DNA of 64,000 nucleotides from Bacillus subtilis subsp. subtilis str. 168 (GTDB lineage Bacteria > Bacillota > Bacilli > Bacillales > Bacillaceae), in assembly GCF_000009045.1 (NCBI RefSeq), contig NC_000964.3, forward strand, positions 3,038,001 through 3,102,000, read 5' to 3'. Shown one piece after another: positions 1 to 64,000 of this stretch; positions within the stretch are counted from its first letter, which is position 1; every line of letters begins with the position of its first letter. Both the position numbers and the translations under genes were made by a program. The notes below the pieces were generated by a model, which was given only the letters and a program-made list of their open reading frames with translations, made no database searches and had not been told where the DNA came from.

Positions 1-155
1 CGGATCAGGTCCGTTCTTTCACTACTGAAAGCCTGGCCGGCTTTGTTTGCAAAAGCGGTTCATGAGTGTATTCGATATATCCGTCTGTGCTGATTTTCAC
101 CGGCCATCAGCTCTCTGGAACGTAAGGATATTCTACTTGTCTCAATCTTTACCTT
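1..155 (-). ncRNA. T-box riboswitch leader (Tyr specifier), 5' part only; the T-box/terminator and tyrS lie left of the window
   Basis: Minus strand reads GGTAAAGATTGAGACAAGTAGAA...CCAGAGAGCTGATGGCCGGTGAAAATCAGC...ATCGAATACACTCATGAACC. It has the Stem I hallmarks: AGUA/GAA loop-E, AGAGA bulge, GNUG apical loop, GA motif, and specifier UAC (Tyr) at 70-68. Recognised as the B. subtilis tyrS leader. Confidence 0.9.
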
Positions 156-174
156 TTCATATGAAGCTATATCA

Positions 175-204
175 TTTTTAACATAAATAAAATCCTGTGT
201 CAAC
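175..204 (-). promoter_or_regulatory. Putative sigmaA promoter of the tyrS leader
   Basis: Perfect TTGACA at 204-199. The -10 is only weak (TGtTAAAAA, 183-175). Confidence 0.45.
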
Positions 205-212
205 GCCGCCTT

Positions 213-1931
213 TTAATCCTCCATTGTTGACAGATCTCCAGCCGGCAGATTAAGCTCCCATGCCTTCAGCACGCGCCTCATGATCTTTCCGCTTCTGGTT
301 TTCGGAAGCTTATCTTTAAATTCGATCTCACGCGGAGCCGCATGGGCTGCAAGACCCTGCTTTACAAATAGGCGGATCTCTTCTTTCAGTTTATCAGACG
401 GCTCAAATCCTTCCCTGAGTGCAATAAAGGCTTTAATGATTTCTCCACGCACCGGGTCAGGCTTTCCGATAACGCCTGCTTCTGCAATAGCCGGATGTTC
501 GACAAGCTTGCTTTCCACTTCAAATGGGCCGACGCGCTCACCGGAGGTCATGATGACGTCATCAACTCTGCCTTGGAACCAAAAGTATCCCTCTTCATCC
601 ATGTAAGCAGAATCCCCAGACACATACCAGCCGCCCGGCATGAAATACGATTCATACTTTTCAGGGTTATTCCAAATGGTATGCATCATGGAAGGCCAGC
701 CCTTTTTGATGGCGAGATTGCCCATTCGGTACGGCGGTAGCTCGTTGCCTTGATTGTCAACGATCGCTGCCTCCACTCCTGGAATCGGCTTACCCATTGA
801 ACCCGGTTTAATATCCATGCAAGGATAGTTGCAGATGAGCTGACTGCCCGTTTCGGTCATCCACCAGGTATCATGGATTCGTTTGTTAAAAACTTTATGT
901 CCCCATCTGATGACTTCCGGATTTAGCGGCTCACCGACACTGAGCACATGCCGGAGTGAAGTTAGATCATATTTCGCAGCCATTTCATCTCCCGCTCCCA
1001 TCAGCATCCGAAAAGCTGTCGGCGCGCTGTACCAGACATTGACGCCAAGCTGTTCAATCGTTCCATACCAGCTTTCCGGGCTGAAACGTCCGCCGACGAT
1101 GACATTTGTCGCTCCGTTCAGCCACGGTGCAAAAATGCCGTATACCGTACCTGTCACCCAGCCTGGATCAGCCGTGCACCAATAAATGTCTTCTTCCTTT
1201 AAATCAAGGACCCACTTTCCTGTTTGATATTGCTGAATCATCGCTTCATGGACATGCAACACGCCCTTTGGCGTACCAGTGGAACCTGATGTATAGTGAA
1301 GCAGAAAGCCGTCTTTTTTATCCATCCATTCGATATCCAATCTTGTGCTTTCCTGTTTCGCTGCTTCATCATAATTGATGATATTCGTGCCGCTCTCAGC
1401 CTCTCCCCCGACTACGAAGACATGCTGCAAGTGAGGCAGTTTGTCTACCGGTATTCTCTCCAGCAGCTCAGGCGTTGTGACAACAACCTTTGCCTCACTG
1501 TTTTCAAGCCGGTCTTTCACCGCTCCCTCCATAAATGCTTCGAACAGCGGCCCGGCGATGGCGCCAATTTTGATTGCGCCAAGCATAATAAAATAAAGCT
1601 CGGGTGATCTCGGCATAAAAATAAAAACGCGGTCCCCTTTTTCCACATTTCCATACCGTCTCAGCACATTCCCGGCTCTGTTTGATTCTTCCTTCATTTC
1701 TTTAAATGTGTATTTTTCATCCCTTTTTGCGTCTTTATAATAAAGCGCTACTTTGTTTTTTCGAAACGATTCGGCATGGCGGTCAATCGCTTCATACGCC
1801 GCATTCAGTTTCCCTGTCTCATGCCAAGAGAAATGTTTCTCTGCCTCGGCCCAATCAAAATGCCGGTACGTTTCTTCATAGTTTTTTAAGTTATGATCCC
1901 CCTCTATTGCTGGTAACGCTTTCAAGTTCAT
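213..1931 (-). CDS. acsA: Acetyl-CoA synthetase, 572 aa
   Basis: AMP-binding motif YTSGSTGTPKG and acetylation-site motif LPKTRSGK (K549). Start MNLKAL follows an AAAGGGG RBS; the ORF track extends it upstream. Confidence 0.97.
   Translation of the reverse strand: MNLKALPAIEGDHNLKNYEETYRHFDWAEAEKHFSWHETGKLNAAYEAIDRHAESFRKNKVALYYKDAKRDEKYTFKEMKEESNRAGNVLRRYGNVEKGDRVFIFMPRSPELYFIMLGAIKIGAIAGPLFEAFMEGAVKDRLENSEAKVVVTTPELLERIPVDKLPHLQHVFVVGGEAESGTNIINYDEAAKQESTRLDIEWMDKKDGFLLHYTSGSTGTPKGVLHVHEAMIQQYQTGKWVLDLKEEDIYWCTADPGWVTGTVYGIFAPWLNGATNVIVGGRFSPESWYGTIEQLGVNVWYSAPTAFRMLMGAGDEMAAKYDLTSLRHVLSVGEPLNPEVIRWGHKVFNKRIHDTWWMTETGSQLICNYPCMDIKPGSMGKPIPGVEAAIVDNQGNELPPYRMGNLAIKKGWPSMMHTIWNNPEKYESYFMPGGWYVSGDSAYMDEEGYFWFQGRVDDVIMTSGERVGPFEVESKLVEHPAIAEAGVIGKPDPVRGEIIKAFIALREGFEPSDKLKEEIRLFVKQGLAAHAAPREIEFKDKLPKTRSGKIMRRVLKAWELNLPAGDLSTMED
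1911..1924 (-). promoter_or_regulatory. cre site (CcpA) inside the acsA 5' coding region
   Basis: TGAAAGCGTTACCA on the minus strand matches WTGNNARCGNWWWCAW. Confidence 0.9.
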
Positions 1932-2017
1932 GCCCAAACATCCCCCTTTGCTGAAGTTGTCACAATTATTATAGTATATATTCATATTCTTCTCAATTTT
2001 TAAAATATAAACCATGT

Positions 2018-2031
2018 TGAAAACGCTTTAT
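2018..2031 (+). promoter_or_regulatory. cre site (CcpA) upstream of acuABC
   Basis: TGAAAACGCTTTAT. Confidence 0.8.
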
Positions 2032-2091
2032 AATTTGGTATTCTTAAAGAAGGCATGTATTTTTGATAAGAATTGATGGGACGGTGAATTA

Positions 2092-4554
<2,463 letters not shown>

Positions 4555-4555
<1 letters not shown>

Positions 4556-4584
4556 AAAACGACCTTTACGAAGAGGTCGTTTTT
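4555..4584. terminator. Bidirectional intrinsic terminator acuC/motS
   Basis: AAAAACGACCT-8nt-AGGTCGTTTTT, perfect 11-bp arms. Confidence 0.85.
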
Positions 4585-5294
4585 GATTTTTTAATCACTA
4601 TTTCCACACGCCGATTTTCCTTCATGTGTTCATTTGTCTTGTTATCCTTTACTGGCTTTGTATCCGCATAACCGACAGCAATAAAGCGCTTGGAGGGAAG
4701 CTTCTCTTTAGACGTGAAGTATTGAATCACTCCACTTGCCCGTGCTGCTGATAGCTCCCAGTTCGACGGGTATCGGTATGTCGAAATGTTTCGGCTGTCT
4801 GTATGTCCCTCAACCTGAATGTCATTTGGAATTGTTTGAAGAAGAACGGCAATTTGGTGAAGAAGTGTTTCGGCATTTTTCAGCACCTTTGCCTCACCTG
4901 TATCAAACAGCACAGCCTCCTGAAGAACGAGCACGACACCGCGTTCATCCCGTTTGGCTGTCATTTGGGCCTTCAAATGATTGTCTTTTATATATGTATT
5001 TACTTTCTTGAGAAGCTGATCCTGCTGATCCTCTTGCTTCTTCGTATCAGATGGGGATGTATTCTTTTTTTCTATGGATGTTTGGTCCGGCTGAAGCCCG
5101 TTGCCTTCCTTCTGGATCGAGTCCACTGCCGCTTTGAATTTTTGCAGATCGATTTGGGACATCGAAAAGAGTAAAATAAAGAACACAAGGATCAAGGTGA
5201 TCAGATCTGTAAAGGTTACCATCCAGCTGGATGAAGATTGACTGTTTTTTCCGCTTCCATTCCTTCTTTCAAAACGTTCTCTTCTAAGCTTCAT
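4566..5294 (-). CDS. motS: Na+-coupled flagellar stator subunit, MotB-type
   Basis: WMVTFTDLITL transmembrane motif with conserved Asp; OmpA-like domain (EGHTDS, NWELSAARA). Confidence 0.95.
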   Translation of the reverse strand: MKLRRERFERRNGSGKNSQSSSSWMVTFTDLITLILVFFILLFSMSQIDLQKFKAAVDSIQKEGNGLQPDQTSIEKKNTSPSDTKKQEDQQDQLLKKVNTYIKDNHLKAQMTAKRDERGVVLVLQEAVLFDTGEAKVLKNAETLLHQIAVLLQTIPNDIQVEGHTDSRNISTYRYPSNWELSAARASGVIQYFTSKEKLPSKRFIAVGYADTKPVKDNKTNEHMKENRRVEIVIKKSKTTSS

Positions 5295-6102
5295 GTACAG
5301 ATCCCTTTTTTGTTTTTACTTGTTTTGGCTGCTTCTGCCATTCTTCCCGTGAGCTGAAAACGACCAGCTGGCTTTCAAGGTTGCGCGGGTTTTTTCCGGA
5401 TTGAACACCGATAATCCCTTCCACCATTACCTGCTTGATGAAAATTTCACTTTCTGTTTTCTCTTCAAGCTTAGCCGCGATCGGGTTGAAGACCATATTT
5501 GCCAGTAATGAACCATATAAAGTCGTCAGAAGCGCAATGGCCATGTTTGGTCCGAGCATATGCGGGTCGTTTAAGTTTTTGAGCATCAGCACAAGCCCGA
5601 CGAGTGTTCCGATCATTCCCCATGCCGGAGCGAATTCTCCCGCTTTTTCAAAAACTCGCCGCCCTTTTCGGTGCCGTTCCTCCATTGCTGCGATTTCTGA
5701 ATCCATGACGAGCCGAATCGTTTCTTCATCCCAGCCGTCAATCGCTAAAAGCAGCCCTTTTTTCAAGAATGGATCTTTGATTTCCCGAGCCTGATCATCC
5801 AATGATAAAAGCCCGTGTTTTCGCGCGTGATCGGAAAGGGAAACAAAGGTTTTCACAAGATCTTTCACATTGTCTTCCTGGCGGATGAATGCCTGCTTTA
5901 ACACAGAGGGCGCTTTTTTCAGCTCACTTGGCGGAAAACTGATAAAAACAGCGGCGCAAAGTCCCCCTGTTACGATGAAGAAAGAGGTCAGATCAAGAAA
6001 AGAGCGGAAACCGCTTACTCCCGATCCTGAAATAATCCCGATAACAATAATAATCGTTCCTAACACAAATCCAACAGGTGTAAGATAATCAAAACGTTTC
6101 AT
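5284..6102 (-). CDS. motP: Na+-coupled flagellar stator subunit, MotA-type
   Basis: MotA motifs (APAWGMIGTLVGL, ALLTTLYG). Start at the second ATG, based on GGGGAG RBS spacing. Confidence 0.95.
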   Translation of the reverse strand: MKRFDYLTPVGFVLGTIIIVIGIISGSGVSGFRSFLDLTSFFIVTGGLCAAVFISFPPSELKKAPSVLKQAFIRQEDNVKDLVKTFVSLSDHARKHGLLSLDDQAREIKDPFLKKGLLLAIDGWDEETIRLVMDSEIAAMEERHRKGRRVFEKAGEFAPAWGMIGTLVGLVLMLKNLNDPHMLGPNMAIALLTTLYGSLLANMVFNPIAAKLEEKTESEIFIKQVMVEGIIGVQSGKNPRNLESQLVVFSSREEWQKQPKQVKTKKGSVHEA

Positions 6103-6116
6103 CATTTCTCCCCATG

Positions 6117-6153
6117 AAAAAAGCAAGAATTCACCATAAAGGTGAAGCTTGCT
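6117..6153 (-). terminator. Stem-loop/terminator between ccpA and motP
   Basis: AGCAAG-c-TTCACC-tttat-GGTGAA-tt-CTTGCT followed by a T-tract. Confidence 0.85.
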
Positions 6154-6164
6154 CTTTGTTTTTC

Positions 6165-7169
6165 TTATGACTTGGTTGACTTTCTAAGCTCTATACGGTG
6201 CGGCAGTTCGACGATATGCTCTTCAACCGGCTCTTTATTCATGAGCTTCGTCAGCAGTCTCATCGCAACGGCGCCGATATCATATGTCGGCTGAACAACT
6301 GTTGAAAGCTGAGGACGAACCATGAGGCTTAATCTTGTATTATCAAAACCGATAATGTCGAGATCCTCCGGAATGGATAAGCCCTGATCCTGAGCGGCAT
6401 GGATAATGCCGAGTGCCATTTCATCAGTTGCAGAAAGAATGGCTGTCGGTTTTTTATCCAGGCTCATCAGATGCTGCAGTGCTTCGAGTCCGGAATCATA
6501 TGTGTAATCCCCTTCAGCTACAAATTGTTCATTAAACGGAAGGTTCGCTTCTTCAAGCGCACGTTTGTAGCCTTGGAGTTTTTTCGAACGGTTGATCGGT
6601 TCTGCCATTGGTCCGGAAACGAACGCGATGTCTGTATGTCCTTTATCAACCAAAAGCTTCACGGCATCATAAATCGCCTGTTCGTAATCGATAGCGACTG
6701 ACGGTGTTTCCTCCTGCTCTTCTACAGAAGCGGCAAGTACAATCGGCACTGGAGAACGCTTAAATTCCGCCACATGCTCGTCCGTAATGTTTCCGCCCAT
6801 AAACACGATGCCGTCCACTTGTTTGCCGAGCATTGTGTTTAACAAGTGCAGCTCTTTCTCCATGTTTTGGTCAGAGTTGCTCAAAATAATATTGTATTTA
6901 TACATTGTCGCGATATCTTCAATTCCGCGCGCAAGCTCTGAATAGAAAATGCTTGAGATATCGGGAATGATGACACCTACAGTTGTTGTTTTTTTACTTG
7001 CCAGCCCTCTTGCCACCGCGTTTGGACGGTAACCGAGACGTTCAATGGCTTCCAAGACTTTTTTCCTCGTTGTCGGTTTTACATTCGGGTTGCCGTTCAC
7101 GACACGGGAAACGGTTGCCATGCTTACATTAGCTTCTCTCGCTACATCGTAGATCGTAATATTGCTCAT
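6165..7169 (-). CDS. ccpA: Catabolite control protein A (LacI family)
   Basis: [26 protein letters not shown]; recognised sequence. Confidence 0.99.
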
Positions 7170-7406
7170 CCTAAAACCACTCCTTTTACTGGATACACTT
7201 ATCCTTATCTATAGCATAAACACTTTATGTAGAGAAATGTCATAATGTCCGAATTTATGTCGTTTATGATTTGTAAGCGTAAGTCAGTAGTGTACATTAT
7301 TTTTCATTATTCATCAAATTTAATTACTTCTCATGAAATTATACACGTTTTTATAGATGATGAAAACGTATACTTGGTTTTTATAACTAAATAAACGAGA
7401 AAGCAT

Positions 7407-7433
7407 AAAAAAAGGCCGCAGGCGCGGCCTTTT
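7407..7433 (-). terminator. aroA terminator
   Basis: AAAAGGCCGC-4nt-GCGGCCTTTT with a T-tract on the minus strand. Confidence 0.9.
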
Positions 7434-7444
7434 GGATTGTTCAA

Positions 7445-8521
7445 TTAAGCGTTGACTTTCACCATTGGCTTCAGTTCATTCAGCCATTTTTCGAATTCAG
7501 GAATCGCCATTTGCTGAGCAGAGTCAGAAAGTGCGACTGACGGATCAGGGTGAACCTCAGCCATTACGCCATCAGCACCGATCGCTAAAGCGGCTTTAGC
7601 TGTCGGAAGCAAGAGGTCACGGCGGCCTGTTGAATGCGTAACATCAACAAAGACTGGCAAATGCGTTTCTTGTTTCAAAATCGGCACAGCTGAAATATCC
7701 AGCGTGTTTCTCGTTGCTGTTTCATATGTTCTGATTCCGCGCTCACAAAGGATAATTTGGTCATTTCCTTGTGACATGATGTATTCAGCAGCATTGATGA
7801 ATTCAGAGATCGTTGCAGCAAGACCGCGCTTCAGAAGCACTGGCTTTTTCACGGCGCCGGCCGCTTTCAGCAATTCGAAGTTTTGCATGTTGCGCGCTCC
7901 GATTTGAATGACATCAATGTAGTCCAGCGCTTCTTCGATATGAGCCGGAGTTACGATTTCACTGATAACCGCCAGATCAAATTCATCCGCTACACGTTTT
8001 AAAATTTGAAGGCCTTCAACACCAAGCCCTTGGAAATCGTATGGGCTCGTACGAGGCTTAAAGGCTCCACCGCGCAAAATTTTAATCCCTTGTTTTTTCG
8101 CAGCTGCAGCGACTTCAGCTACCTGCTCATAGCTCTCTACCGCACATGGGCCGACAATGAATCTTTGCTGGCCGTCTCCGATTTTTTCGCCTTTGATATC
8201 AACAATTGTATCTTCAGGTTTTTTCTTGCGGGAGACAAGCAGCGCTTTGCTGTGATCTTCTTCCTGAAGCTCTAAACCGGCTTTGAATATCTCTTTAAAA
8301 ATGTGCTGGATGGTTGAATTTTCGAACGGCCCGTCATTGTTTTCAATGATATTGTTTAACATTGTGCGTTCTCTGACAGGGTCAAATCGGTTGACACCCT
8401 GTGCTTCCTTCGCTTTACCGATCTCTTTTACAACATTGCCGCGTTCGTTGATTAATTTTAAAATTTGTAGGTTTAATTCGTCTGCTTTCTGCCTTAAAAG
8501 CTCTAACTCTGTGTTGCTCAT
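7445..8521 (-). CDS. aroA: Bifunctional chorismate mutase / DAHP synthase, 358 aa
   Basis: N-terminal AroQ-type CM domain followed by class I-beta DAHPS ([11 protein letters not shown]). Also called aroX. Confidence 0.97.
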
Positions 8522-8720
8522 TTTTTTCATCCTTTCCCTGCACATTCATTTTTTATTTTGTAGTTATCATGCATCTTACTATAAGTAATTCCAAATGGAA
8601 ATACTGAAATACAAAAAATTTTATAAAAACTCTACTTTATTACCCAAACGCTTTTAAGTGATAAAGTAATCTATGAAGCTATCCTACATGATGTGAGGGC
8701 AATGTTCAAGGGTTTTTTAC

Positions 8721-8756
8721 AAAAAAAAGCGCCAGATGATATCTGGACGCTTTTTT
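8721..8756 (-). terminator. ytxGHJ terminator
   Basis: AAAAAAGCG-CCAGAT-gat-ATCTGG-a-CGCTTTTTT. Confidence 0.8.
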
Positions 8757-9083
8757 CTATGACAAATGCTGCTCAATAGCGGCTTCTGTAATTTGTGAAT
8801 GTGAGGTATGCCATTTCACTTCACCGTTCTGGATGATGAATATCTGAGGGCTTTCATGCTTGACCCCATATGTTTCTGCAATGAAATTGGACAGCGGCCG
8901 GGCTTCTTGTACTTGAAGATAGTAAGCCGGCACATCCTCATGCTGATTTGCAAAGGCATCAAACTCATGAAATGCTGCCTGGCTGATCGGGCATGTGGTG
9001 CTGTGTTTCAAGAAGACGAAAACGCCTTCCTGTTCTGCAATCCGTTTAAATTCTTCCTCAGATTGAATAAGCTGTTTAGCCAT
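8757..9083 (-). CDS. ytxJ: Monothiol bacilliredoxin (general stress)
   Basis: KHSTTCPIS and HESPQ motifs; also called brxC. Confidence 0.93.
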   Translation of the reverse strand: MAKQLIQSEEEFKRIAEQEGVFVFLKHSTTCPISQAAFHEFDAFANQHEDVPAYYLQVQEARPLSNFIAETYGVKHESPQIFIIQNGEVKWHTSHSQITEAAIEQHLS

Positions 9084-9106
9084 GACTCAAGCTCTTCCTT
9101 CCCTGC

Positions 9107-9562
9107 TCAGCGATTCAACTGCTCAGCCTGTTTTTGTGCATCTTTCAGTTCGTCTTTTACATCTTCTTTCGTCTGGAGGACTTGATCTTTTGTTTCATCA
9201 GCTGCCTGCATCGCTTCTTCCCTCATATCTTGCATTGCAGTCGATGAATCCGTTTTGTCAGATTTGGAACGGTCTCTCAAATCCTTTACCTTGTTCATGA
9301 TCTGTCCAGACTGATCCGCTACAAGCTGTGTGATGTTGGAAGTTTTGTCTTTTGCGATGCTGACATATTGCGTGCCTTTTTCCTTCGCATCTGCCGTCAT
9401 TTTATCAGTTTTGTCCCGTAAGGCAACAGCCTGGCTGCCGAGATCGTCGCGAAGTTCTTTGCCTGATTTAGGCGCTAGAAAAAGAGCTGTAGTGGCACCG
9501 ATGATTCCCCCGATTAAAGTTCCGATTAAAAAATCTTTACTATTAATTCCATCTTTGCTCAT
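9107..9562 (-). CDS. ytxH: YtxH-domain general stress protein
   Basis: FLIGTLIGGIIGATTALFLAPKSGKELR followed by a helical hydrophilic tail. Confidence 0.93.
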   Translation of the reverse strand: MSKDGINSKDFLIGTLIGGIIGATTALFLAPKSGKELRDDLGSQAVALRDKTDKMTADAKEKGTQYVSIAKDKTSNITQLVADQSGQIMNKVKDLRDRSKSDKTDSSTAMQDMREEAMQAADETKDQVLQTKEDVKDELKDAQKQAEQLNR

Positions 9563-9592
9563 CATTATTCCTCCTCTTAGTATTTTTTTCTC

Positions 9593-10015
9593 TTACAGGG
9601 CTGATTTTTTCTTTTGCTTCCATTTCTCCCAAATTTCCATTGCTGCTTGACTCCAAGTGACAACTTGATTGATCTTATCTTGATTCTCTCTAACTGATGC
9701 CGATACAGACCCTGCCGCTTGTTTCATGGATGTATTGAACTGCTGTACAGAAGCTCCCACTCCTTGAACAGCATGAACGACCGTGTTCAGCTTTTCTGAT
9801 TTTTCCTGAATATCTTCAGCCAGGCGGTTGGTCTTATGTAAAAGCTCGGCTGTTTCAGTTGTGATGCCCTTCATTTGTCCCTCCAGCCCTTCAAGAGTGG
9901 ATGCGACGTTTTTTAGTGTCAGCTGCAGTGACTTCAATGTTTTAGACAAGTAGATCACTAATACGAGAAATGCAACTGCGATGAGTGCAACGCTCAAATA
10001 AAGAATAATAATCAT
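9593..10015 (-). CDS. ytxG: DUF948 membrane-anchored coiled-coil protein (FacZ-like)
   Basis: N-terminal TM helix plus coiled coil; first gene of the sigmaB/sigmaH operon. Confidence 0.9.
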
Positions 10016-10048
10016 CTCAAACCTCCTTGCTGCAGGATATACTGCTGT

Positions 10049-10073
10049 TTACCCGTTTTCTTCAATCATAAAC
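10049..10073 (-). promoter_or_regulatory. sigmaB promoter of ytxG
   Basis: GTTTAT-N13-GGGTAA. Confidence 0.9.
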
Positions 10074-10098
10074 ATGTGTACTGGGCTGTATACATACT

Positions 10099-10123
10099 AT
10101 TCTCCGTTATGTAAGAAAATCCT
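10099..10123 (-). promoter_or_regulatory. sigmaH promoter of ytxG
   Basis: AGGATT-N15-GAAT. Confidence 0.8.
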
Positions 10124-10149
10124 TTAATAAGCTTTCCCATCAGATAAAT

Positions 10150-10175
10150 AAAAAGCAGTGAGATCACTGCTTTTT
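10150..10175 (-). terminator. murC terminator
   Basis: AAAAAGCAGTG-agat-CACTGCTTTTT. Confidence 0.9.
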
Positions 10176-10176
10176 A

Positions 10177-11475
10177 TTATGCCATGACGTTTTCGTAGGC
10201 TCTCATATATTTTTGGATATCTCCTGCTCCCATGAAGATGAGAACGGCTTTATCATGAGCTTTTAAAACAGATGTGTCATCTTCTTCAATCAGCTTGGCA
10301 TTATGAATTTTTCCCTGGAGATCACCGATCGTCAGCTTTCCGGCATTCTCACGGGCTGAGCCGAAAATATCGCATAAATACACACAGTCGGCGCCGCTCA
10401 GGCTTTCTGCAAATTCGTCAAGGAACTGCTGCGTCCGGGTAAATGTATGAGGCTGGAATACCGCGACAATTTCCCGATCAGGATACTTCTGTCTTGCCGC
10501 CTCGATTGTCACTTTTATTTCTGTCGGATGATGGGCATAGTCATCAATCAGCACTTGATCCCCAAGCTGCTTCTCATTGAATCTGCGTTTGACGCCCCCA
10601 AAGGATTTGAGAGCATGCTTAATGATGCTGGAATCAATTTCTTCATAATGGCATAACGCAATGACCGCCAATGAGTTTAATACATTGTGGTGGCCGTACG
10701 CAGGAATATAAAACGTATCATAGAACGTATTGCGGACAAAGACATCAAAAGTTGTCCCTTCCGTGCTTTTTACGATGTTTCTGGCTTGAAAATCATTTTC
10801 TTCCCCCGTGCCATAATACACAACCGGGACGTTCGCATGGATTTTCGGCAGATGCTCATCGTCTCCGCAGGCAATAATGCCTTTGTTGACTTGAAGAGCC
10901 ATCTCTTGGAAAGCGTCAAATACATCGTCAATGCTTGAGAAGTAATCAGGGTGATCAAAATCAATATTCGTCATAATCGCATAATCTGGCTGATAGCTTA
11001 AGAAATGGCGGCGGTATTCGCACGCTTCAAACACAAAGTATTCGCTGTTTTCATTTCCCTGGCCTGTTCCGTCTCCGATTAAGAAAGACGTCGGTTTTGC
11101 GTTTTGGATCACGTGAGCCAGCAGACCCGTAGTCGACGTTTTGCCGTGTGCGCCCGTAACGGCAACACTCGTGAATTTTTTCATGTAGTCGCCTAAAAAC
11201 TTATGATAACGTATCACCGGAATTCCCTCAGACATCGCTTTTTCTATTTCAGGATGCGTGTCTGGGAATGCGTTTCCGGCGATGACTGTCATGCCGGGTT
11301 TAATATTTTCCGCGCTAAAAGGAAGAATCGTAATATTTCTTTTTTCAAGCGCTGTTTGCGTAAAAATAAATTTTTCGATATCCGATCCTTGGACAGTATA
11401 TCCATTATCATGAAGTATTTGGGCAAGCGGACTCATACCGGTCCCTTTTATTCCAACAAAATGATAAACAGTCAT
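10177..11475 (-). CDS. murC: UDP-N-acetylmuramate--L-alanine ligase
   Basis: [17 protein letters not shown] and DDYAHHPTE motifs. Confidence 0.98.
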
Positions 11476-11690
11476 AATTGTACCTCCAACAAACGTCTAT
11501 CTGTTCCCCAGTATATGACGCTCATTTCAATTTGCGACCGCGGCGGCTGAAAAGCCTCCCTTAGCGGCGTATTTTATATGTTTTGTTATGTTTAGTATCA
11601 GGTTATTTCTTTCCGATTAAACCCAGATATCAAGATTTGTCTATGCACAGCTGCTGTAAAGCGGCATAGCTGTTAAATGCTCTAAACACT

Positions 11691-11699
11691 ATCATACCA
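11691..11699 (-). promoter_or_regulatory. Putative extended -10 promoter giving murC a leader of about 210 nt
   Basis: TGgTATGAT just downstream of the sftA stop. Confidence 0.55.
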
Positions 11700-11724
11700 T
11701 GTTTGGTGTGAAAATGAACCCATA

Positions 11725-14583
11725 TTATTCGTTTATTAAATCACTTGCTGTGATCAGCACCTCTCGAGGCTTGCTTCCTTTTGCCTCAGAGATCATGCCT
11801 TCCGCTTCCATCATGTCGATCAGCCTTGCCGCACGATTGTAACCGATTCTGAATCTTCTTTGCAGGCTTGAAGTGCTCGCACTGTTTTGCTCTACAACAA
11901 ACTCACACGCTTCGTAAAACAGTTCGTCCTCTTCTTTCAGGGCAGATCCTTGTCTTACGAGCTCTTCTTGTTCAAATAAATAGGTCGGCGGCATTTGGCT
12001 TCTGACGTGGGAAACGACGCGGTCGATTTCCCGGTCTGACACAAAGTTACCTTGCAGACGAACCGGTTTTCCCGAGCCGTTTTCCAAAAAGAGCATATCC
12101 CCTTTTCCGAGAAGCTTTTCTGCACCGGCTATATCAATAATTGTTCGGGAATCAACCTGGCTTGAGACAGAAAAGGCGATTCTCGTTGGGATATTCGCCT
12201 TAATCAGACCTGTAATGACATCGACTGACGGACGCTGAGTTGCGACGAGAAGATGGATACCGCACGCTCTGGCTTTTTGGGCGATCCGCGCAATGCTTTC
12301 TTCCACATCGTTTGGAGCCACCATCATCAAATCTGCAAGCTCATCAATAATGACAACTAAATACGGCAGCTTTTCACCCATTTGGTGTTCAGCGGTTAAT
12401 TGATTAAAGCGGTCAATGTCGCGGACACCTGAATGGGCAAAAAGCTCATAGCGGCGCTCCATTTCCTCAACGACCCATTTCAAAGCAGCCGTAGCCGCTT
12501 TAGCATCAGTAATGACCGGGCTGACGAGGTGAGGAATTTTATTGTAAGGGGCCAGCTCTACCATTTTCGGATCAATCAGCAGCACCTTTACCTCACTCGG
12601 GTCAGCTTTATAAAGCAGGCTTACTAATATTGTATTGATGCATACGCTTTTTCCGGAGCCTGTAGCGCCGGCAATCAAGCCATGCGGCATTTTCTTCAAG
12701 TCGATAACAACAGGATTTCCCGAAATATCTAATCCCAGCGCAGCTGTGAGCGGTGACTTGCTTGTCCTGAAAGCTGAGCTGCGAATCATTTGGCGCAAAT
12801 CAACCACCTTGCTCGTGCGGTTCGGCACTTCAATTCCGATCGTGTTTTTCCCCGGAATCGGCGCTTCAATCCGAATATCTTTAGCTGAGAGACTGAGTTT
12901 AATATCATCGGACAAGTTGGTGATTTTATTCACCTTTACACCCGGTTCAGGATGCACTTCAAATCTCGTGACAGACGGACCCTGGGTTACATGGACCACA
13001 TTGGCGCGGACATTGAAATTTTTCAAGGTCAAATCAAGAAGCTGACGCTGTTCTTCGATCCACGCAGTATCATCTTGAACCTGCGCTGGCGGGACATCAA
13101 GCAGTGCAACATTCGGAAATACATAGCTGCCGCGGCGCTCCTCTGCTTTTTGCTGTTTATGCGTATCTCTTTTCAGCATCATCACATTAAAAGGAACGGA
13201 TGGCCCTTTTTGAGAAGATGCGCTTTGTTCAGTCCTTTTCTCCTGTACACCAGGCCTTTTTTTCGGCTCTTCTGAAGCTTCGCGAGGTTTGTCTGCGCGA
13301 ATTTCCTGCCGGTTTTCAAGAGTTGCAGTAGACGATTTGGAACCCTGCTCCATGTGTTCAGTTTTCTCAAGCTCTGTATGGCTGTCTGGCTGAACATCTA
13401 TCTTCGTTTCCTGAGCCTCTCCCAGGGTGTCATAATGATTATTTATTATGCTTTCTGATGGCTCTTCTGATTCTTTTGCCACAGTTTCTGCTTGAGCCAG
13501 AGCCTCTGATGAATACTCATGATCAGTAAATAAAGGCTCTTCCTGACGAATGTCCATTTGTTCTTCTTGAACGAACGGGGACTCAGCACCTTCTGCCGCG
13601 TTTTCATGATGATTGTATACTGGGCTGTCTGACGGCTCTTTTGCTTTTTCATCCTCAGATACTGCCTCTGTCTGAGATTCAGGAGCTGTTTGCTCTTCAT
13701 CAAGTTCAGCGGAGAAAACAGGCTCTTCAAATTTCTCTGGCTGCTGCTCCCTTTGTTCTTCCTCAGCCGTTGCAGGCTCTTCGCGGCCTACTTCACTGTC
13801 TGAAAGCCCTTCAGCCGCCGTATCTGTGAGCATCTCAGGCGGTGTTTGCTCTTCGGCTTGTTCAGCTGGGAAGAAAGGCTCCTCTTTTTCCGGCTGTTGA
13901 ACGCCTGACTCAAATGGCACTTTGTTACCTGACGGCTCGGCTGGCCGTTTCGCCAGCGCCTCATCATGCTCCGTATCCTTTCTGTTTAAAACGCCAGAAG
14001 GCTGTTTTTCAAATTGGGTATCCGGGAAGAAAGGACTTTCTATTTTGGAATGCGCCTGTGTGTCTGAAGCAGGATAGCCGCGTTCACGTTCGATCTCTTC
14101 TGACAGCAGTGTTACCTTCTCTTTTACCGATTTATCCGGTTCGTTCAATGTTTCAGAAGGCTTTTTCGGCACATCCTTTTTAACAGATGGTTTTTGATTG
14201 AATCCATAGACAGGCGAAGGGATATTTGTCGGTTTAAACGGTTTCTTCGCCGGCTCTGCTGCTTGATATGTATGCTGCTCTTCTTCATTTCTGGGACGCT
14301 CTCTGTAAGGTGCAGCACTTGGACGAGGCGCGGATTTCGGTTCGTCCGATGGTGTGCGGCGCCTTCTCAGGTCATGATTTTTGTATCCGTCAGGCACGAC
14401 TGGAAAACGGAATTTGCCTTTTGGATATTCATAATATATTTTAGGATCTTCCAATCTTTTTAATTGTCCTTCAGGATGATGTACTTCTTGTTGCTGCGGA
14501 ATTTGAGCGGGTTTTGTCTCCCGTTCAGCATCCTCTTCGCTTTCGCCTAAAAACAAATCAAAAAATTTATGAAGCCAACTCAT
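11725..14583 (-). CDS. sftA: Soluble FtsK/SpoIIIE-family DNA translocase
   Basis: C-terminal FtsK motor (AGATGSGKS, DELADLM) and gamma domain (SLQRRFRIGYNRAARL); acidic disordered linker; no TM segment. Confidence 0.97.
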   Translation of the reverse strand: MSWLHKFFDLFLGESEEDAERETKPAQIPQQQEVHHPEGQLKRLEDPKIYYEYPKGKFRFPVVPDGYKNHDLRRRRTPSDEPKSAPRPSAAPYRERPRNEEEQHTYQAAEPAKKPFKPTNIPSPVYGFNQKPSVKKDVPKKPSETLNEPDKSVKEKVTLLSEEIERERGYPASDTQAHSKIESPFFPDTQFEKQPSGVLNRKDTEHDEALAKRPAEPSGNKVPFESGVQQPEKEEPFFPAEQAEEQTPPEMLTDTAAEGLSDSEVGREEPATAEEEQREQQPEKFEEPVFSAELDEEQTAPESQTEAVSEDEKAKEPSDSPVYNHHENAAEGAESPFVQEEQMDIRQEEPLFTDHEYSSEALAQAETVAKESEEPSESIINNHYDTLGEAQETKIDVQPDSHTELEKTEHMEQGSKSSTATLENRQEIRADKPREASEEPKKRPGVQEKRTEQSASSQKGPSVPFNVMMLKRDTHKQQKAEERRGSYVFPNVALLDVPPAQVQDDTAWIEEQRQLLDLTLKNFNVRANVVHVTQGPSVTRFEVHPEPGVKVNKITNLSDDIKLSLSAKDIRIEAPIPGKNTIGIEVPNRTSKVVDLRQMIRSSAFRTSKSPLTAALGLDISGNPVVIDLKKMPHGLIAGATGSGKSVCINTILVSLLYKADPSEVKVLLIDPKMVELAPYNKIPHLVSPVITDAKAATAALKWVVEEMERRYELFAHSGVRDIDRFNQLTAEHQMGEKLPYLVVIIDELADLMMVAPNDVEESIARIAQKARACGIHLLVATQRPSVDVITGLIKANIPTRIAFSVSSQVDSRTIIDIAGAEKLLGKGDMLFLENGSGKPVRLQGNFVSDREIDRVVSHVRSQMPPTYLFEQEELVRQGSALKEEDELFYEACEFVVEQNSASTSSLQRRFRIGYNRAARLIDMMEAEGMISEAKGSKPREVLITASDLINE
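13678..13899 (-). repeat. Imperfect intragenic duplication (two copies of about 22 aa) in the SftA linker
   Basis: QQPEKEEPFFPAEQAEEQTPPE (13899-13834) versus QQPEKFEEPVFSAELDEEQTAPE (13746-13678); core about 40/51 nt identical by eye. Confidence 0.75.
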
Positions 14584-14675
14584 AATTTATCTCTAACTCC
14601 CTTATAGTTTTCTGGGACGGTTTTTAGTATACCACTGCTGGTCGGCCCAGAAAAGATTAAGCTATCAGCAGAAAC

Positions 14676-14706
14676 AAAGCCGCTAAACAAGGGCTTAGCG
14701 GCTTTT
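14676..14706. terminator. Hairpin/terminator after ytpR
   Basis: AAAGCCGCTAA-8nt-TTAGCGGCTTT. Confidence 0.75.
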
Positions 14707-14742
14707 CACATGATTCGTTTTTTTTGGCGGATTTATGGGAGT

Positions 14743-15348
14743 CTAAAACTGAAATGCGTCTCCCGCCTCATAGTCTCCTTCTAACACAAGGATTCCTTTT
14801 TCAGCAGGGGCATCCGGCAAATCAAGCTCTTTCGCTGAGCAGATCATCCCGCTTGACGGAACGCCACGAAGCTCTGCATCCTTAATGACAAGTCCGCTAG
14901 GCATCACAGCACCGACTTTGGCAACGACAACTTTTTGGCCTTGGTCAACGTTAGGCGCGCCGCAGACGATCTGAAGCGTTTCTTCTCCTACGTTGACTTT
15001 ACATACGCTTAATTTATCCGCATTCGGATGTTTTTCTTTTGATTCTACATAACCCACAACAAACTTCGGAGATAAATCAACGACTAATGTTTCTTCAACG
15101 CCGTTTCTGTTTAAAATCTCATTCACATCTTGCACGAATGTTTCTGAGAGCGCAACAGGGCCGTTTTCATCAATGGTCAAGTAAGAAGACGCATTGAAAA
15201 TGTTGAAGCCCGTTGTTTCTTTTGTTTCGTTATTGAAAATTTTGACGACGTCGCCGTGTTTTTCATAGCCTAATTGTTCGCGTGTCACATCTTGAAGAGA
15301 GATCAGGAGCGTGTCTCCCACACCTTCTTTATTATAAAAAGCGTTCAT
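14743..15348 (-). CDS. ytpR: tRNA-binding OB-fold protein (PheT/EMAP-like C-domain)
   Basis: [15 protein letters not shown] and [12 protein letters not shown] motifs. Confidence 0.93.
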
Positions 15349-15363
15349 AAGTAAAAATCCTTT

Positions 15364-16173
15364 CTAATCCTTTTTCGGACGGCTTTTCGCCAGGATAAAC
15401 ACCGGTTCCAGCTTTCCTTCATTGTACAAAAATGATAGGGCGGTAATCGGGACGGTGCCGCCTGCAAAGAAGCTCATCGACATTTGTCCTAGAATATCAT
15501 ACCCCGATTCATTCCGGATGTCAGCAAGAATCAAAACGTCCTGATGAGGAACAGAGATCGCCAGCTCACCTTCTGCATGCTGCTTATACTCATTTAAGAT
15601 CGCTTCGTTCAAAATCCGGCTTGCGTCGTATCCGTCGTTTGCCCTGAAGAAATAAAAGTAATTGCCGGCAACCGTATCCTCTTTGACAACCGTCGGCAGG
15701 GAACGGAGATTAAATGCGGCCGTCTCTCTGATCCGCTCTTTTGTCCAGTTTTCTTTCTCAAGCATGCGCTGGTCAATTAAACGGTAGGTTTTCCCGAGAT
15801 CTAGCGCGTAATAAATTCTTGTCTCTGCGGTATGATCGTCATAAATGAGCGGGATATCTTCGCTGGACTTGTCCGGGAAGGAAGTCGAGCGGATGACCGG
15901 ATAAATGCGAGTTTCTTTCCCGGTCATTTCCTGAGCCTTCCCTTCCATTGCCGTCATCGCTTCGGAGACATAGTACACGATCTCATCAATGGCTTCGTCT
16001 TTTTTCAGTTCCCATTTTGCAATAATCGGCGGCAAATCGAGTGTAATCCCTTTTTTAGTCGTTTGATCCTCAACACGGAGGGTGTCTTTTTCTCTGTCAA
16101 ACAGAAAGGAGCGATTCTCGTGCTGAAGGCGCTGCTTCAGTATATCTGACAGCTTCCTTGAGGTCATTTTCAA
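15364..16173 (-). CDS. ytpQ: DUF1444 family protein
   Basis: Recognised sequence and position between ytpP and ytpR; TTG start. Confidence 0.85.
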
Positions 16174-16187
16174 ACCGATGTCCTCCT

Positions 16188-16511
16188 TTACGCTTTAGCG
16201 AGAGAGTCTGTTAAAAACTGTTCAATTTCTTCTTTTGTTTTGCGGTCTTTGCTCACAAAACGATTTACTTCTTTTCCTTCATTAAACACCACAAAGCTTG
16301 GGATTCCGTAAATTTCCCACTCTGCACATGTATCAATGAATTTGTCACGGTCTACGTAGTAGTAGGTGAATTCAGGGAAATTCGCTTCCAGTTCAGGCAG
16401 GAAAGGCTCTACAAAACGGCAATCCGGGCACCAATCGGCCGAAAACATAAATACAGACCAATCATCCTTTACCGCTTTTTCCAGCTCTTGAGTTGATTCA
16501 ATTTTTTTCAT
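16188..16511 (-). CDS. ytpP: Thioredoxin-like protein
   Basis: WCPDC active site and cis-Pro GIPSF. Confidence 0.93.
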
Positions 16512-16745
16512 TTCATATCCCTCCAGTTGTTTATGTTCTTACATGTTTTTTATCGATACTCGTCCATTTGGATCATACCAAACTGCTTGAGGCAAAACCA
16601 CTTATATGCAACGAATGAATATGTAAGATTGGCTTTCCCATTATCATTATCATATTTTATTTGCATTATCAAGCTCGTTTCGTTTAACATCGTGTACATG
16701 AGGGTGAAATTTACAGATGGATATACATAAGGAGGGATTTTTATT

Positions 16746-17192
16746 ATGGAGTTTATCGTCTATTTAGCAGGAGAAATCCACAGCAATTGGCGCGAGGAAA
16801 TTAAAGAAAAAACAAAATCACTGAAGCTCCCGATTACGTTTGTTGGCCCGATGGAGAATCATGACCGCTCAGACAATATTGGTGAAGAAATTATGGGCGT
16901 ACAGCCAAATGCCGTTTTAAAGGATGACAAAGCCTCTGACATCAACAACTTCAGAACCGCCGTCCTGATGAATAAAGCAGACTTTGTGATCGCCCTGTTT
17001 GGCGAAAAGTACAAACAGTGGAACACGGCAATGGATGCATCATATGCGATCGCAAAAGGAAAACCCCTGATTATCATCCGGCCGGAATCGCTCCACCATC
17101 CTTTAAAAGAGCTTTCCAATAAAGCGAATATTACGGTTGAAACCGTTAACCAAGCCATTAAGGCCCTTTCCTATCTATTTGAAACAGAATAA
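16746..17192 (+). CDS. ytoQ: YtoQ family protein (nucleoside 2'-deoxyribosyltransferase-like fold)
   Basis: N-terminal VYLAG and C-terminal WNTAMDASYAIAKGKP motifs; AAGGAGGG RBS. Confidence 0.85.
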   Translation: MEFIVYLAGEIHSNWREEIKEKTKSLKLPITFVGPMENHDRSDNIGEEIMGVQPNAVLKDDKASDINNFRTAVLMNKADFVIALFGEKYKQWNTAMDASYAIAKGKPLIIIRPESLHHPLKELSNKANITVETVNQAIKALSYLFETE

Positions 17193-17193
17193 G

Positions 17194-17239
17194 AAAAAAG
17201 CTTGTCGATCCGGGCTTACTGCTCGTTCAACAAGCTTTT
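17194..17239. terminator. Bidirectional terminator ytoQ/ytoP
   Basis: AAAAGCTTGT...ACAAGCTTTT outer arms with an inner CGGGC/GCTCG stem. Confidence 0.65.
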
Positions 17240-17246
17240 ATGAAAC

Positions 17247-18320
17247 CTACATATTTTCTTTAATCGCATCCACTGTCTGCTTATCGCAGGCTGTTACAAG
17301 TTTGATGAGCATTTCTTTAGCAGCAGCATAATCATCAATATGAATGATAGTAGCGTTTGTATGAATATAGCGGGAACATATTCCGATAACCGCTGACGGC
17401 ACACCGCTGTTCGAAATATGAACCTTGCCTGCGTCTGTTCCCCCGCCGGATACAAAATATTGATATGGAATATCATGCGTTTCAGCCATATCAAGAACGA
17501 ATTCCCTCATTCCGCGATGCATGACTGTCGTTCTGTCAAGAATGCGCAGCAAAAAGCCTTTTCCAAGCTGGCCGAATTCATTTTTGTCTCCGCTCATATC
17601 GTTTGCCGGGCTGGCGTCAAGGGCGAAAAACAAGTCCGGTTTAATCATATGAGAAGCCGTCTGCGCGCCCCTTAGCCCTACTTCTTCCTGAACCGTTGCA
17701 CCCGCATAGAGTGTATTCGGAAGCTCTTTACCGTGTAATTCCTTCAGAAGTTCAATGCTTAAGCCGCATCCATATCTGTTATCCCATGCTTTTGATAAAA
17801 TTTTCTTTTCATTCGCCATCGTCGTAAACGGACAAACAGGCACGATCTGCTGTCCCGGTCTAATGCCGATTTTGATGGCGTCTTCCTTATCATCCGCTCC
17901 AATGTCGATCATCATGTTTTTGATATCCATCGGTCGGTTTCGCTGCGCATCTGTCAATAAATGCGGCGGTATGCTTGAAATCACACCCGGAACCGGCCCG
18001 TTATCTGTTTGAATTTCAACCCGCTGCGCAAGCAAAACTTGGCTCCACCAGCCTCCGAGCGTCTGGAATCTGAGCAGCCCGTTGTCTGTAATGGATGTCA
18101 CCATGAAGCCGACTTCGTCCATGTGCCCGGCTACCATAATTCTCGGTGCGTCCTCTGCGCCTCGTCTGACTCCGAAAACACTTCCCAGTCTGTCCTGAAC
18201 GATGTCATCTGCATATTTGGCTAGCTCCTGCTTCATAAAAGCACGAACCTGATGCTCATTGCCCGGCGCGCCGGGAAGCTGCGTCAGTGTTTGGAAAAGC
18301 GCTTTCGTTTCTTGATTCAT
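17247..18320 (-). CDS. ytoP: M42 family aminopeptidase
   Basis: [14 protein letters not shown] and QEEVGLRGA motifs. Confidence 0.94.
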
Positions 18321-18417
18321 GTTTTCCCCTCATTTCTATGTAGTCCTTTTATTTTATTAGAAACAATGAAGTTTTCCAAGCACTCTGACCCAATCTGCTC
18401 GATCAGCCGCGTATTGC

Positions 18418-18446
18418 TTAACAGGATTTGGCTGTTTCTGTATAAT
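18418..18446 (+). promoter_or_regulatory. sigmaA promoter of ytzB
   Basis: TTAACA-N17-TATAAT. Confidence 0.75.
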
Positions 18447-18478
18447 GAAAAGTACGATCAACCAGGAGGTGCTTTATT

Positions 18479-18796
18479 TTGAAATTGCGTCATCTTCTTT
18501 TAGGAGCAGGACTTGGAATTTGTACGGCTGTCGTTGTGAGACAATATGTGATGAAGCCTTATATTTCTTCAGAAAAAGCGCTTCGAATTGTAAAATCTGC
18601 TTTTAAGCAGCGGGGCCCGATTGACGGATCATGGATTTACACCCAGCCGGAGCCCTACAATATTAACGGAGAAACGGTACAGGTATACAAAACCGGCATT
18701 ACACGATCAGCTTTCGGAGAATTAGAACAGTATGAAGTCATGGTGGATGCGAAAACGGGAGAAATTGTTGATGTCATTGATACAATCGCCTCTTAA
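18479..18796 (+). CDS. ytzB: Membrane-anchored PepSY-domain protein
   Basis: N-terminal hydrophobic helix; C-terminal YEVMVDAKTGEIV PepSY signature; TTG start after GGAGG. Confidence 0.88.
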   Translation: MKLRHLLLGAGLGICTAVVVRQYVMKPYISSEKALRIVKSAFKQRGPIDGSWIYTQPEPYNINGETVQVYKTGITRSAFGELEQYEVMVDAKTGEIVDVIDTIAS

Positions 18797-18809
18797 CACC
18801 GGACAAGCA

Positions 18810-18847
18810 AAAAATAGAAGCCGCTGCCTATGCAGCGGCTCTTTTTT
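18810..18847. terminator. Bidirectional terminator ytzB/malS
   Basis: AGCCGCTGC-4nt-GCAGCGGCT flanked by A- and T-tracts. Confidence 0.85.
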
Positions 18848-18848
18848 A

Positions 18849-20549
18849 TTATATCGCGCGAATCGGTTTGTATACCGGATACCACATCGCATCCTGCACT
18901 GCCTGTATAATGTCTTCAGGCTCTTCCGTAGCGACGCCTTCCTTCATTGCGGTTTTTGCAACTTCAACAGCAACGGTTGCCGAAACAGTGCGCAAATCTT
19001 CAACTTTTGGAAGCATCGGCGCCCCAGGCACCCCGACATTGACCATACCTGCGATTGCCCGGGCACATGCTTCAAACATGCCGTCGGTAATTAATTTTGA
19101 TTTTGTAACAATCGTTCCAAGACCGAGACCAGGGAAGACAAGCGCGTTGTTTGCCTGCCCGATATGATACGTAACTCCGTTATATTCAACTGGCGGGAAC
19201 GGGCTTCCTGTCGTGATCAGCGCACGGCCTTCTGTCCATTCGATTAAATCCTCCGGCTTTGCTTCAGAAAGAGTTGTCGGATTTGACATTGGCAAAATCG
19301 CCGGCCGTTTCACATGTGACGCCATTTCTTTTACAATTTCTTCAGTGAAAGCGCCGGAAACCGTAGATGTGCCGATCAGGATCGTCGGTTTCGCCTGCCG
19401 AACCACTTCAAGAAGATCAATGCCTCCGCCGTCTCCGTTCCGCTGATAATCCTTCACTTCATCAGCCGAACGGGCATACGGCTTTTGGAAATCAAGAAGC
19501 TGATCCATATCATCTGTTAACAGCCCGTTCCTGTCTATGCACCAGAAGCGCTTGTATGATTCTTCTTCACTCAGTCCCTCGCGCACCAATGCTTCCCGCA
19601 GCTGTTCGGCAATTCCGATTCCTGCCGTTCCCGCTCCGAATATAACAACTCTGTGATCTCTCAGCGGAACTTTAGACGCTTTTGCACAGGATAAGACTGC
19701 GGCCAAAGAAACAGCGCCAGTTCCTTGGATATCATCATTGAAGGTACACACTTTATCTTTATAGCGTTTCAAAATGCTTCGCGCGTTTTTCGCCCCGAAA
19801 TCCTCCCAATGCAGCAATGCATTCGGAAATGTTTCTCTCGCCAGCGCAACGTAGTCGTCAATAAATTGGTCATAACGTTCCCCGCGCACTCTGGAATGCT
19901 GGTTGCCGACATAAAGCGGGTCGTTCAAGAGGCTCTCCTGATTTGTCCCCGCATCTAAAACAACAGCCAGCACTCTGCTCGGATCAATGCCCGCAGCCGC
20001 TGTATAAACCGCCAGCTTGCCAATAGAAATTGCGATTCCTCCGACGCCCCAGTCACCGATTCCTAAAATTCCTTCCGCATCAGTTGCAACAATTAAATCG
20101 ATCGTATCGCTTTGATCTTTATACTGTTTAAAAGCTTCTTTCATACCGTCCGGGTCATCGATTGACAGATAGAGCCCTCGTGGTTTTCTGTATTCATGGC
20201 TGTATCTCTGAATTGCCGTTCCGACTGTCGGTGTGTAGACAATCGGGAGCATTTCCCCTAAATGGTCATTTAACAGGCGGTAAAACAGCGTTTCATTCCG
20301 ATCGTGCAGCGCCGTTAAATAGACATTTTTGCTCAAATCGTCAGGCTGTGCGGAATATTGTTCATACGCTCTTTTCGCCTGATCATCAATTGTTAATACC
20401 TTGGGCGGCAGAAAGCCTTTTAAACCAAGTTCTTTTCTTTCTTCCTCAGTAAAAGCAACACCTTTGTTCAAAAAAGGAACAGAGAGCACTTCAAGGCCTC
20501 TTAATGTTGTTTGAATGTCTCCTTCGTTTGTTACTCTGAATTGTTTCAC
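18849..20549 (-). CDS. malS: NAD-dependent malic enzyme
   Basis: [18 protein letters not shown] and GAGTAG motifs; GTG start. Confidence 0.95.
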
Positions 20550-20630
20550 CCTGCCTCTTCCTTTCTGAGCATAATAGTACTAGGTTTGCATTATTAGCCG
20601 GAAAACATGCAGGGTAAACATAAAAATATG

Positions 20631-21476
20631 CTATCGCTTCATTCGCTTAACTGACTTTTTGATGCTTCCGTCCTCCTCCCATTGAAGGGCGCGATACTCG
20701 GCATCATGGTAAAAAATAAACCAAGCATCTTTTTCTGCTGCGAACGCCTGCCATTTCTGCTTTTGCGGGATAGAGGTCATCGGATAATCATCGTAAGCCA
20801 GCACCCATAGCGGATTGCGGTGGGCATGTGTCGGCATCAGATCTGCCATATGTACGGCAGTTTCACCCGCATCCTCGCATATCAGGACACTGTGTCCGTC
20901 GCTATGGCCTCCGGTGTGATGCATTGTAATACCCTCTGTGATCGTTAAGGTGTCTTCAAAGGTTTTGACTTGGCCAGCTACAGCCTCCCAATTTTCTTTC
21001 CAATACGTATTTTTCGACCTGATATTCGGATGGCGCATTTCGTCCCATTCAACAGCTGATGTATAAATCACTGCATTCGGAAAGACAGAGACGAGCCGTT
21101 CACCTTCATATTCCGTTAAACCGCATGCATGATCAAAATGAAGGTGTGTCATTGCGATCACATCTATATCGGCAACCGTTAATCCGAGTGCAGCTAATGA
21201 GGGTTTCACATTCGACTCTTGTGTCACGCCATAGTTTCGTTTTTGTTTATCAGTCAGCTTGCCGTACCCAATTCCGGCGTCAATGATGATATTGAGCCCA
21301 TCCTTTTGAATCAAAATAGGGTCTGTTCTTAGTTCAATCTGGTTTTTTTCATTGACTGGATATTTTTTAGACCAAAGCGGCTTTGGCACAACGCCGAACA
21401 TGGCGCCTCCGTCCATATGCGTCACGCCTCCGTCAAGCCAGGTCAACGTGATGTTTCCAATTTTCATTGTTTCCAT
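20631..21476 (-). CDS. ytnP: Metallo-beta-lactamase-fold lactonase (quorum quenching)
   Basis: THLHFDH motif; start METMK chosen from poly-G RBS spacing. Confidence 0.92.
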
Positions 21477-21515
21477 TTTCACCCCCCCCTATCATCATGG
21501 TAGCAAACGGCCCAT

Positions 21516-21544
21516 AAAAAAAACAGACTCCTGTCAGAGTCTGT
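21516..21544 (-). terminator. trmB terminator
   Basis: ACAGACTC-6nt-GAGTCTGT followed by 7 T on the minus strand. Confidence 0.85.
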
Positions 21545-21546
21545 CT

Positions 21547-22188
21547 TTACGTTCTCCATTCAACCTCAGCCCGATAGATCGGCTGGCCGAGTGCAGAGAA
21601 TTTTTCTTCATATTCTGTCATAATATTGCCTTCCAGATTGCTGTTATGCAAATCGAGACTGACGTATGTCAGCAGGAGGCCGTACTCAGAGAAGCTCTTC
21701 AAAGAGTACTCAAATAAACCTCGGTTGTCCGTTTTAAAATGAATCGATCCGCCTTTGCCCATTACTTCTTCATATTTTTTGAGGAAGTGGGAATATGTCA
21801 GGCGGCGTTTTTCATGCCGTTTCTTCGGCCAAGGATCAGAAAAGTTCAAGTAGACCCGTTTCACTTCCCCCGGCTCAAACACATCCGTCAGCGTGTCCGC
21901 ATCTATATTCAGAAGCTTTACATTCTGCGCTTCGCTGTCTTTTACTTTTTGGACGGCTGTCACGATGACGCTTTTAAATAACTCAATACCAATATAATTG
22001 ATGTCGGGATTTTGTTTGGCCATACCAGAAATAAATTGGCCTTTTCCTGTACCAACCTCGATATGGATCGGATTGTCGTTGCCAAACACTGTGTTCCATT
22101 TCCCTTTATAATCAGCAGGATTGCTGATGGCAATATCTGCGTTTTCAGCCAAAAAGTCATCAGCCCAAGGCTTGTGGCGCATTCTCAT
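21547..22188 (-). CDS. trmB: tRNA (guanine-N7)-methyltransferase, 213 aa
   Basis: EVGTGKG SAM motif and [15 protein letters not shown]. Confidence 0.97.
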
Positions 22189-22222
22189 ATGATTGACACC
22201 TCTATCTATTATTTCGACTAAC

Positions 22223-22251
22223 AACATACCATGAATTAAAAAGACCCGCAA
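22223..22251 (-). promoter_or_regulatory. sigmaA promoter of trmB
   Basis: TTGCGG-N17-TATGTT with extended -10 TG. Confidence 0.65.
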
Positions 22252-22291
22252 GCTCGTTTTTCCAGTGTATCTCTCTTAAGGCCGAGCGCAT

Positions 22292-22324
22292 AAAAAAAGA
22301 GGGTCCCGTCTGCTGGAACACTCC
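22292..22324 (-). terminator. Putative terminator of the ccrZ transcript, located beyond ytzH
   Basis: GGAG-t-GTTCC-agcagac-GGGAC-c-CTC followed by TTTTTTT. Confidence 0.6.
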
Positions 22325-22332
22325 TTTCCCAT

Positions 22333-22362
22333 GTATAAAAACGCTCTGTTTTGAACAATTTA
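22333..22362 (+). promoter_or_regulatory. Putative sigmaG/sigmaF promoter of ytzH
   Basis: GTATA-N18-CAATTTA matches GHATA-N18-CAWWHTA. Confidence 0.55.
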
Positions 22363-22394
22363 ACCCGTATGATACTGAAGGGATGTGTACCGTT

Positions 22395-22673
22395 ATGGGT
22401 TTACATTATGAGCATCAAGTTCATTTATTGAAGGATATATTGACTGACCATCAATTGGACTGCTGCGGAACAGTCGCAGAGTACGAGCAGCTTGAGCGTG
22501 TGATTAAATCACTGATGGCAAACACCGAGCTTGATTCAAATTTCAAAAACGTGCTTGAAGATGTTTACCGCTACAGCCAATCAGGAATATCGTCCAAATC
22601 CATCGACTCACACATACAAGAGCATCAGAACAGCCTGTCTCAATGGGTAGAGCAAATGGATTCGTATTCCTGA
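22395..22673 (+). CDS. ytzH: YtzH family small protein, 92 aa
   Basis: Recognised sequence; GAAGGGA RBS; the alternative start 22383 cannot be excluded. Confidence 0.85.
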   Translation: MGLHYEHQVHLLKDILTDHQLDCCGTVAEYEQLERVIKSLMANTELDSNFKNVLEDVYRYSQSGISSKSIDSHIQEHQNSLSQWVEQMDSYS

Positions 22674-23483
22674 TTAATCAACAATTCGTTTCATGAGGAT
22701 ATGCAGCTCTTCCATTGCATCATGAAATTCCTTATCATTGCCTTTTGCTTTATGCCAGGCAATGAAAGTAATTGTTTCAGATAACACATACCAAGCCATT
22801 CGCAACCGAAGGCTTTCTGTCAGCTCTATGCCGTACATGCTCAGCCAGCTCTCCCAAGCTGGCTTTTCGACGTAGTGGTACAGCAAAGGCCCGAGGTCCA
22901 TCGCCGGATCAGCGATCATGGCGCCGTCCCAGTCAATTAAATACAGCTGGTTGTCTTCAGACAATAGCCAGTTATTATGATTGACATCACAATGGCAAAC
23001 GACTTTCTCACCGAAATGCACTTCATGCAGGTGTTCTTCCAAATACTTGATCCCTTCTTGAATCAGCGGCGAAGATTGCTGCACAGCAAATACAGCCTGC
23101 TTCAGCTGAGACAAAAGAGCCCCCGGGTTCAGCGGTTCTTTTCCAAGTCTCTTCAGCATGTCCAGCAAGGCTTTTGATGTGTGTATTTTACGAAGCAATT
23201 CAGCAACGGGCCGTCCGCTCATGTCTTTAGGCTTCAGCTCTCTGCCGGTCATCCAGTGCTGGGCCGTAATGACGTCCCCATTTTCCATCCGTTTTGTCCA
23301 AACCAGCTTCGGAACAATGCCTTCGGCGGATAAAACAGCTAAAAAAGGTGAGCTATTACGTTTTAAAAAAAGCTGCTGCCCGTTATGTTTCGCATAATAT
23401 GCATCTCCTGTAGCTCCTCCGGCGGGGAAGATCTCCCAATCGCTACCTAGTAATTGTCCCAACCAGTTCATATCAATGTTCAA
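22674..23483 (-). CDS. ccrZ: APH/choline-kinase-like phosphotransferase, cell-cycle regulator CcrZ
   Basis: HCDVNHNNW Brenner motif and LIDWD; former name ytmP; near trmB as in other Firmicutes. Confidence 0.9.
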   Translation of the reverse strand: MNIDMNWLGQLLGSDWEIFPAGGATGDAYYAKHNGQQLFLKRNSSPFLAVLSAEGIVPKLVWTKRMENGDVITAQHWMTGRELKPKDMSGRPVAELLRKIHTSKALLDMLKRLGKEPLNPGALLSQLKQAVFAVQQSSPLIQEGIKYLEEHLHEVHFGEKVVCHCDVNHNNWLLSEDNQLYLIDWDGAMIADPAMDLGPLLYHYVEKPAWESWLSMYGIELTESLRLRMAWYVLSETITFIAWHKAKGNDKEFHDAMEELHILMKRIVD

Positions 23484-23572
23484 CCCATCATTTCTTAAAA
23501 TATTTTAGAATTAAGGCTAATCGTTTCTAGTCTATCCAGCGAATGCCTTTTTCGTACGAATCGTATAAAAAT

Positions 23573-23618
23573 AAAAAAGACAGCTATTGAGAGTCTCATA
23601 TGCTAATCAATAGCCGTC
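23573..23618 (-). terminator. Terminator after amyX
   Basis: GACGGCTATTGA-16nt-TCAATAGCTGTC followed by TTTTTT. Confidence 0.8.
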
Positions 23619-23650
23619 CTTTAAATTTTAGCGCTATAGCACAAACTTCG

Positions 23651-25807
23651 TCAAGCAAAACTCTTAAGATCTGATGCTAAATATAAGATAACCGTTCCGA
23701 TGCCGTTTACTGCAACCGTTTTCTTGATTTCTGTTGGGTCTTCCTGAAATCCTGATGGATCACATAAAAGCCGATAAGGTATGTCGTTTGGCAGCCTCCA
23801 CTCGACGGAGTCTGGACTCGCGTGATGGATAACAATGATATCTTTCCATTCGTCAACCTCGTCAAGATCATAAAGCCTGTATGCGATAAGGTGTTCTTTT
23901 AGCGTCAAGCATTCAAGATGGCGCTGGATGTCTGCAGCGGACCTAAGACGGAATGCAGGATGCGCTTTTCTCAGCGAGATCAGCCTGCGGATATAGTGAA
24001 CATCTTCTTTGAATGTTTCACGGCGATCCCAGTCGAGCTGGTTGATGCTGTCACTGGATTGATAGCTGTTTTCCACTCCCTGCTTCGTCCGGAAAAATTC
24101 CTGGCCGCTGTGAATAAACGGCACCCCTTGGGCAAGCAAAATAATCGCGGCTGCAAGCCTTTGCCTGCTTCGCTTTCGGCTGTCATTTTCTTGAGGAAGC
24201 GCAAAGCTCATTTTATCCCAAAAGGTGTGATTGTCGTGTGATTCGACATAATTGATGGACTGGCTTGGTTCCGGAACAATCGGTGCTAATGCCTTCCATC
24301 CGGAAGACCCGGCAATTCCATGCATCACAGCTTGTGCTGATTCACCGTTGCCGAGCGCAAACCCTGTTGCCTTAAGGTGAAAGGTGTTCCCTTTTACAGC
24401 GTCACGAAACATATCATTAAAAAAGCCGATGCCCGGCATTCTTGGCGCGTTCGCCAAAGCAGCTTTCTGTTCATGCGGCAGCGGTGTAGCCAGGTCCCAC
24501 CCTTCTCCAAAAAGCAGGATTCCGGGCTTTGCCTTAGTTGCTTTCTCTTTCATATAAAGCACGGTGTCAATATCTAAAATCCCGAGGAGATCAAAGCGGA
24601 AGCCGTCAACATTGTATTCTTCAAGCCAATAGACCACGCAATCCGCAATGAATTTTCTTGCCATCCTTCTTTCTGATGCAATATCATTGCCAACGCCGGT
24701 GCCGTTTGATGGCATCCCACATTCGTCGTGCCGGAAAAAATAACCGGGCACTGTCTTTTCAAAGGGGGAATTCTCCCTCTTATACACATGGTTAAAAACA
24801 ACATCCAGAATGACTCGCAGACCGTGCTGATGCAGGGTATTGATCATTTGTTTCAGCTCTGTTTTTCTCGTTTGAGGATCATGAGGATTTGAGGCATAGC
24901 TTCCCTCCGGGGCAAAGAAATGAAGCGGGTTATATCCCCAATTGTATGCATCAAGCGGCTTCTCTTCATCAACTCCGGCAAAATCATTCACCGGCAGAAG
25001 CTCCACATGTGTCACACCAAGCTCTTTTACATACGCTAATCCCGAAGAACTGCCATTTGCGGTTTGTGTATCAGTTTCCGTCAGCGCTAAGTATTTTCCC
25101 TTGTTTATCATGCCGCTGTTTTCATGGATGGAGAAGTCGCGAAGATGCGTCTCATAGATGACGGCATCCACAGGGTGTGAGAATGGTTTAAGAGGAGCAG
25201 TCCATTTCATTTGATCCGGGCGCAAGACGACGCCCTTCTCTCCATTTACAGTCACAGCCTTGGCATACTGGTCAACTGTTTCCATCCATTCTGAATTGTT
25301 GCAGATGCAAAACAAATACTCATATCCGTGAAGGTCACCTGTGACCGTAACGGCATAGACGCCTTTTTCCAAGCGAGTCATTTGGAATGTGCGCCCGCTT
25401 TTATTGGGGTGTGAAAGCTTGACAGCAGCTGAGGTTGCAGCAGGCGCCCATACTTTAAATACGGTATGATCCGCGGTATAAACGGCGCCCAGCTCTCCGT
25501 CATAATAAAATTCGTCATCAAACGCTGCCGTCCGGATGACCGCGCCAATTTGGAGATCCGTTTTGTGGCCGCTGGATGCTCTGACGCAATGGATTTTTCC
25601 AAATGTCACAGGATGGTCGGATACGCAGACGTACTTGTATTTTGCTTCAAGGGAGTATTCCTCCCTGACAGCCAGAGGAAAATCTGTTATTTCTGTCTCA
25701 AGCCGAAACGGCGGTGTCATGATTTCCTTTTGTTCAGCAGGAATCAGAACAGTAATGATATTCATGTCATCGACATACGCTTCGAAGCTGCGGCGGATGC
25801 TGACCAT
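23651..25807 (-). CDS. amyX: Type I pullulanase / glycogen debranching enzyme (GH13)
   Basis: YNWGYNP, DVVFNH, GFRFDLLG, GEGW and YVESHDN motifs. Confidence 0.96.
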   Translation of the reverse strand: MVSIRRSFEAYVDDMNIITVLIPAEQKEIMTPPFRLETEITDFPLAVREEYSLEAKYKYVCVSDHPVTFGKIHCVRASSGHKTDLQIGAVIRTAAFDDEFYYDGELGAVYTADHTVFKVWAPAATSAAVKLSHPNKSGRTFQMTRLEKGVYAVTVTGDLHGYEYLFCICNNSEWMETVDQYAKAVTVNGEKGVVLRPDQMKWTAPLKPFSHPVDAVIYETHLRDFSIHENSGMINKGKYLALTETDTQTANGSSSGLAYVKELGVTHVELLPVNDFAGVDEEKPLDAYNWGYNPLHFFAPEGSYASNPHDPQTRKTELKQMINTLHQHGLRVILDVVFNHVYKRENSPFEKTVPGYFFRHDECGMPSNGTGVGNDIASERRMARKFIADCVVYWLEEYNVDGFRFDLLGILDIDTVLYMKEKATKAKPGILLFGEGWDLATPLPHEQKAALANAPRMPGIGFFNDMFRDAVKGNTFHLKATGFALGNGESAQAVMHGIAGSSGWKALAPIVPEPSQSINYVESHDNHTFWDKMSFALPQENDSRKRSRQRLAAAIILLAQGVPFIHSGQEFFRTKQGVENSYQSSDSINQLDWDRRETFKEDVHYIRRLISLRKAHPAFRLRSAADIQRHLECLTLKEHLIAYRLYDLDEVDEWKDIIVIHHASPDSVEWRLPNDIPYRLLCDPSGFQEDPTEIKKTVAVNGIGTVILYLASDLKSFA

Positions 25808-25832
25808 CGGAAGCTCTCTCCTCCAAACACGT

Positions 25833-26762
25833 TTATGTTTTGATTCTTAGGGGTGAAGGACTAGATGCCAGACGAAACGGGGTAGTGCCCATGATTTCTC
25901 CGTCAGCATGGAACGGGATTTTGTCCTTCGTGTAAAATGTAATGTCCTTCGCTTTAAACATCGTAACGCCATCCATCTTTGTATGTTTTCCAAATGCCAT
26001 GAGACATAAAAGCCAATATTTTTTCAAAAACGGCTGGTTTTCAACGATTACGATATCAAATGTCTTCTCGCGCGGATTTGCTAGGGGCGCCGCCTTCATG
26101 CCTCCCCCGTAAAACGGATGGTTGGATACAACGGCAAACCAGACATCATGAAATTCGCGCGTCTCGTCTTCCGTCGTACAAGCTAATGTAAACGGCTTAA
26201 AGGTTGCCGAAGCGTGCAAATGAGAAAGCGGATACACAAGAAATCGAAGGCGGAGAAAAAGAAAAACCCGTCTCAACGGAAATTCCATCGCCTTTTTATT
26301 GACATATGCGTCAAACCCGATCCCGATATGATTCATAAAATAAAGAATCTGTGATTTATCCTGAAGGAAATTGACGCTCCCTAAATGAAAGGTTCTTGTT
26401 AACGGGCGCTTTACCTTCTTGATTTCCTGTATCAGATCGATTTTTTTAATAGAGAACCCTCGCGAAAAATCATTATACGCGCCCGCCGGCACAAAGCTCA
26501 GCTCAATATCGTCAACATCTTTCAGCCCGTTGACAACTTCATGCATGGTTCCGTCTCCGCCAATGACGATCAGGCGCTTCAGCTTATATTCCTGTATCGT
26601 TGAAATCTGTCTGGCGAGCACCTCGGCGTGTCCCGGATGTTCAGTTAAAAATGAACGGTGCTCAACCTTTCGTTTGATCAATTCTTTTTGAATGGACTTC
26701 CAAACACGCAGGCCGTTTCGATGTCCTGCTGTCGGATTAATAATAAAAAACCAATGGCTCAT
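25833..26762 (-). CDS. ytlR: Diacylglycerol-kinase-family (YegS/BmrU) protein
   Basis: INPTAG, GGDGTMHEVVNG and HADGE motifs. Confidence 0.9.
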   Translation of the reverse strand: MSHWFFIINPTAGHRNGLRVWKSIQKELIKRKVEHRSFLTEHPGHAEVLARQISTIQEYKLKRLIVIGGDGTMHEVVNGLKDVDDIELSFVPAGAYNDFSRGFSIKKIDLIQEIKKVKRPLTRTFHLGSVNFLQDKSQILYFMNHIGIGFDAYVNKKAMEFPLRRVFLFLRLRFLVYPLSHLHASATFKPFTLACTTEDETREFHDVWFAVVSNHPFYGGGMKAAPLANPREKTFDIVIVENQPFLKKYWLLCLMAFGKHTKMDGVTMFKAKDITFYTKDKIPFHADGEIMGTTPFRLASSPSPLRIKT

Positions 26763-26810
26763 CTTTCTCACCTGCTTATGTTATGAGAAAACCGCTCAAA
26801 TCGTTCTCTT

Positions 26811-27725
26811 TTACTCCAGCCACTCCTGTCTGCGATAGGAGTCAGACATGCAGTAAGACAATAGAGCCTTTGCAGCCTTTACCTGATGATGTTTGATCGG
26901 AGCAGTGTTTTTCTTCTGCCGCTCAATCCATTCTTCCGCGCTCCGCTTATCCGCTATTTCTAAGCCGTATGGCGGCTCCGGGTAATCGATGTACGACGTT
27001 CTGCTCAGAAGCAATTTTCGAACCGGAATCTCAGCCTGTTTTTCCTTTACGATCTTTGACACAACCGAGTCCGTACGAAACAGGCTAAGCCCTGGATTTA
27101 ACACTGATGCAGTCTGAGAGGCTGTTTTCTTGTCCCAAAAACGATTTTTAGACCCTATGTAGACACTGTCTTCCTCAGCCTCTAAAAAAGAAACGCAATA
27201 AATTTCCAGAGGAGAAATAATCACAATGCTTAATTCAACCGCCGCCTGCTGAATTTTCAGCACAGGCTTATACATAATAAAATAAGAATCAGGCAGCTGC
27301 TGGGTCAGATAACGCAAAATGCGGTCCTGCTTCACTTGGTTTGAGAGTTGAGATATTTCTGAAAGAGTAGAGCTTGCCCATTTGAGCTGAAAATCATATA
27401 AATGCCTTTTATAAAAAGAAGCAAGCGCCACCCTGCTCTTCGGGAGCCTTACATGAATATCTTCTTCGTCCTCAAACCATTGGTGTCTCTCTTCTTGTAT
27501 ATCGGCTTTTATCTCTTCTTTTCTTCTTTTCAATGAAAATTTTTTTCGTTTCTGCACCGGTTCCGGTTCTTCAGCACTGGCTTGCCTTTCTTCATGCTGG
27601 CGCTCCGCTGCTTCTACTAGTGAAAGCCAGCGCTCTTTTTTCAAACGTACAAACTGGTTGATATAATGGTACGGATCAAGCTCATATCTCGATATATAAT
27701 CATGAATTTTGATGATTTGTGCCAT
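26811..27725 (-). CDS. ytlQ: NERD-like domain protein
   Basis: Recognised sequence; charged N-terminal half followed by a NERD-like beta-strand region. Confidence 0.8.
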
Positions 27726-27750
27726 GTTTGTTTCTCCACTCCGCAATGAA

Positions 27751-28302
27751 TTAAGATAATTGAAATTTGAATATTTCCTCGTATTTTGGTGATTGGTTCA
27801 AGTGTATTTGAAAGAGCGAAAATCGTTCAGCCATCATCGAAACCTCGCCGCTTTCAAACGGAACATGAGCTGGAAATCCATCTTCGCCTGTCCATTTTCT
27901 TGCCAGCGTCATATGAGGATGATACGGTCTTTTTTCCACTTGAAAGCCGGCCTGAAGTACAGCCTGCTTCGTATGTTCCCGCAGTCTATCAAGCGTTTTG
28001 TTTTTCTTTGGCTCCAGATGTAAAACGCGCGGCTTTCTGCGGTCGCCGAATACATCTATCTTGCCAAACTTAATTGAAAATGGATCAATTTCTGAAGCAA
28101 TCTCTGCTAGCGAACCTTCAAGCTTCTTTATTTGTGTCTCATCCGCCGCTCCGAGAAAAATTAACGTGATATGATAGTCAAGCGGGTGCACCCATTTTTG
28201 AAACGTCAATATCGGTTCGTTTTTCGCAGCCTGGTAGATCGGATTTGCAATTCCCTCAGGTATGGGAACGCCGATGAAATAATGAGGCCGTATATCTGGC
28301 AT
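27751..28302 (-). CDS. ytlP: 2H phosphoesterase (RNA 2',3'-cyclic phosphodiesterase / 2'-5' ligase family), 183 aa
   Basis: Two HxT motifs (YHITL, PHMTLAR); AAGGAG RBS before MPDIR. Confidence 0.92.
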
Positions 28303-28450
28303 CCGTCTGACACTCCCTTCTTTGACAGCTATTATTTTATCAATAAAGAGGCTGTGCGGATAGAGGAACAGTGTATGAAAACACTCTCGCACAAACGTTT
28401 ATTATGTTAGGATATTATATGACACTTGTTTTATTCAGAAAGGAATGACA

Positions 28451-29386
28451 ATGTTGAAAATCGTTGCAAACACAGCTGATCTGATAGGAGATACACCGCT
28501 AGTGAGATTGAATCGGCTTCAGCCGGAAAATGCGGCACAAGTCTATTTAAAGCTTGAATTTTTCAATCCGAGCGGCAGTGTGAAAGACAGAGCCGCTTAT
28601 CAAATGATCATAGAAGCTGAACAAAACGGTTTACTCAAGCCGGGATCAGTTATTATAGAGCCGACAAGCGGAAATACCGGCATCGGGCTCGCCATGAATG
28701 CGGCAGCACGCGGATATAAAGCAATCTTAGTTATGCCTGATACGATGACGAAGGAACGGATCAACCTACTTAAAGCTTACGGTGCAGAGGTTGTATTAAC
28801 TCCCGGAGAGGAAAGAATGCCGGGCAGCATCAAAAAAGCGAAGGAGCTTGCCGAACAAATTCCGAACAGCTATATTCCAATGCAGTTCGATAACACTGCT
28901 AATCCTGATGCGCACCGAAAAACAACAGCGCCTGAAATCGCCCGGGCAATAGAGGAAATCGGAAAACCGCTCGGCGCTTTTGTAGCCTCCTCTGGAACGG
29001 GCGGAACCATTACCGGAACAGGTGAGGCGCTCAAAGAGCTTTTTCCGGATATCACGGTTCATGTTGTTGAGCCAGCGGGTTCGCCTGTATTATCCGGCGG
29101 AAAACCTGGCGCGCATAAACTTGTAGGAACGAGCCCAGGCTTTATACCGCCGATTTTAAATGAAGACGTTTATGATGAAATTATCAAAATCTCTGATGAA
29201 GACGCGTATACGACGACAAGACGGCTTGCTGCTGAAGAAGGAATTCTTGTCGGTCCTTCATCAGGCGCTGCCTGCTTCGCGGCAATCGAAACAGCGAAAC
29301 GCCTCTCTCCTGACAAAGTTGTGGTCTGCATGACAGCTGATACAGGAGAACGGTACTTATCAACTGATTTATGGTCATTTATTTAA
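28451..29386 (+). CDS. ytkP: Cysteine synthase-like PLP enzyme (CysK paralogue)
   Basis: SVKDR PLP-lysine, EPTSGNTG and GTGGT motifs. Confidence 0.93.
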   Translation: MLKIVANTADLIGDTPLVRLNRLQPENAAQVYLKLEFFNPSGSVKDRAAYQMIIEAEQNGLLKPGSVIIEPTSGNTGIGLAMNAAARGYKAILVMPDTMTKERINLLKAYGAEVVLTPGEERMPGSIKKAKELAEQIPNSYIPMQFDNTANPDAHRKTTAPEIARAIEEIGKPLGAFVASSGTGGTITGTGEALKELFPDITVHVVEPAGSPVLSGGKPGAHKLVGTSPGFIPPILNEDVYDEIIKISDEDAYTTTRRLAAEEGILVGPSSGAACFAAIETAKRLSPDKVVVCMTADTGERYLSTDLWSFI

Positions 29387-29421
29387 AAAAAGGACTGGCT
29401 TCAGCAGAAGCCGGTCCTTTT
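29385..29421. terminator. Bidirectional terminator ytkP/ytjP
   Basis: AAAAGGACTGGCTTC-4nt-GAAGCCGGTCCTTTT. Confidence 0.9.
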
Positions 29422-30811
29422 ATTTTGCAAGCTCGTAAATGGCCTGAGCATATAACGCTGTCGATCTCAGCAGGTCATCAATTTCGATATATTCATCCTT
29501 TTGGTGTGCGCTGTCAGGGCGTCCGGGGAACAGCGGGCCGAACGCGACACCGGCTTTTAAGGATCTCGCATAAGTCCCCCCGCCGATTGAGATTAAATCA
29601 GCTTTTTTACCCAGCTGGCCTTCATAAACCTTTTGCAGGGTTTTGACTAACGGATGATCTGCGGACACGTGATGCGGCTTGCTGTCTTTGAATTCTCCCA
29701 GCTCAAATTCAGATGCGCTTTCGAATGTATCGCGGATCACTTTGCTTTCTGCTGTCACAGGATAGCGGATATTGATCCCGAGCTCGCCTCCTTGCCCTTC
29801 TTTATAGCGCAGTGTTCCGACATTTAATGTCAGCTCTCCGCTGATTTCATCCTCACAGTCGATGTCCAGTTTTTTTCCTCTTGTATCACCTGAGAACTTA
29901 TCTGTCACAACTTGCACAAACCGCTTTCCTGCATCGTCAAGCTCAGTCTGCTGGAGAAATTCGCACAATAAAATGCCGGCATTGATCCCATTGTTCGGTT
30001 CCATCGCATGGCAGGAAAGACCGTACATACGCAAAATGAGCTGTCCGTTCTCTATTGCAGCTTCCCCTTTTTGGTCCGTCGTGCGGAGCATGTCTTTAAA
30101 TGAAGACAGAATCTCTTCATTTTTCGGCCCTTCAATGACAGCTTCCGCAGCGTCGGGCACCATGTTTAAGCGAAGGCCTGATTGAAACGAGACAAGCACT
30201 GCCTTTGGTTCAGCTTGATTTGGGCGGTGCGGAATAAGTAAAGAAGCATCGATGATCCCTTTTTCCGCATTAATGATCGGAAAATCGGCGTCAGGCGCAA
30301 AGCCCATTGTTGGCATTTCTTCATGCTTGAAATAATGCTCTACGCATCTCCAATCACTTTCTTCATCTGTTCCGATAATCATTCTGACTCGCTTGGACAG
30401 GGGCAAATTCATGTCTTTCACGATTTTCAGCGCGTAGAATGCCGCCATTGTCGGGCCTTTGTCATCAATGGCGCCCCTTGCATAAATCCGTCCGTTGCGG
30501 ATTTCAGCTGAAAATGGATCACTCGTCCACCCATCTCCCGGCGGCACGACGTCAACATGGCAAAGTACGCCGATAATGTCATCGCCCTCCCCCCATTCAA
30601 TATGACCTGCGAAGCCGTCAAGATTTTTTGTTGTAAAGCCTTCTTTTTCTCCAAGCTCCAGCAATGAAGTCAGGCTGGCATTTACCCCTTCTCCAAACGG
30701 TTTACCGGGTCCGGCGGTTGTTTCGTCCATGACACTGTTGATTCTCAAAAATTCCTGTGTATCACGAATTAAATCCTCTTTTTTTCTGATCACTTCAACT
30801 TCCCAGTTCAT
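29420..30811 (-). CDS. ytjP: M20 family dipeptidase (PepV-like), 463 aa
   Basis: [22 protein letters not shown] and GGGTYAR motifs. Confidence 0.93.
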
Positions 30812-30851
30812 AATGATCCCCTTTCCGCAAGAAATGACTTGCAAAAACCAA

Positions 30852-30897
30852 ATAAAACGAATAATATTAATGGTGTTTTGTTAAAACGTTCGTAATT
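30852..30897. promoter_or_regulatory. Pair of PurBox-like sites (PurR) upstream of pbuO
   Basis: AAAACGAATAAT (plus strand) and AATTACGAACGTT (minus strand), inverted orientation, resemble AWWWCCGAACWWT. Confidence 0.7.
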
Positions 30898-30907
30898 GGA
30901 GGATACT

Positions 30908-32206
30908 ATGTTTCATCTAAAAGAGCAGCAAACATCCATAAAGCAAGAAATCATAGCAGGGCTGACGACCTTTTTCACAATGGTCTATATCGTCGTGGTC
31001 AATCCGGTCATTCTGGCTAACGCCGGGGTTCCTTTCGACCAGGTTTTCACCGCAACGATTATTGCCTCCATTGTCGGAACGCTGTGGATGGCCCTGGCAG
31101 CAAATTATCCGATTGCTATTGCGCCCGGCATGGGCTTGAACGCTTATTTAGCCTTTCATGTCGTAAGCGCAAGCGATGGCGGCATCACGTACGCAACAGC
31201 TTTCAGCGCAGTATTTACAGCAGGGGTTCTCTTCATTATTCTATCGTTAACGCCTTTAAGAAAACAACTTATAGAAGCGATTCCAAACAATTTAAAATAC
31301 GGGATCACAACAGGGATCGGGCTGTTTATTGCTTTTATCGGTTTGCGTCAAGCGGGAATTGTGGCAGCTGATGAGTCAAACCTGGTCACTCTCGGCAATC
31401 TGCATTCACCTGGTGTTATCTTAACGCTGGTCGGCCTTTTGATCAGCGTGGTCCTGATGGTGCTGAATGTAAGCGGCGCTTTATTTATCGGAATGGCAGC
31501 TACCGCTTTGATCGCCTTTTTCACCGGTCAGCTCCATTTTTCAAAGGGATTTATGTCGCTTCCTCATTTGCCGGAAGGATTGATGATCTCAAATCCATTT
31601 ACCGCTTTTGGCGATGTCATTCATCACGGCCTGTACGCTGTCGTCTTTTCTTTTCTATTAGTCACCATTTTTGATACGACAGGCACGATGATCGGAGTTG
31701 CCGAGCAAGCCGGGCTGATGAAAAACAACAAGCTGCCGAACGTGCGAAAAGCGCTGCTTGCTGATTCAACCGCGACGACAGTAGGAGCTGTTTTCGGCAC
31801 AAGTCCGACGACTGCATTTATCGAGTCTTCCGCCGGTGTCGCAGCCGGGGGAAGAACGGGGCTTACGGCTTTGACTGTCGCGGTGATGTTTGCGGCTTCA
31901 ATGTTTTTCAGTCCGCTTGTCAGCGCCTTGTCAGGTATAGCCGCCATCACCTCGCCTGCTTTGATTATCGTCGGCAGCCTGATGATGGGCTCAGTTTCCA
32001 ATATGAACTGGAAAGAGATGGACGAGGCATTTCCTGCGTTTCTCGTCATTCTAGCCATGCCTTTGACCTCGAGCATTTCTACAGGAATCGCGCTTGGCTT
32101 TATTTCGTACCCAATTGTAAAAGCGGCGCGGGGAAAATGGAGAGAGATTCATCCGCTCGTCATCGTTTTCGCCATTCTGTTTTTCATCCAGCTGTTTATT
32201 TTATAA
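30908..32206 (+). CDS. pbuO: Hypoxanthine/guanine permease (NCS2/AzgA family)
   Basis: APGMGLNA, FDTTGT and ESSAGVAAGGRTGLT motifs; many TM helices. Confidence 0.93.
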   Translation: MFHLKEQQTSIKQEIIAGLTTFFTMVYIVVVNPVILANAGVPFDQVFTATIIASIVGTLWMALAANYPIAIAPGMGLNAYLAFHVVSASDGGITYATAFSAVFTAGVLFIILSLTPLRKQLIEAIPNNLKYGITTGIGLFIAFIGLRQAGIVAADESNLVTLGNLHSPGVILTLVGLLISVVLMVLNVSGALFIGMAATALIAFFTGQLHFSKGFMSLPHLPEGLMISNPFTAFGDVIHHGLYAVVFSFLLVTIFDTTGTMIGVAEQAGLMKNNKLPNVRKALLADSTATTVGAVFGTSPTTAFIESSAGVAAGGRTGLTALTVAVMFAASMFFSPLVSALSGIAAITSPALIIVGSLMMGSVSNMNWKEMDEAFPAFLVILAMPLTSSISTGIALGFISYPIVKAARGKWREIHPLVIVFAILFFIQLFIL

Positions 32207-32215
32207 GGATAGACC

Positions 32216-32247
32216 AAAAAACCCAAACGTCGCCGTTTGGGTTTTTT
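32216..32247. terminator. Bidirectional terminator pbuO/ythQ
   Basis: AAAAAACCCAAACG-4nt-CGTTTGGGTTTTTT. Confidence 0.92.
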
Positions 32248-33403
32248 ATGTAAACAATAAAGAGACAGCGGCCGCTAAAAAACAACAGGCGGCAAACGCA
32301 TAGTGCAGGATGTTGATACAGCTTTTTCTGGCCCGATAATATTCATCACTTTCCTTATCGGTGCCAATTAAAAAAGGGGCATCCATGACCTTGTCAAAAA
32401 TAAGCGTCAGGATATAACGGCAAACCCCTGTGTATACCAGCAGCGCAATCACCTTCAGCCAAATTGGGGAAACAAATATGAGAACAGTGAAAGCTGACAG
32501 TAGCATGTACATCTGCCTTGCATACTCGCCATTCCTCAGCATAACTTTAAAAAACAACTCCTTATAGCCTGTGCAGATCGTTCGTCTTTTAAATATCCTT
32601 TTTGAATTTCGGTATAATAATGGTTTTCTTCTCATCCTGTCTTTTACTTTTGGCATTCCCGCCTCCTGACTCATCATCATCACAAGTCCTGCAAGGGCAA
32701 GCCTGCTTTTTTTCTCTTCAGTCACCTCAGCTTCAAAAGCCGTGAACGAGGCTGTCTTTTTCAAACTGCGGATAACTGAGAAAAACAAAAATAAAATGCC
32801 AAAAAGCGCAAGCAAGTGCCGCTCAGTAAAAACAATCAGGATAGCAGAACCAGCAAAAAGAATAGCTCTGACAAGGGTATCGCCAATCCATCTCGAAATG
32901 GAGCGCGGCTTTCTGATCCTGTCTTGCTTTAAGGATAAAAAGAATATATGAAGGCCAAACAAATAACACAATAGAGCAGTGCTTTCTGCGAATGTGATGA
33001 GAACAGAATGACTGATCAAGGGAAGGACAATGAAAAAGAGAAGCAGCCATTTAGCCAGCGTGGCCAGAAAAGAATACAAAAGCGCATACCGTTTGAGCTG
33101 ATAGATGATTTCCTTCTTTTGCAGCAAAAACACTTTGTCCGCTTCCATTAAAAATGTACGAATCGAACCTGTAAACATGATCAGCACACACACAGCATAC
33201 AGCCATCTCCATTCCGCCACTTCAGACCACTCATAAAGAAGGCCTCTTCCGTTCATCAAATCAATATACTGATAGATGACAAAAGCAATCGCCGGCAAAA
33301 CGATATAGAGAGCGACTGTCCAGTCAATGACCGCATGCAACACTTTAAACTGATACTTATAATAGTCAAACAGCCTTCGAAAAAAGAGCGTACGCCCGTT
33401 CAT
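32246..33403 (-). CDS. ythQ: ABC exporter permease (EcsB-like)
   Basis: Multiple TM helices; EADKVFLL EcsB-like motif; overlaps the ythP stop. Confidence 0.85.
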   Translation of the reverse strand: MNGRTLFFRRLFDYYKYQFKVLHAVIDWTVALYIVLPAIAFVIYQYIDLMNGRGLLYEWSEVAEWRWLYAVCVLIMFTGSIRTFLMEADKVFLLQKKEIIYQLKRYALLYSFLATLAKWLLLFFIVLPLISHSVLITFAESTALLCYLFGLHIFFLSLKQDRIRKPRSISRWIGDTLVRAILFAGSAILIVFTERHLLALFGILFLFFSVIRSLKKTASFTAFEAEVTEEKKSRLALAGLVMMMSQEAGMPKVKDRMRRKPLLYRNSKRIFKRRTICTGYKELFFKVMLRNGEYARQMYMLLSAFTVLIFVSPIWLKVIALLVYTGVCRYILTLIFDKVMDAPFLIGTDKESDEYYRARKSCINILHYAFAACCFLAAAVSLLFT

Positions 33404-34110
33404 AGCCGATCACCTTGAACTGCCTTATAAAAACAGTCAAGCAATGACTGCCCCTCTAATCCGGTCTTGTCCTGAACATCTTTTAACGTGCCTTGGAGAA
33501 ATAATGAACCTTTCTCAATCATATAAAACCGGTCACAGATTTTTTCCGCGGTATCGAGTACATGCGTGCACATAAGAATTCCGGCTCCACGTTCTTTTTC
33601 AGCCTTAAGCATGTCCACAAAGCGTTTCGTCGATATCGGATCAAGGCCGATAAACGGTTCATCAATCACATACATATCCGGCTTAGAGAGAAAGGCCTGG
33701 ATAAGCATTAGTTTTTGCTGCATGCCCTTCGAAAAGGTGACAGGCAGCTCATGTTTGACATGATCTAGCGAAAACGTCTGCAGCAGGCTTTGGGCCCGAT
33801 GCGCAAATTCACTCTCTTCAATGCCGTGAAGTGTGCTGATCAGATCCAAATGCTCCCACAGCGTCAGTTCTTCGTAGAAGGACGGATGCTCCGGAATATA
33901 TGCAAATGAACAGTCGTTCCAGGCAATATGCCCTTTAAAATCTTCTGAAAGGCCGAGTATCGCCTTGATTGCGGTGCTTTTTCCTGCGCCGTTAGCTCCG
34001 ATCAGTCCAACCAGTTCCCCTTTTCTGACTTCCAGAAAAACATCGGTGAGCACTTTTTTTCGGCTTGTATACCCGGCCTGTTCTATTGAAGCTTCAAGCA
34101 AATTTGTCAA
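33400..34110 (-). CDS. ythP: ABC transporter ATP-binding protein (EcsA-like)
   Basis: GANGAGKST, FSKGMQQK and IDEPFIGLDP motifs. Confidence 0.93.
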   Translation of the reverse strand: MTNLLEASIEQAGYTSRKKVLTDVFLEVRKGELVGLIGANGAGKSTAIKAILGLSEDFKGHIAWNDCSFAYIPEHPSFYEELTLWEHLDLISTLHGIEESEFAHRAQSLLQTFSLDHVKHELPVTFSKGMQQKLMLIQAFLSKPDMYVIDEPFIGLDPISTKRFVDMLKAEKERGAGILMCTHVLDTAEKICDRFYMIEKGSLFLQGTLKDVQDKTGLEGQSLLDCFYKAVQGDRL

Positions 34111-34134
34111 AACTCACTCACCTCCAAAATTTAC

Positions 34135-34160
34135 TACGAAATAGAATAAAAAAAGTTTCT
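34135..34160 (-). promoter_or_regulatory. sigmaW-type ECF promoter of ythPQ
   Basis: AGAAAC-N16-CGTA (consensus TGAAAC-N16-CGTA). Confidence 0.75.
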
Positions 34161-34400
34161 TTAACCATAATAATATTGAGCCGAAATACATAGTAATCCA
34201 ACAAGGATGGCTGCCCAACGCGAAATTGGAAAAAATTAATAGGAGTTATCCCTAGATTCATCACTGCAATATCGTGTATAATGAGGGCGAATTATTTTAA
34301 CAATTACAGATGTCTGCCTTTGTTGCTATTTCGTACGCAGTTGATAGTCGTGAGTTGTGGTTAGTCAAGTCCATCCGATCTTATGATAGGGAGTGGTTTT

Positions 34401-34622
34401 TTGAAACCTTCAACAAACCGTATGCTAACTCGAATCAAATCAGTTTACATGTTTATTCAAGAAAAAGGTCTTGTGACAACACAGGAACTGGTTGACGAAT
34501 TCGGCATTACACCTAGAACGATTCAAAGAGACTTAAATGTGTTGGCATATAATGATCTTGTTCATAGTCCAAGCCGTGGCAAGTGGGAGACAACGAGAAA
34601 GAAAGTAAAGATTACCTCATAA
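34401..34622 (+). CDS. ytzE: Stand-alone DeoR-type HTH protein, 73 aa
   Basis: TTQELVDEFGITPRTIQRDL HTH; TTG start after AGGGAGTGG. Confidence 0.88.
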   Translation: MKPSTNRMLTRIKSVYMFIQEKGLVTTQELVDEFGITPRTIQRDLNVLAYNDLVHSPSRGKWETTRKKVKITS

Positions 34623-34711
34623 ATTGAAAATTACATAGGGCCGCCTGAGAGCGGTCCGATAGATAACAGGGCGAAGAAACTACTGAGCCTTGTTTTTGTG
34701 TGCTTATAAAT

Positions 34712-34741
34712 AAAACCCCGCATTCGGTATGCGGGGTTTTT
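34712..34741. terminator. Bidirectional terminator ytzE/ytzG
   Basis: AAAACCCCGCAT-5nt-ATGCGGGGTTTT. Confidence 0.92.
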
Positions 34742-34742
34742 G

Positions 34743-35462
34743 TCATGCTTGCGGCTCATTTAGCAAATGAAGCTCTTCCTCTGTCAGCTCACGGTATTCT
34801 CCGGGTGCCAGAGCGGGATCTAGGGAAACGCGTCCCATCGAAAGCCGCTTCAGATAAACCACTTCATTGCCGACTGCCTTTGCCATTTGCTTGACCTGAT
34901 GGTATTTTCCTTCTGTAATTGTCAGATATATAACGGTATTGCCACTGTCGTTTGTTTTGATTTCCGCTTTTGCCGGCTTTGTTTTATAGCCGCCCTCTAT
35001 GTAGACACCCGTTTCCAAATCGGAAATGTCTTCCCGAGAAATCTGTGATTTTAAATGGACTTCATACGTTTTTGGAACATGCTTTTTAGGAGAAAGGAGC
35101 CGATGTGCGAGCTGGCCGTCATTTGTGAGCAGCAAAAAGCCCTCTGTATCTTTATCAAGCCTGCCGGCTGGAAATGGCTCAAATCTCATCTCCTCCGGCG
35201 TCAGCAGATCGACCACTGTTTGCTGCCGGCTGTCCTCAGTCGCCGACAGCACGCCCTGCGGTTTATTCATCATAAGATAAATGAACTCTCGATAATCAAC
35301 CGGTTCCCCGTATACGGTCACCTCCTGCGTATCAGGATCAACGTGCTCCTTTACATCTTTGGCAGGTTTGCCGTCGATCATCACGGCTCCAGCCTTCACA
35401 ACGGCTTTGACTTCTTTTCTGGAACCATACCCGCTGTTGGCAAGCAGCTTATCAAGTCTCAT
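34743..35462 (-). CDS. ytzG: RsuA-family rRNA pseudouridine synthase
   Basis: S4 domain (MRLDKLL..GSRKEV), catalytic GRLDKDTEG, and EGKYHQVK. Confidence 0.93.
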   Translation of the reverse strand: MRLDKLLANSGYGSRKEVKAVVKAGAVMIDGKPAKDVKEHVDPDTQEVTVYGEPVDYREFIYLMMNKPQGVLSATEDSRQQTVVDLLTPEEMRFEPFPAGRLDKDTEGFLLLTNDGQLAHRLLSPKKHVPKTYEVHLKSQISREDISDLETGVYIEGGYKTKPAKAEIKTNDSGNTVIYLTITEGKYHQVKQMAKAVGNEVVYLKRLSMGRVSLDPALAPGEYRELTEEELHLLNEPQA

Positions 35463-35480
35463 TCCCAATCTCTCCTTTAT

Positions 35481-35507
35481 AAAAGAAAGCCCGCAGCATG
35501 CGAGCCC
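35481..35507 (-). terminator. Terminator-like hairpin between murJ and ytzG
   Basis: GGGCTCGCA-tgc-TGCGGGCTT (with G.U pairs) followed by TCTTTT. Confidence 0.5.
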
Positions 35508-35530
35508 TCAGTTTCATCATATCTAGTTCA

Positions 35531-37165
35531 TCAGCCTGCATGTCTGCCTTTCCTAAAGAAACCTGGCAAACGGCGGCCTAAAATTTTCTGCAAAAATCCT
35601 AATCGGTAGCCGCAATACAGGTAGACAGCTCCGCCAACAGCGGCCGCGATCACCACAACAATCGCAGCTTGCATCTGGCCATCCTGATAGGAAATAAAGA
35701 AGCCTAATACCCACTGCACGATTTTCACGGCAATACCCATAATGGCTGATAAGACCAGCATCAAAACAGTTCGTTTAACAAGTATCTTATACGAATAGCC
35801 TGCATGGCGCTTAATCATGATAAACCCATATAAAAGGGAAGCGATATATCCAAGCGCCGTCGCTAAAATCGCTCCGTCAGCCTGCATCAGCTTGATCAGC
35901 GGAACATTCAGCACAAGCTTGATCACGACACCGATCACAAGGCTGACAACCGCAAATTTTTGCTTATTGATGCCCTGCAGAATAGCTGCGTTGACTGTAA
36001 ACAAAGAGAACAGAATTGCGACAGGCGAATACCAAAGCAAAATGTTTGCCCCCAGTTCAGGATGAAGGCTCTCTGACCCGTAAAAGAACGTATACGTCGG
36101 TCCTGACAATAGAGAGATCCCGACAACAGCCGGAATAATTAAAAACAGGATCGTCTGCATCGTTTGATTAATCTGCTGATTTAACAGCTTATAGTTTCCG
36201 CTTGTAAACGATTCAGTAATCGTTGGAATTAATGTCAGTCCAAAAGCAGTTGCTAGGGAAACCGGGATCATCACGAGCTTCTGAACATACAGGGTTAGAA
36301 TCGCAAGCATGTCCTGGCTGATGGCTTGATGACCGGCTTCAATCATCGCTTTGTTAAACGTATTTGTATCAATATAGTTATACAAAGGGATGGCTAGTCC
36401 GACAAAAACGTACGGAGCAGCATAGCTGAACAGCTCGAAAAACATTTTCTTGTAGCTTAGGTTTGCTGTCGGACCCGTATTCGGCATCATCGCCAGCAGG
36501 CTGCCCTTCCGTTTGTTCCAATAAATATAAAGCACGACCAGCCCTCCGAAGGCACCGATCAGCGCTGCGAAGGTTGCATAGCCCACAGCGATGACAAGGC
36601 CGCCGTTGAAAACCTTCAAAATCAAGAATGTCGCACTCAATAGAAAGATGATGCGGACAATCTGTTCAACGACTTGGGAAACAGCTGTCGGACCCATCAT
36701 TTGGTGCCCTTGAAAGAATCCGCGGACAAGGCTCATAATCGGTACGACCAAAAGCGCTAAGCTGACCATGCGGATGACATAAACGACATGATCAATTGTC
36801 AGGCCGTTATTATCCTTGCCTCCCAGCGATATTTCCGCAAACATCGGAGCCGATAGATACAGAATGAAAAAGGCTATCATTCCTGTGACTAGCATAACCG
36901 ACATGCCCGCCTTGAGCATTTTCCTGCTTGTCTCATAATCCCCTTTTGAATTATATTTGGAAACAAATTTAGAAACAGCGGCCGGAAAGCCCATCGTAGC
37001 AATATTCAAAAATAAAGTGTATTGGTTGTATCCGTATTGAAATAATGCACCGCCTGTCGCCCCGACCATAATGCTGAAGGGAATTAAATAGACCATCCCC
37101 AGAATCCGCGATATATATGTACCGAGCGTTAATACAAACGTGCCTCTTAACAGTTTGCTTGACAT
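35531..37165 (-). CDS. murJ: Lipid II flippase (MOP family)
   Basis: About 14 hydrophobic segments; SRILG, GFPAAVSK and RGFFQG motifs; former name ytgP. Confidence 0.9.
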   Translation of the reverse strand: MSSKLLRGTFVLTLGTYISRILGMVYLIPFSIMVGATGGALFQYGYNQYTLFLNIATMGFPAAVSKFVSKYNSKGDYETSRKMLKAGMSVMLVTGMIAFFILYLSAPMFAEISLGGKDNNGLTIDHVVYVIRMVSLALLVVPIMSLVRGFFQGHQMMGPTAVSQVVEQIVRIIFLLSATFLILKVFNGGLVIAVGYATFAALIGAFGGLVVLYIYWNKRKGSLLAMMPNTGPTANLSYKKMFFELFSYAAPYVFVGLAIPLYNYIDTNTFNKAMIEAGHQAISQDMLAILTLYVQKLVMIPVSLATAFGLTLIPTITESFTSGNYKLLNQQINQTMQTILFLIIPAVVGISLLSGPTYTFFYGSESLHPELGANILLWYSPVAILFSLFTVNAAILQGINKQKFAVVSLVIGVVIKLVLNVPLIKLMQADGAILATALGYIASLLYGFIMIKRHAGYSYKILVKRTVLMLVLSAIMGIAVKIVQWVLGFFISYQDGQMQAAIVVVIAAAVGGAVYLYCGYRLGFLQKILGRRLPGFFRKGRHAG

Positions 37166-37284
37166 GTTTCTTCATCACCATTTTCTACGAAGATTCAACT
37201 TTTCTATTTTACCACAACTGGGCATTTAGACGGTAATAAATACAAAAGCAATCCTGTGAACATTCATGTCCGCGGCAAAAGACG

Positions 37285-37313
37285 TTTAAGGAGCGGCTTT
37301 CTTTCGCTATAAT
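37285..37313 (+). promoter_or_regulatory. Putative sigmaA promoter of ytfP
   Basis: TTTAAG-N17-TATAAT. Confidence 0.55.
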
Positions 37314-37366
37314 AGTACTGCGGACGGGTGTCCGCACACGAAATGAAAAGAAAGTTGATGATAAAG

Positions 37367-38629
37367 ATGAAACAATATGACGTAATCGTAATCGGCGGAG
37401 GCCCTTCAGGCTTGATGGCTGCGATTGCAGCAGGAGAACAGGGCGCTGGCGTGTTGCTGATAGATAAAGGAAATAAATTAGGACGGAAACTCGCGATTTC
37501 CGGGGGCGGCCGCTGCAATGTGACGAACCGCCTTCCTGTGGAAGAAATTATCAAGCACATCCCCGGCAACGGGCGTTTTTTATACAGCGCGTTTTCTGAA
37601 TTTAATAATGAGGACATTATCAAGTTTTTTGAAAACCTCGGCATTCAATTGAAGGAAGAGGATCACGGCCGGATGTTTCCTGTGACCGACAAAGCCCAAA
37701 GTGTCGTTGACGCGCTGTTAAACAGGCTAAAGCAGCTCCGCGTAACAATCAGAACGAACGAGAAAATTAAATCTGTTTTATATGAAGATGGACAGGCAGC
37801 AGGGATTGTGACGAATAATGGCGAAATGATCCATAGCCAGGCAGTCATTATTGCTGTCGGCGGTAAAAGCGTGCCTCATACCGGAAGCACGGGAGACGGC
37901 TATGAATGGGCTGAAGCCGCGGGCCATACCATAACAGAGCTGTTTCCGACAGAGGTTCCCGTCACTTCTGGCGAACCGTTCATTAAGCAAAAAACACTTC
38001 AGGGCTTATCACTAAGAGATGTAGCCGTCAGTGTGTTAAATAAAAAAGGCAAACCGATTATCACACATAAAATGGACATGCTGTTTACCCATTTCGGCCT
38101 CTCAGGACCTGCCATTCTCAGATGCAGCCAATTTGTCGTAAAAGAGCTGAAAAAACAGCCTCAAGTGCCGATCAGAATCGACTTGTATCCGGATATCAAT
38201 GAAGAAACGCTTTTCCAAAAGATGTATAAAGAACTGAAGGAAGCACCGAAAAAAACCATTAAAAACGTGCTGAAGCCTTGGATGCAGGAGCGCTATCTCC
38301 TATTCCTGCTCGAAAAAAACGGCATCTCTCCGAACGTATCGTTTTCTGAGCTGCCGAAGGATCCTTTCAGACAATTTGTAAGGGACTGCAAGCAGTTTAC
38401 TGTCCTCGCAAATGGCACACTGTCGCTTGATAAGGCATTTGTCACGGGAGGCGGGGTATCTGTAAAAGAAATTGACCCGAAAAAGATGGCTTCTAAAAAA
38501 ATGGAGGGGCTTTATTTTTGCGGTGAAATTCTGGATATCCACGGCTACACAGGCGGATACAATATTACCTCCGCCCTTGTCACAGGCAGGCTTGCAGGGC
38601 TAAATGCCGGGCAATACGCCCGTTCTTAA
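37367..38629 (+). CDS. ytfP: HI0933/BaiN/YhiN-family flavoprotein, 420 aa
   Basis: [16 protein letters not shown] and [14 protein letters not shown] motifs. Confidence 0.9.
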
Positions 38630-38702
38630 TCATTACTCTTTAAATCTCTTGCCGCCAAACTCACATTTGAACATTCCCCGCATTCATGTTAGGGTGAGAC
38701 TT

Positions 38703-38729
38703 GTTTTGTTTCACCTGATTGCGGGGTAA
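38703..38729 (+). promoter_or_regulatory. sigmaB promoter of opuD
   Basis: GTTTTG-N15-GGGTAA. Confidence 0.65.
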
Positions 38730-38817
38730 TTTTAAGAGAGGAATGAGCTGCCATCGTACGACCATACTAAGCCTGCGAGCAAGATATAGGCGTACACAAA
38801 AAATTAGAGGGTGAGAA

Positions 38818-40356
38818 ATGTTGAAACATATATCTAGTGTATTTTGGATTGTGATTGCAATCACAGCTGCAGCTGTATTATGGGGTGTTATTTCTCCTGA
38901 CAGCCTGCAAAATGTGTCTCAATCGGCACAAGCATTTATTACCGATTCATTTGGTTGGTATTATCTTTTAGTTGTCTCTTTGTTTGTCGGGTTTTGTCTC
39001 TTTTTGATTTTCAGCCCGATCGGAAAAATCAAACTCGGAAAGCCTGATGAAAAACCGGAATTCGGGTTATTATCATGGTTTGCCATGCTGTTCAGCGCAG
39101 GCATGGGAATCGGCTTAGTATTCTACGGTGCGGCTGAACCGATCAGCCATTACGCAATTAGCTCTCCATCAGGTGAAACAGAAACCCCCCAAGCCTTCAG
39201 AGATGCACTCCGCTATACGTTTTTCCACTGGGGTTTGCACGCTTGGGCCATTTATGCCATTGTGGCATTATGCATTGCCTATTTCCAATTCCGCAAAGGC
39301 GCACCCGGGTTAATCAGCAGCACACTGTCACCGATTCTCGGGGATAAAGTAAACGGACCGATCGGAAAGGCCATTGACTGTATTGCAGTTTTCGCCACTG
39401 TTGTCGGGGTGTCAACAAGTCTTGGTCTTGGCGCAACCCAAATTAACGGCGGTTTGAATTACCTGTTCGGCATTCCGAATGCGTTTATCGTCCAATTGGT
39501 TTTAATCATTATTGTGACAGTGCTCTTTTTACTTTCTGCGTGGAGCGGACTCGGAAAAGGAATTAAGTATTTAAGCAACACAAACATGGTATTGGCCGGA
39601 TTGTTAATGTTGTTTATGCTCGTTGTCGGGCCTACAGTGCTGATAATGAACTCATTTACAGATTCTATCGGACAATACATTCAAAATATCGTTCAAATGA
39701 GCTTCAGACTGACACCGAACGATCCTGAAAAACGCGAATGGATTAACAGCTGGACGATTTTCTATTGGGCATGGTGGATTTCCTGGTCTCCATTTGTCGG
39801 CATTTTCATCGCCCGTGTATCCAGAGGCCGGACGATCCGCGAATTTTTAATCGGCGTCTTGGTGACACCTTGTATTTTGACATTTCTATGGTTCTCCATT
39901 TTCGGCGTATCAGCCATGGATCTCCAGCAAAAAGGCGCGTTCAATGTAGCAAAGCTGTCCACTGAAACGATGCTGTTCGGAACACTTGATCACTATCCGC
40001 TGACAATGGTGACATCGATCCTTGCATTGATTCTGATCGCAGTATTCTTTATCACGTCAGCTGATTCAGCTACATTCGTGCTGGGCATGCAGACGTCGTA
40101 CGGTTCTTTAAATCCGGCGAATTCTGTGAAACTCAGCTGGGGTATCATTCAGTCCGCCATGGCGGCTGTGCTCCTATATTCCGGAGGGCTTGCCGCTTTG
40201 CAGAACACAGCGATTCTGGCAGCGCTGCCGTTTTCTATCGTTATCCTGCTGATGATTGCCTCTCTCTATCAATCGCTCTCAAAAGAAAGAAGAGAGATCA
40301 AAAAAGCGGAGAAACTCGATAAACCAAGAAGTCCAAGAGTGAAAAAAGCATATTAA
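38818..40356 (+). CDS. opuD: Glycine betaine transporter (BCCT family)
   Basis: [21 protein letters not shown] and [13 protein letters not shown] motifs. Confidence 0.97.
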
Positions 40357-40357
40357 C

Positions 40358-40394
40358 AAAAAAGATCTTTCCGCGCCTGCGGAAAGATCTTTTT
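40358..40394. terminator. Bidirectional terminator opuD/cse60
   Basis: 16-bp perfect inverted repeat AAAAAGATCTTTCCGC/GCGGAAAGATCTTTTT. Confidence 0.93.
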
Positions 40395-40575
40395 ATTTGC
40401 GATATAAAATAAGGGCGGAAAAACAGTAAAGCTGCTCGCCGTCTGGGTCGCACGCCGCCGAAACCGTATATTTGATATCTATCAGCTGCTCCTCCGATAT
40501 CCCTTTTAAAAATGAATTGATTTCCGTTTGTAAGTCTTTTTCATGCTCTTCATCAAATACCGCTACCTTCAGCAT
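40393..40575 (-). CDS. cse60: Sporulation protein Cse60 (DUF2758)
   Basis: 60-aa ORF with AAAGGAG RBS; recognised sequence. Confidence 0.9.
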   Translation of the reverse strand: MLKVAVFDEEHEKDLQTEINSFLKGISEEQLIDIKYTVSAACDPDGEQLYCFSALILYRK

Positions 40576-40599
40576 TTTATCCGCTCTCCTTTCTCTATC

Positions 40600-40628
40600 A
40601 ATCTATTCCGTTTGGAACAGCGTTATGA
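40600..40628 (-). promoter_or_regulatory. sigmaE promoter of cse60
   Basis: TCATAAC-N14-AATAGATT. Confidence 0.75.
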
Positions 40629-40642
40629 TAGAGAAATGATGA

Positions 40643-41311
40643 TTATCTCGTTTCCGGATAAAAAGCTTTCCGTATATGGGATTTCCTCTGTGGCTCGCCG
40701 CCGTGCTGCTCCACTTTCAGCAGCACGGCATAAACAATGCGCATATGGCAGTAGCTGATAAGGCTGACGCTGAAAAAAGGGACAATGCCCGGCAGGTACG
40801 CAAGCAAGAAAAAGAGAGCAACAGTCAGCGCAAGCATAGTAAGCGTATATTGCAAATACGCCACACTGAGCAAGAGCGAAAATTTCACATACAGACGTTT
40901 TTTCCAGTCAAAATGGACAAGCAGCGGAAACACATAAAAAAGCATGGATACGAACAAAAAGCCAAATATCATAATGGCGAAGCGCAGGATGTGCAGAAGG
41001 AAATGACTTGGATAAATTAAGGCCAAATCAATATAAATGATCACTCCGATGAGCGCCAGTACAGCGCCGAGCAGATTTGAACGAAAAAATTCACCCTTGT
41101 ATTCCTGCCAAAACGTTTTGAGCACCGGAACGTTGTCCTGCCCCTGGATCCACTTCCGCATGACAGCGAATAAAGCCGCGGTCGCGGGCATGATGCCAAA
41201 CACGCCGAGACCGAGCAACGTAAAAAACAGCCACAGCAAGTTTGTATACGCAAATCTCATAATCCATTCGCAAAAACGCAGCATCCGTCCCAGTGAGCCA
41301 TCATGTTCCAT
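40643..41311 (-). CDS. yteU: YesL/DUF624 family membrane protein
   Basis: NLLW..GVFGIMPATAAL motif; several TM helices. Confidence 0.88.
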   Translation of the reverse strand: MEHDGSLGRMLRFCEWIMRFAYTNLLWLFFTLLGLGVFGIMPATAALFAVMRKWIQGQDNVPVLKTFWQEYKGEFFRSNLLGAVLALIGVIIYIDLALIYPSHFLLHILRFAIMIFGFLFVSMLFYVFPLLVHFDWKKRLYVKFSLLLSVAYLQYTLTMLALTVALFFLLAYLPGIVPFFSVSLISYCHMRIVYAVLLKVEQHGGEPQRKSHIRKAFYPETR

Positions 41312-41332
41312 GGCGCCCCCTCCTTTTTTGCA

Positions 41333-42619
41333 TTATACATTCTGCATCTGAAAAAGCTCTTTCATGCCGATCGGCTTCTTTTCGGCAACCGAGCGCCACA
41401 TTCCCTCACCAACCGCGATGGAGTAGGCTCCAGCTTCAGCCCCGGCTAAAATATCATAGCGGCGCAGCGGGTCTTTCCCTAAAAAAAGATCCTCAAGCAA
41501 AAGCGGATCACCTCCGCCATGCCCCCCTTCATTTTTGACCACTTGTATCGTCTGCTTTGATTCAAAAAGCGGATAGTATTCGATTGTCTGCTCAGGAAAA
41601 GCAAACGGAATTCTGGAAGGTTCGTGAAATTCATTTGATTCAATACGTCCTTTTGTGCCGTTGATCGTCAGCCGGTAGCCTTCATACGGGGCCGAAAAAA
41701 TAATCGAGTAGCTTAACAGTGCGCCGCCATCATATTTGACTGCCGCCACGTACGTATCCTCGATGTCAATTTCCTCGTCAAAAATACACGCGTCAGGCCT
41801 GTATGCAGTATATAAGCTGGACTGGTCTCCTGCTTCAAGATGATCATCCTTTATAGAAGCTTTAGAGGAACGGGGATGCCACCTTGAATAGTAGTGGCAT
41901 TTTTCTTTAACACGGCACGTCCCGCAAAAACGCCCGTCTTCTTCCGGCAAGGGGTTCCACTCACTGTCCGGCCCATAGTAATTCAAGGCGCCATAAGCAA
42001 ATACCTCTTCCGGATTTTGCCCGAGCCACCAATTGACGAGATCGAAGTGATGTGTTGATTTATGGACAGAAAGACCGCCGGAAAACTGTCTCGACCTGTT
42101 CCAGCGTTTAAAATAGCTGGCGCCATGATACGTATCAATATACCAATTTAAATCAACAGAAGTGACCCTGCCTATTTTTCCGTCCAGAATCATTTCTTTT
42201 ATTTTCCGATGAAACGGGCTGTAGCGATAGTTAAACGCGACGGTGACTTTTCCTTCGCTTTTGGCCTCCGCTTCAAGCACCCGATTCGCATCCTGCACTG
42301 TTGTCACCATTGGTTTTTCAGTAATCACATCTGTATTCCACTGAAGGCTTTTTACAATATATGCGACATGCGTATCGTCCCTGCCTGCCACAATGACGAT
42401 ATCAGGCTTTGAGACGCGCATCATCTCGTCAAAAGCATCTTCGCTAAACTCAGGCACGTGGGCCAGCTCGGGAAATTTCTTCTTGCAAACGGCAAAACGT
42501 TTCGGATCGGCATCCAGCAATCCCGTAATCTCATAATGAGTTGAAAACCGCTCCATCAGTGGTTTGATAAACATACTGAATGCTCTGCTGCTCAATCCGC
42601 AAAAGACGATGTTCTTCAA
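41333..42619 (-). CDS. yteT: Gfo/Idh/MocA family oxidoreductase
   Basis: EKP motif, HHFDL, and C-terminal GHGGGD; TTG start. Confidence 0.9.
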   Translation of the reverse strand: MKNIVFCGLSSRAFSMFIKPLMERFSTHYEITGLLDADPKRFAVCKKKFPELAHVPEFSEDAFDEMMRVSKPDIVIVAGRDDTHVAYIVKSLQWNTDVITEKPMVTTVQDANRVLEAEAKSEGKVTVAFNYRYSPFHRKIKEMILDGKIGRVTSVDLNWYIDTYHGASYFKRWNRSRQFSGGLSVHKSTHHFDLVNWWLGQNPEEVFAYGALNYYGPDSEWNPLPEEDGRFCGTCRVKEKCHYYSRWHPRSSKASIKDDHLEAGDQSSLYTAYRPDACIFDEEIDIEDTYVAAVKYDGGALLSYSIIFSAPYEGYRLTINGTKGRIESNEFHEPSRIPFAFPEQTIEYYPLFESKQTIQVVKNEGGHGGGDPLLLEDLFLGKDPLRRYDILAGAEAGAYSIAVGEGMWRSVAEKKPIGMKELFQMQNV

Positions 42620-42630
42620 TATCCTCACCT

Positions 42631-45225
<2,595 letters not shown>

Positions 45226-45260
45226 TTTTTCCTAGCCTCCTTTCACGGATTCTTGCATTC

Positions 45261-45304
45261 ACTGTAGCGCAGCAGGCAAAAGTCCGTCTACAATCATATG
45301 ATCA
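45261..45304 (-). promoter_or_regulatory. Putative yteP promoter with proximal operator
   Basis: TGATCATATGATTG abuts TAGACG-N18-TACAGT; same layout as upstream of ytcP. Confidence 0.65.
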
Positions 45305-45368
45305 CATCCTGTTTTATCCCTTTATAATCAAGGGTTCAGCCGGTCCACCTGAAAAAAAGACACCGATA

Positions 45369-45383
45369 TTAGAAAATGATTAT
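45369..45383. promoter_or_regulatory. Distal conserved site (copy 1)
   Basis: TTAGAAAATGATTAT, identical to 50377-50391. Confidence 0.65.
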
Positions 45384-45440
45384 TGACAATATCTATCAAT
45401 CTTTGGATTAATTGTATTAAGGTGAAGTGGATGTTATGAA

Positions 45441-47759
45441 ATGGGGGGTTTTATGAAAAGAAGCCAATACAAGTTTTACTACAAACTGATCACGTTTTTC
45501 TGCCTGCTCAGCACCATTCCGGTTATTTTGGTCGGATTATTTTCGTACGAGCACTCTCAGAAAACGGCTATTTCCAACGTTTCGGAGGAAAAATTCGACA
45601 CACTCCAGCAGACCCAGCAAAGCATCGAGCATATATTGAAAACCGTCGATCACTCTTTAACCCACTATGTGAGTTCGCCGCCTCTCCTTCGCACATTGTC
45701 CGAGCCTTTGCACTCAGACCAATTTCAAATCTATAACCAAGTGAACCAAGAGCTCAATTATCTGCAAAGCTTTGATACCGATCTGTCCAACATGACGTTA
45801 GTCAGTTATACGAAAAAATGGTACATGAACAATTCCGGTTTGTACCGTTTGAATACAGACACTCTTCATGAAGCAGCCTCAGCGTACACGAAACAAAAAG
45901 CGAGCCGCTCCTATTGGACGCTTGAGGAAAACAATCATTTGATTTCAACCAAAGAAGGCACAGCAGAAAACTGCCGCTACAATATCAATTTAATTAAGCA
46001 GCTTCCTTTGAACAGCACAAATACAAAGGGATTGGCCGCCGCAAGCATCCCGAGCTGTTCGCTTGTCAAAAATATGCCCGGCTATTCAAACGCCAACAAC
46101 CTGTTTATCATCGATGAAAAAGGCCTCATCATCCTTCATAACAATATGTCTGACGTTGGTGAATCTCTTCATAACGACGGCTTTGTCCAAAAAGTGCTGG
46201 CGCAAACGGCCAATAGCGGACAGTTTGAAACAGTGATTGACCGGATTCATTATAAAGTCACCTATCAAAAATCTGACTATAATGCATGGACTTATTTTTC
46301 TCTCGTTTCCCTGCCTGAGTTAAAAAAAGAAGCCAAATCAATCGGCTGGATCACTTTTGCAGTATGCCTCATTTTGTTAACGCTTTCATTGCTGTTCTCT
46401 TGGCTTGGCTCCCGCCATTTTTACAAGCCGATCAGGGTGCTTTACGAATCATTCGCAAGACATGGAGCCATACAAGAGAAACAACAGCCTCCTCAAAATG
46501 AATTTGAGTTAATTGAACAGAGCTTTAAGCAGCTGAAGGACAGAAATGACGACCTTGAAGAAACGATGAAGCAGCAGGCCACTCATCTGCAGCAATATTT
46601 TATGGTCAGGCTTATGCTTGGAAAACTGACGGATGAGGAGGTTGATAACCGTTTTGAAAGCCTCGGCTTAAAGCAAAATTGGCGGCACCTTGCCCTGCTT
46701 GTGCTCCAAATTGACACACTGAATCATACGCCTTATGAGAAAAAAGATATGGATCTGCTTTTGTTTGCCGTCAACAGCCTGATTGAGCGCAACATCCCGA
46801 CGGACAAACATCTTGCCCCCGCCGTAGTTGACAAACAGCAGGCGACGATTTTGATCAATCAAAGCGGGACAAAGGAAGAATTCATGGCTGAGCTGAATGA
46901 GACTGCAAGGATGATTCAGGAAAAAGCGGAAGCTGAGCTGCAGCTGTCTGTCAGCATCGGCATCAGCCAGCCGTTTGATGTGCTGACAAAAGCGAAAACA
47001 GCCTATGCGGAAGGCTCAGAAGCGTTGAAATATCGGCTGAAAGCGGAAAACAAGTCGATCATCTTTTACGAAGACCTTGACCAGAAAAAAACCTTCAAAA
47101 CCCATTTTCCAAAGCAGCTTCAGCATGAGCTGTTCGATGCTGTCAAAGCAGGAGACAAGGAGAAAGCGGATAAATGCCTGCACGCGATTTTACAAGCCAT
47201 TTTCACCCAGAACACCAACCCGTATCAATTTCAAATCGCCATCGCCCGTTTTTTGAACCATGTGATTGAGCTGATGCATGTGCTTGGGATCGAATTGTTT
47301 GAGCTTGAAGAAAACAAAATGCTGTATGACCAAATTTTTGAGCTGAAAACGTTCGAGGATACCGAAAACTGGCTAAAGAATGAGTTTATTGATCCGATGA
47401 CAGACAAAGTGAACGCCCGCGCGGATGCCCAGTACAAAAATATTTCCGACAACATCATTCATATCATCCATCATGAGTTTGAATCCGAATTGACACTGGA
47501 CGAAATCGCACGCAGGCTGCATTACAACCCAAATTATTTAAGCAGTATTTTCAAAAAAGAAATGGGAATTTCATTCAGCGAGTATGTCTCAAGCTACCGA
47601 CACCATATGGCGAAAAGCTGGCTTGCCGAAACCGACATGGCGGTCAAGGACATTGCCGAAAAGCTGAAATATAAAAACTCCCAAAACTTCATCAGATCAT
47701 TTAAGAAGCTGGAAGGGATTACACCGGGAAACTACCGCCAGCAAAAAAGAAGCATGTAA
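45441..47759 (+). CDS. ytdP: Membrane-anchored AraC-family regulator (TM, extracytoplasmic sensor, TM, AraC HTH)
   Basis: Two TM helices flank a loop of about 270 aa; C-terminal LDEIARRLHYNPNYLS...FIRSFKK. The true start may be ATG 45453 (GGGGGG RBS). Also annotated rmgR. Confidence 0.92.
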   Translation: MGGFMKRSQYKFYYKLITFFCLLSTIPVILVGLFSYEHSQKTAISNVSEEKFDTLQQTQQSIEHILKTVDHSLTHYVSSPPLLRTLSEPLHSDQFQIYNQVNQELNYLQSFDTDLSNMTLVSYTKKWYMNNSGLYRLNTDTLHEAASAYTKQKASRSYWTLEENNHLISTKEGTAENCRYNINLIKQLPLNSTNTKGLAAASIPSCSLVKNMPGYSNANNLFIIDEKGLIILHNNMSDVGESLHNDGFVQKVLAQTANSGQFETVIDRIHYKVTYQKSDYNAWTYFSLVSLPELKKEAKSIGWITFAVCLILLTLSLLFSWLGSRHFYKPIRVLYESFARHGAIQEKQQPPQNEFELIEQSFKQLKDRNDDLEETMKQQATHLQQYFMVRLMLGKLTDEEVDNRFESLGLKQNWRHLALLVLQIDTLNHTPYEKKDMDLLLFAVNSLIERNIPTDKHLAPAVVDKQQATILINQSGTKEEFMAELNETARMIQEKAEAELQLSVSIGISQPFDVLTKAKTAYAEGSEALKYRLKAENKSIIFYEDLDQKKTFKTHFPKQLQHELFDAVKAGDKEKADKCLHAILQAIFTQNTNPYQFQIAIARFLNHVIELMHVLGIELFELEENKMLYDQIFELKTFEDTENWLKNEFIDPMTDKVNARADAQYKNISDNIIHIIHHEFESELTLDEIARRLHYNPNYLSSIFKKEMGISFSEYVSSYRHHMAKSWLAETDMAVKDIAEKLKYKNSQNFIRSFKKLEGITPGNYRQQKRSM

Positions 47760-47793
47760 AAAACCCAAAACCGCTTGCGCGTTTTGGGTTTTT
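47758..47793. terminator. Bidirectional terminator ytdP/ytcQ
   Basis: AAAAACCCAAAAC-9nt-GTTTTGGGTTTTT. Confidence 0.9.
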
Positions 47794-47799
47794 CCAATG

Positions 47800-49296
47800 T
47801 TATTTTGCTTGTTTAAACGCTTCTTCGTATTCCTGAATAATTTGTTTTCCTCCGCTTGACTCCCATTTTTCCACTTCTTTATCGAACTGGCTTTCTGTGA
47901 TGTCTCCAATCATATATTTGTAGGTCGCGTCATCAATGATTTTCTTCAGTTCGTCACCCCGTTCCGACTCCGATGCGGAATACAGGCTTTCAGCCGGGTT
48001 TGAGACGATAATCTTTTCATTGTCCTCGGTCAGCTCCTCGTACGCCGTCCGAAGCGGATCTCCAGTGTTTTTTAAGTAGGCTTTATCAATGGCAATTAAA
48101 GCGGACAGCGGCTGAATATCAGTCTGCCAGTCTTTTACCTGGCTTTCTTTGCGTGTAAACGTTTTGTCCTCACCTTTGTTGTAATGAACGCCGTCAATGC
48201 CATAAGTCATCAGGCTATAGACATCTTCTTCGGCAATTCGGTCAAAAAACGCCAAGATCCGTTTAAGCTCAGCTTCCGTTTTCACACTCGTTTTCGGGAA
48301 AGCAAACACGCCGTTATGGCCTCCTGATGCCCATACCCGCTCTTTCCCATCTGGGCCTTTTATGCGGTTGATGATCTCGAGCTTCATCGATTTATCAGAG
48401 GCATGGTCGCGCAGATTGACCGCATCTACCATATTGCCAATATAAATTCCGGCTTTTCCTTGAGAAAACAGCTCTTGCTGCTGGGTTTTGCTTGTGACGG
48501 GAAAATCCTTATTCATATACCCGTTATCACGCAGCTTTTTCATATAGTTCATCGTGTCTTTGTATTCCTGTGTCATGAAATCAGGCGTGAATTTGCCGCC
48601 CGATTCCTTCCAATCTGTCGGCATGCCTTCATACGAGCCAATCGTTTTAAACGCGCCGTAAATCAAGTCATTACGGTCTGCCAGCCCGAATGTATCATCT
48701 TTCCCATCCTTGTCCGGGTCGTCCTCCGTAAATGCTTTGGCCACTTCATAAAGCTCATCCAACGTTTTCGGGGTTTTCAAATTTAAATTGTCCAGCCAGT
48801 CCTTCCGAATGACGATCCCCTGTCTGGAAAGCGGGCGCTCTCTGTATATCCCGTAGAGCTTGCCGTCAATTGTCACATTTTTATTAATGAGTTTGTTCAT
48901 TTTGTTTAAGTTGGGATAATCCTTGATATAATCGCCGATTTCCCAAAACATTCCTGACCGAAAGGCATTCATGACTGACGAATTTTTAATATCCTGGATG
49001 GTCACGATTTGCGGAAGATTGCCGGCTGCAAGCGCTGCATTCAGCCTGTCTTCTTTCACCGCGTCTGGAACCCAGGTGATGTCGAGTTCTGTATTTGTCA
49101 GCTTTTCAATTTCTTTAATCGCCCTGTCTTTCGGCGGCTGCTGGTGATACAAAATCGCCATCCAAGACAGCTTTACCTTTGAATCTGGGCCAGCTTTGCC
49201 TTCAGCCGAAGACTGATCAGTTCCTTTACAGCCCGCCAGCACTCCGCCGAGTGCCAGTACAAGCACAATCAAAAGCACCCTCCATTTGTTTCCCAT
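47800..49296 (-). CDS. ytcQ: Carbohydrate ABC substrate-binding lipoprotein, 498 aa
   Basis: Lipobox VLAGC; AGGGG RBS. Confidence 0.93.
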   Translation of the reverse strand: MGNKWRVLLIVLVLALGGVLAGCKGTDQSSAEGKAGPDSKVKLSWMAILYHQQPPKDRAIKEIEKLTNTELDITWVPDAVKEDRLNAALAAGNLPQIVTIQDIKNSSVMNAFRSGMFWEIGDYIKDYPNLNKMNKLINKNVTIDGKLYGIYRERPLSRQGIVIRKDWLDNLNLKTPKTLDELYEVAKAFTEDDPDKDGKDDTFGLADRNDLIYGAFKTIGSYEGMPTDWKESGGKFTPDFMTQEYKDTMNYMKKLRDNGYMNKDFPVTSKTQQQELFSQGKAGIYIGNMVDAVNLRDHASDKSMKLEIINRIKGPDGKERVWASGGHNGVFAFPKTSVKTEAELKRILAFFDRIAEEDVYSLMTYGIDGVHYNKGEDKTFTRKESQVKDWQTDIQPLSALIAIDKAYLKNTGDPLRTAYEELTEDNEKIIVSNPAESLYSASESERGDELKKIIDDATYKYMIGDITESQFDKEVEKWESSGGKQIIQEYEEAFKQAK

Positions 49297-49320
49297 CGTA
49301 CCCCTCCGTTTCATATTTCT

Positions 49321-50193
49321 TTATCCTTTGACAGATCCCAGCAAAGCTCCTTTTGCAAAATGCTTTTGTATAAACGGATAGACAAGCAGAACAGGGATGG
49401 TCGCCACCACTATGACCGCCATTTTAATGGTTTGCTCAGGCGGCGGGCTGCCCGACCCCATTTCAGACATATCCCCCTGCATACCGCTTGATACAATGAC
49501 GATTTGGCGCAGAAGCACCTGAATTGGCCATTTTGCTGAATCATTTAAGTACAAGATCGCTGTCATATACGTGTTCCAATACGTGACCGCATAAAATAGT
49601 GAAATCGTTGCGATCGCAGGAAGAGACAGCGGCAGCACAATTTTAAAGAATATGCCCAGATCATTGCACCCGTCAATTTTCGCGGACTCTTCCAGGCTTG
49701 ACGGGATATTTTGAAAGAAGTTTTTCAGAATGATCAGGTTAAAGGCATTAATGGCTGTCGGCAAAATAAGCGCCCAGTAAGAATCGAGCAATCCAAGCGA
49801 TTTGACCACAAGGAAAGTCGGAATCATGCCGCCGCTAAACAGCATCGTAAATACGACGAGAAACATGAGCGGCTGCCGGCCGATTAAATCACGGCGGGAT
49901 AACCCGTAAGCCATCAGTGACGAAAGAAACATGCTGACCGCAGTGCCTATCACTGTCACAAACACAGAAACAAGCAAACTCTTATAAATAATATCTGTTG
50001 AAAAAATGTAGCGATAAGCATCTAGCGAAAAAGTGGTCGGTATTAAAATAAATTTTTTCGACACGACTTCTTCTACTGTGGCAAAGGATGCTGCGATAAC
50101 ATGAATGAACGGAAGTACGCATATTAAAGCGAACATCAGCAAGAAACCATAAATCAACATATCAAACAGACGGTTTTTCAGTGAATGTGCGAT
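49321..50193 (-). CDS. ytcP: Carbohydrate ABC permease; start codon ambiguous (ATC 50193, GTG 50202 or CTG 50181)
   Basis: EAA loop LEESAKIDGC and FSGGMIP; the SD sequence points to an in-frame ATC. Confidence 0.9.
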   Translation of the reverse strand: MAHSLKNRLFDMLIYGFLLMFALICVLPFIHVIAASFATVEEVVSKKFILIPTTFSLDAYRYIFSTDIIYKSLLVSVFVTVIGTAVSMFLSSLMAYGLSRRDLIGRQPLMFLVVFTMLFSGGMIPTFLVVKSLGLLDSYWALILPTAINAFNLIILKNFFQNIPSSLEESAKIDGCNDLGIFFKIVLPLSLPAIATISLFYAVTYWNTYMTAILYLNDSAKWPIQVLLRQIVIVSSGMQGDMSEMGSGSPPPEQTIKMAVIVVATIPVLLVYPFIQKHFAKGALLGSVKG

Positions 50194-50209
50194 AGCTCCC
50201 ACCTCCCTT

Positions 50210-50223
50210 TGTAAGCGTTATCA
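50210..50223. promoter_or_regulatory. cre site in the ytcP leader
   Basis: TGTAAGCGTTATCA, near-consensus. Confidence 0.8.
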
Positions 50224-50267
50224 TATTTTTGGAAACCGAGCTCAGCATGTGACGATATCGTGTCTAA

Positions 50268-50311
50268 AATGTAGCAAATCTGTGATTGCCATGTCTATAA
50301 TCATTTGAACA
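50268..50311 (-). promoter_or_regulatory. Putative ytcP promoter with proximal operator
   Basis: TGTTCAAATGATTA abuts TAGACA-N18-TACATT (extended -10 TG). Confidence 0.7.
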
Positions 50312-50356
50312 GTGTCCCCGGCCGGGCGGGGGCTGCCGCGAATTGAGACCGATAAC

Positions 50357-50395
50357 AAAAGAAAAAGAGCATAATCTTAGAAAATGATTATGCTC
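50357..50395 (-). terminator. Terminator of the bio-ytbQ operon, overlapping the distal conserved site copy 2 (50377-50391)
   Basis: GAGCATAATC-9nt-GATTATGCTC followed by TTTTTCTTTT. Confidence 0.85.
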
Positions 50396-51149
50396 CGTTC
50401 TCCTCCTCGTTCAGAAGTTCAGCCGTATTGATTTGTGGCGAAAACCCAAGTTCATTCACGGCAGATTCAATGGACCATGGCCGGCCCGGATTATCAGAGA
50501 CGGCGTAATAAGTGCCATACCGGATGTTGGTCTCAATGGCGGCTTTGAAAATCGACAGCAGATCGGGGTGAGAAAGCAGTGTCTTTTTCGTCCGTTCTTT
50601 TTCATGCAGCGTATCCATTTCATCTGTCACGACTGTTCCGATTCGAAGGTTGATTACTGATAGCTTATTTTCCAAATAAAACAAATGGCCGATCTGTTCA
50701 GAGGTCAGCTTTAATACACCGTACAAGTTTTTTGACAGCGGATAATCGCTTGTTGTGATTTCCCGTCCTAAGAGCGAGCGCCCGTCTTTTTCATATACAT
50801 CTGTGACATGATTGCTGCTGGCGAACACGAGCTTTTGAATGCCGAGCTCCGCTGCCGCACGGCACAGATAATAGCTTGCCCTATAGAAAACATCCGTCAT
50901 TTTTTCAAACTCAGCGATGTCCATAATATCGTATTTGATTTTCACAGCGAGTAAATTCAAGATGGCATCGGTATCTTTTGGAATCTTCTTCAACAGCTCC
51001 TCATAATTTGCCGCGTCAGCCTGAATGGAAGAGGCTTTGCCATCGAAATGATCTTTATCAAGCACAGTCACTTCATAGTCTGAAATAAGCCCTTCAGCAA
51101 GCAGTCTCCCAATCACACCATTTCCGCCGGCGATCAGCACTTTTTTCAC
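50388..51149 (-). CDS. ytbQ: Extended SDR NAD-dependent dehydrogenase/epimerase (uronate dehydrogenase-like)
   Basis: GGNGVIG, FASSNH, YGVLK and LRIG motifs; GTG start. Confidence 0.88.
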   Translation of the reverse strand: MKKVLIAGGNGVIGRLLAEGLISDYEVTVLDKDHFDGKASSIQADAANYEELLKKIPKDTDAILNLLAVKIKYDIMDIAEFEKMTDVFYRASYYLCRAAAELGIQKLVFASSNHVTDVYEKDGRSLLGREITTSDYPLSKNLYGVLKLTSEQIGHLFYLENKLSVINLRIGTVVTDEMDTLHEKERTKKTLLSHPDLLSIFKAAIETNIRYGTYYAVSDNPGRPWSIESAVNELGFSPQINTAELLNEEENGA

Positions 51150-51225
51150 GATGTTCACTCCCCTTTTTTATAGATTGCCCATTTTCGGCGGGGCTGACAC
51201 TTTTTTGGCACTCACATTCTTAGGC

Positions 51226-52413
51226 TTATTCAAAAGTCACCGGCAGCTCCTCAAGCGCCCGAAATCCAAAAAGCGGCCGATACCGCCATTCAAAATCCGC
51301 AAGATTAAGGCTGGGCATTCGCTGCAGAAGAGTGTTAATCGCAATTTGCGCTTCTAATCGTGCCAGCGAGGACCCTAAGCAAACATGATGGCCATGCCCG
51401 AATGAAAGATGCGGATTAGGACTTCTCGTAATATCGAAGACATCGGGGTTCGTGAATATGCTAGGGTCTCGATTAGCCGCTCCTAACAAAAGATAGACTT
51501 GTTCTCCTTGACGGATCGTCACCCCGCAGATGTCAATATCCTCTGACGCAACTCTGGCTGTCATTTGCGTGGGGCTTTCATAGCGTAAACATTCCTCGAC
51601 TGCGGTACCAATAAGATCTGGATTTTCTCTCAGTTTCAAAAGCTGTTCTGGATGCTGCAGCAGACAAAGGACTGAATTGCTGATGAGATTGACCGTTGTC
51701 TCATGTCCGGCGATCGCCAGCAATATGCACGTAGATGCCGCCTCCTCTTCCGTCAGCTTATCCTTTTCTCTCCCCTTCAAGAGCATGCTGATCATATCCT
51801 GTTGAGGGTGGCGTTTTCTCTTTTGAATCAGCTCTTTGAAATATGCCATAGCCTGCACAGCCATAATATTGCCCTCTGTTAATGCCTTTCTTGAGCGGGT
51901 AAAATCAATCGTTTGAATGAGACTCGCAGCCCACTCCTTTAATTGCTCCCTATCTTCCTCCGGTACACCTATAATGTTAGCTATGACAAAACTTGCTAAA
52001 GGAAAAGCAAAGTCCGAAATGACCTCCATCTTTTTTTTACCTTGCACTTGATCAAGCAAATGATGGACAGTTTCAATGATATACGGCTGATAACTCTCTG
52101 TCGTTCTCGGCGTAAACGCTCCGCTGGCAAGCGTCCGCAATCGTCTATGATCAGGCTGGTTCTGAAACAGCATCATTTGATTTTGCACATGTGAAAGGTC
52201 CTGATATTTGGTTGAGCTCTCAGGCAGCGGGGTGCGGACTTTGAATCTCGCATCTTTCAAAATAGCAGCCGTTTCTTCATATCCTGTGACATACCAGCCC
52301 GGGTATTTTAAGAAACTCCCTTTATAGATAGGATGAACAGCTCGCAATGTGTCGTAAAAAGAATATGGGTTTTTCAAAAACTCAGAAGATGCAGTTGACG
52401 ATGCAATTGTCAC
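51226..52413 (-). CDS. bioI: Cytochrome P450 BioI, 395 aa
   Basis: AGHETT, ECLR and [10 protein letters not shown] motifs; GTG start after AAGGAG. Confidence 0.97.
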
Positions 52414-52438
52414 GTGATTTTCTCCTTTCTGTTCAAAA

Positions 52439-52471
52439 ATAAAAACAATCGACATCATACCGATTGCTTTT
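52439..52471 (-). terminator. Internal terminator between bioB and bioI
   Basis: AAAAGCAATCG-9nt-CGATTGTTTTT followed by further T. Confidence 0.7.
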
Positions 52472-52481
52472 ATTGATTCTT

Positions 52482-53489
52482 TCAGCTTTTCGCACTTAAA
52501 CTAGCCTTCATTTCTTCGACTGATTCAACTTCAAAGCCTAAATCACTCAGCATTTTATGATCCTCCGTCTCCTCTTGCCCGGCAGTTGTTAAGTAGTCTC
52601 CGACAAAAATGGAGTTTGCGGCGTAAAGCCCTAATGGCTGCAATGTGCGGAGATTGACCTCTCTTCCTCCGGAAATGCGAATTTCTTTTGATGGATTGAT
52701 AAAACGGAACAGCGCCAGCACTTTTAAACAATACAGCGGGTTTAATTCGTTGACGCCTTCTAACGGCGTGCCATCAATTGCATGCAAAAAATTCACAGGA
52801 ATGGAATCCGCGTCAAGAGCCTTCAAGCTTTTGGCGATGTCAATGACATCCTGTTTCGTCTCCTTCATCCCGATAATGGCGCCTGAACACGGAGACAGCC
52901 CCGATTCTTTTGCGATTTCAACCGTATTGACTCTGTCATCGTATGTATGTGAGGTTGTGATGTTTGAATGGTTTCTCTGTGACGTATTCAAATTATGATT
53001 ATAGCGGTCTACTCCTGCATCTTTGAGCCGCTTCGCCTGCTCTGGCTTCAACAGTCCAAGACATGCACAAATCTTCAGTCCATACGTCTCTTTAATTTCC
53101 TGAACCGCATCTACGACCTGATCCACTTCTCTGTTAGACGGACCTCTGCCGCTTGCCACGATACAATATGTGCCGATATTCAGATCGTGCGCCCGCTTCG
53201 CGCCTTCAAGCAGCGTTTCCTTATTCACCATCCGGTAAGACTCAATCGGCGCTTTCGAAATCGCAGACTGTGAACAATAGCCGCAGTTTTCCGGGCAGAG
53301 CCCGGATTTCGCATTCATAATCATATTGAGCTTTACTTTTTTTCCGTAAAAGTGTTTTCTGATGTGAAAAGCCCCGTGCATTAATAGCAAAATATCTTCA
53401 TCAGGACAATGTAATATTGAAAGCGCCTCTTCGTCAGTCACTTCTGCTCCAGCCAGCACCCGGTCTGCGAGTTCCATCCATTGATTCAT
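52482..53489 (-). CDS. bioB: Biotin synthase (radical SAM), 335 aa
   Basis: CPENCGYC and YNHNLNTS motifs. Confidence 0.98.
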   Translation of the reverse strand: MNQWMELADRVLAGAEVTDEEALSILHCPDEDILLLMHGAFHIRKHFYGKKVKLNMIMNAKSGLCPENCGYCSQSAISKAPIESYRMVNKETLLEGAKRAHDLNIGTYCIVASGRGPSNREVDQVVDAVQEIKETYGLKICACLGLLKPEQAKRLKDAGVDRYNHNLNTSQRNHSNITTSHTYDDRVNTVEIAKESGLSPCSGAIIGMKETKQDVIDIAKSLKALDADSIPVNFLHAIDGTPLEGVNELNPLYCLKVLALFRFINPSKEIRISGGREVNLRTLQPLGLYAANSIFVGDYLTTAGQEETEDHKMLSDLGFEVESVEEMKASLSAKS

Positions 53490-53491
53490 TC

Positions 53492-54187
53492 TCATACCCC
53501 CACTTGATTCATCAGTAATGATAGATTGATATGGTCTTTTACCATATGTAGAACCGTTTCTTTCGTCACGTTGGCAAGCTTTGGCGTAACCCCTAAAATC
53601 GGCACACCGCATAAGCGCTCAATCATCTCAGGATTGGTTTTTTCATCTTCATCAGGAGAGTCACTGATTCCATTGATGATAATTCCGGCGATTGGAAGCC
53701 CCATGCTTTCTGCATATTTGACAGTTAAAAAGGTATGATTAATGGTTCCAAGGCGAGGACGCGCCACAATAATCATGGGAAGCTGCAACGCTTTTATGAC
53801 ATGACTGACCAAATAGTCCTCTCCCAATGGCACAGAAATACCGCCTGCACCTTCTACGATGAAGCATTCATGTTTTTCTCTAATCCGCCCCCAATGGCTT
53901 AAAACCTCTTCCATGGTGACAGTCTTTCCCTCAAGTTTCCCTGCAACGTATGGTGCAAGCGGCGCCTTGAAGGCAAAAGGCGTAATGTCTTCATGAGAAA
54001 GACTGGTCTGCGACATATCTTTCAGCAAACTTGTATCACTATCTGGATGATGGCGCGATATCCCGCTTAAAAATGGTTTATACACCCCGACATGTCTATT
54101 ATTGTCTTTCAATAAGGCAGCAAGACCGCTGGATATAACCGTTTTCCCTACTTCTGTATCAGTTCCCGTCACAAAAAAACCCCTCAA
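53492..54187 (-). CDS. bioD: Dethiobiotin synthetase
   Basis: GTDTEVGKT and VEGAGG motifs; TTG start. Confidence 0.97.
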   Translation of the reverse strand: MRGFFVTGTDTEVGKTVISSGLAALLKDNNRHVGVYKPFLSGISRHHPDSDTSLLKDMSQTSLSHEDITPFAFKAPLAPYVAGKLEGKTVTMEEVLSHWGRIREKHECFIVEGAGGISVPLGEDYLVSHVIKALQLPMIIVARPRLGTINHTFLTVKYAESMGLPIAGIIINGISDSPDEDEKTNPEMIERLCGVPILGVTPKLANVTKETVLHMVKDHINLSLLMNQVGV

Positions 54188-55353
54188 ATGATGTGCAGCT
54201 CCTTTCCGATTGAATGAAATGTTTGCAGCAAATGATCAATATCACCCATACTGTGGTCAGACGTGATTGTAATTCGAATCCGGCTTTCACCCGGCGCAAC
54301 GGTTGGCGGCCGAATGGCAGGAGCATAAATTCCCTTGCCCTGCAGTTTTTCAGCAAATAGGACCGTTTTATGGGCATCGCCAATGACTACAGGAATAATC
54401 GGTGTGTGATCTCCTTTCACCACATAACCCATATTCTTCAGACTGGTTCTGATCATGCTGATATAAGAAAATAAAAGCTGTCGTTTTTCCCTGCTGGCTT
54501 CAATGATGTTGAAAGCCTCGTGAGCAGCCGCACAGCTGGCTGGCGGAATAGCGGTTTGAAAGATAAATGTTCTGGCATGGTTCAGCAAAAAGTCGATGAA
54601 GACCGCTGATCCTGCCGCAAAACCTCCTTCCGCGCCAACAGCTTTGCTTAAGGTGCCGATAACAATGTCGGGACAAACACCAAAGTATTCACTCGTTCCT
54701 TGTCCCGAATCGCCCAAAACTCCTGTTGCGTGGGCATCATCAACGACCACGAAGGCATGATAGCGTTTCGCAAGTGAGATGATCTGATCAAGAGGGGCGA
54801 TTGTGCCATCCATGCTGAATACTCCGTCTGTTACGATAAAACGGCGCTGATAACGCTGTGTTTCATTCAGCTTGTTTTCAAGATCATTCATATCAATATG
54901 CCGATAAACAACTGTATCAGCCTTAGAAAGTCGGCAGCCGTCGATCATACTTGCATGATTGAGCTGGTCACTTAAAATGACATCTTCCTTTTCTGGCAAG
55001 GATGAAAGGACACCGACATTGGCCAAGTAACCGCTCGAAAACAGCAGGGCCGCTTCTGTCAGTTTAAAGCTGGCAATCTTCTTTTCTAGCTTTTCATGCC
55101 AGACCGAATTGCCTGTCGTTAAACGTGAACCGCTGCTTCCTGTCCCAAATTGCTGCAATGCTGTTTGGGCTGCATCGATCAAACGTCTATCGCTTGCGAG
55201 CCCTAAATAATTGTTTGAGGACCAGACCGTTTGATTTTCGCCATCAATATTCCTCTCTGGAACCGGCGCTCCATCCATTGACCGCAGGTTACGATGTACG
55301 CCGGCTTCTTTCATTCTGTCTAACCGCTCGTTTAACCAGGAATCAATCTTCAA
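54184..55353 (-). CDS. bioF: 8-amino-7-oxononanoate synthase
   Basis: SNNYLGL, DDAHATG and GTLSKA motifs. Confidence 0.97.
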
Positions 55354-56689
55354 GGCTCGTAACCTCGTGGATCGCTTGTTTCATAATGGCAACCATTTCC
55401 GAGAGCTCTTCAGCTGTGCTGGCAAGAGGAGGAAGAAATGCAATCACGTCCCCAAGCGGTCTTGTCAGCATTCCTAACTCTCTCATTTTTAAGGAAACTT
55501 TGTATCCAATCCGCCGATCAGCCGGGTAAGGTTCTTTAGTTTCCTTTGATCGTACAAGCTCTGCACCGCACATAAAGCCAAGCTGCCGAATATCCCCAAC
55601 ATGAGGAAGAGCGTGCAGATCTTGAAGAAGAAAATGGAGCTTTTTACTTTTTTCCGCTACTTGTTCCACAATGTTTTCAGATTCAAATAATGCCAGATTT
55701 TCAAGCGCAACCGCACAGCCAAGCTGATTGCCTGTATAGGAATGGCCATGGAAAAAGGTTTTTAGGTTTTCATAATCATCATAGAATGCCTTATAGATGT
55801 CTTCAGTGGCAAACGTAACGGCAATTGGCAAATAGCCTCCTGTAATGCCTTTACCGGCAGCCATCAGATCAGGCTGGACATTCTCGTGCTCGCACGCAAA
55901 CATTTTTCCTGTACGGCCAAAGCCTGTAGCGACTTCATCAACGATCATTAAGACATCGTATGTTGTACATAGCTCGCGCACGCCTGCCAAATATCCTTCC
56001 GGCATCACGATCATACCGGACGCGCCTTGTACCATTGATTCAATGGAAAGCGCGGCAATTTCCTCATGATGTTCCTCAAGCAGCTGTGCAAGCTCTCGGA
56101 GGCACTGATCACGGCACTCATCAGGATCACCGCTTTCAGAACGATACACATAAGGAATCGGGGCCTTGTAACTCTCGAACATCAACGGGCCGTATACGTG
56201 GTGAAAAAGCTCAATTGAACCGACACTGACGGCGCCAATCGTATCACCGTGATACCCGTTTTTCATTGCGATGAATTTTTGTTTCTCGGGCTTCCCGATG
56301 TTCTTCCAATACTGAAACGCCATTTTTAGGGCTATTTCCATCGCCTCTGCGCCGCTGTCTGAATAAAAGACCCGCGTGAGCTTTTTTGGGCTGATGTCGA
56401 TTAATGTTTCGGCAAGCTGGGTTGCTGGAACATTGGTCATGCCCAATAACGTGGAGTGCGCAATTTTTCCGAGCTGTTTTTTTATGGCGTCATCTAGTTC
56501 TTTTTTGCGGTGTCCGTGGACATTAAGCCAAACCGATGAAAAACCGTCATAGTATTCCTTGCCGTTTATGTCTTTGACTTTGATTCCAGTCCCGCTTTCG
56601 ATGATTAAGGGGTTTTCATCATAATCTTTCATTTGGGTAAATGGCAGCCAGAGGTGCTTTTTACTTTTTTCTATCAAATCATGAGTCAT
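55343..56689 (-). CDS. bioK: DAPA aminotransferase (lysine-dependent BioK/BioA)
   Basis: [18 protein letters not shown] and HGHSYTGN motifs. Confidence 0.96.
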
Positions 56690-57458
56690 GATCTTCCTCC
56701 CACTCTATTAAAATAGGCTGCTTCTCCAGGTCATGTATGTACGTGTTTACATCATTGGATCCATCAATAAAAAAGACTCGGCAGCCCTCTTCAGTCCCGT
56801 ATTCTTTCATTGCTGTAATACGCTGATAGCCCATTTTCTTACCCGCAACATAGCCTGTTATGTAATCCGGATCGTCCGACCAGCATAATTCTGCAACGAC
56901 TGCCGGGTGCCGGCTTACCTTTGAAGCGAGCGCAAGGGCCTCTTTTATTCTTGAATGAGCTGGCACGTGACTGTGAAGCGCCCATTTTTCAAAATTAGCG
57001 TCCGGCCAATCCATTCTGGAGACCCGCACCCCTTTTTCTTTTGTTTGATCCATTCGCTTGCCTGTATGAATATCAAACAACACCGCACCCCTGACATCTG
57101 ACCATTCAGGGATTTGTTCATATGCTTTTTCAATCACGTCTCGTGAAACGCCTTCTTTTTCCAATAACAATCGGGCAAGCTTTTGTCCTTCTTCCGGGCA
57201 GCTCACTTCATTCGTATGCACAGGCAATGGCTGAATGGTTTTTATCGATTCATGTACCTCTTCAAATTGAATTTGCATAAAATCAGGTTTTCCTCTTGAA
57301 TGGGATAACCCTTTTTCTAATAAAGCATTGACTGTATGCTTCATCTCATGGAAAGGAATAAGCCGTTCTCCGCCGGATATATGCTTTCCGCCGTCTTCAT
57401 GAGATCCATTCATTGAAGCCCTCATTCTGACACTATAAAAAGTTTCTTCTTGCATCAT
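56679..57458 (-). CDS. bioW: 6-carboxyhexanoate(pimelate)--CoA ligase
   Basis: [15 protein letters not shown] and [12 protein letters not shown] motifs. Confidence 0.96.
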
Positions 57459-57507
57459 TTCTCGCCCTTTCACTGATAACTGAAGAACGTGTAGCGCTTC
57501 TCACCTA

Positions 57508-57542
57508 AATTGTTAACCAATTATATTCAAAGGTTAACAATT
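57508..57542. promoter_or_regulatory. BirA operator (bioO)
   Basis: AATTGTTAACC-N13-GGTTAACAATT, perfect 11-bp inverted repeat. Confidence 0.95.
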
Positions 57543-57544
57543 AG

Positions 57545-57573
57545 AATATATTATTCTCTCCTGTTTCTGTCAA
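57545..57573 (-). promoter_or_regulatory. sigmaA promoter of the bio operon
   Basis: TTGACA-N17-TATATT. Confidence 0.9.
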
Positions 57574-57615
57574 TAGAAGAAAGGATCGATTTATGGCAGT
57601 TGGTTAAAAGGAAAC

Positions 57616-57648
57616 AAAAAGACCGTTTTCACACAAAACGGTCTTTTT
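57616..57648 (-). terminator. ytaP terminator
   Basis: AAAAAGACCGTTTT-5nt-AAAACGGTCTTTTT. Confidence 0.9.
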
Positions 57649-57664
57649 CGATTTCTTTTTACAG

Positions 57665-58564
57665 TCACAGCCACTTTTGCAAAAACCGGACAGCTTCATG
57701 CCTTATAACTGCTGTTTCGAAATGTCCCGAAGCAGAACGGACCACTCGGTAGCAATCAGCAGCTCCCTGTCCAGCATAGACAGCTGTCAATTCTTTTTCG
57801 ATTTTGTCCACGCCCTCAGCCGGCGTTAACCGATCGTGTACACCAACAAGACTAAGGTGCGGGCGCGGCGCGATCAGGCTTTGGATCTCCGATGCGGAAA
57901 AATGCTTTGCAAGCGATGGGACGTAATAATAAAAGCCGTGCCTGTCAAGATTCTGTGTTTTGATCAGCACGTGATGATCCACCTGGCTGCACAAATCCAC
58001 ACACACCTTAATCCGGTCATCGAGCGCCGCTGTCCACCACGCCATCAAACCTCCCATAGACATGCCGATGGTTCCGATCCTGTCAGGCTGAACATCAGAG
58101 CGTGACTGCATATAGTCTAACGCACTTAAACTGTCATAAATCATCATCCCCCACATCACTTTTCCGGTGAGAAGCATTTCTTTAAATATCTCGCTTTCCG
58201 CTTTTCCCCGCCGATCTCCAAACCCCCAATGATCAATCGCAAGAACGCCGTATCCGAGTGAAGTAAGCTCATCAGAAAAAGAAGGCGTTTTCAAATAATC
58301 CGCTCCCTCAATCAGCTCACTTTTTCCCCTATCATACTGGCCTCCATGCGAATGCTGAAACAATACGGCTGGGCACGGTCCTTCTGTTTTCTTCGGCTTC
58401 ACAAAATAAGCGGGCGCCTTTTCATGTCCATTTAAATCGAGCAGGAGCGTTTCAACGATATTTTCTTCTCTTTCTTCAATACGTAATGTCTCAACACTGA
58501 TTGGCCTCCGATCAGGCAAATCACCAAGCAATCGAAACAGTTGCTTTCTTCTTTCGGCTCTCAT
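57665..58564 (-). CDS. ytaP: Alpha/beta hydrolase (dienelactone hydrolase/esterase-like)
   Basis: Nucleophile elbow GMSMGG, Asp (GVHDRL) and His (SGHFET) triad. Confidence 0.9.
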   Translation of the reverse strand: MRAERRKQLFRLLGDLPDRRPISVETLRIEEREENIVETLLLDLNGHEKAPAYFVKPKKTEGPCPAVLFQHSHGGQYDRGKSELIEGADYLKTPSFSDELTSLGYGVLAIDHWGFGDRRGKAESEIFKEMLLTGKVMWGMMIYDSLSALDYMQSRSDVQPDRIGTIGMSMGGLMAWWTAALDDRIKVCVDLCSQVDHHVLIKTQNLDRHGFYYYVPSLAKHFSASEIQSLIAPRPHLSLVGVHDRLTPAEGVDKIEKELTAVYAGQGAADCYRVVRSASGHFETAVIRHEAVRFLQKWL

Positions 58565-58647
58565 CCCATCACCCTTCCTTATTCGCTTACTTCACATTTA
58601 CGAGACAGATCTGGGTTCCCCTTTATTTTTCCAACATAAATCACATC

Positions 58648-58669
58648 ATTTACTAAATATTTAGTAAAT
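58648..58669. promoter_or_regulatory. LacI-type operator (MelR/MsmR); a further half-site at 58755-58763
   Basis: ATTTACTAAATATTTAGTAAAT is a perfect 22-bp palindrome; TTTACTAAA recurs just before the melR RBS. Confidence 0.75.
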
Positions 58670-58696
58670 ATTATGGAATATTTCGAAAACAATTAT

Positions 58697-58710
58697 TGTA
58701 ACCGCTTACT
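58697..58710 (+). promoter_or_regulatory. cre site upstream of melR
   Basis: TGTAACCGCTTACT. Confidence 0.75.
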
Positions 58711-58781
58711 TTTATATGATAATATCAATTTATCAAAAACAGATGAGTTAATATTTTACTAAATAGATGAGAGGGATACCC

Positions 58782-59816
58782 ATGGTTCGTATTAAAGATA
58801 TCGCCTTGAAAGCTAAAGTTTCCAGCGCAACTGTGTCCAGAATTTTAAATGAAGATGAGTCGCTTTCTGTTGCGGGCGAAACGAGACAAAGAGTCATCAA
58901 CATCGCTGAAGAGCTTGGTTATCAAACCGTTGCCAAACGCCGAAAATCCCGCGGGCAAAAACAGCGGGCTCAGCCGCTGATCGGTGTGCTGAGCTGTCTG
59001 TCCCCTGATCAGGAAAGGCAGGACCCTTATTTTTCTTCCATTCGGAAAGGGATTGAAAAGGAATGCTTTGAACAGGAAATTTTCATTACAAATTCGATTC
59101 ATCTCGGCTCCTTTCAGGAACATATCTTTCGGGAATTGGATGGTGTCATTGTCATCGGCCGTGTTCATGATGAAGCGGTTAAGCATATCAGCGGGAGGCT
59201 GGAGCATGCCGTATTTATCAATCATTCACCAGATCCGCAAGCATACGATTCGATTGGCATCGATTTTGAATCGGCTTCACGCCAGGCGATTGATCACCTT
59301 TTCGACTTAGGCTACAAACGGTTAGGCTACATTGGCGGACAAGAAAAAGAGCATACGCTGAAGGACGGCCAAAGCATTCGCAGAACGATTGAAGATAAAC
59401 GCCTGACCGCTTTTTTGGAGTCAGCCGCCCCCCAGCCTGAGCATGTGCTGATCGGAGAATACAGCATGCGTGAGGGCTATCGCCTGATGAAGAAAGCAAT
59501 CGATCAAGGCCATCTGCCGGAAGCATTCTTTATTGCCAGCGATTCTATGGCGATCGGCGCATTAAAAGCGCTGCAGGAAGCCGGACTGCAAGTGCCGCGG
59601 GATACCGCAATCGTCAGCTTTAACGGCATTGAGGAAGCTGAATTTGCCAGCACGCCTTTAACGACGGTGAAGGTATACACAGAGGAAATGGGCCGGACAG
59701 GCGTAAAACTGCTGCTTGACCGTCTCAATGGCCGAACGCTTCCTCAACATGTCACCCTGCCTACAACATTAATCGTAAGACAAAGCTGCGGATGTACAGC
59801 AAAGGAGGTGACATAA
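58782..59816 (+). CDS. melR: LacI-family repressor of melibiose/raffinose utilisation, 344 aa
   Basis: IKDIALKAKVSSATVSR HTH; former name msmR. Confidence 0.95.
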   Translation: MVRIKDIALKAKVSSATVSRILNEDESLSVAGETRQRVINIAEELGYQTVAKRRKSRGQKQRAQPLIGVLSCLSPDQERQDPYFSSIRKGIEKECFEQEIFITNSIHLGSFQEHIFRELDGVIVIGRVHDEAVKHISGRLEHAVFINHSPDPQAYDSIGIDFESASRQAIDHLFDLGYKRLGYIGGQEKEHTLKDGQSIRRTIEDKRLTAFLESAAPQPEHVLIGEYSMREGYRLMKKAIDQGHLPEAFFIASDSMAIGALKALQEAGLQVPRDTAIVSFNGIEEAEFASTPLTTVKVYTEEMGRTGVKLLLDRLNGRTLPQHVTLPTTLIVRQSCGCTAKEVT

Positions 59817-59849
59817 GCAAAGATTCATCACGATGATAAGGAGGAAAAG

Positions 59850-61130
59850 ATGAAACACACTTTTGTTTTATTTCTCTCTCTTATTCTGCTTGTTCTGCCC
59901 GGGTGTTCAGCAGAGAAAAGCTCAGCAGATACCGCAAAAAAGACGTTAACCATTTATTCTACAATGTCAACCGACAGTGAAAGAGATACGTTCAGAAAAC
60001 TAGCGGCAGCATTCGAAAAGGAACACAGTGACATTCATGTCAGCCTTCATTTCCCAGGCAATGACTATGAAAATATGATGCGTGTCAGAATGGCGGCCAA
60101 TGATTTGCCAGATCTATTCGATACACATGGCTGGGGGAAAATCAGGTACGGAGAATATACAGCGGATCTCCGGGATATGAAATGGACTCAAGATCTTGAT
60201 CCCAATTTAAACAGCATCCTCAAAAATAAAAGCGGAAAGGTGTATGCCTATCCAATCAATCAGGCAAAAGACGGTCTGGCGTATAATCGCAATATTTTAG
60301 ACCGTTACGGCATTGCTCCGCCGGAAACCATGGATGACTTTATCAAAGCACTGAGAACGATTAAAGAAAAGAGCAAGGGAAGCATTGTTCCCTTCTGGTT
60401 TGCCGGATATGACAAAAGCTCATTCGCCCAATATTACGACCAATTCGCTACACCTCTTCTCATCACAGACCCTGCCCATAATGAAAAAAAACAGCTCATC
60501 AACGGCACTTTTCAATGGAGTAAATTCACTTATTTATCAGAAATCCTCAAACAAATGCAGAAAGAAAAATTGATCAATATCGACGCCGTCACGGCAAAAA
60601 AATCACAGCTCATTGAATTAATGGCCCAAAACAAAATCGCCTTTACAATGCAAGGCGGCACACTCGGCCAAGACGTTGCCCAGATCAACCCGAACGTCAA
60701 GGTCGGCATTATCCCGACACCTGCCATCCATCCCGGTGATGACCCGATATGGATCGGCGGTGAACGCTACACCCTTGCAGCATGGAAAGATTCGCCTCAA
60801 TTAAAAGAGGCAAAAGATTTTATCGCATTTATGGCCCGCCCGGCCAATGCCAAACAAATGGCTGAAGCCACATCGCTTCCTTCAGGGCTGACCAATGTGA
60901 AAGCTGATATTTTCTACGCAAACGATTATGAGTATTATCAAGATGTCAAAGTCGAGCCTTACTTCGACCGGTTATACTTGCCAAACGGAATGTGGGATGT
61001 CCTGGGCACGGTTGGGCAGGAGCTCGCGGCTGACATTTTGGCGCCTCAAGACATTTCGCAGAAGCTGGGAAGAGAATATAAACGACTCCGGGAGCAATCC
61101 GAAACACAGGGAGCTGAAAACAATGAGTGA
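59850..61130 (+). CDS. melE: Alpha-galactoside ABC substrate-binding lipoprotein
   Basis: Lipobox VLPGC; TAAGGAGG RBS; former name msmE. Confidence 0.94.
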
Positions 61131-62034
61131 GATCGCAAGGGACGTTCATGTGAAACAGGTTAAGCCAAAAAAGCAGTCCTCACTTTGGTGGATGTACATT
61201 CCTGCTTTGCTCTCCGTTCTGGTCTTTATGATTTACCCGTTTGTGAAAGGCACATTGATTACCTTTACAAACTGGAACGGATTTTCACAAGTCTACCAAT
61301 GGGTTGGATTCGCGCAATATGAAAGGCTGTTTTCTGATCCTGATACTTGGCATATCTTAAAAAACACGCTGCATTACGGGCTTGGCAGCACCTTTTTTCA
61401 AAATGTGGTCGGGCTTCTGTACGCTCTCCTCTTAAATCAAAGCATTAAAACGAAAGCGGTAACAAGAACAATTGTGTATTTGCCGGTGATGATCAGCCCG
61501 CTCATTATGGGCTACATTTGGTACTTTTTCTTCTCCTATGACGGAGGCGCGCTCAACGATTTGCTCGGGGTCTTCGGCATCAGCCCTATTAATGCGCTCG
61601 CCAGTCCCTCGCTCAATCCATGGATCATTGTCATGATTAACACCTATCAATATGTCGGGATCGCTATGGTTGTCTACTTAGCCGGTCTGCAAAGCATTCC
61701 GAAAGACTACTATGAAGCGGCGCAAATGGATGGCGCGAAACAAGGCCAGCAGTTTTTTACCATCACGCTGCCGCTGTTAATGCCCTCCATTACCATTAAT
61801 ATAGTCATCAACATTATCGGAGGCTTAAAGCTGTTTGACGTCATCATTGCACTCACCGCAGGCGGCCCCGGAAATGCGTCACAATCCATGTCCACGTTTA
61901 TGTATGATTTGTATTTCAAACGGCAGGATGCCGGCTATGCCGCAACGCAAGGCATATTTATGGCATTTGTCATTTTGATCATCAGCTTTTGCGCGCTTGC
62001 GTACTTTAAAAGAAAGGAGACGGAAATGTCATGA
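61123..62034 (+). CDS. melD: Sugar ABC permease, 303 aa
   Basis: [13 protein letters not shown] loop; start ATG 61123 overlaps the melE end; former name amyD. Confidence 0.93.
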
Positions 62035-62861
62035 GAGCCGCCCGTACAAAAAGCATGCGGATCATTACGCTTCTTGCAGCCATTGTGGCCTGTGCGCATT
62101 TTATTCCTTTTTATATCCTGCTGACCACTTCATTGAAAGCAAAAGGAGACTACAGTTCGAAATGGATATTTCCAGCCGACATCTCCTTTCATAATTTTTC
62201 AGAGGCGTGGGAGCGCGCTTCGCTAGGAAACTCTTTTATAAACACCATGATCATCACAGGTTTTTCTGCCTTGTTATTAATTATATTCGGCTCACTTGCC
62301 GCCTACCCGCTTGCCCGGCGGGAAACGAAACTGAATAAAGCCGTTTTTGCCTTGCTGATTTCCATTATGATCATCCCTCCGTTAACGTCCATGGTTCCTT
62401 TGTACCGAATGGTCGTGGACGCCGGAATGGTCAATACACACGCAATCGCCATTTTCATCAATACAGCGGCTTACATGCCGTTAACCGTATTCTTATATTC
62501 AGGCTTTATCCGATCGACCATTCCAAAAGAGCTTGTAGAAGCCGCAAGAATTGACGGTGCAGGCATGCTGAAAATCTTTTTTACGATTGTGTTTCCTCTG
62601 CTGAAGCCGATCACTGCGACCATCTGTATCATTTCTTGTGTCTTTATTTGGAACGACTATCAATTTGCCATTTTCTTTTTACAAGATCAAAAGGTTCAGA
62701 CATTAACAGTAGCCATGGCAGGTTTTTTCGGAGAAAACGCAAACAACCTTCATTTAGTTGCCGCAGCGGCACTTATGGCAATGCTGCCGATGGTTGTTCT
62801 GTTTTTGGCGCTGCAAAAATACTTTATTGCCGGCCTGTCTTCCGGAGCGGTAAAGGGTTAA
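62031..62861 (+). CDS. melC: Sugar ABC permease
   Basis: [13 protein letters not shown] loop; former name amyC. Confidence 0.93.
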
Positions 62862-62880
62862 CATTAAAGGGGGAAGCAAT

Positions 62881-64000
62881 ATGAAAAAGATTACATTTAT
62901 CGGTGCAGGGAGCACGATTTTCGCCAAAAATGTTTTGGGAGACTGCCTGTTAACAGAGGCACTGAATGGATTTGAGTTCGCTCTTTACGACATTGATCCC
63001 AAACGCCTGCAGGAATCCCAGCTCATGCTCGAAAATCTAAGAGACCGTTATAACCCAAGTGTGGCCATCAACAGCTATGATGACAGAAAACTCGCCTTGC
63101 AAAACGCAGGCTATGTCATCAATGCGATTCAGGTTGGAGGATACAAACCGAGCACAGTCATCGATTTCGAGATTCCTAAACGGTATGGGCTGCGCCAGAC
63201 GATCGCCGATACAGTAGGCATCGGCGGGATATTCAGATCTCTCAGAACAATCCCGGTCTTATTTGATATCGCAAAAGATATGGAGGAAATGTGCCCTGAC
63301 GCATGGTTCTTAAACTATACAAATCCAATGGCCACTCTTACAGGCGCCATGCTCCGCTATACCAATATCAAAACAATCGGGCTCTGCCACAGTGTTCAAG
63401 TGTGCACGAAGGATTTATTTAAAGCTCTCGGAATGGAGCATGACGGAATTGAGGAACGCATTGCGGGCATTAATCATATGGCTTGGCTTTTGGAAGTCAA
63501 AAAAGACGGCACAGATTTATATCCAGAAATCAAAAGGAGAGCGAAAGAAAAACAAAAAACAAAGCATCATGATATGGTGCGGTTTGAATTAATGGATAAG
63601 TTCGGCTATTATGTCACGGAATCGTCCGAACATAACGCAGAGTATCACCCGTACTTTATTAAACGGAATTACCCTGAACTGATCAGCGAGCTGCAAATCC
63701 CGCTCGACGAATATCCGAGAAGGTGCGTCAAGCAGATTGAAAATTGGGAGAAAATGCGGGATGATATCGTCAATAATAAAAACCTTACGCACGAACGCTC
63801 AAAGGAATATGGTTCAAGAATTATAGAAGCAATGGAAACAAACGAACCATTCACCTTCGGAGGAAACGTCTTGAATACAGGGCTGATCACCAACCTTCCT
63901 TCAAAAGCGGTTGTGGAAGTGACATGCGTCGCCGACAGAAAAAAAATTACACCGTGCTTCGCCGGAGAACTGCCTGAGCAGCTTGCAGCCTTAAACCGGA
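62881..64000 (+). CDS. melA: NAD+-dependent alpha-galactosidase (GH4), runs off the window end
   Basis: MKKITFIGAGSTIF NAD-binding start, YTNP and GLCHS motifs. Absent from the ORF track because there is no stop codon in the window. Confidence 0.95.
   Translation, partial: MKKITFIGAGSTIFAKNVLGDCLLTEALNGFEFALYDIDPKRLQESQLMLENLRDRYNPSVAINSYDDRKLALQNAGYVINAIQVGGYKPSTVIDFEIPKRYGLRQTIADTVGIGGIFRSLRTIPVLFDIAKDMEEMCPDAWFLNYTNPMATLTGAMLRYTNIKTIGLCHSVQVCTKDLFKALGMEHDGIEERIAGINHMAWLLEVKKDGTDLYPEIKRRAKEKQKTKHHDMVRFELMDKFGYYVTESSEHNAEYHPYFIKRNYPELISELQIPLDEYPRRCVKQIENWEKMRDDIVNNKNLTHERSKEYGSRIIEAMETNEPFTFGGNVLNTGLITNLPSKAVVEVTCVADRKKITPCFAGELPEQLAALNR

Follow-up and report, generated by a model that had tools for sequence, protein, structure and literature searches.

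A conserved paired promoter-site module and candidate YtdP regulon at the rhamnogalacturonan importer locus of Bacillus subtilis

The regions upstream of yteP and ytcP in Bacillus subtilis carry a conserved cis-regulatory module, in which a repeated 18-bp site abuts the -35 boxes of sigma-A-type promoters. Judged from sequence, the module points to a solid candidate regulon for YtdP, the AraC-type regulator encoded at the locus; regulons of this general kind are already known. The repeated element is probably the operator of this locus-specific regulator, which would activate its own gene together with both parts of a split importer. In B. subtilis, fragments of polygalacturonan and rhamnogalacturonan (RG-I) enter mainly through YtcQP-YteP, whose genes are RG-I-induced (PMC5730181), and in microarray data yteP, ytcP, ytcQ, yteR, and yteT shift together (PMC4326333). 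These published data are consistent with co-regulation of the importer genes. The importer genes are spread over two operons, and the 18-bp site, the three candidate promoters and the conserved pairs make their control directly testable.

A sequence-only reading had described twin minus-strand promoters (45290-45261 and 50297-50268) in the window, by which we mean the whole 64-kb stretch of DNA analyzed. It also described proximal sites GTCTACAATCATATGATCA (45286-45304) and GTCTATAATCATTTGAACA (50293-50311) with 16 of 19 bases in common, and an exact 15-mer, TTAGAAAATGATTAT, in two copies (45369-45383 and 50377-50391) that begin 83 and 84 bp past the proximal site. All of these elements were recovered (Table 1), and ORF and domain searches uphold the gene calls, with YteP and YtcP as permeases and YtcQ as the binding protein.

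Table 1. Coordinates of genes, promoters, and candidate regulatory elements in the window (region 1, yteP-ytdP intergenic; region 2, upstream of ytcP).
Feature	Positions	Strand	Basis
yteP, ABC permease, first gene of yteP-yteR-yteS-yteT-yteU	44260-45225	-	ORF, Pfam BPD_transp_1, orthologues
PyteP -10 box, TACAGT	45261-45266	-	Read from sequence, clade alignment
PyteP -35 box, TAGACG, spacer 18 nt	45285-45290	-	Sequence, clade alignment
Site A, core ATGATTGT at 45297-45290 plus A-rich 5' part	45286-45307	-	Position weights, invariance
Site B (region 1 distal 15-mer), core ATGATTAT at 45376-45383	45366-45388	+	Invariance
PytdP extended -10, TGgATTAAT, 18 nt past TTGACA	45404-45412	+	Sequence, invariance
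ytdP, regulator with dCache_1, GGDEF_2-like and AraC-HTH domains	45441-47759	+	ORF, domain search, structure matches
ytcQ, solute-binding lipoprotein of the importer	47800-49314	-	ORF, domains, PMC5730181
ytcP, second ABC permease, first gene of ytcP-ytcQ	49321-50202	-	ORF, domains
Cre-like box TGTAAGCGTTATCA in ytcP leader	50210-50223		9/9 informative positions of TGNAANCGNWNNCA
Perfect 10-bp palindrome ACGATATCGT, directly downstream of PytcP -10	50252-50261		Alignment
PytcP -10 box, TACATT, preceded by TGc (extended -10)	50268-50273	-	Promoter scan; AATGTA invariant
PytcP -35 box, TAGACA, spacer 18 nt	50292-50297	-	Sequence, scan
Site C, core ATGATTAT at 50304-50297 plus 5' part	50293-50314	-	Invariance
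ytbQ intrinsic terminator, hairpin 50396-50366, U-tract 50365-50357	50357-50396	-	Folding
Site D (region 2 distal 15-mer), facing away from ytcP	50374-50391	+	Clade alignment

The repeated site has the consensus TnAnAAA-ATGATTRT, to which the 15-mer is nearly identical, and position weights show that its information content reaches about 10 nt 5' of the core ATGATTRT. The conserved positions, comprising this core and the A-rich 5' part, are asymmetric and form no palindrome. At PyteP, PytdP, and PytcP alike, the site ends on the base that opens the -35 hexamer, with the -10 box 18 nt further on, so that these sigma-A-type promoters have a common site-to-promoter register. The terminal base of the site A core thus doubles as the first base of the PyteP -35 box, the core of site B is fused to the PytdP -35 box TTGACA (45383-45388), and site C shares the register of both. 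The hexamers of PyteP (TAGACG/TACAGT) and PytcP (TAGACA/TACATT) are weak. Among promoter-proximal pair members more generally, 55 of 80 unique contexts have a TAnnnT hexamer solely at a 17/18-nt spacer, as do 14 of 42 contexts of orphan members.

Since the distal site of region 1 serves PytdP, the module is common to three promoters and not two. The sequence-only reading had treated this copy as an upstream auxiliary; it is present and exact, but it is not only that, being also the -35-abutting site of a further promoter. Autoregulation is implied, as site B abuts the -35 box of ytdP's own promoter (TTGACA-N18-ATTAAT), although this -35 box is already consensus, and a protein bound there might have no effect or lower expression.

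An asymmetric site of ~17-20 bp, abutting a weak sigma-A -35 box in fixed register, together with a dual helix-turn-helix AraC-type regulator encoded at the locus, corresponds to the AraC/XylS class II arrangement. We found no conserved adjacent repeat of ~21-bp period, the classic AraC/XylS operator feature. One candidate for an adjacent second half-site, TTGATTATA, 34 bp upstream of site A, was rejected as it is not conserved. An extra copy 19 bp upstream of site B occurs in the pumilus and licheniformis groups and is degenerate in B. subtilis.

Footprinting of orthologous 22-kb loci in 22-23 genomes from the subtilis, atrophaeus, pumilus, and licheniformis clades showed that, across 22 loci, the sites of both kinds and the promoter hexamers are the sole invariant islands within diverged intergenic DNA. 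Between-clade identity is 75-100% in the sites vs 31-55% in the spacers. Leaving aside the ytdP ribosome-binding site and start and the cre core and palindrome of the ytcP leader, which are also invariant, the invariant runs of at least 5 nt in the two intergenic regions are TCTACAATCAT (45287-45297, site A) and AAAATGATTATTGACA (45373-45388, site B with its -35 box) in 22 genomes, GGATTAAT (45405-45412, PytdP -10), AATGTA, GTCTATAATCAT (50293-50304, site C) in 23 genomes, and ATGAT (50384-50388, inside site D). For the PyteP -10 box, the subtilis and pumilus groups have TACAGT and the licheniformis group has either TACAGT or TAAAGT (5-6/6 identity between clades). In more distant orthologous loci, the motif occurs upstream of ytdP, yteR, yteP, and binding-protein genes, and the outward-facing paired layout, with separations of 61-100 bp and a mode of 86, lies beside ytdP orthologues and binding-protein, permease, and yteR genes in distant genera including Metabacillus, Amphibacillus, and Gracilibacillus. 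Several Gracilibacillus promoters have a partner only if one mismatch is allowed.

Chance is a poor explanation for these matches. In the window, the 15-mer has two exact copies and all remaining matches carry 3 mismatches, and the degenerate 19-mer has three matches with at most 3 mismatches vs 0.11 expected. The third of these (28597-28615) lies within a cysK-like coding sequence and was set aside as chance. Of 1000 shuffles, one produced an exact run of at least 15 nt common to the two intergenic regions. The core ATGATTRT occurs in 8 forward and 11 reverse copies in the window, and the only outward-facing pairs within 30-200 bp are 45290/45376 (sites A and B, which lie back to back in the yteP-ytdP intergenic region with their cores 86 bp apart) and 50297/50384 (sites C and D, upstream of ytcP, 87 bp). 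This is the inverted core arrangement that had been read from the sequence, and about 0.08 outward-facing pairs at 50-105 bp would be expected in 64 kb. One-mismatch matches to ATGATTRTWGAC at 2751, 2889, 13609, and 47902 all lack a partner (47902 is also within a coding sequence), and those within yteP or bio genes of related loci are likewise coding and unpaired.

Across loci, an inverted partner core is found almost only at 61-104 bp, with a modal core separation of 86 bp. Outward pairs outnumber inward ones, by 38:1 in the clade with the split layout and by 32:12 among outgroups, and every outward pair in either set is intergenic. The near-equal spacing of the two B. subtilis pairs had been taken as a feature of the twin regions. 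The 86 and 87 bp hold here, but they are not specific to the twins: a core-to-core distance of ~86 bp is the ancestral mode, and region 2 varies by clade, with core-to-core distances of ~55 bp in the licheniformis group, 65 bp in B. atrophaeus, 87 bp in the subtilis group, and 88-89 bp in the pumilus group (61, 69, 91, and 92-93 bp by clade from 12-mer start to 12-mer start). Pair separations group near 72, 82, and 90, and for helical phasing with a 10.5-bp period the Rayleigh p is 6e-4 over all values, but the phasing is only marginal when the ~90-bp class is counted as one value (p ~0.05).

Whether the members of a pair act together bears on an alternative that we consider unlikely, in which YtdP binds one independent site per promoter, with neither cooperation nor looping. 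Sites A and B would then be a compact divergent region and site D primarily part of the ytbQ terminator, possibly left over from an old divergent promoter, and its resemblance to the other sites would stem from common ancestry and an AT-rich hairpin. Site D is indeed an orphan, with no promoter of its own; the distal copy read from the sequence is present and supplies both the loop and one arm of a hairpin (-19.6 kcal/mol, z = -4.0, with 0 of 200 shuffles folding equally well) followed by UUUUUCUUUU. It overlaps the ytbQ stop codon (50388-50390) within the stem, and the stable hairpin with a U-tract right after the stop codon marks a Rho-independent terminator. Site D is identical at 15/15 positions in the subtilis group and B. 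atrophaeus, falling to 10-11/15 in the pumilus and licheniformis groups (degenerate in the latter, TTAGAAGATGATAC), where the terminator stems are also weaker. These observations, the clade-dependent C-D spacing and the marginal phasing favor independence. On the other hand, the loop bases TTAGAA, dispensable for the hairpin, are retained between the subtilis and licheniformis clades, and the pumilus group retains the core ATGATTATGC though the complementary hairpin arm is altered. Unrelated genera also have promoterless orphan partners 61-100 bp upstream of promoters that are not divergent (loci L049, L051, L053, L058, L067, and L073), and the 86-bp core spacing survives in lineages whose spacers are unalignable.

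The favored candidate for the binding protein, YtdP, matches HTH_18 (3.5e-22) and HTH_AraC (6e-20) at residues 677-768, and its DNA-binding domain has structural matches to YesN, MarA, RamA, SoxS, Rob, and AraC. The recognition helices are invariant in orthologues down to 36% identity. Two hydrophobic segments (approximately residues 15-35 and 302-322) indicate that YtdP is membrane-anchored, in line with its earlier description as a membrane-anchored AraC protein. The real ytdP start is probably ATG 45453, and the ribosome-binding site GGGGG (45443-45447) is invariant.

It is highly improbable that the motif is bound by another protein, such as a global regulator of the Fur/PerR or CodY type, or that it serves as a repressor operator. 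The core does resemble part of a 7-1-7 Fur/PerR box, but the matches are weak (Fur 7-10/14, PerR 8-11/14, CodY 8-10/15), and the invariant positions are asymmetric and lack the palindromic consensus of Fur, PerR, and CodY boxes. Moreover, the motif follows ytdP orthologues and their transporter and hydrolase genes across many genera, and ORF and domain searches of the B. subtilis cluster found no regulator gene besides ytdP. A site touching the -35 box could block RNA polymerase, yet an AraC-family protein whose site adjoins a weak -35 box is typically an activator. The idea that the repeats are a neutral remnant of a recent duplication of upstream regions during the importer-gene split can be dismissed: the split layout is derived (outgroups have binding protein-yteP-ytcP in a single operon), but regions 1 and 2 align at the islands alone, the islands are invariant in four clades while the intervening DNA has diverged, and outgroup loci carry the module at several promoters each.

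On the favored reading, YtdP would cross the membrane twice, with its dCache domain sensing extracellular pectin or rhamnogalacturonan fragments and each AraC domain occupying one site. Class II contact with RNA polymerase would activate both importer operons, including yteR-yteU, with feedback on PytdP. One dimer or oligomer would probably hold both sites of a pair in a short loop or wrap, and the near-consensus sites B and D may aid loading of the weaker promoter-proximal sites A and C. More tentatively, regulators of the YtdP/YesS type might strictly require two outward-facing sites, spaced by 6-9 helical turns, as their operator. A membrane-tethered dimer would wrap or loop the pair, and either a strong site at the regulator's own promoter or an orphan site concealed in the terminator of a neighboring gene would license the weak site at the target promoter. 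While doubtful, this would, if true, amount to a separate type of operator architecture for membrane-based transcription.

Activator sites of the AraC type at -35 boxes, with possible looping, are a familiar kind of mechanism. E. coli AraC and MelR have a site over the -35 box and a second at their own divergent promoter, autoregulate and loop DNA. The YtdP system resembles them in the -35-overlapping site and the site at the regulator's divergent promoter; however, AraC and MelR are soluble, with adjacent half-sites at the activated promoter and loops of ~180-210 bp, whereas YtdP is membrane-anchored, with one clear site per promoter and an inverted partner ~60-100 bp away. MarA, SoxS, and Rob are similar in their single asymmetric ~20-bp site, two HTH motifs and fixed -35 register, but are stress regulators with neither sensor domains nor paired sites. 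A database prediction may also already exist: the RegPrecise "RmgR" regulon, reportedly predicted by Leyn et al. in 2013, may represent the same regulator and gene set. Our literature searches on ytdP, RmgR, and ytcQ/yteP turned up no study addressing this regulation, and no paper containing both RmgR and rhamnogalacturonan.

Bacteroides hybrid two-component systems likewise join a membrane-spanning, extracytoplasmic glycan sensor to a cytoplasmic AraC-type output and switch on the local glycan uptake and degradation genes of polysaccharide utilization loci (PMC13292587, PMC3878776). Their histidine kinase and receiver modules are both absent from YtdP, which is thus a one-component analogue. 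Closer to YtdP is YesS (RhgR), a 761-aa protein with a C-terminal AraC domain that is a shown activator of the yes rhamnogalacturonan operon (PMC2788870, PMC5730181). It shares with YtdP a similar size, the AraC C-terminus and a pectin/RG-I cluster with a related ABC importer (YesOPQ), but is encoded at another locus and is modulated by His-phosphorylated HPr. The cited work describes no YesS operator, and the comparison covers protein and cluster. One-component dCache-AraC regulators of the YtdP/YesS type form ~1,000 clusters at 50% identity, and the locus would offer an entry point to this large, almost unstudied family of membrane-bound AraC sensors in plant-polysaccharide use by Firmicutes.

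An Rfam search of 44000-51500 returned no RNA element at gathering score. In region 2, a GC-rich inverted repeat (50312-50340) was rejected as a structured element, folding no better than shuffles (z = +0.85) and occurring in the subtilis clade only. The CGATATCGT of the leader palindrome is invariant in 23 genomes and has no counterpart in the yteP leader. TGTAAGCGTTATCA is a candidate CcpA site that could add catabolite repression to control of ytcP, and its AAGCG is invariant in the same 23 genomes.

The two promoters that the sequence-only reading had placed on the minus strand upstream of yteP and ytcP were found there on re-reading (TAGACG-N18-TACAGT at 45290-45261 and TAGACA-N18-TACATT at 50297-50268, respectively), as were its proximal 19-mers, which share 16 of 19 bases (45286-45304 and 50293-50311), and its exact 15-mer, TTAGAAAATGATTAT, at 45369-45383 and 50377-50391, starting 83 and 84 bp past the proximal site. 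Every further match to the 15-mer in the 64 kb carries at least three mismatches, and a common run of at least 15 nt between the yteP/ytdP (region 1) and ytbQ/ytcP (region 2) intergenic regions arose in 1 of 1,000 shuffles. The degenerate 19-mer has three matches in the window (0.11 expected); the third (28597) lies within coding sequence and was set aside. The core ATGATTRT occurs in 8 forward and 11 reverse copies in the window, and outward-facing pairs of cores at most 200 bp apart are found only at 45290/45376 (86 bp) and 50297/50384 (87 bp), with ~0.08 outward pairs expected in the 50-105 bp range. The match between regions 1 and 2 is beyond chance.

The proximal and distal elements, listed separately in the sequence-only reading, represent one site that stands at each of three promoters, as is apparent from the likeness of PyteP, PytdP and PytcP in promoter orientation (see table). 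The region 1 15-mer and a consensus TTGACA (45383-88) overlap by one base, the last of the former and the first T of the latter. An invariant TGgATTAAT stands 18 nt further on, making this the probable promoter of ytdP itself. The putative sites A (at PyteP) and B (at PytdP) are back to back. Transcription would be expected to begin near 45254 and 50261 on the minus strand and near 45419 on the plus strand.

Genes and promoters of the ytdP locus (domains from Pfam; promoters in promoter orientation)
Feature	Position	Strand	Description
yteP	44260-45225	minus	BPD_transp_1 permease
ytdP	45441-47759	plus	dCache_1 + GGDEF_2 + AraC HTH
ytcQ	47800-49314	minus	solute-binding protein
ytcP	49321-50202	minus	BPD_transp_1 permease
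ytbQ	50388-51158	minus	
PyteP		minus	TGATCATATGATTGTAGACG-N18-TACAGT
PytdP		plus	TTAGAAAATGATTATTGACA-N18-ATTAAT
PytcP		minus	TGTTCAAATGATTATAGACA-N18-TACATT

Starting from an alignment of YtdP orthologues, we fetched 80 orthologous ytdP loci with 10-kb flanks (L0nn below). Of these loci, 22 have the split order (yteP, divergent ytdP, ytcQ-ytcP), and they belong to the subtilis, atrophaeus, pumilus and licheniformis groups. In the outgroups the binding protein, yteP and ytcP form one operon and yteR..yteU are divergent from ytdP, which makes the split layout the derived one. Footprints were defined as invariant runs of at least 5 nt in alignments of both intergenic regions. In region 1 they comprise TCTACAATCAT (45287-97), AAAATGATTATTGACA (45373-88), GGATTAAT (45405-12) and the ytdP ribosome-binding site and start, and in region 2 AAGCG (the core of a cre-like box), CGATATCGT, AATGTA (the -10 box), GTCTATAATCAT (50293-304) and ATGAT (50384-88). 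The motifs are conserved among orthologues: between Bacillus clades the sites are 75-100% identical, whereas the spacers are 31-55% identical.

Upstream of site B, at a distance of 19 bp, the pumilus (L009 ~9905-9945) and licheniformis (L019 ~9900-9940) groups have another copy in direct orientation, AAGAAAATGATCC / GATAAAATGAAAC, of which B. subtilis has a degenerate version, GAAAAAAAGACAC (45351-45363). Most pumilus-group genomes also have two additional plus-strand ORFs of 452 and 279 aa between ytdP and ytcQ (e.g., L009 12352-14917).

Site D, the fourth copy, is paired with site C (at PytcP) in region 2 and lacks a promoter, with GCTCCG at the expected -35 position. It overlaps the ytbQ stop codon and, within the ytbQ terminator hairpin (-19.6 kcal/mol, z = -4.0), supplies the loop and a portion of one arm. 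The sites could be independent and site D essentially a terminator, a reading that we consider unlikely but worth weighing. The loop TTAGAA is retained between the subtilis and licheniformis clades, and the pumilus group retains ATGATTATGC of site D despite a changed opposite arm, so the conservation of site D calls for more than the hairpin. A GC-rich inverted repeat between sites C and D (50312-50340), confined to the subtilis clade, shows some compensatory changes between species and is no more stable when folded than its shuffled versions (z = +0.85).

Among outgroup genera, including Metabacillus, Sutcliffiella, Lederbergia, Anaerobacillus, Amphibacillus, Gracilibacillus, Paenibacillus and Fredinandcohnia, ATGATTRT followed by a -35-like hexamer is found upstream of ytdP, yteR, yteP and binding-protein genes. 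Pooled sites give the consensus TnAnAAA-ATGATTRT, to which the 15-mer essentially corresponds. An inverted core lies upstream of such sites almost exclusively 61-104 bp away (12-mer start to start), with a peak at 90-99 and minor groups near 72 and 82, and direct repeats show no comparable distance peak. Outward pairs, all intergenic, outnumber inward pairs 38:1 in the split-layout clade and 32:12 in the outgroups; paired cores are most often 86 bp apart, as in B. subtilis, although the spacers are unalignable. Promoter-less orphan partners also occur in non-divergent contexts (L049, L051, L053, L058, L067, L073), and Gracilibacillus has a partner with one mismatch ~89 bp away. A TAnnnT hexamer accompanies promoter-proximal pair members only at 17/18 nt (55 of 80 unique contexts), and the same holds for 14 of 42 orphan members. 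Helical phasing of the separations is suggestive only (Rayleigh p = 6e-4 for all values, ~0.05 with the ~90-bp class counted once). Judged from these comparisons, the paired module is ancient.

Some operators may have three sites, given that Fredinandcohnia-type loci (L033, L036, L039, L041, L042, L048; ~9936) carry a third core ~74 bp past the ytdP-side site, near the ytdP start. In Paenibacillus (L054, L059-L063, L065, L078; ~9912-9957) the ytdP promoter reads ATGATTATTGAAT-N17-TACAAT, and right after the -10 box comes a second ATGATTAT (TACAATGATTATAC), in direct orientation and 34 bp further downstream than the first.

YtdP comprises dCache_1 (residues 53-286), GGDEF_2 (395-530) and AraC HTH (677-768) domains, and hydrophobic segments at ~15-35 and ~302-322 flank the Cache domain on both sides, which points to membrane anchoring, in agreement with its earlier description as a membrane-anchored AraC protein. 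Matches to solved structures are confined to the DNA-binding domain (YesN-type regulators, MarA, RamA, SoxS, AraC), and full-length relatives form ~1,026 clusters at 50% identity (E <= 1e-30). The HTH recognition helices are invariant among orthologues down to 36% identity, which fits the invariant core.

As called, ytdP begins at ATG 45441, in overlap with the invariant, G-rich ribosome-binding site at 45443-45447. The conserved ATG 45453 is the more likely start, and the predicted protein would be four residues shorter. A natural truncated allele exists in Bacillus glycinifermentans GO-13 (L024 9930-10060), where a ~0.5-kb deletion fuses the PyteP site to ~codon 115 of ytdP. This allele has lost site B and the ytdP promoter along with the first membrane segment and some of the Cache domain; other strains of this species have the full-length gene.

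YtcQP-YteP imports polygalacturonan and RG-I fragments, energised by MsmX, and on RG-I cells deleted for ytcQ take 496 min to double, compared with 189 min (PMC5730181). RG-I induces the importer genes (Ochiai et al., as cited in PMC5730181), and in a rice-seedling microarray yteP, ytcP, ytcQ, yteR and yteT drop jointly, 0.20-0.31-fold (PMC4326333). Downstream of yteP lie genes for GH88 (yteR), Gfo/Idh/MocA oxidoreductase (yteT) and DUF624 (yteU) proteins (Pfam). Our literature search on ytdP regulation found no study. The existence of the candidate YtdP regulon may already have been predicted in RegPrecise, possibly as an “RmgR” regulon, and the paired operator architecture is an added, possibly new, observation.

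From this anatomy and its conservation, we infer that the dCache domain senses extracellular pectin-derived oligosaccharides and that each YtdP AraC domain binds one site. YtdP would activate PyteP and PytcP, which have poor hexamers and 18-nt spacers, through class II contact, and would autoregulate at PytdP. Sites A and C are weaker than the near-consensus sites B and D, which probably cooperate with them via a YtdP dimer and a short loop. The YtdP regulon is a well-supported candidate. Binding by a different protein, or repression, seems very improbable; Fur, PerR and CodY box matches are weak. Neutral duplication, the least credible explanation, is contradicted by regions 1 and 2 being alike only at islands that are invariant across clades, with diverged spacers.

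The module resembles the AraC and MelR systems in its proposed class II AraC-family operator and proposed autoregulation at a divergent promoter. However, it lacks their conserved adjacent half-site, its inverted partner is only 60-100 bp away, and YtdP is a membrane-anchored one-component regulator. Bacteroides hybrid two-component systems with AraC outputs offer a functional parallel. The closest characterised relative is YesS, for which no operator is described in PMC2788870.

The ytcP leader contains a cre-like box, TGTAAGCGTTATCA (50210-50223), that matches 9 of 9 informative consensus positions and whose AAGCG core is invariant in 23 genomes. The yteP leader shows no such box; thus, catabolite repression may not be the same for the two importer operons. 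A perfect 10-bp palindrome, ACGATATCGT (50252-50261), occupies ~+1 to +10, right after the PytcP -10 box; it is absent from region 1. Its CGATATCGT is invariant in 23/23 genomes from four clades, and the palindrome is a candidate operator of a second, dimeric regulator.
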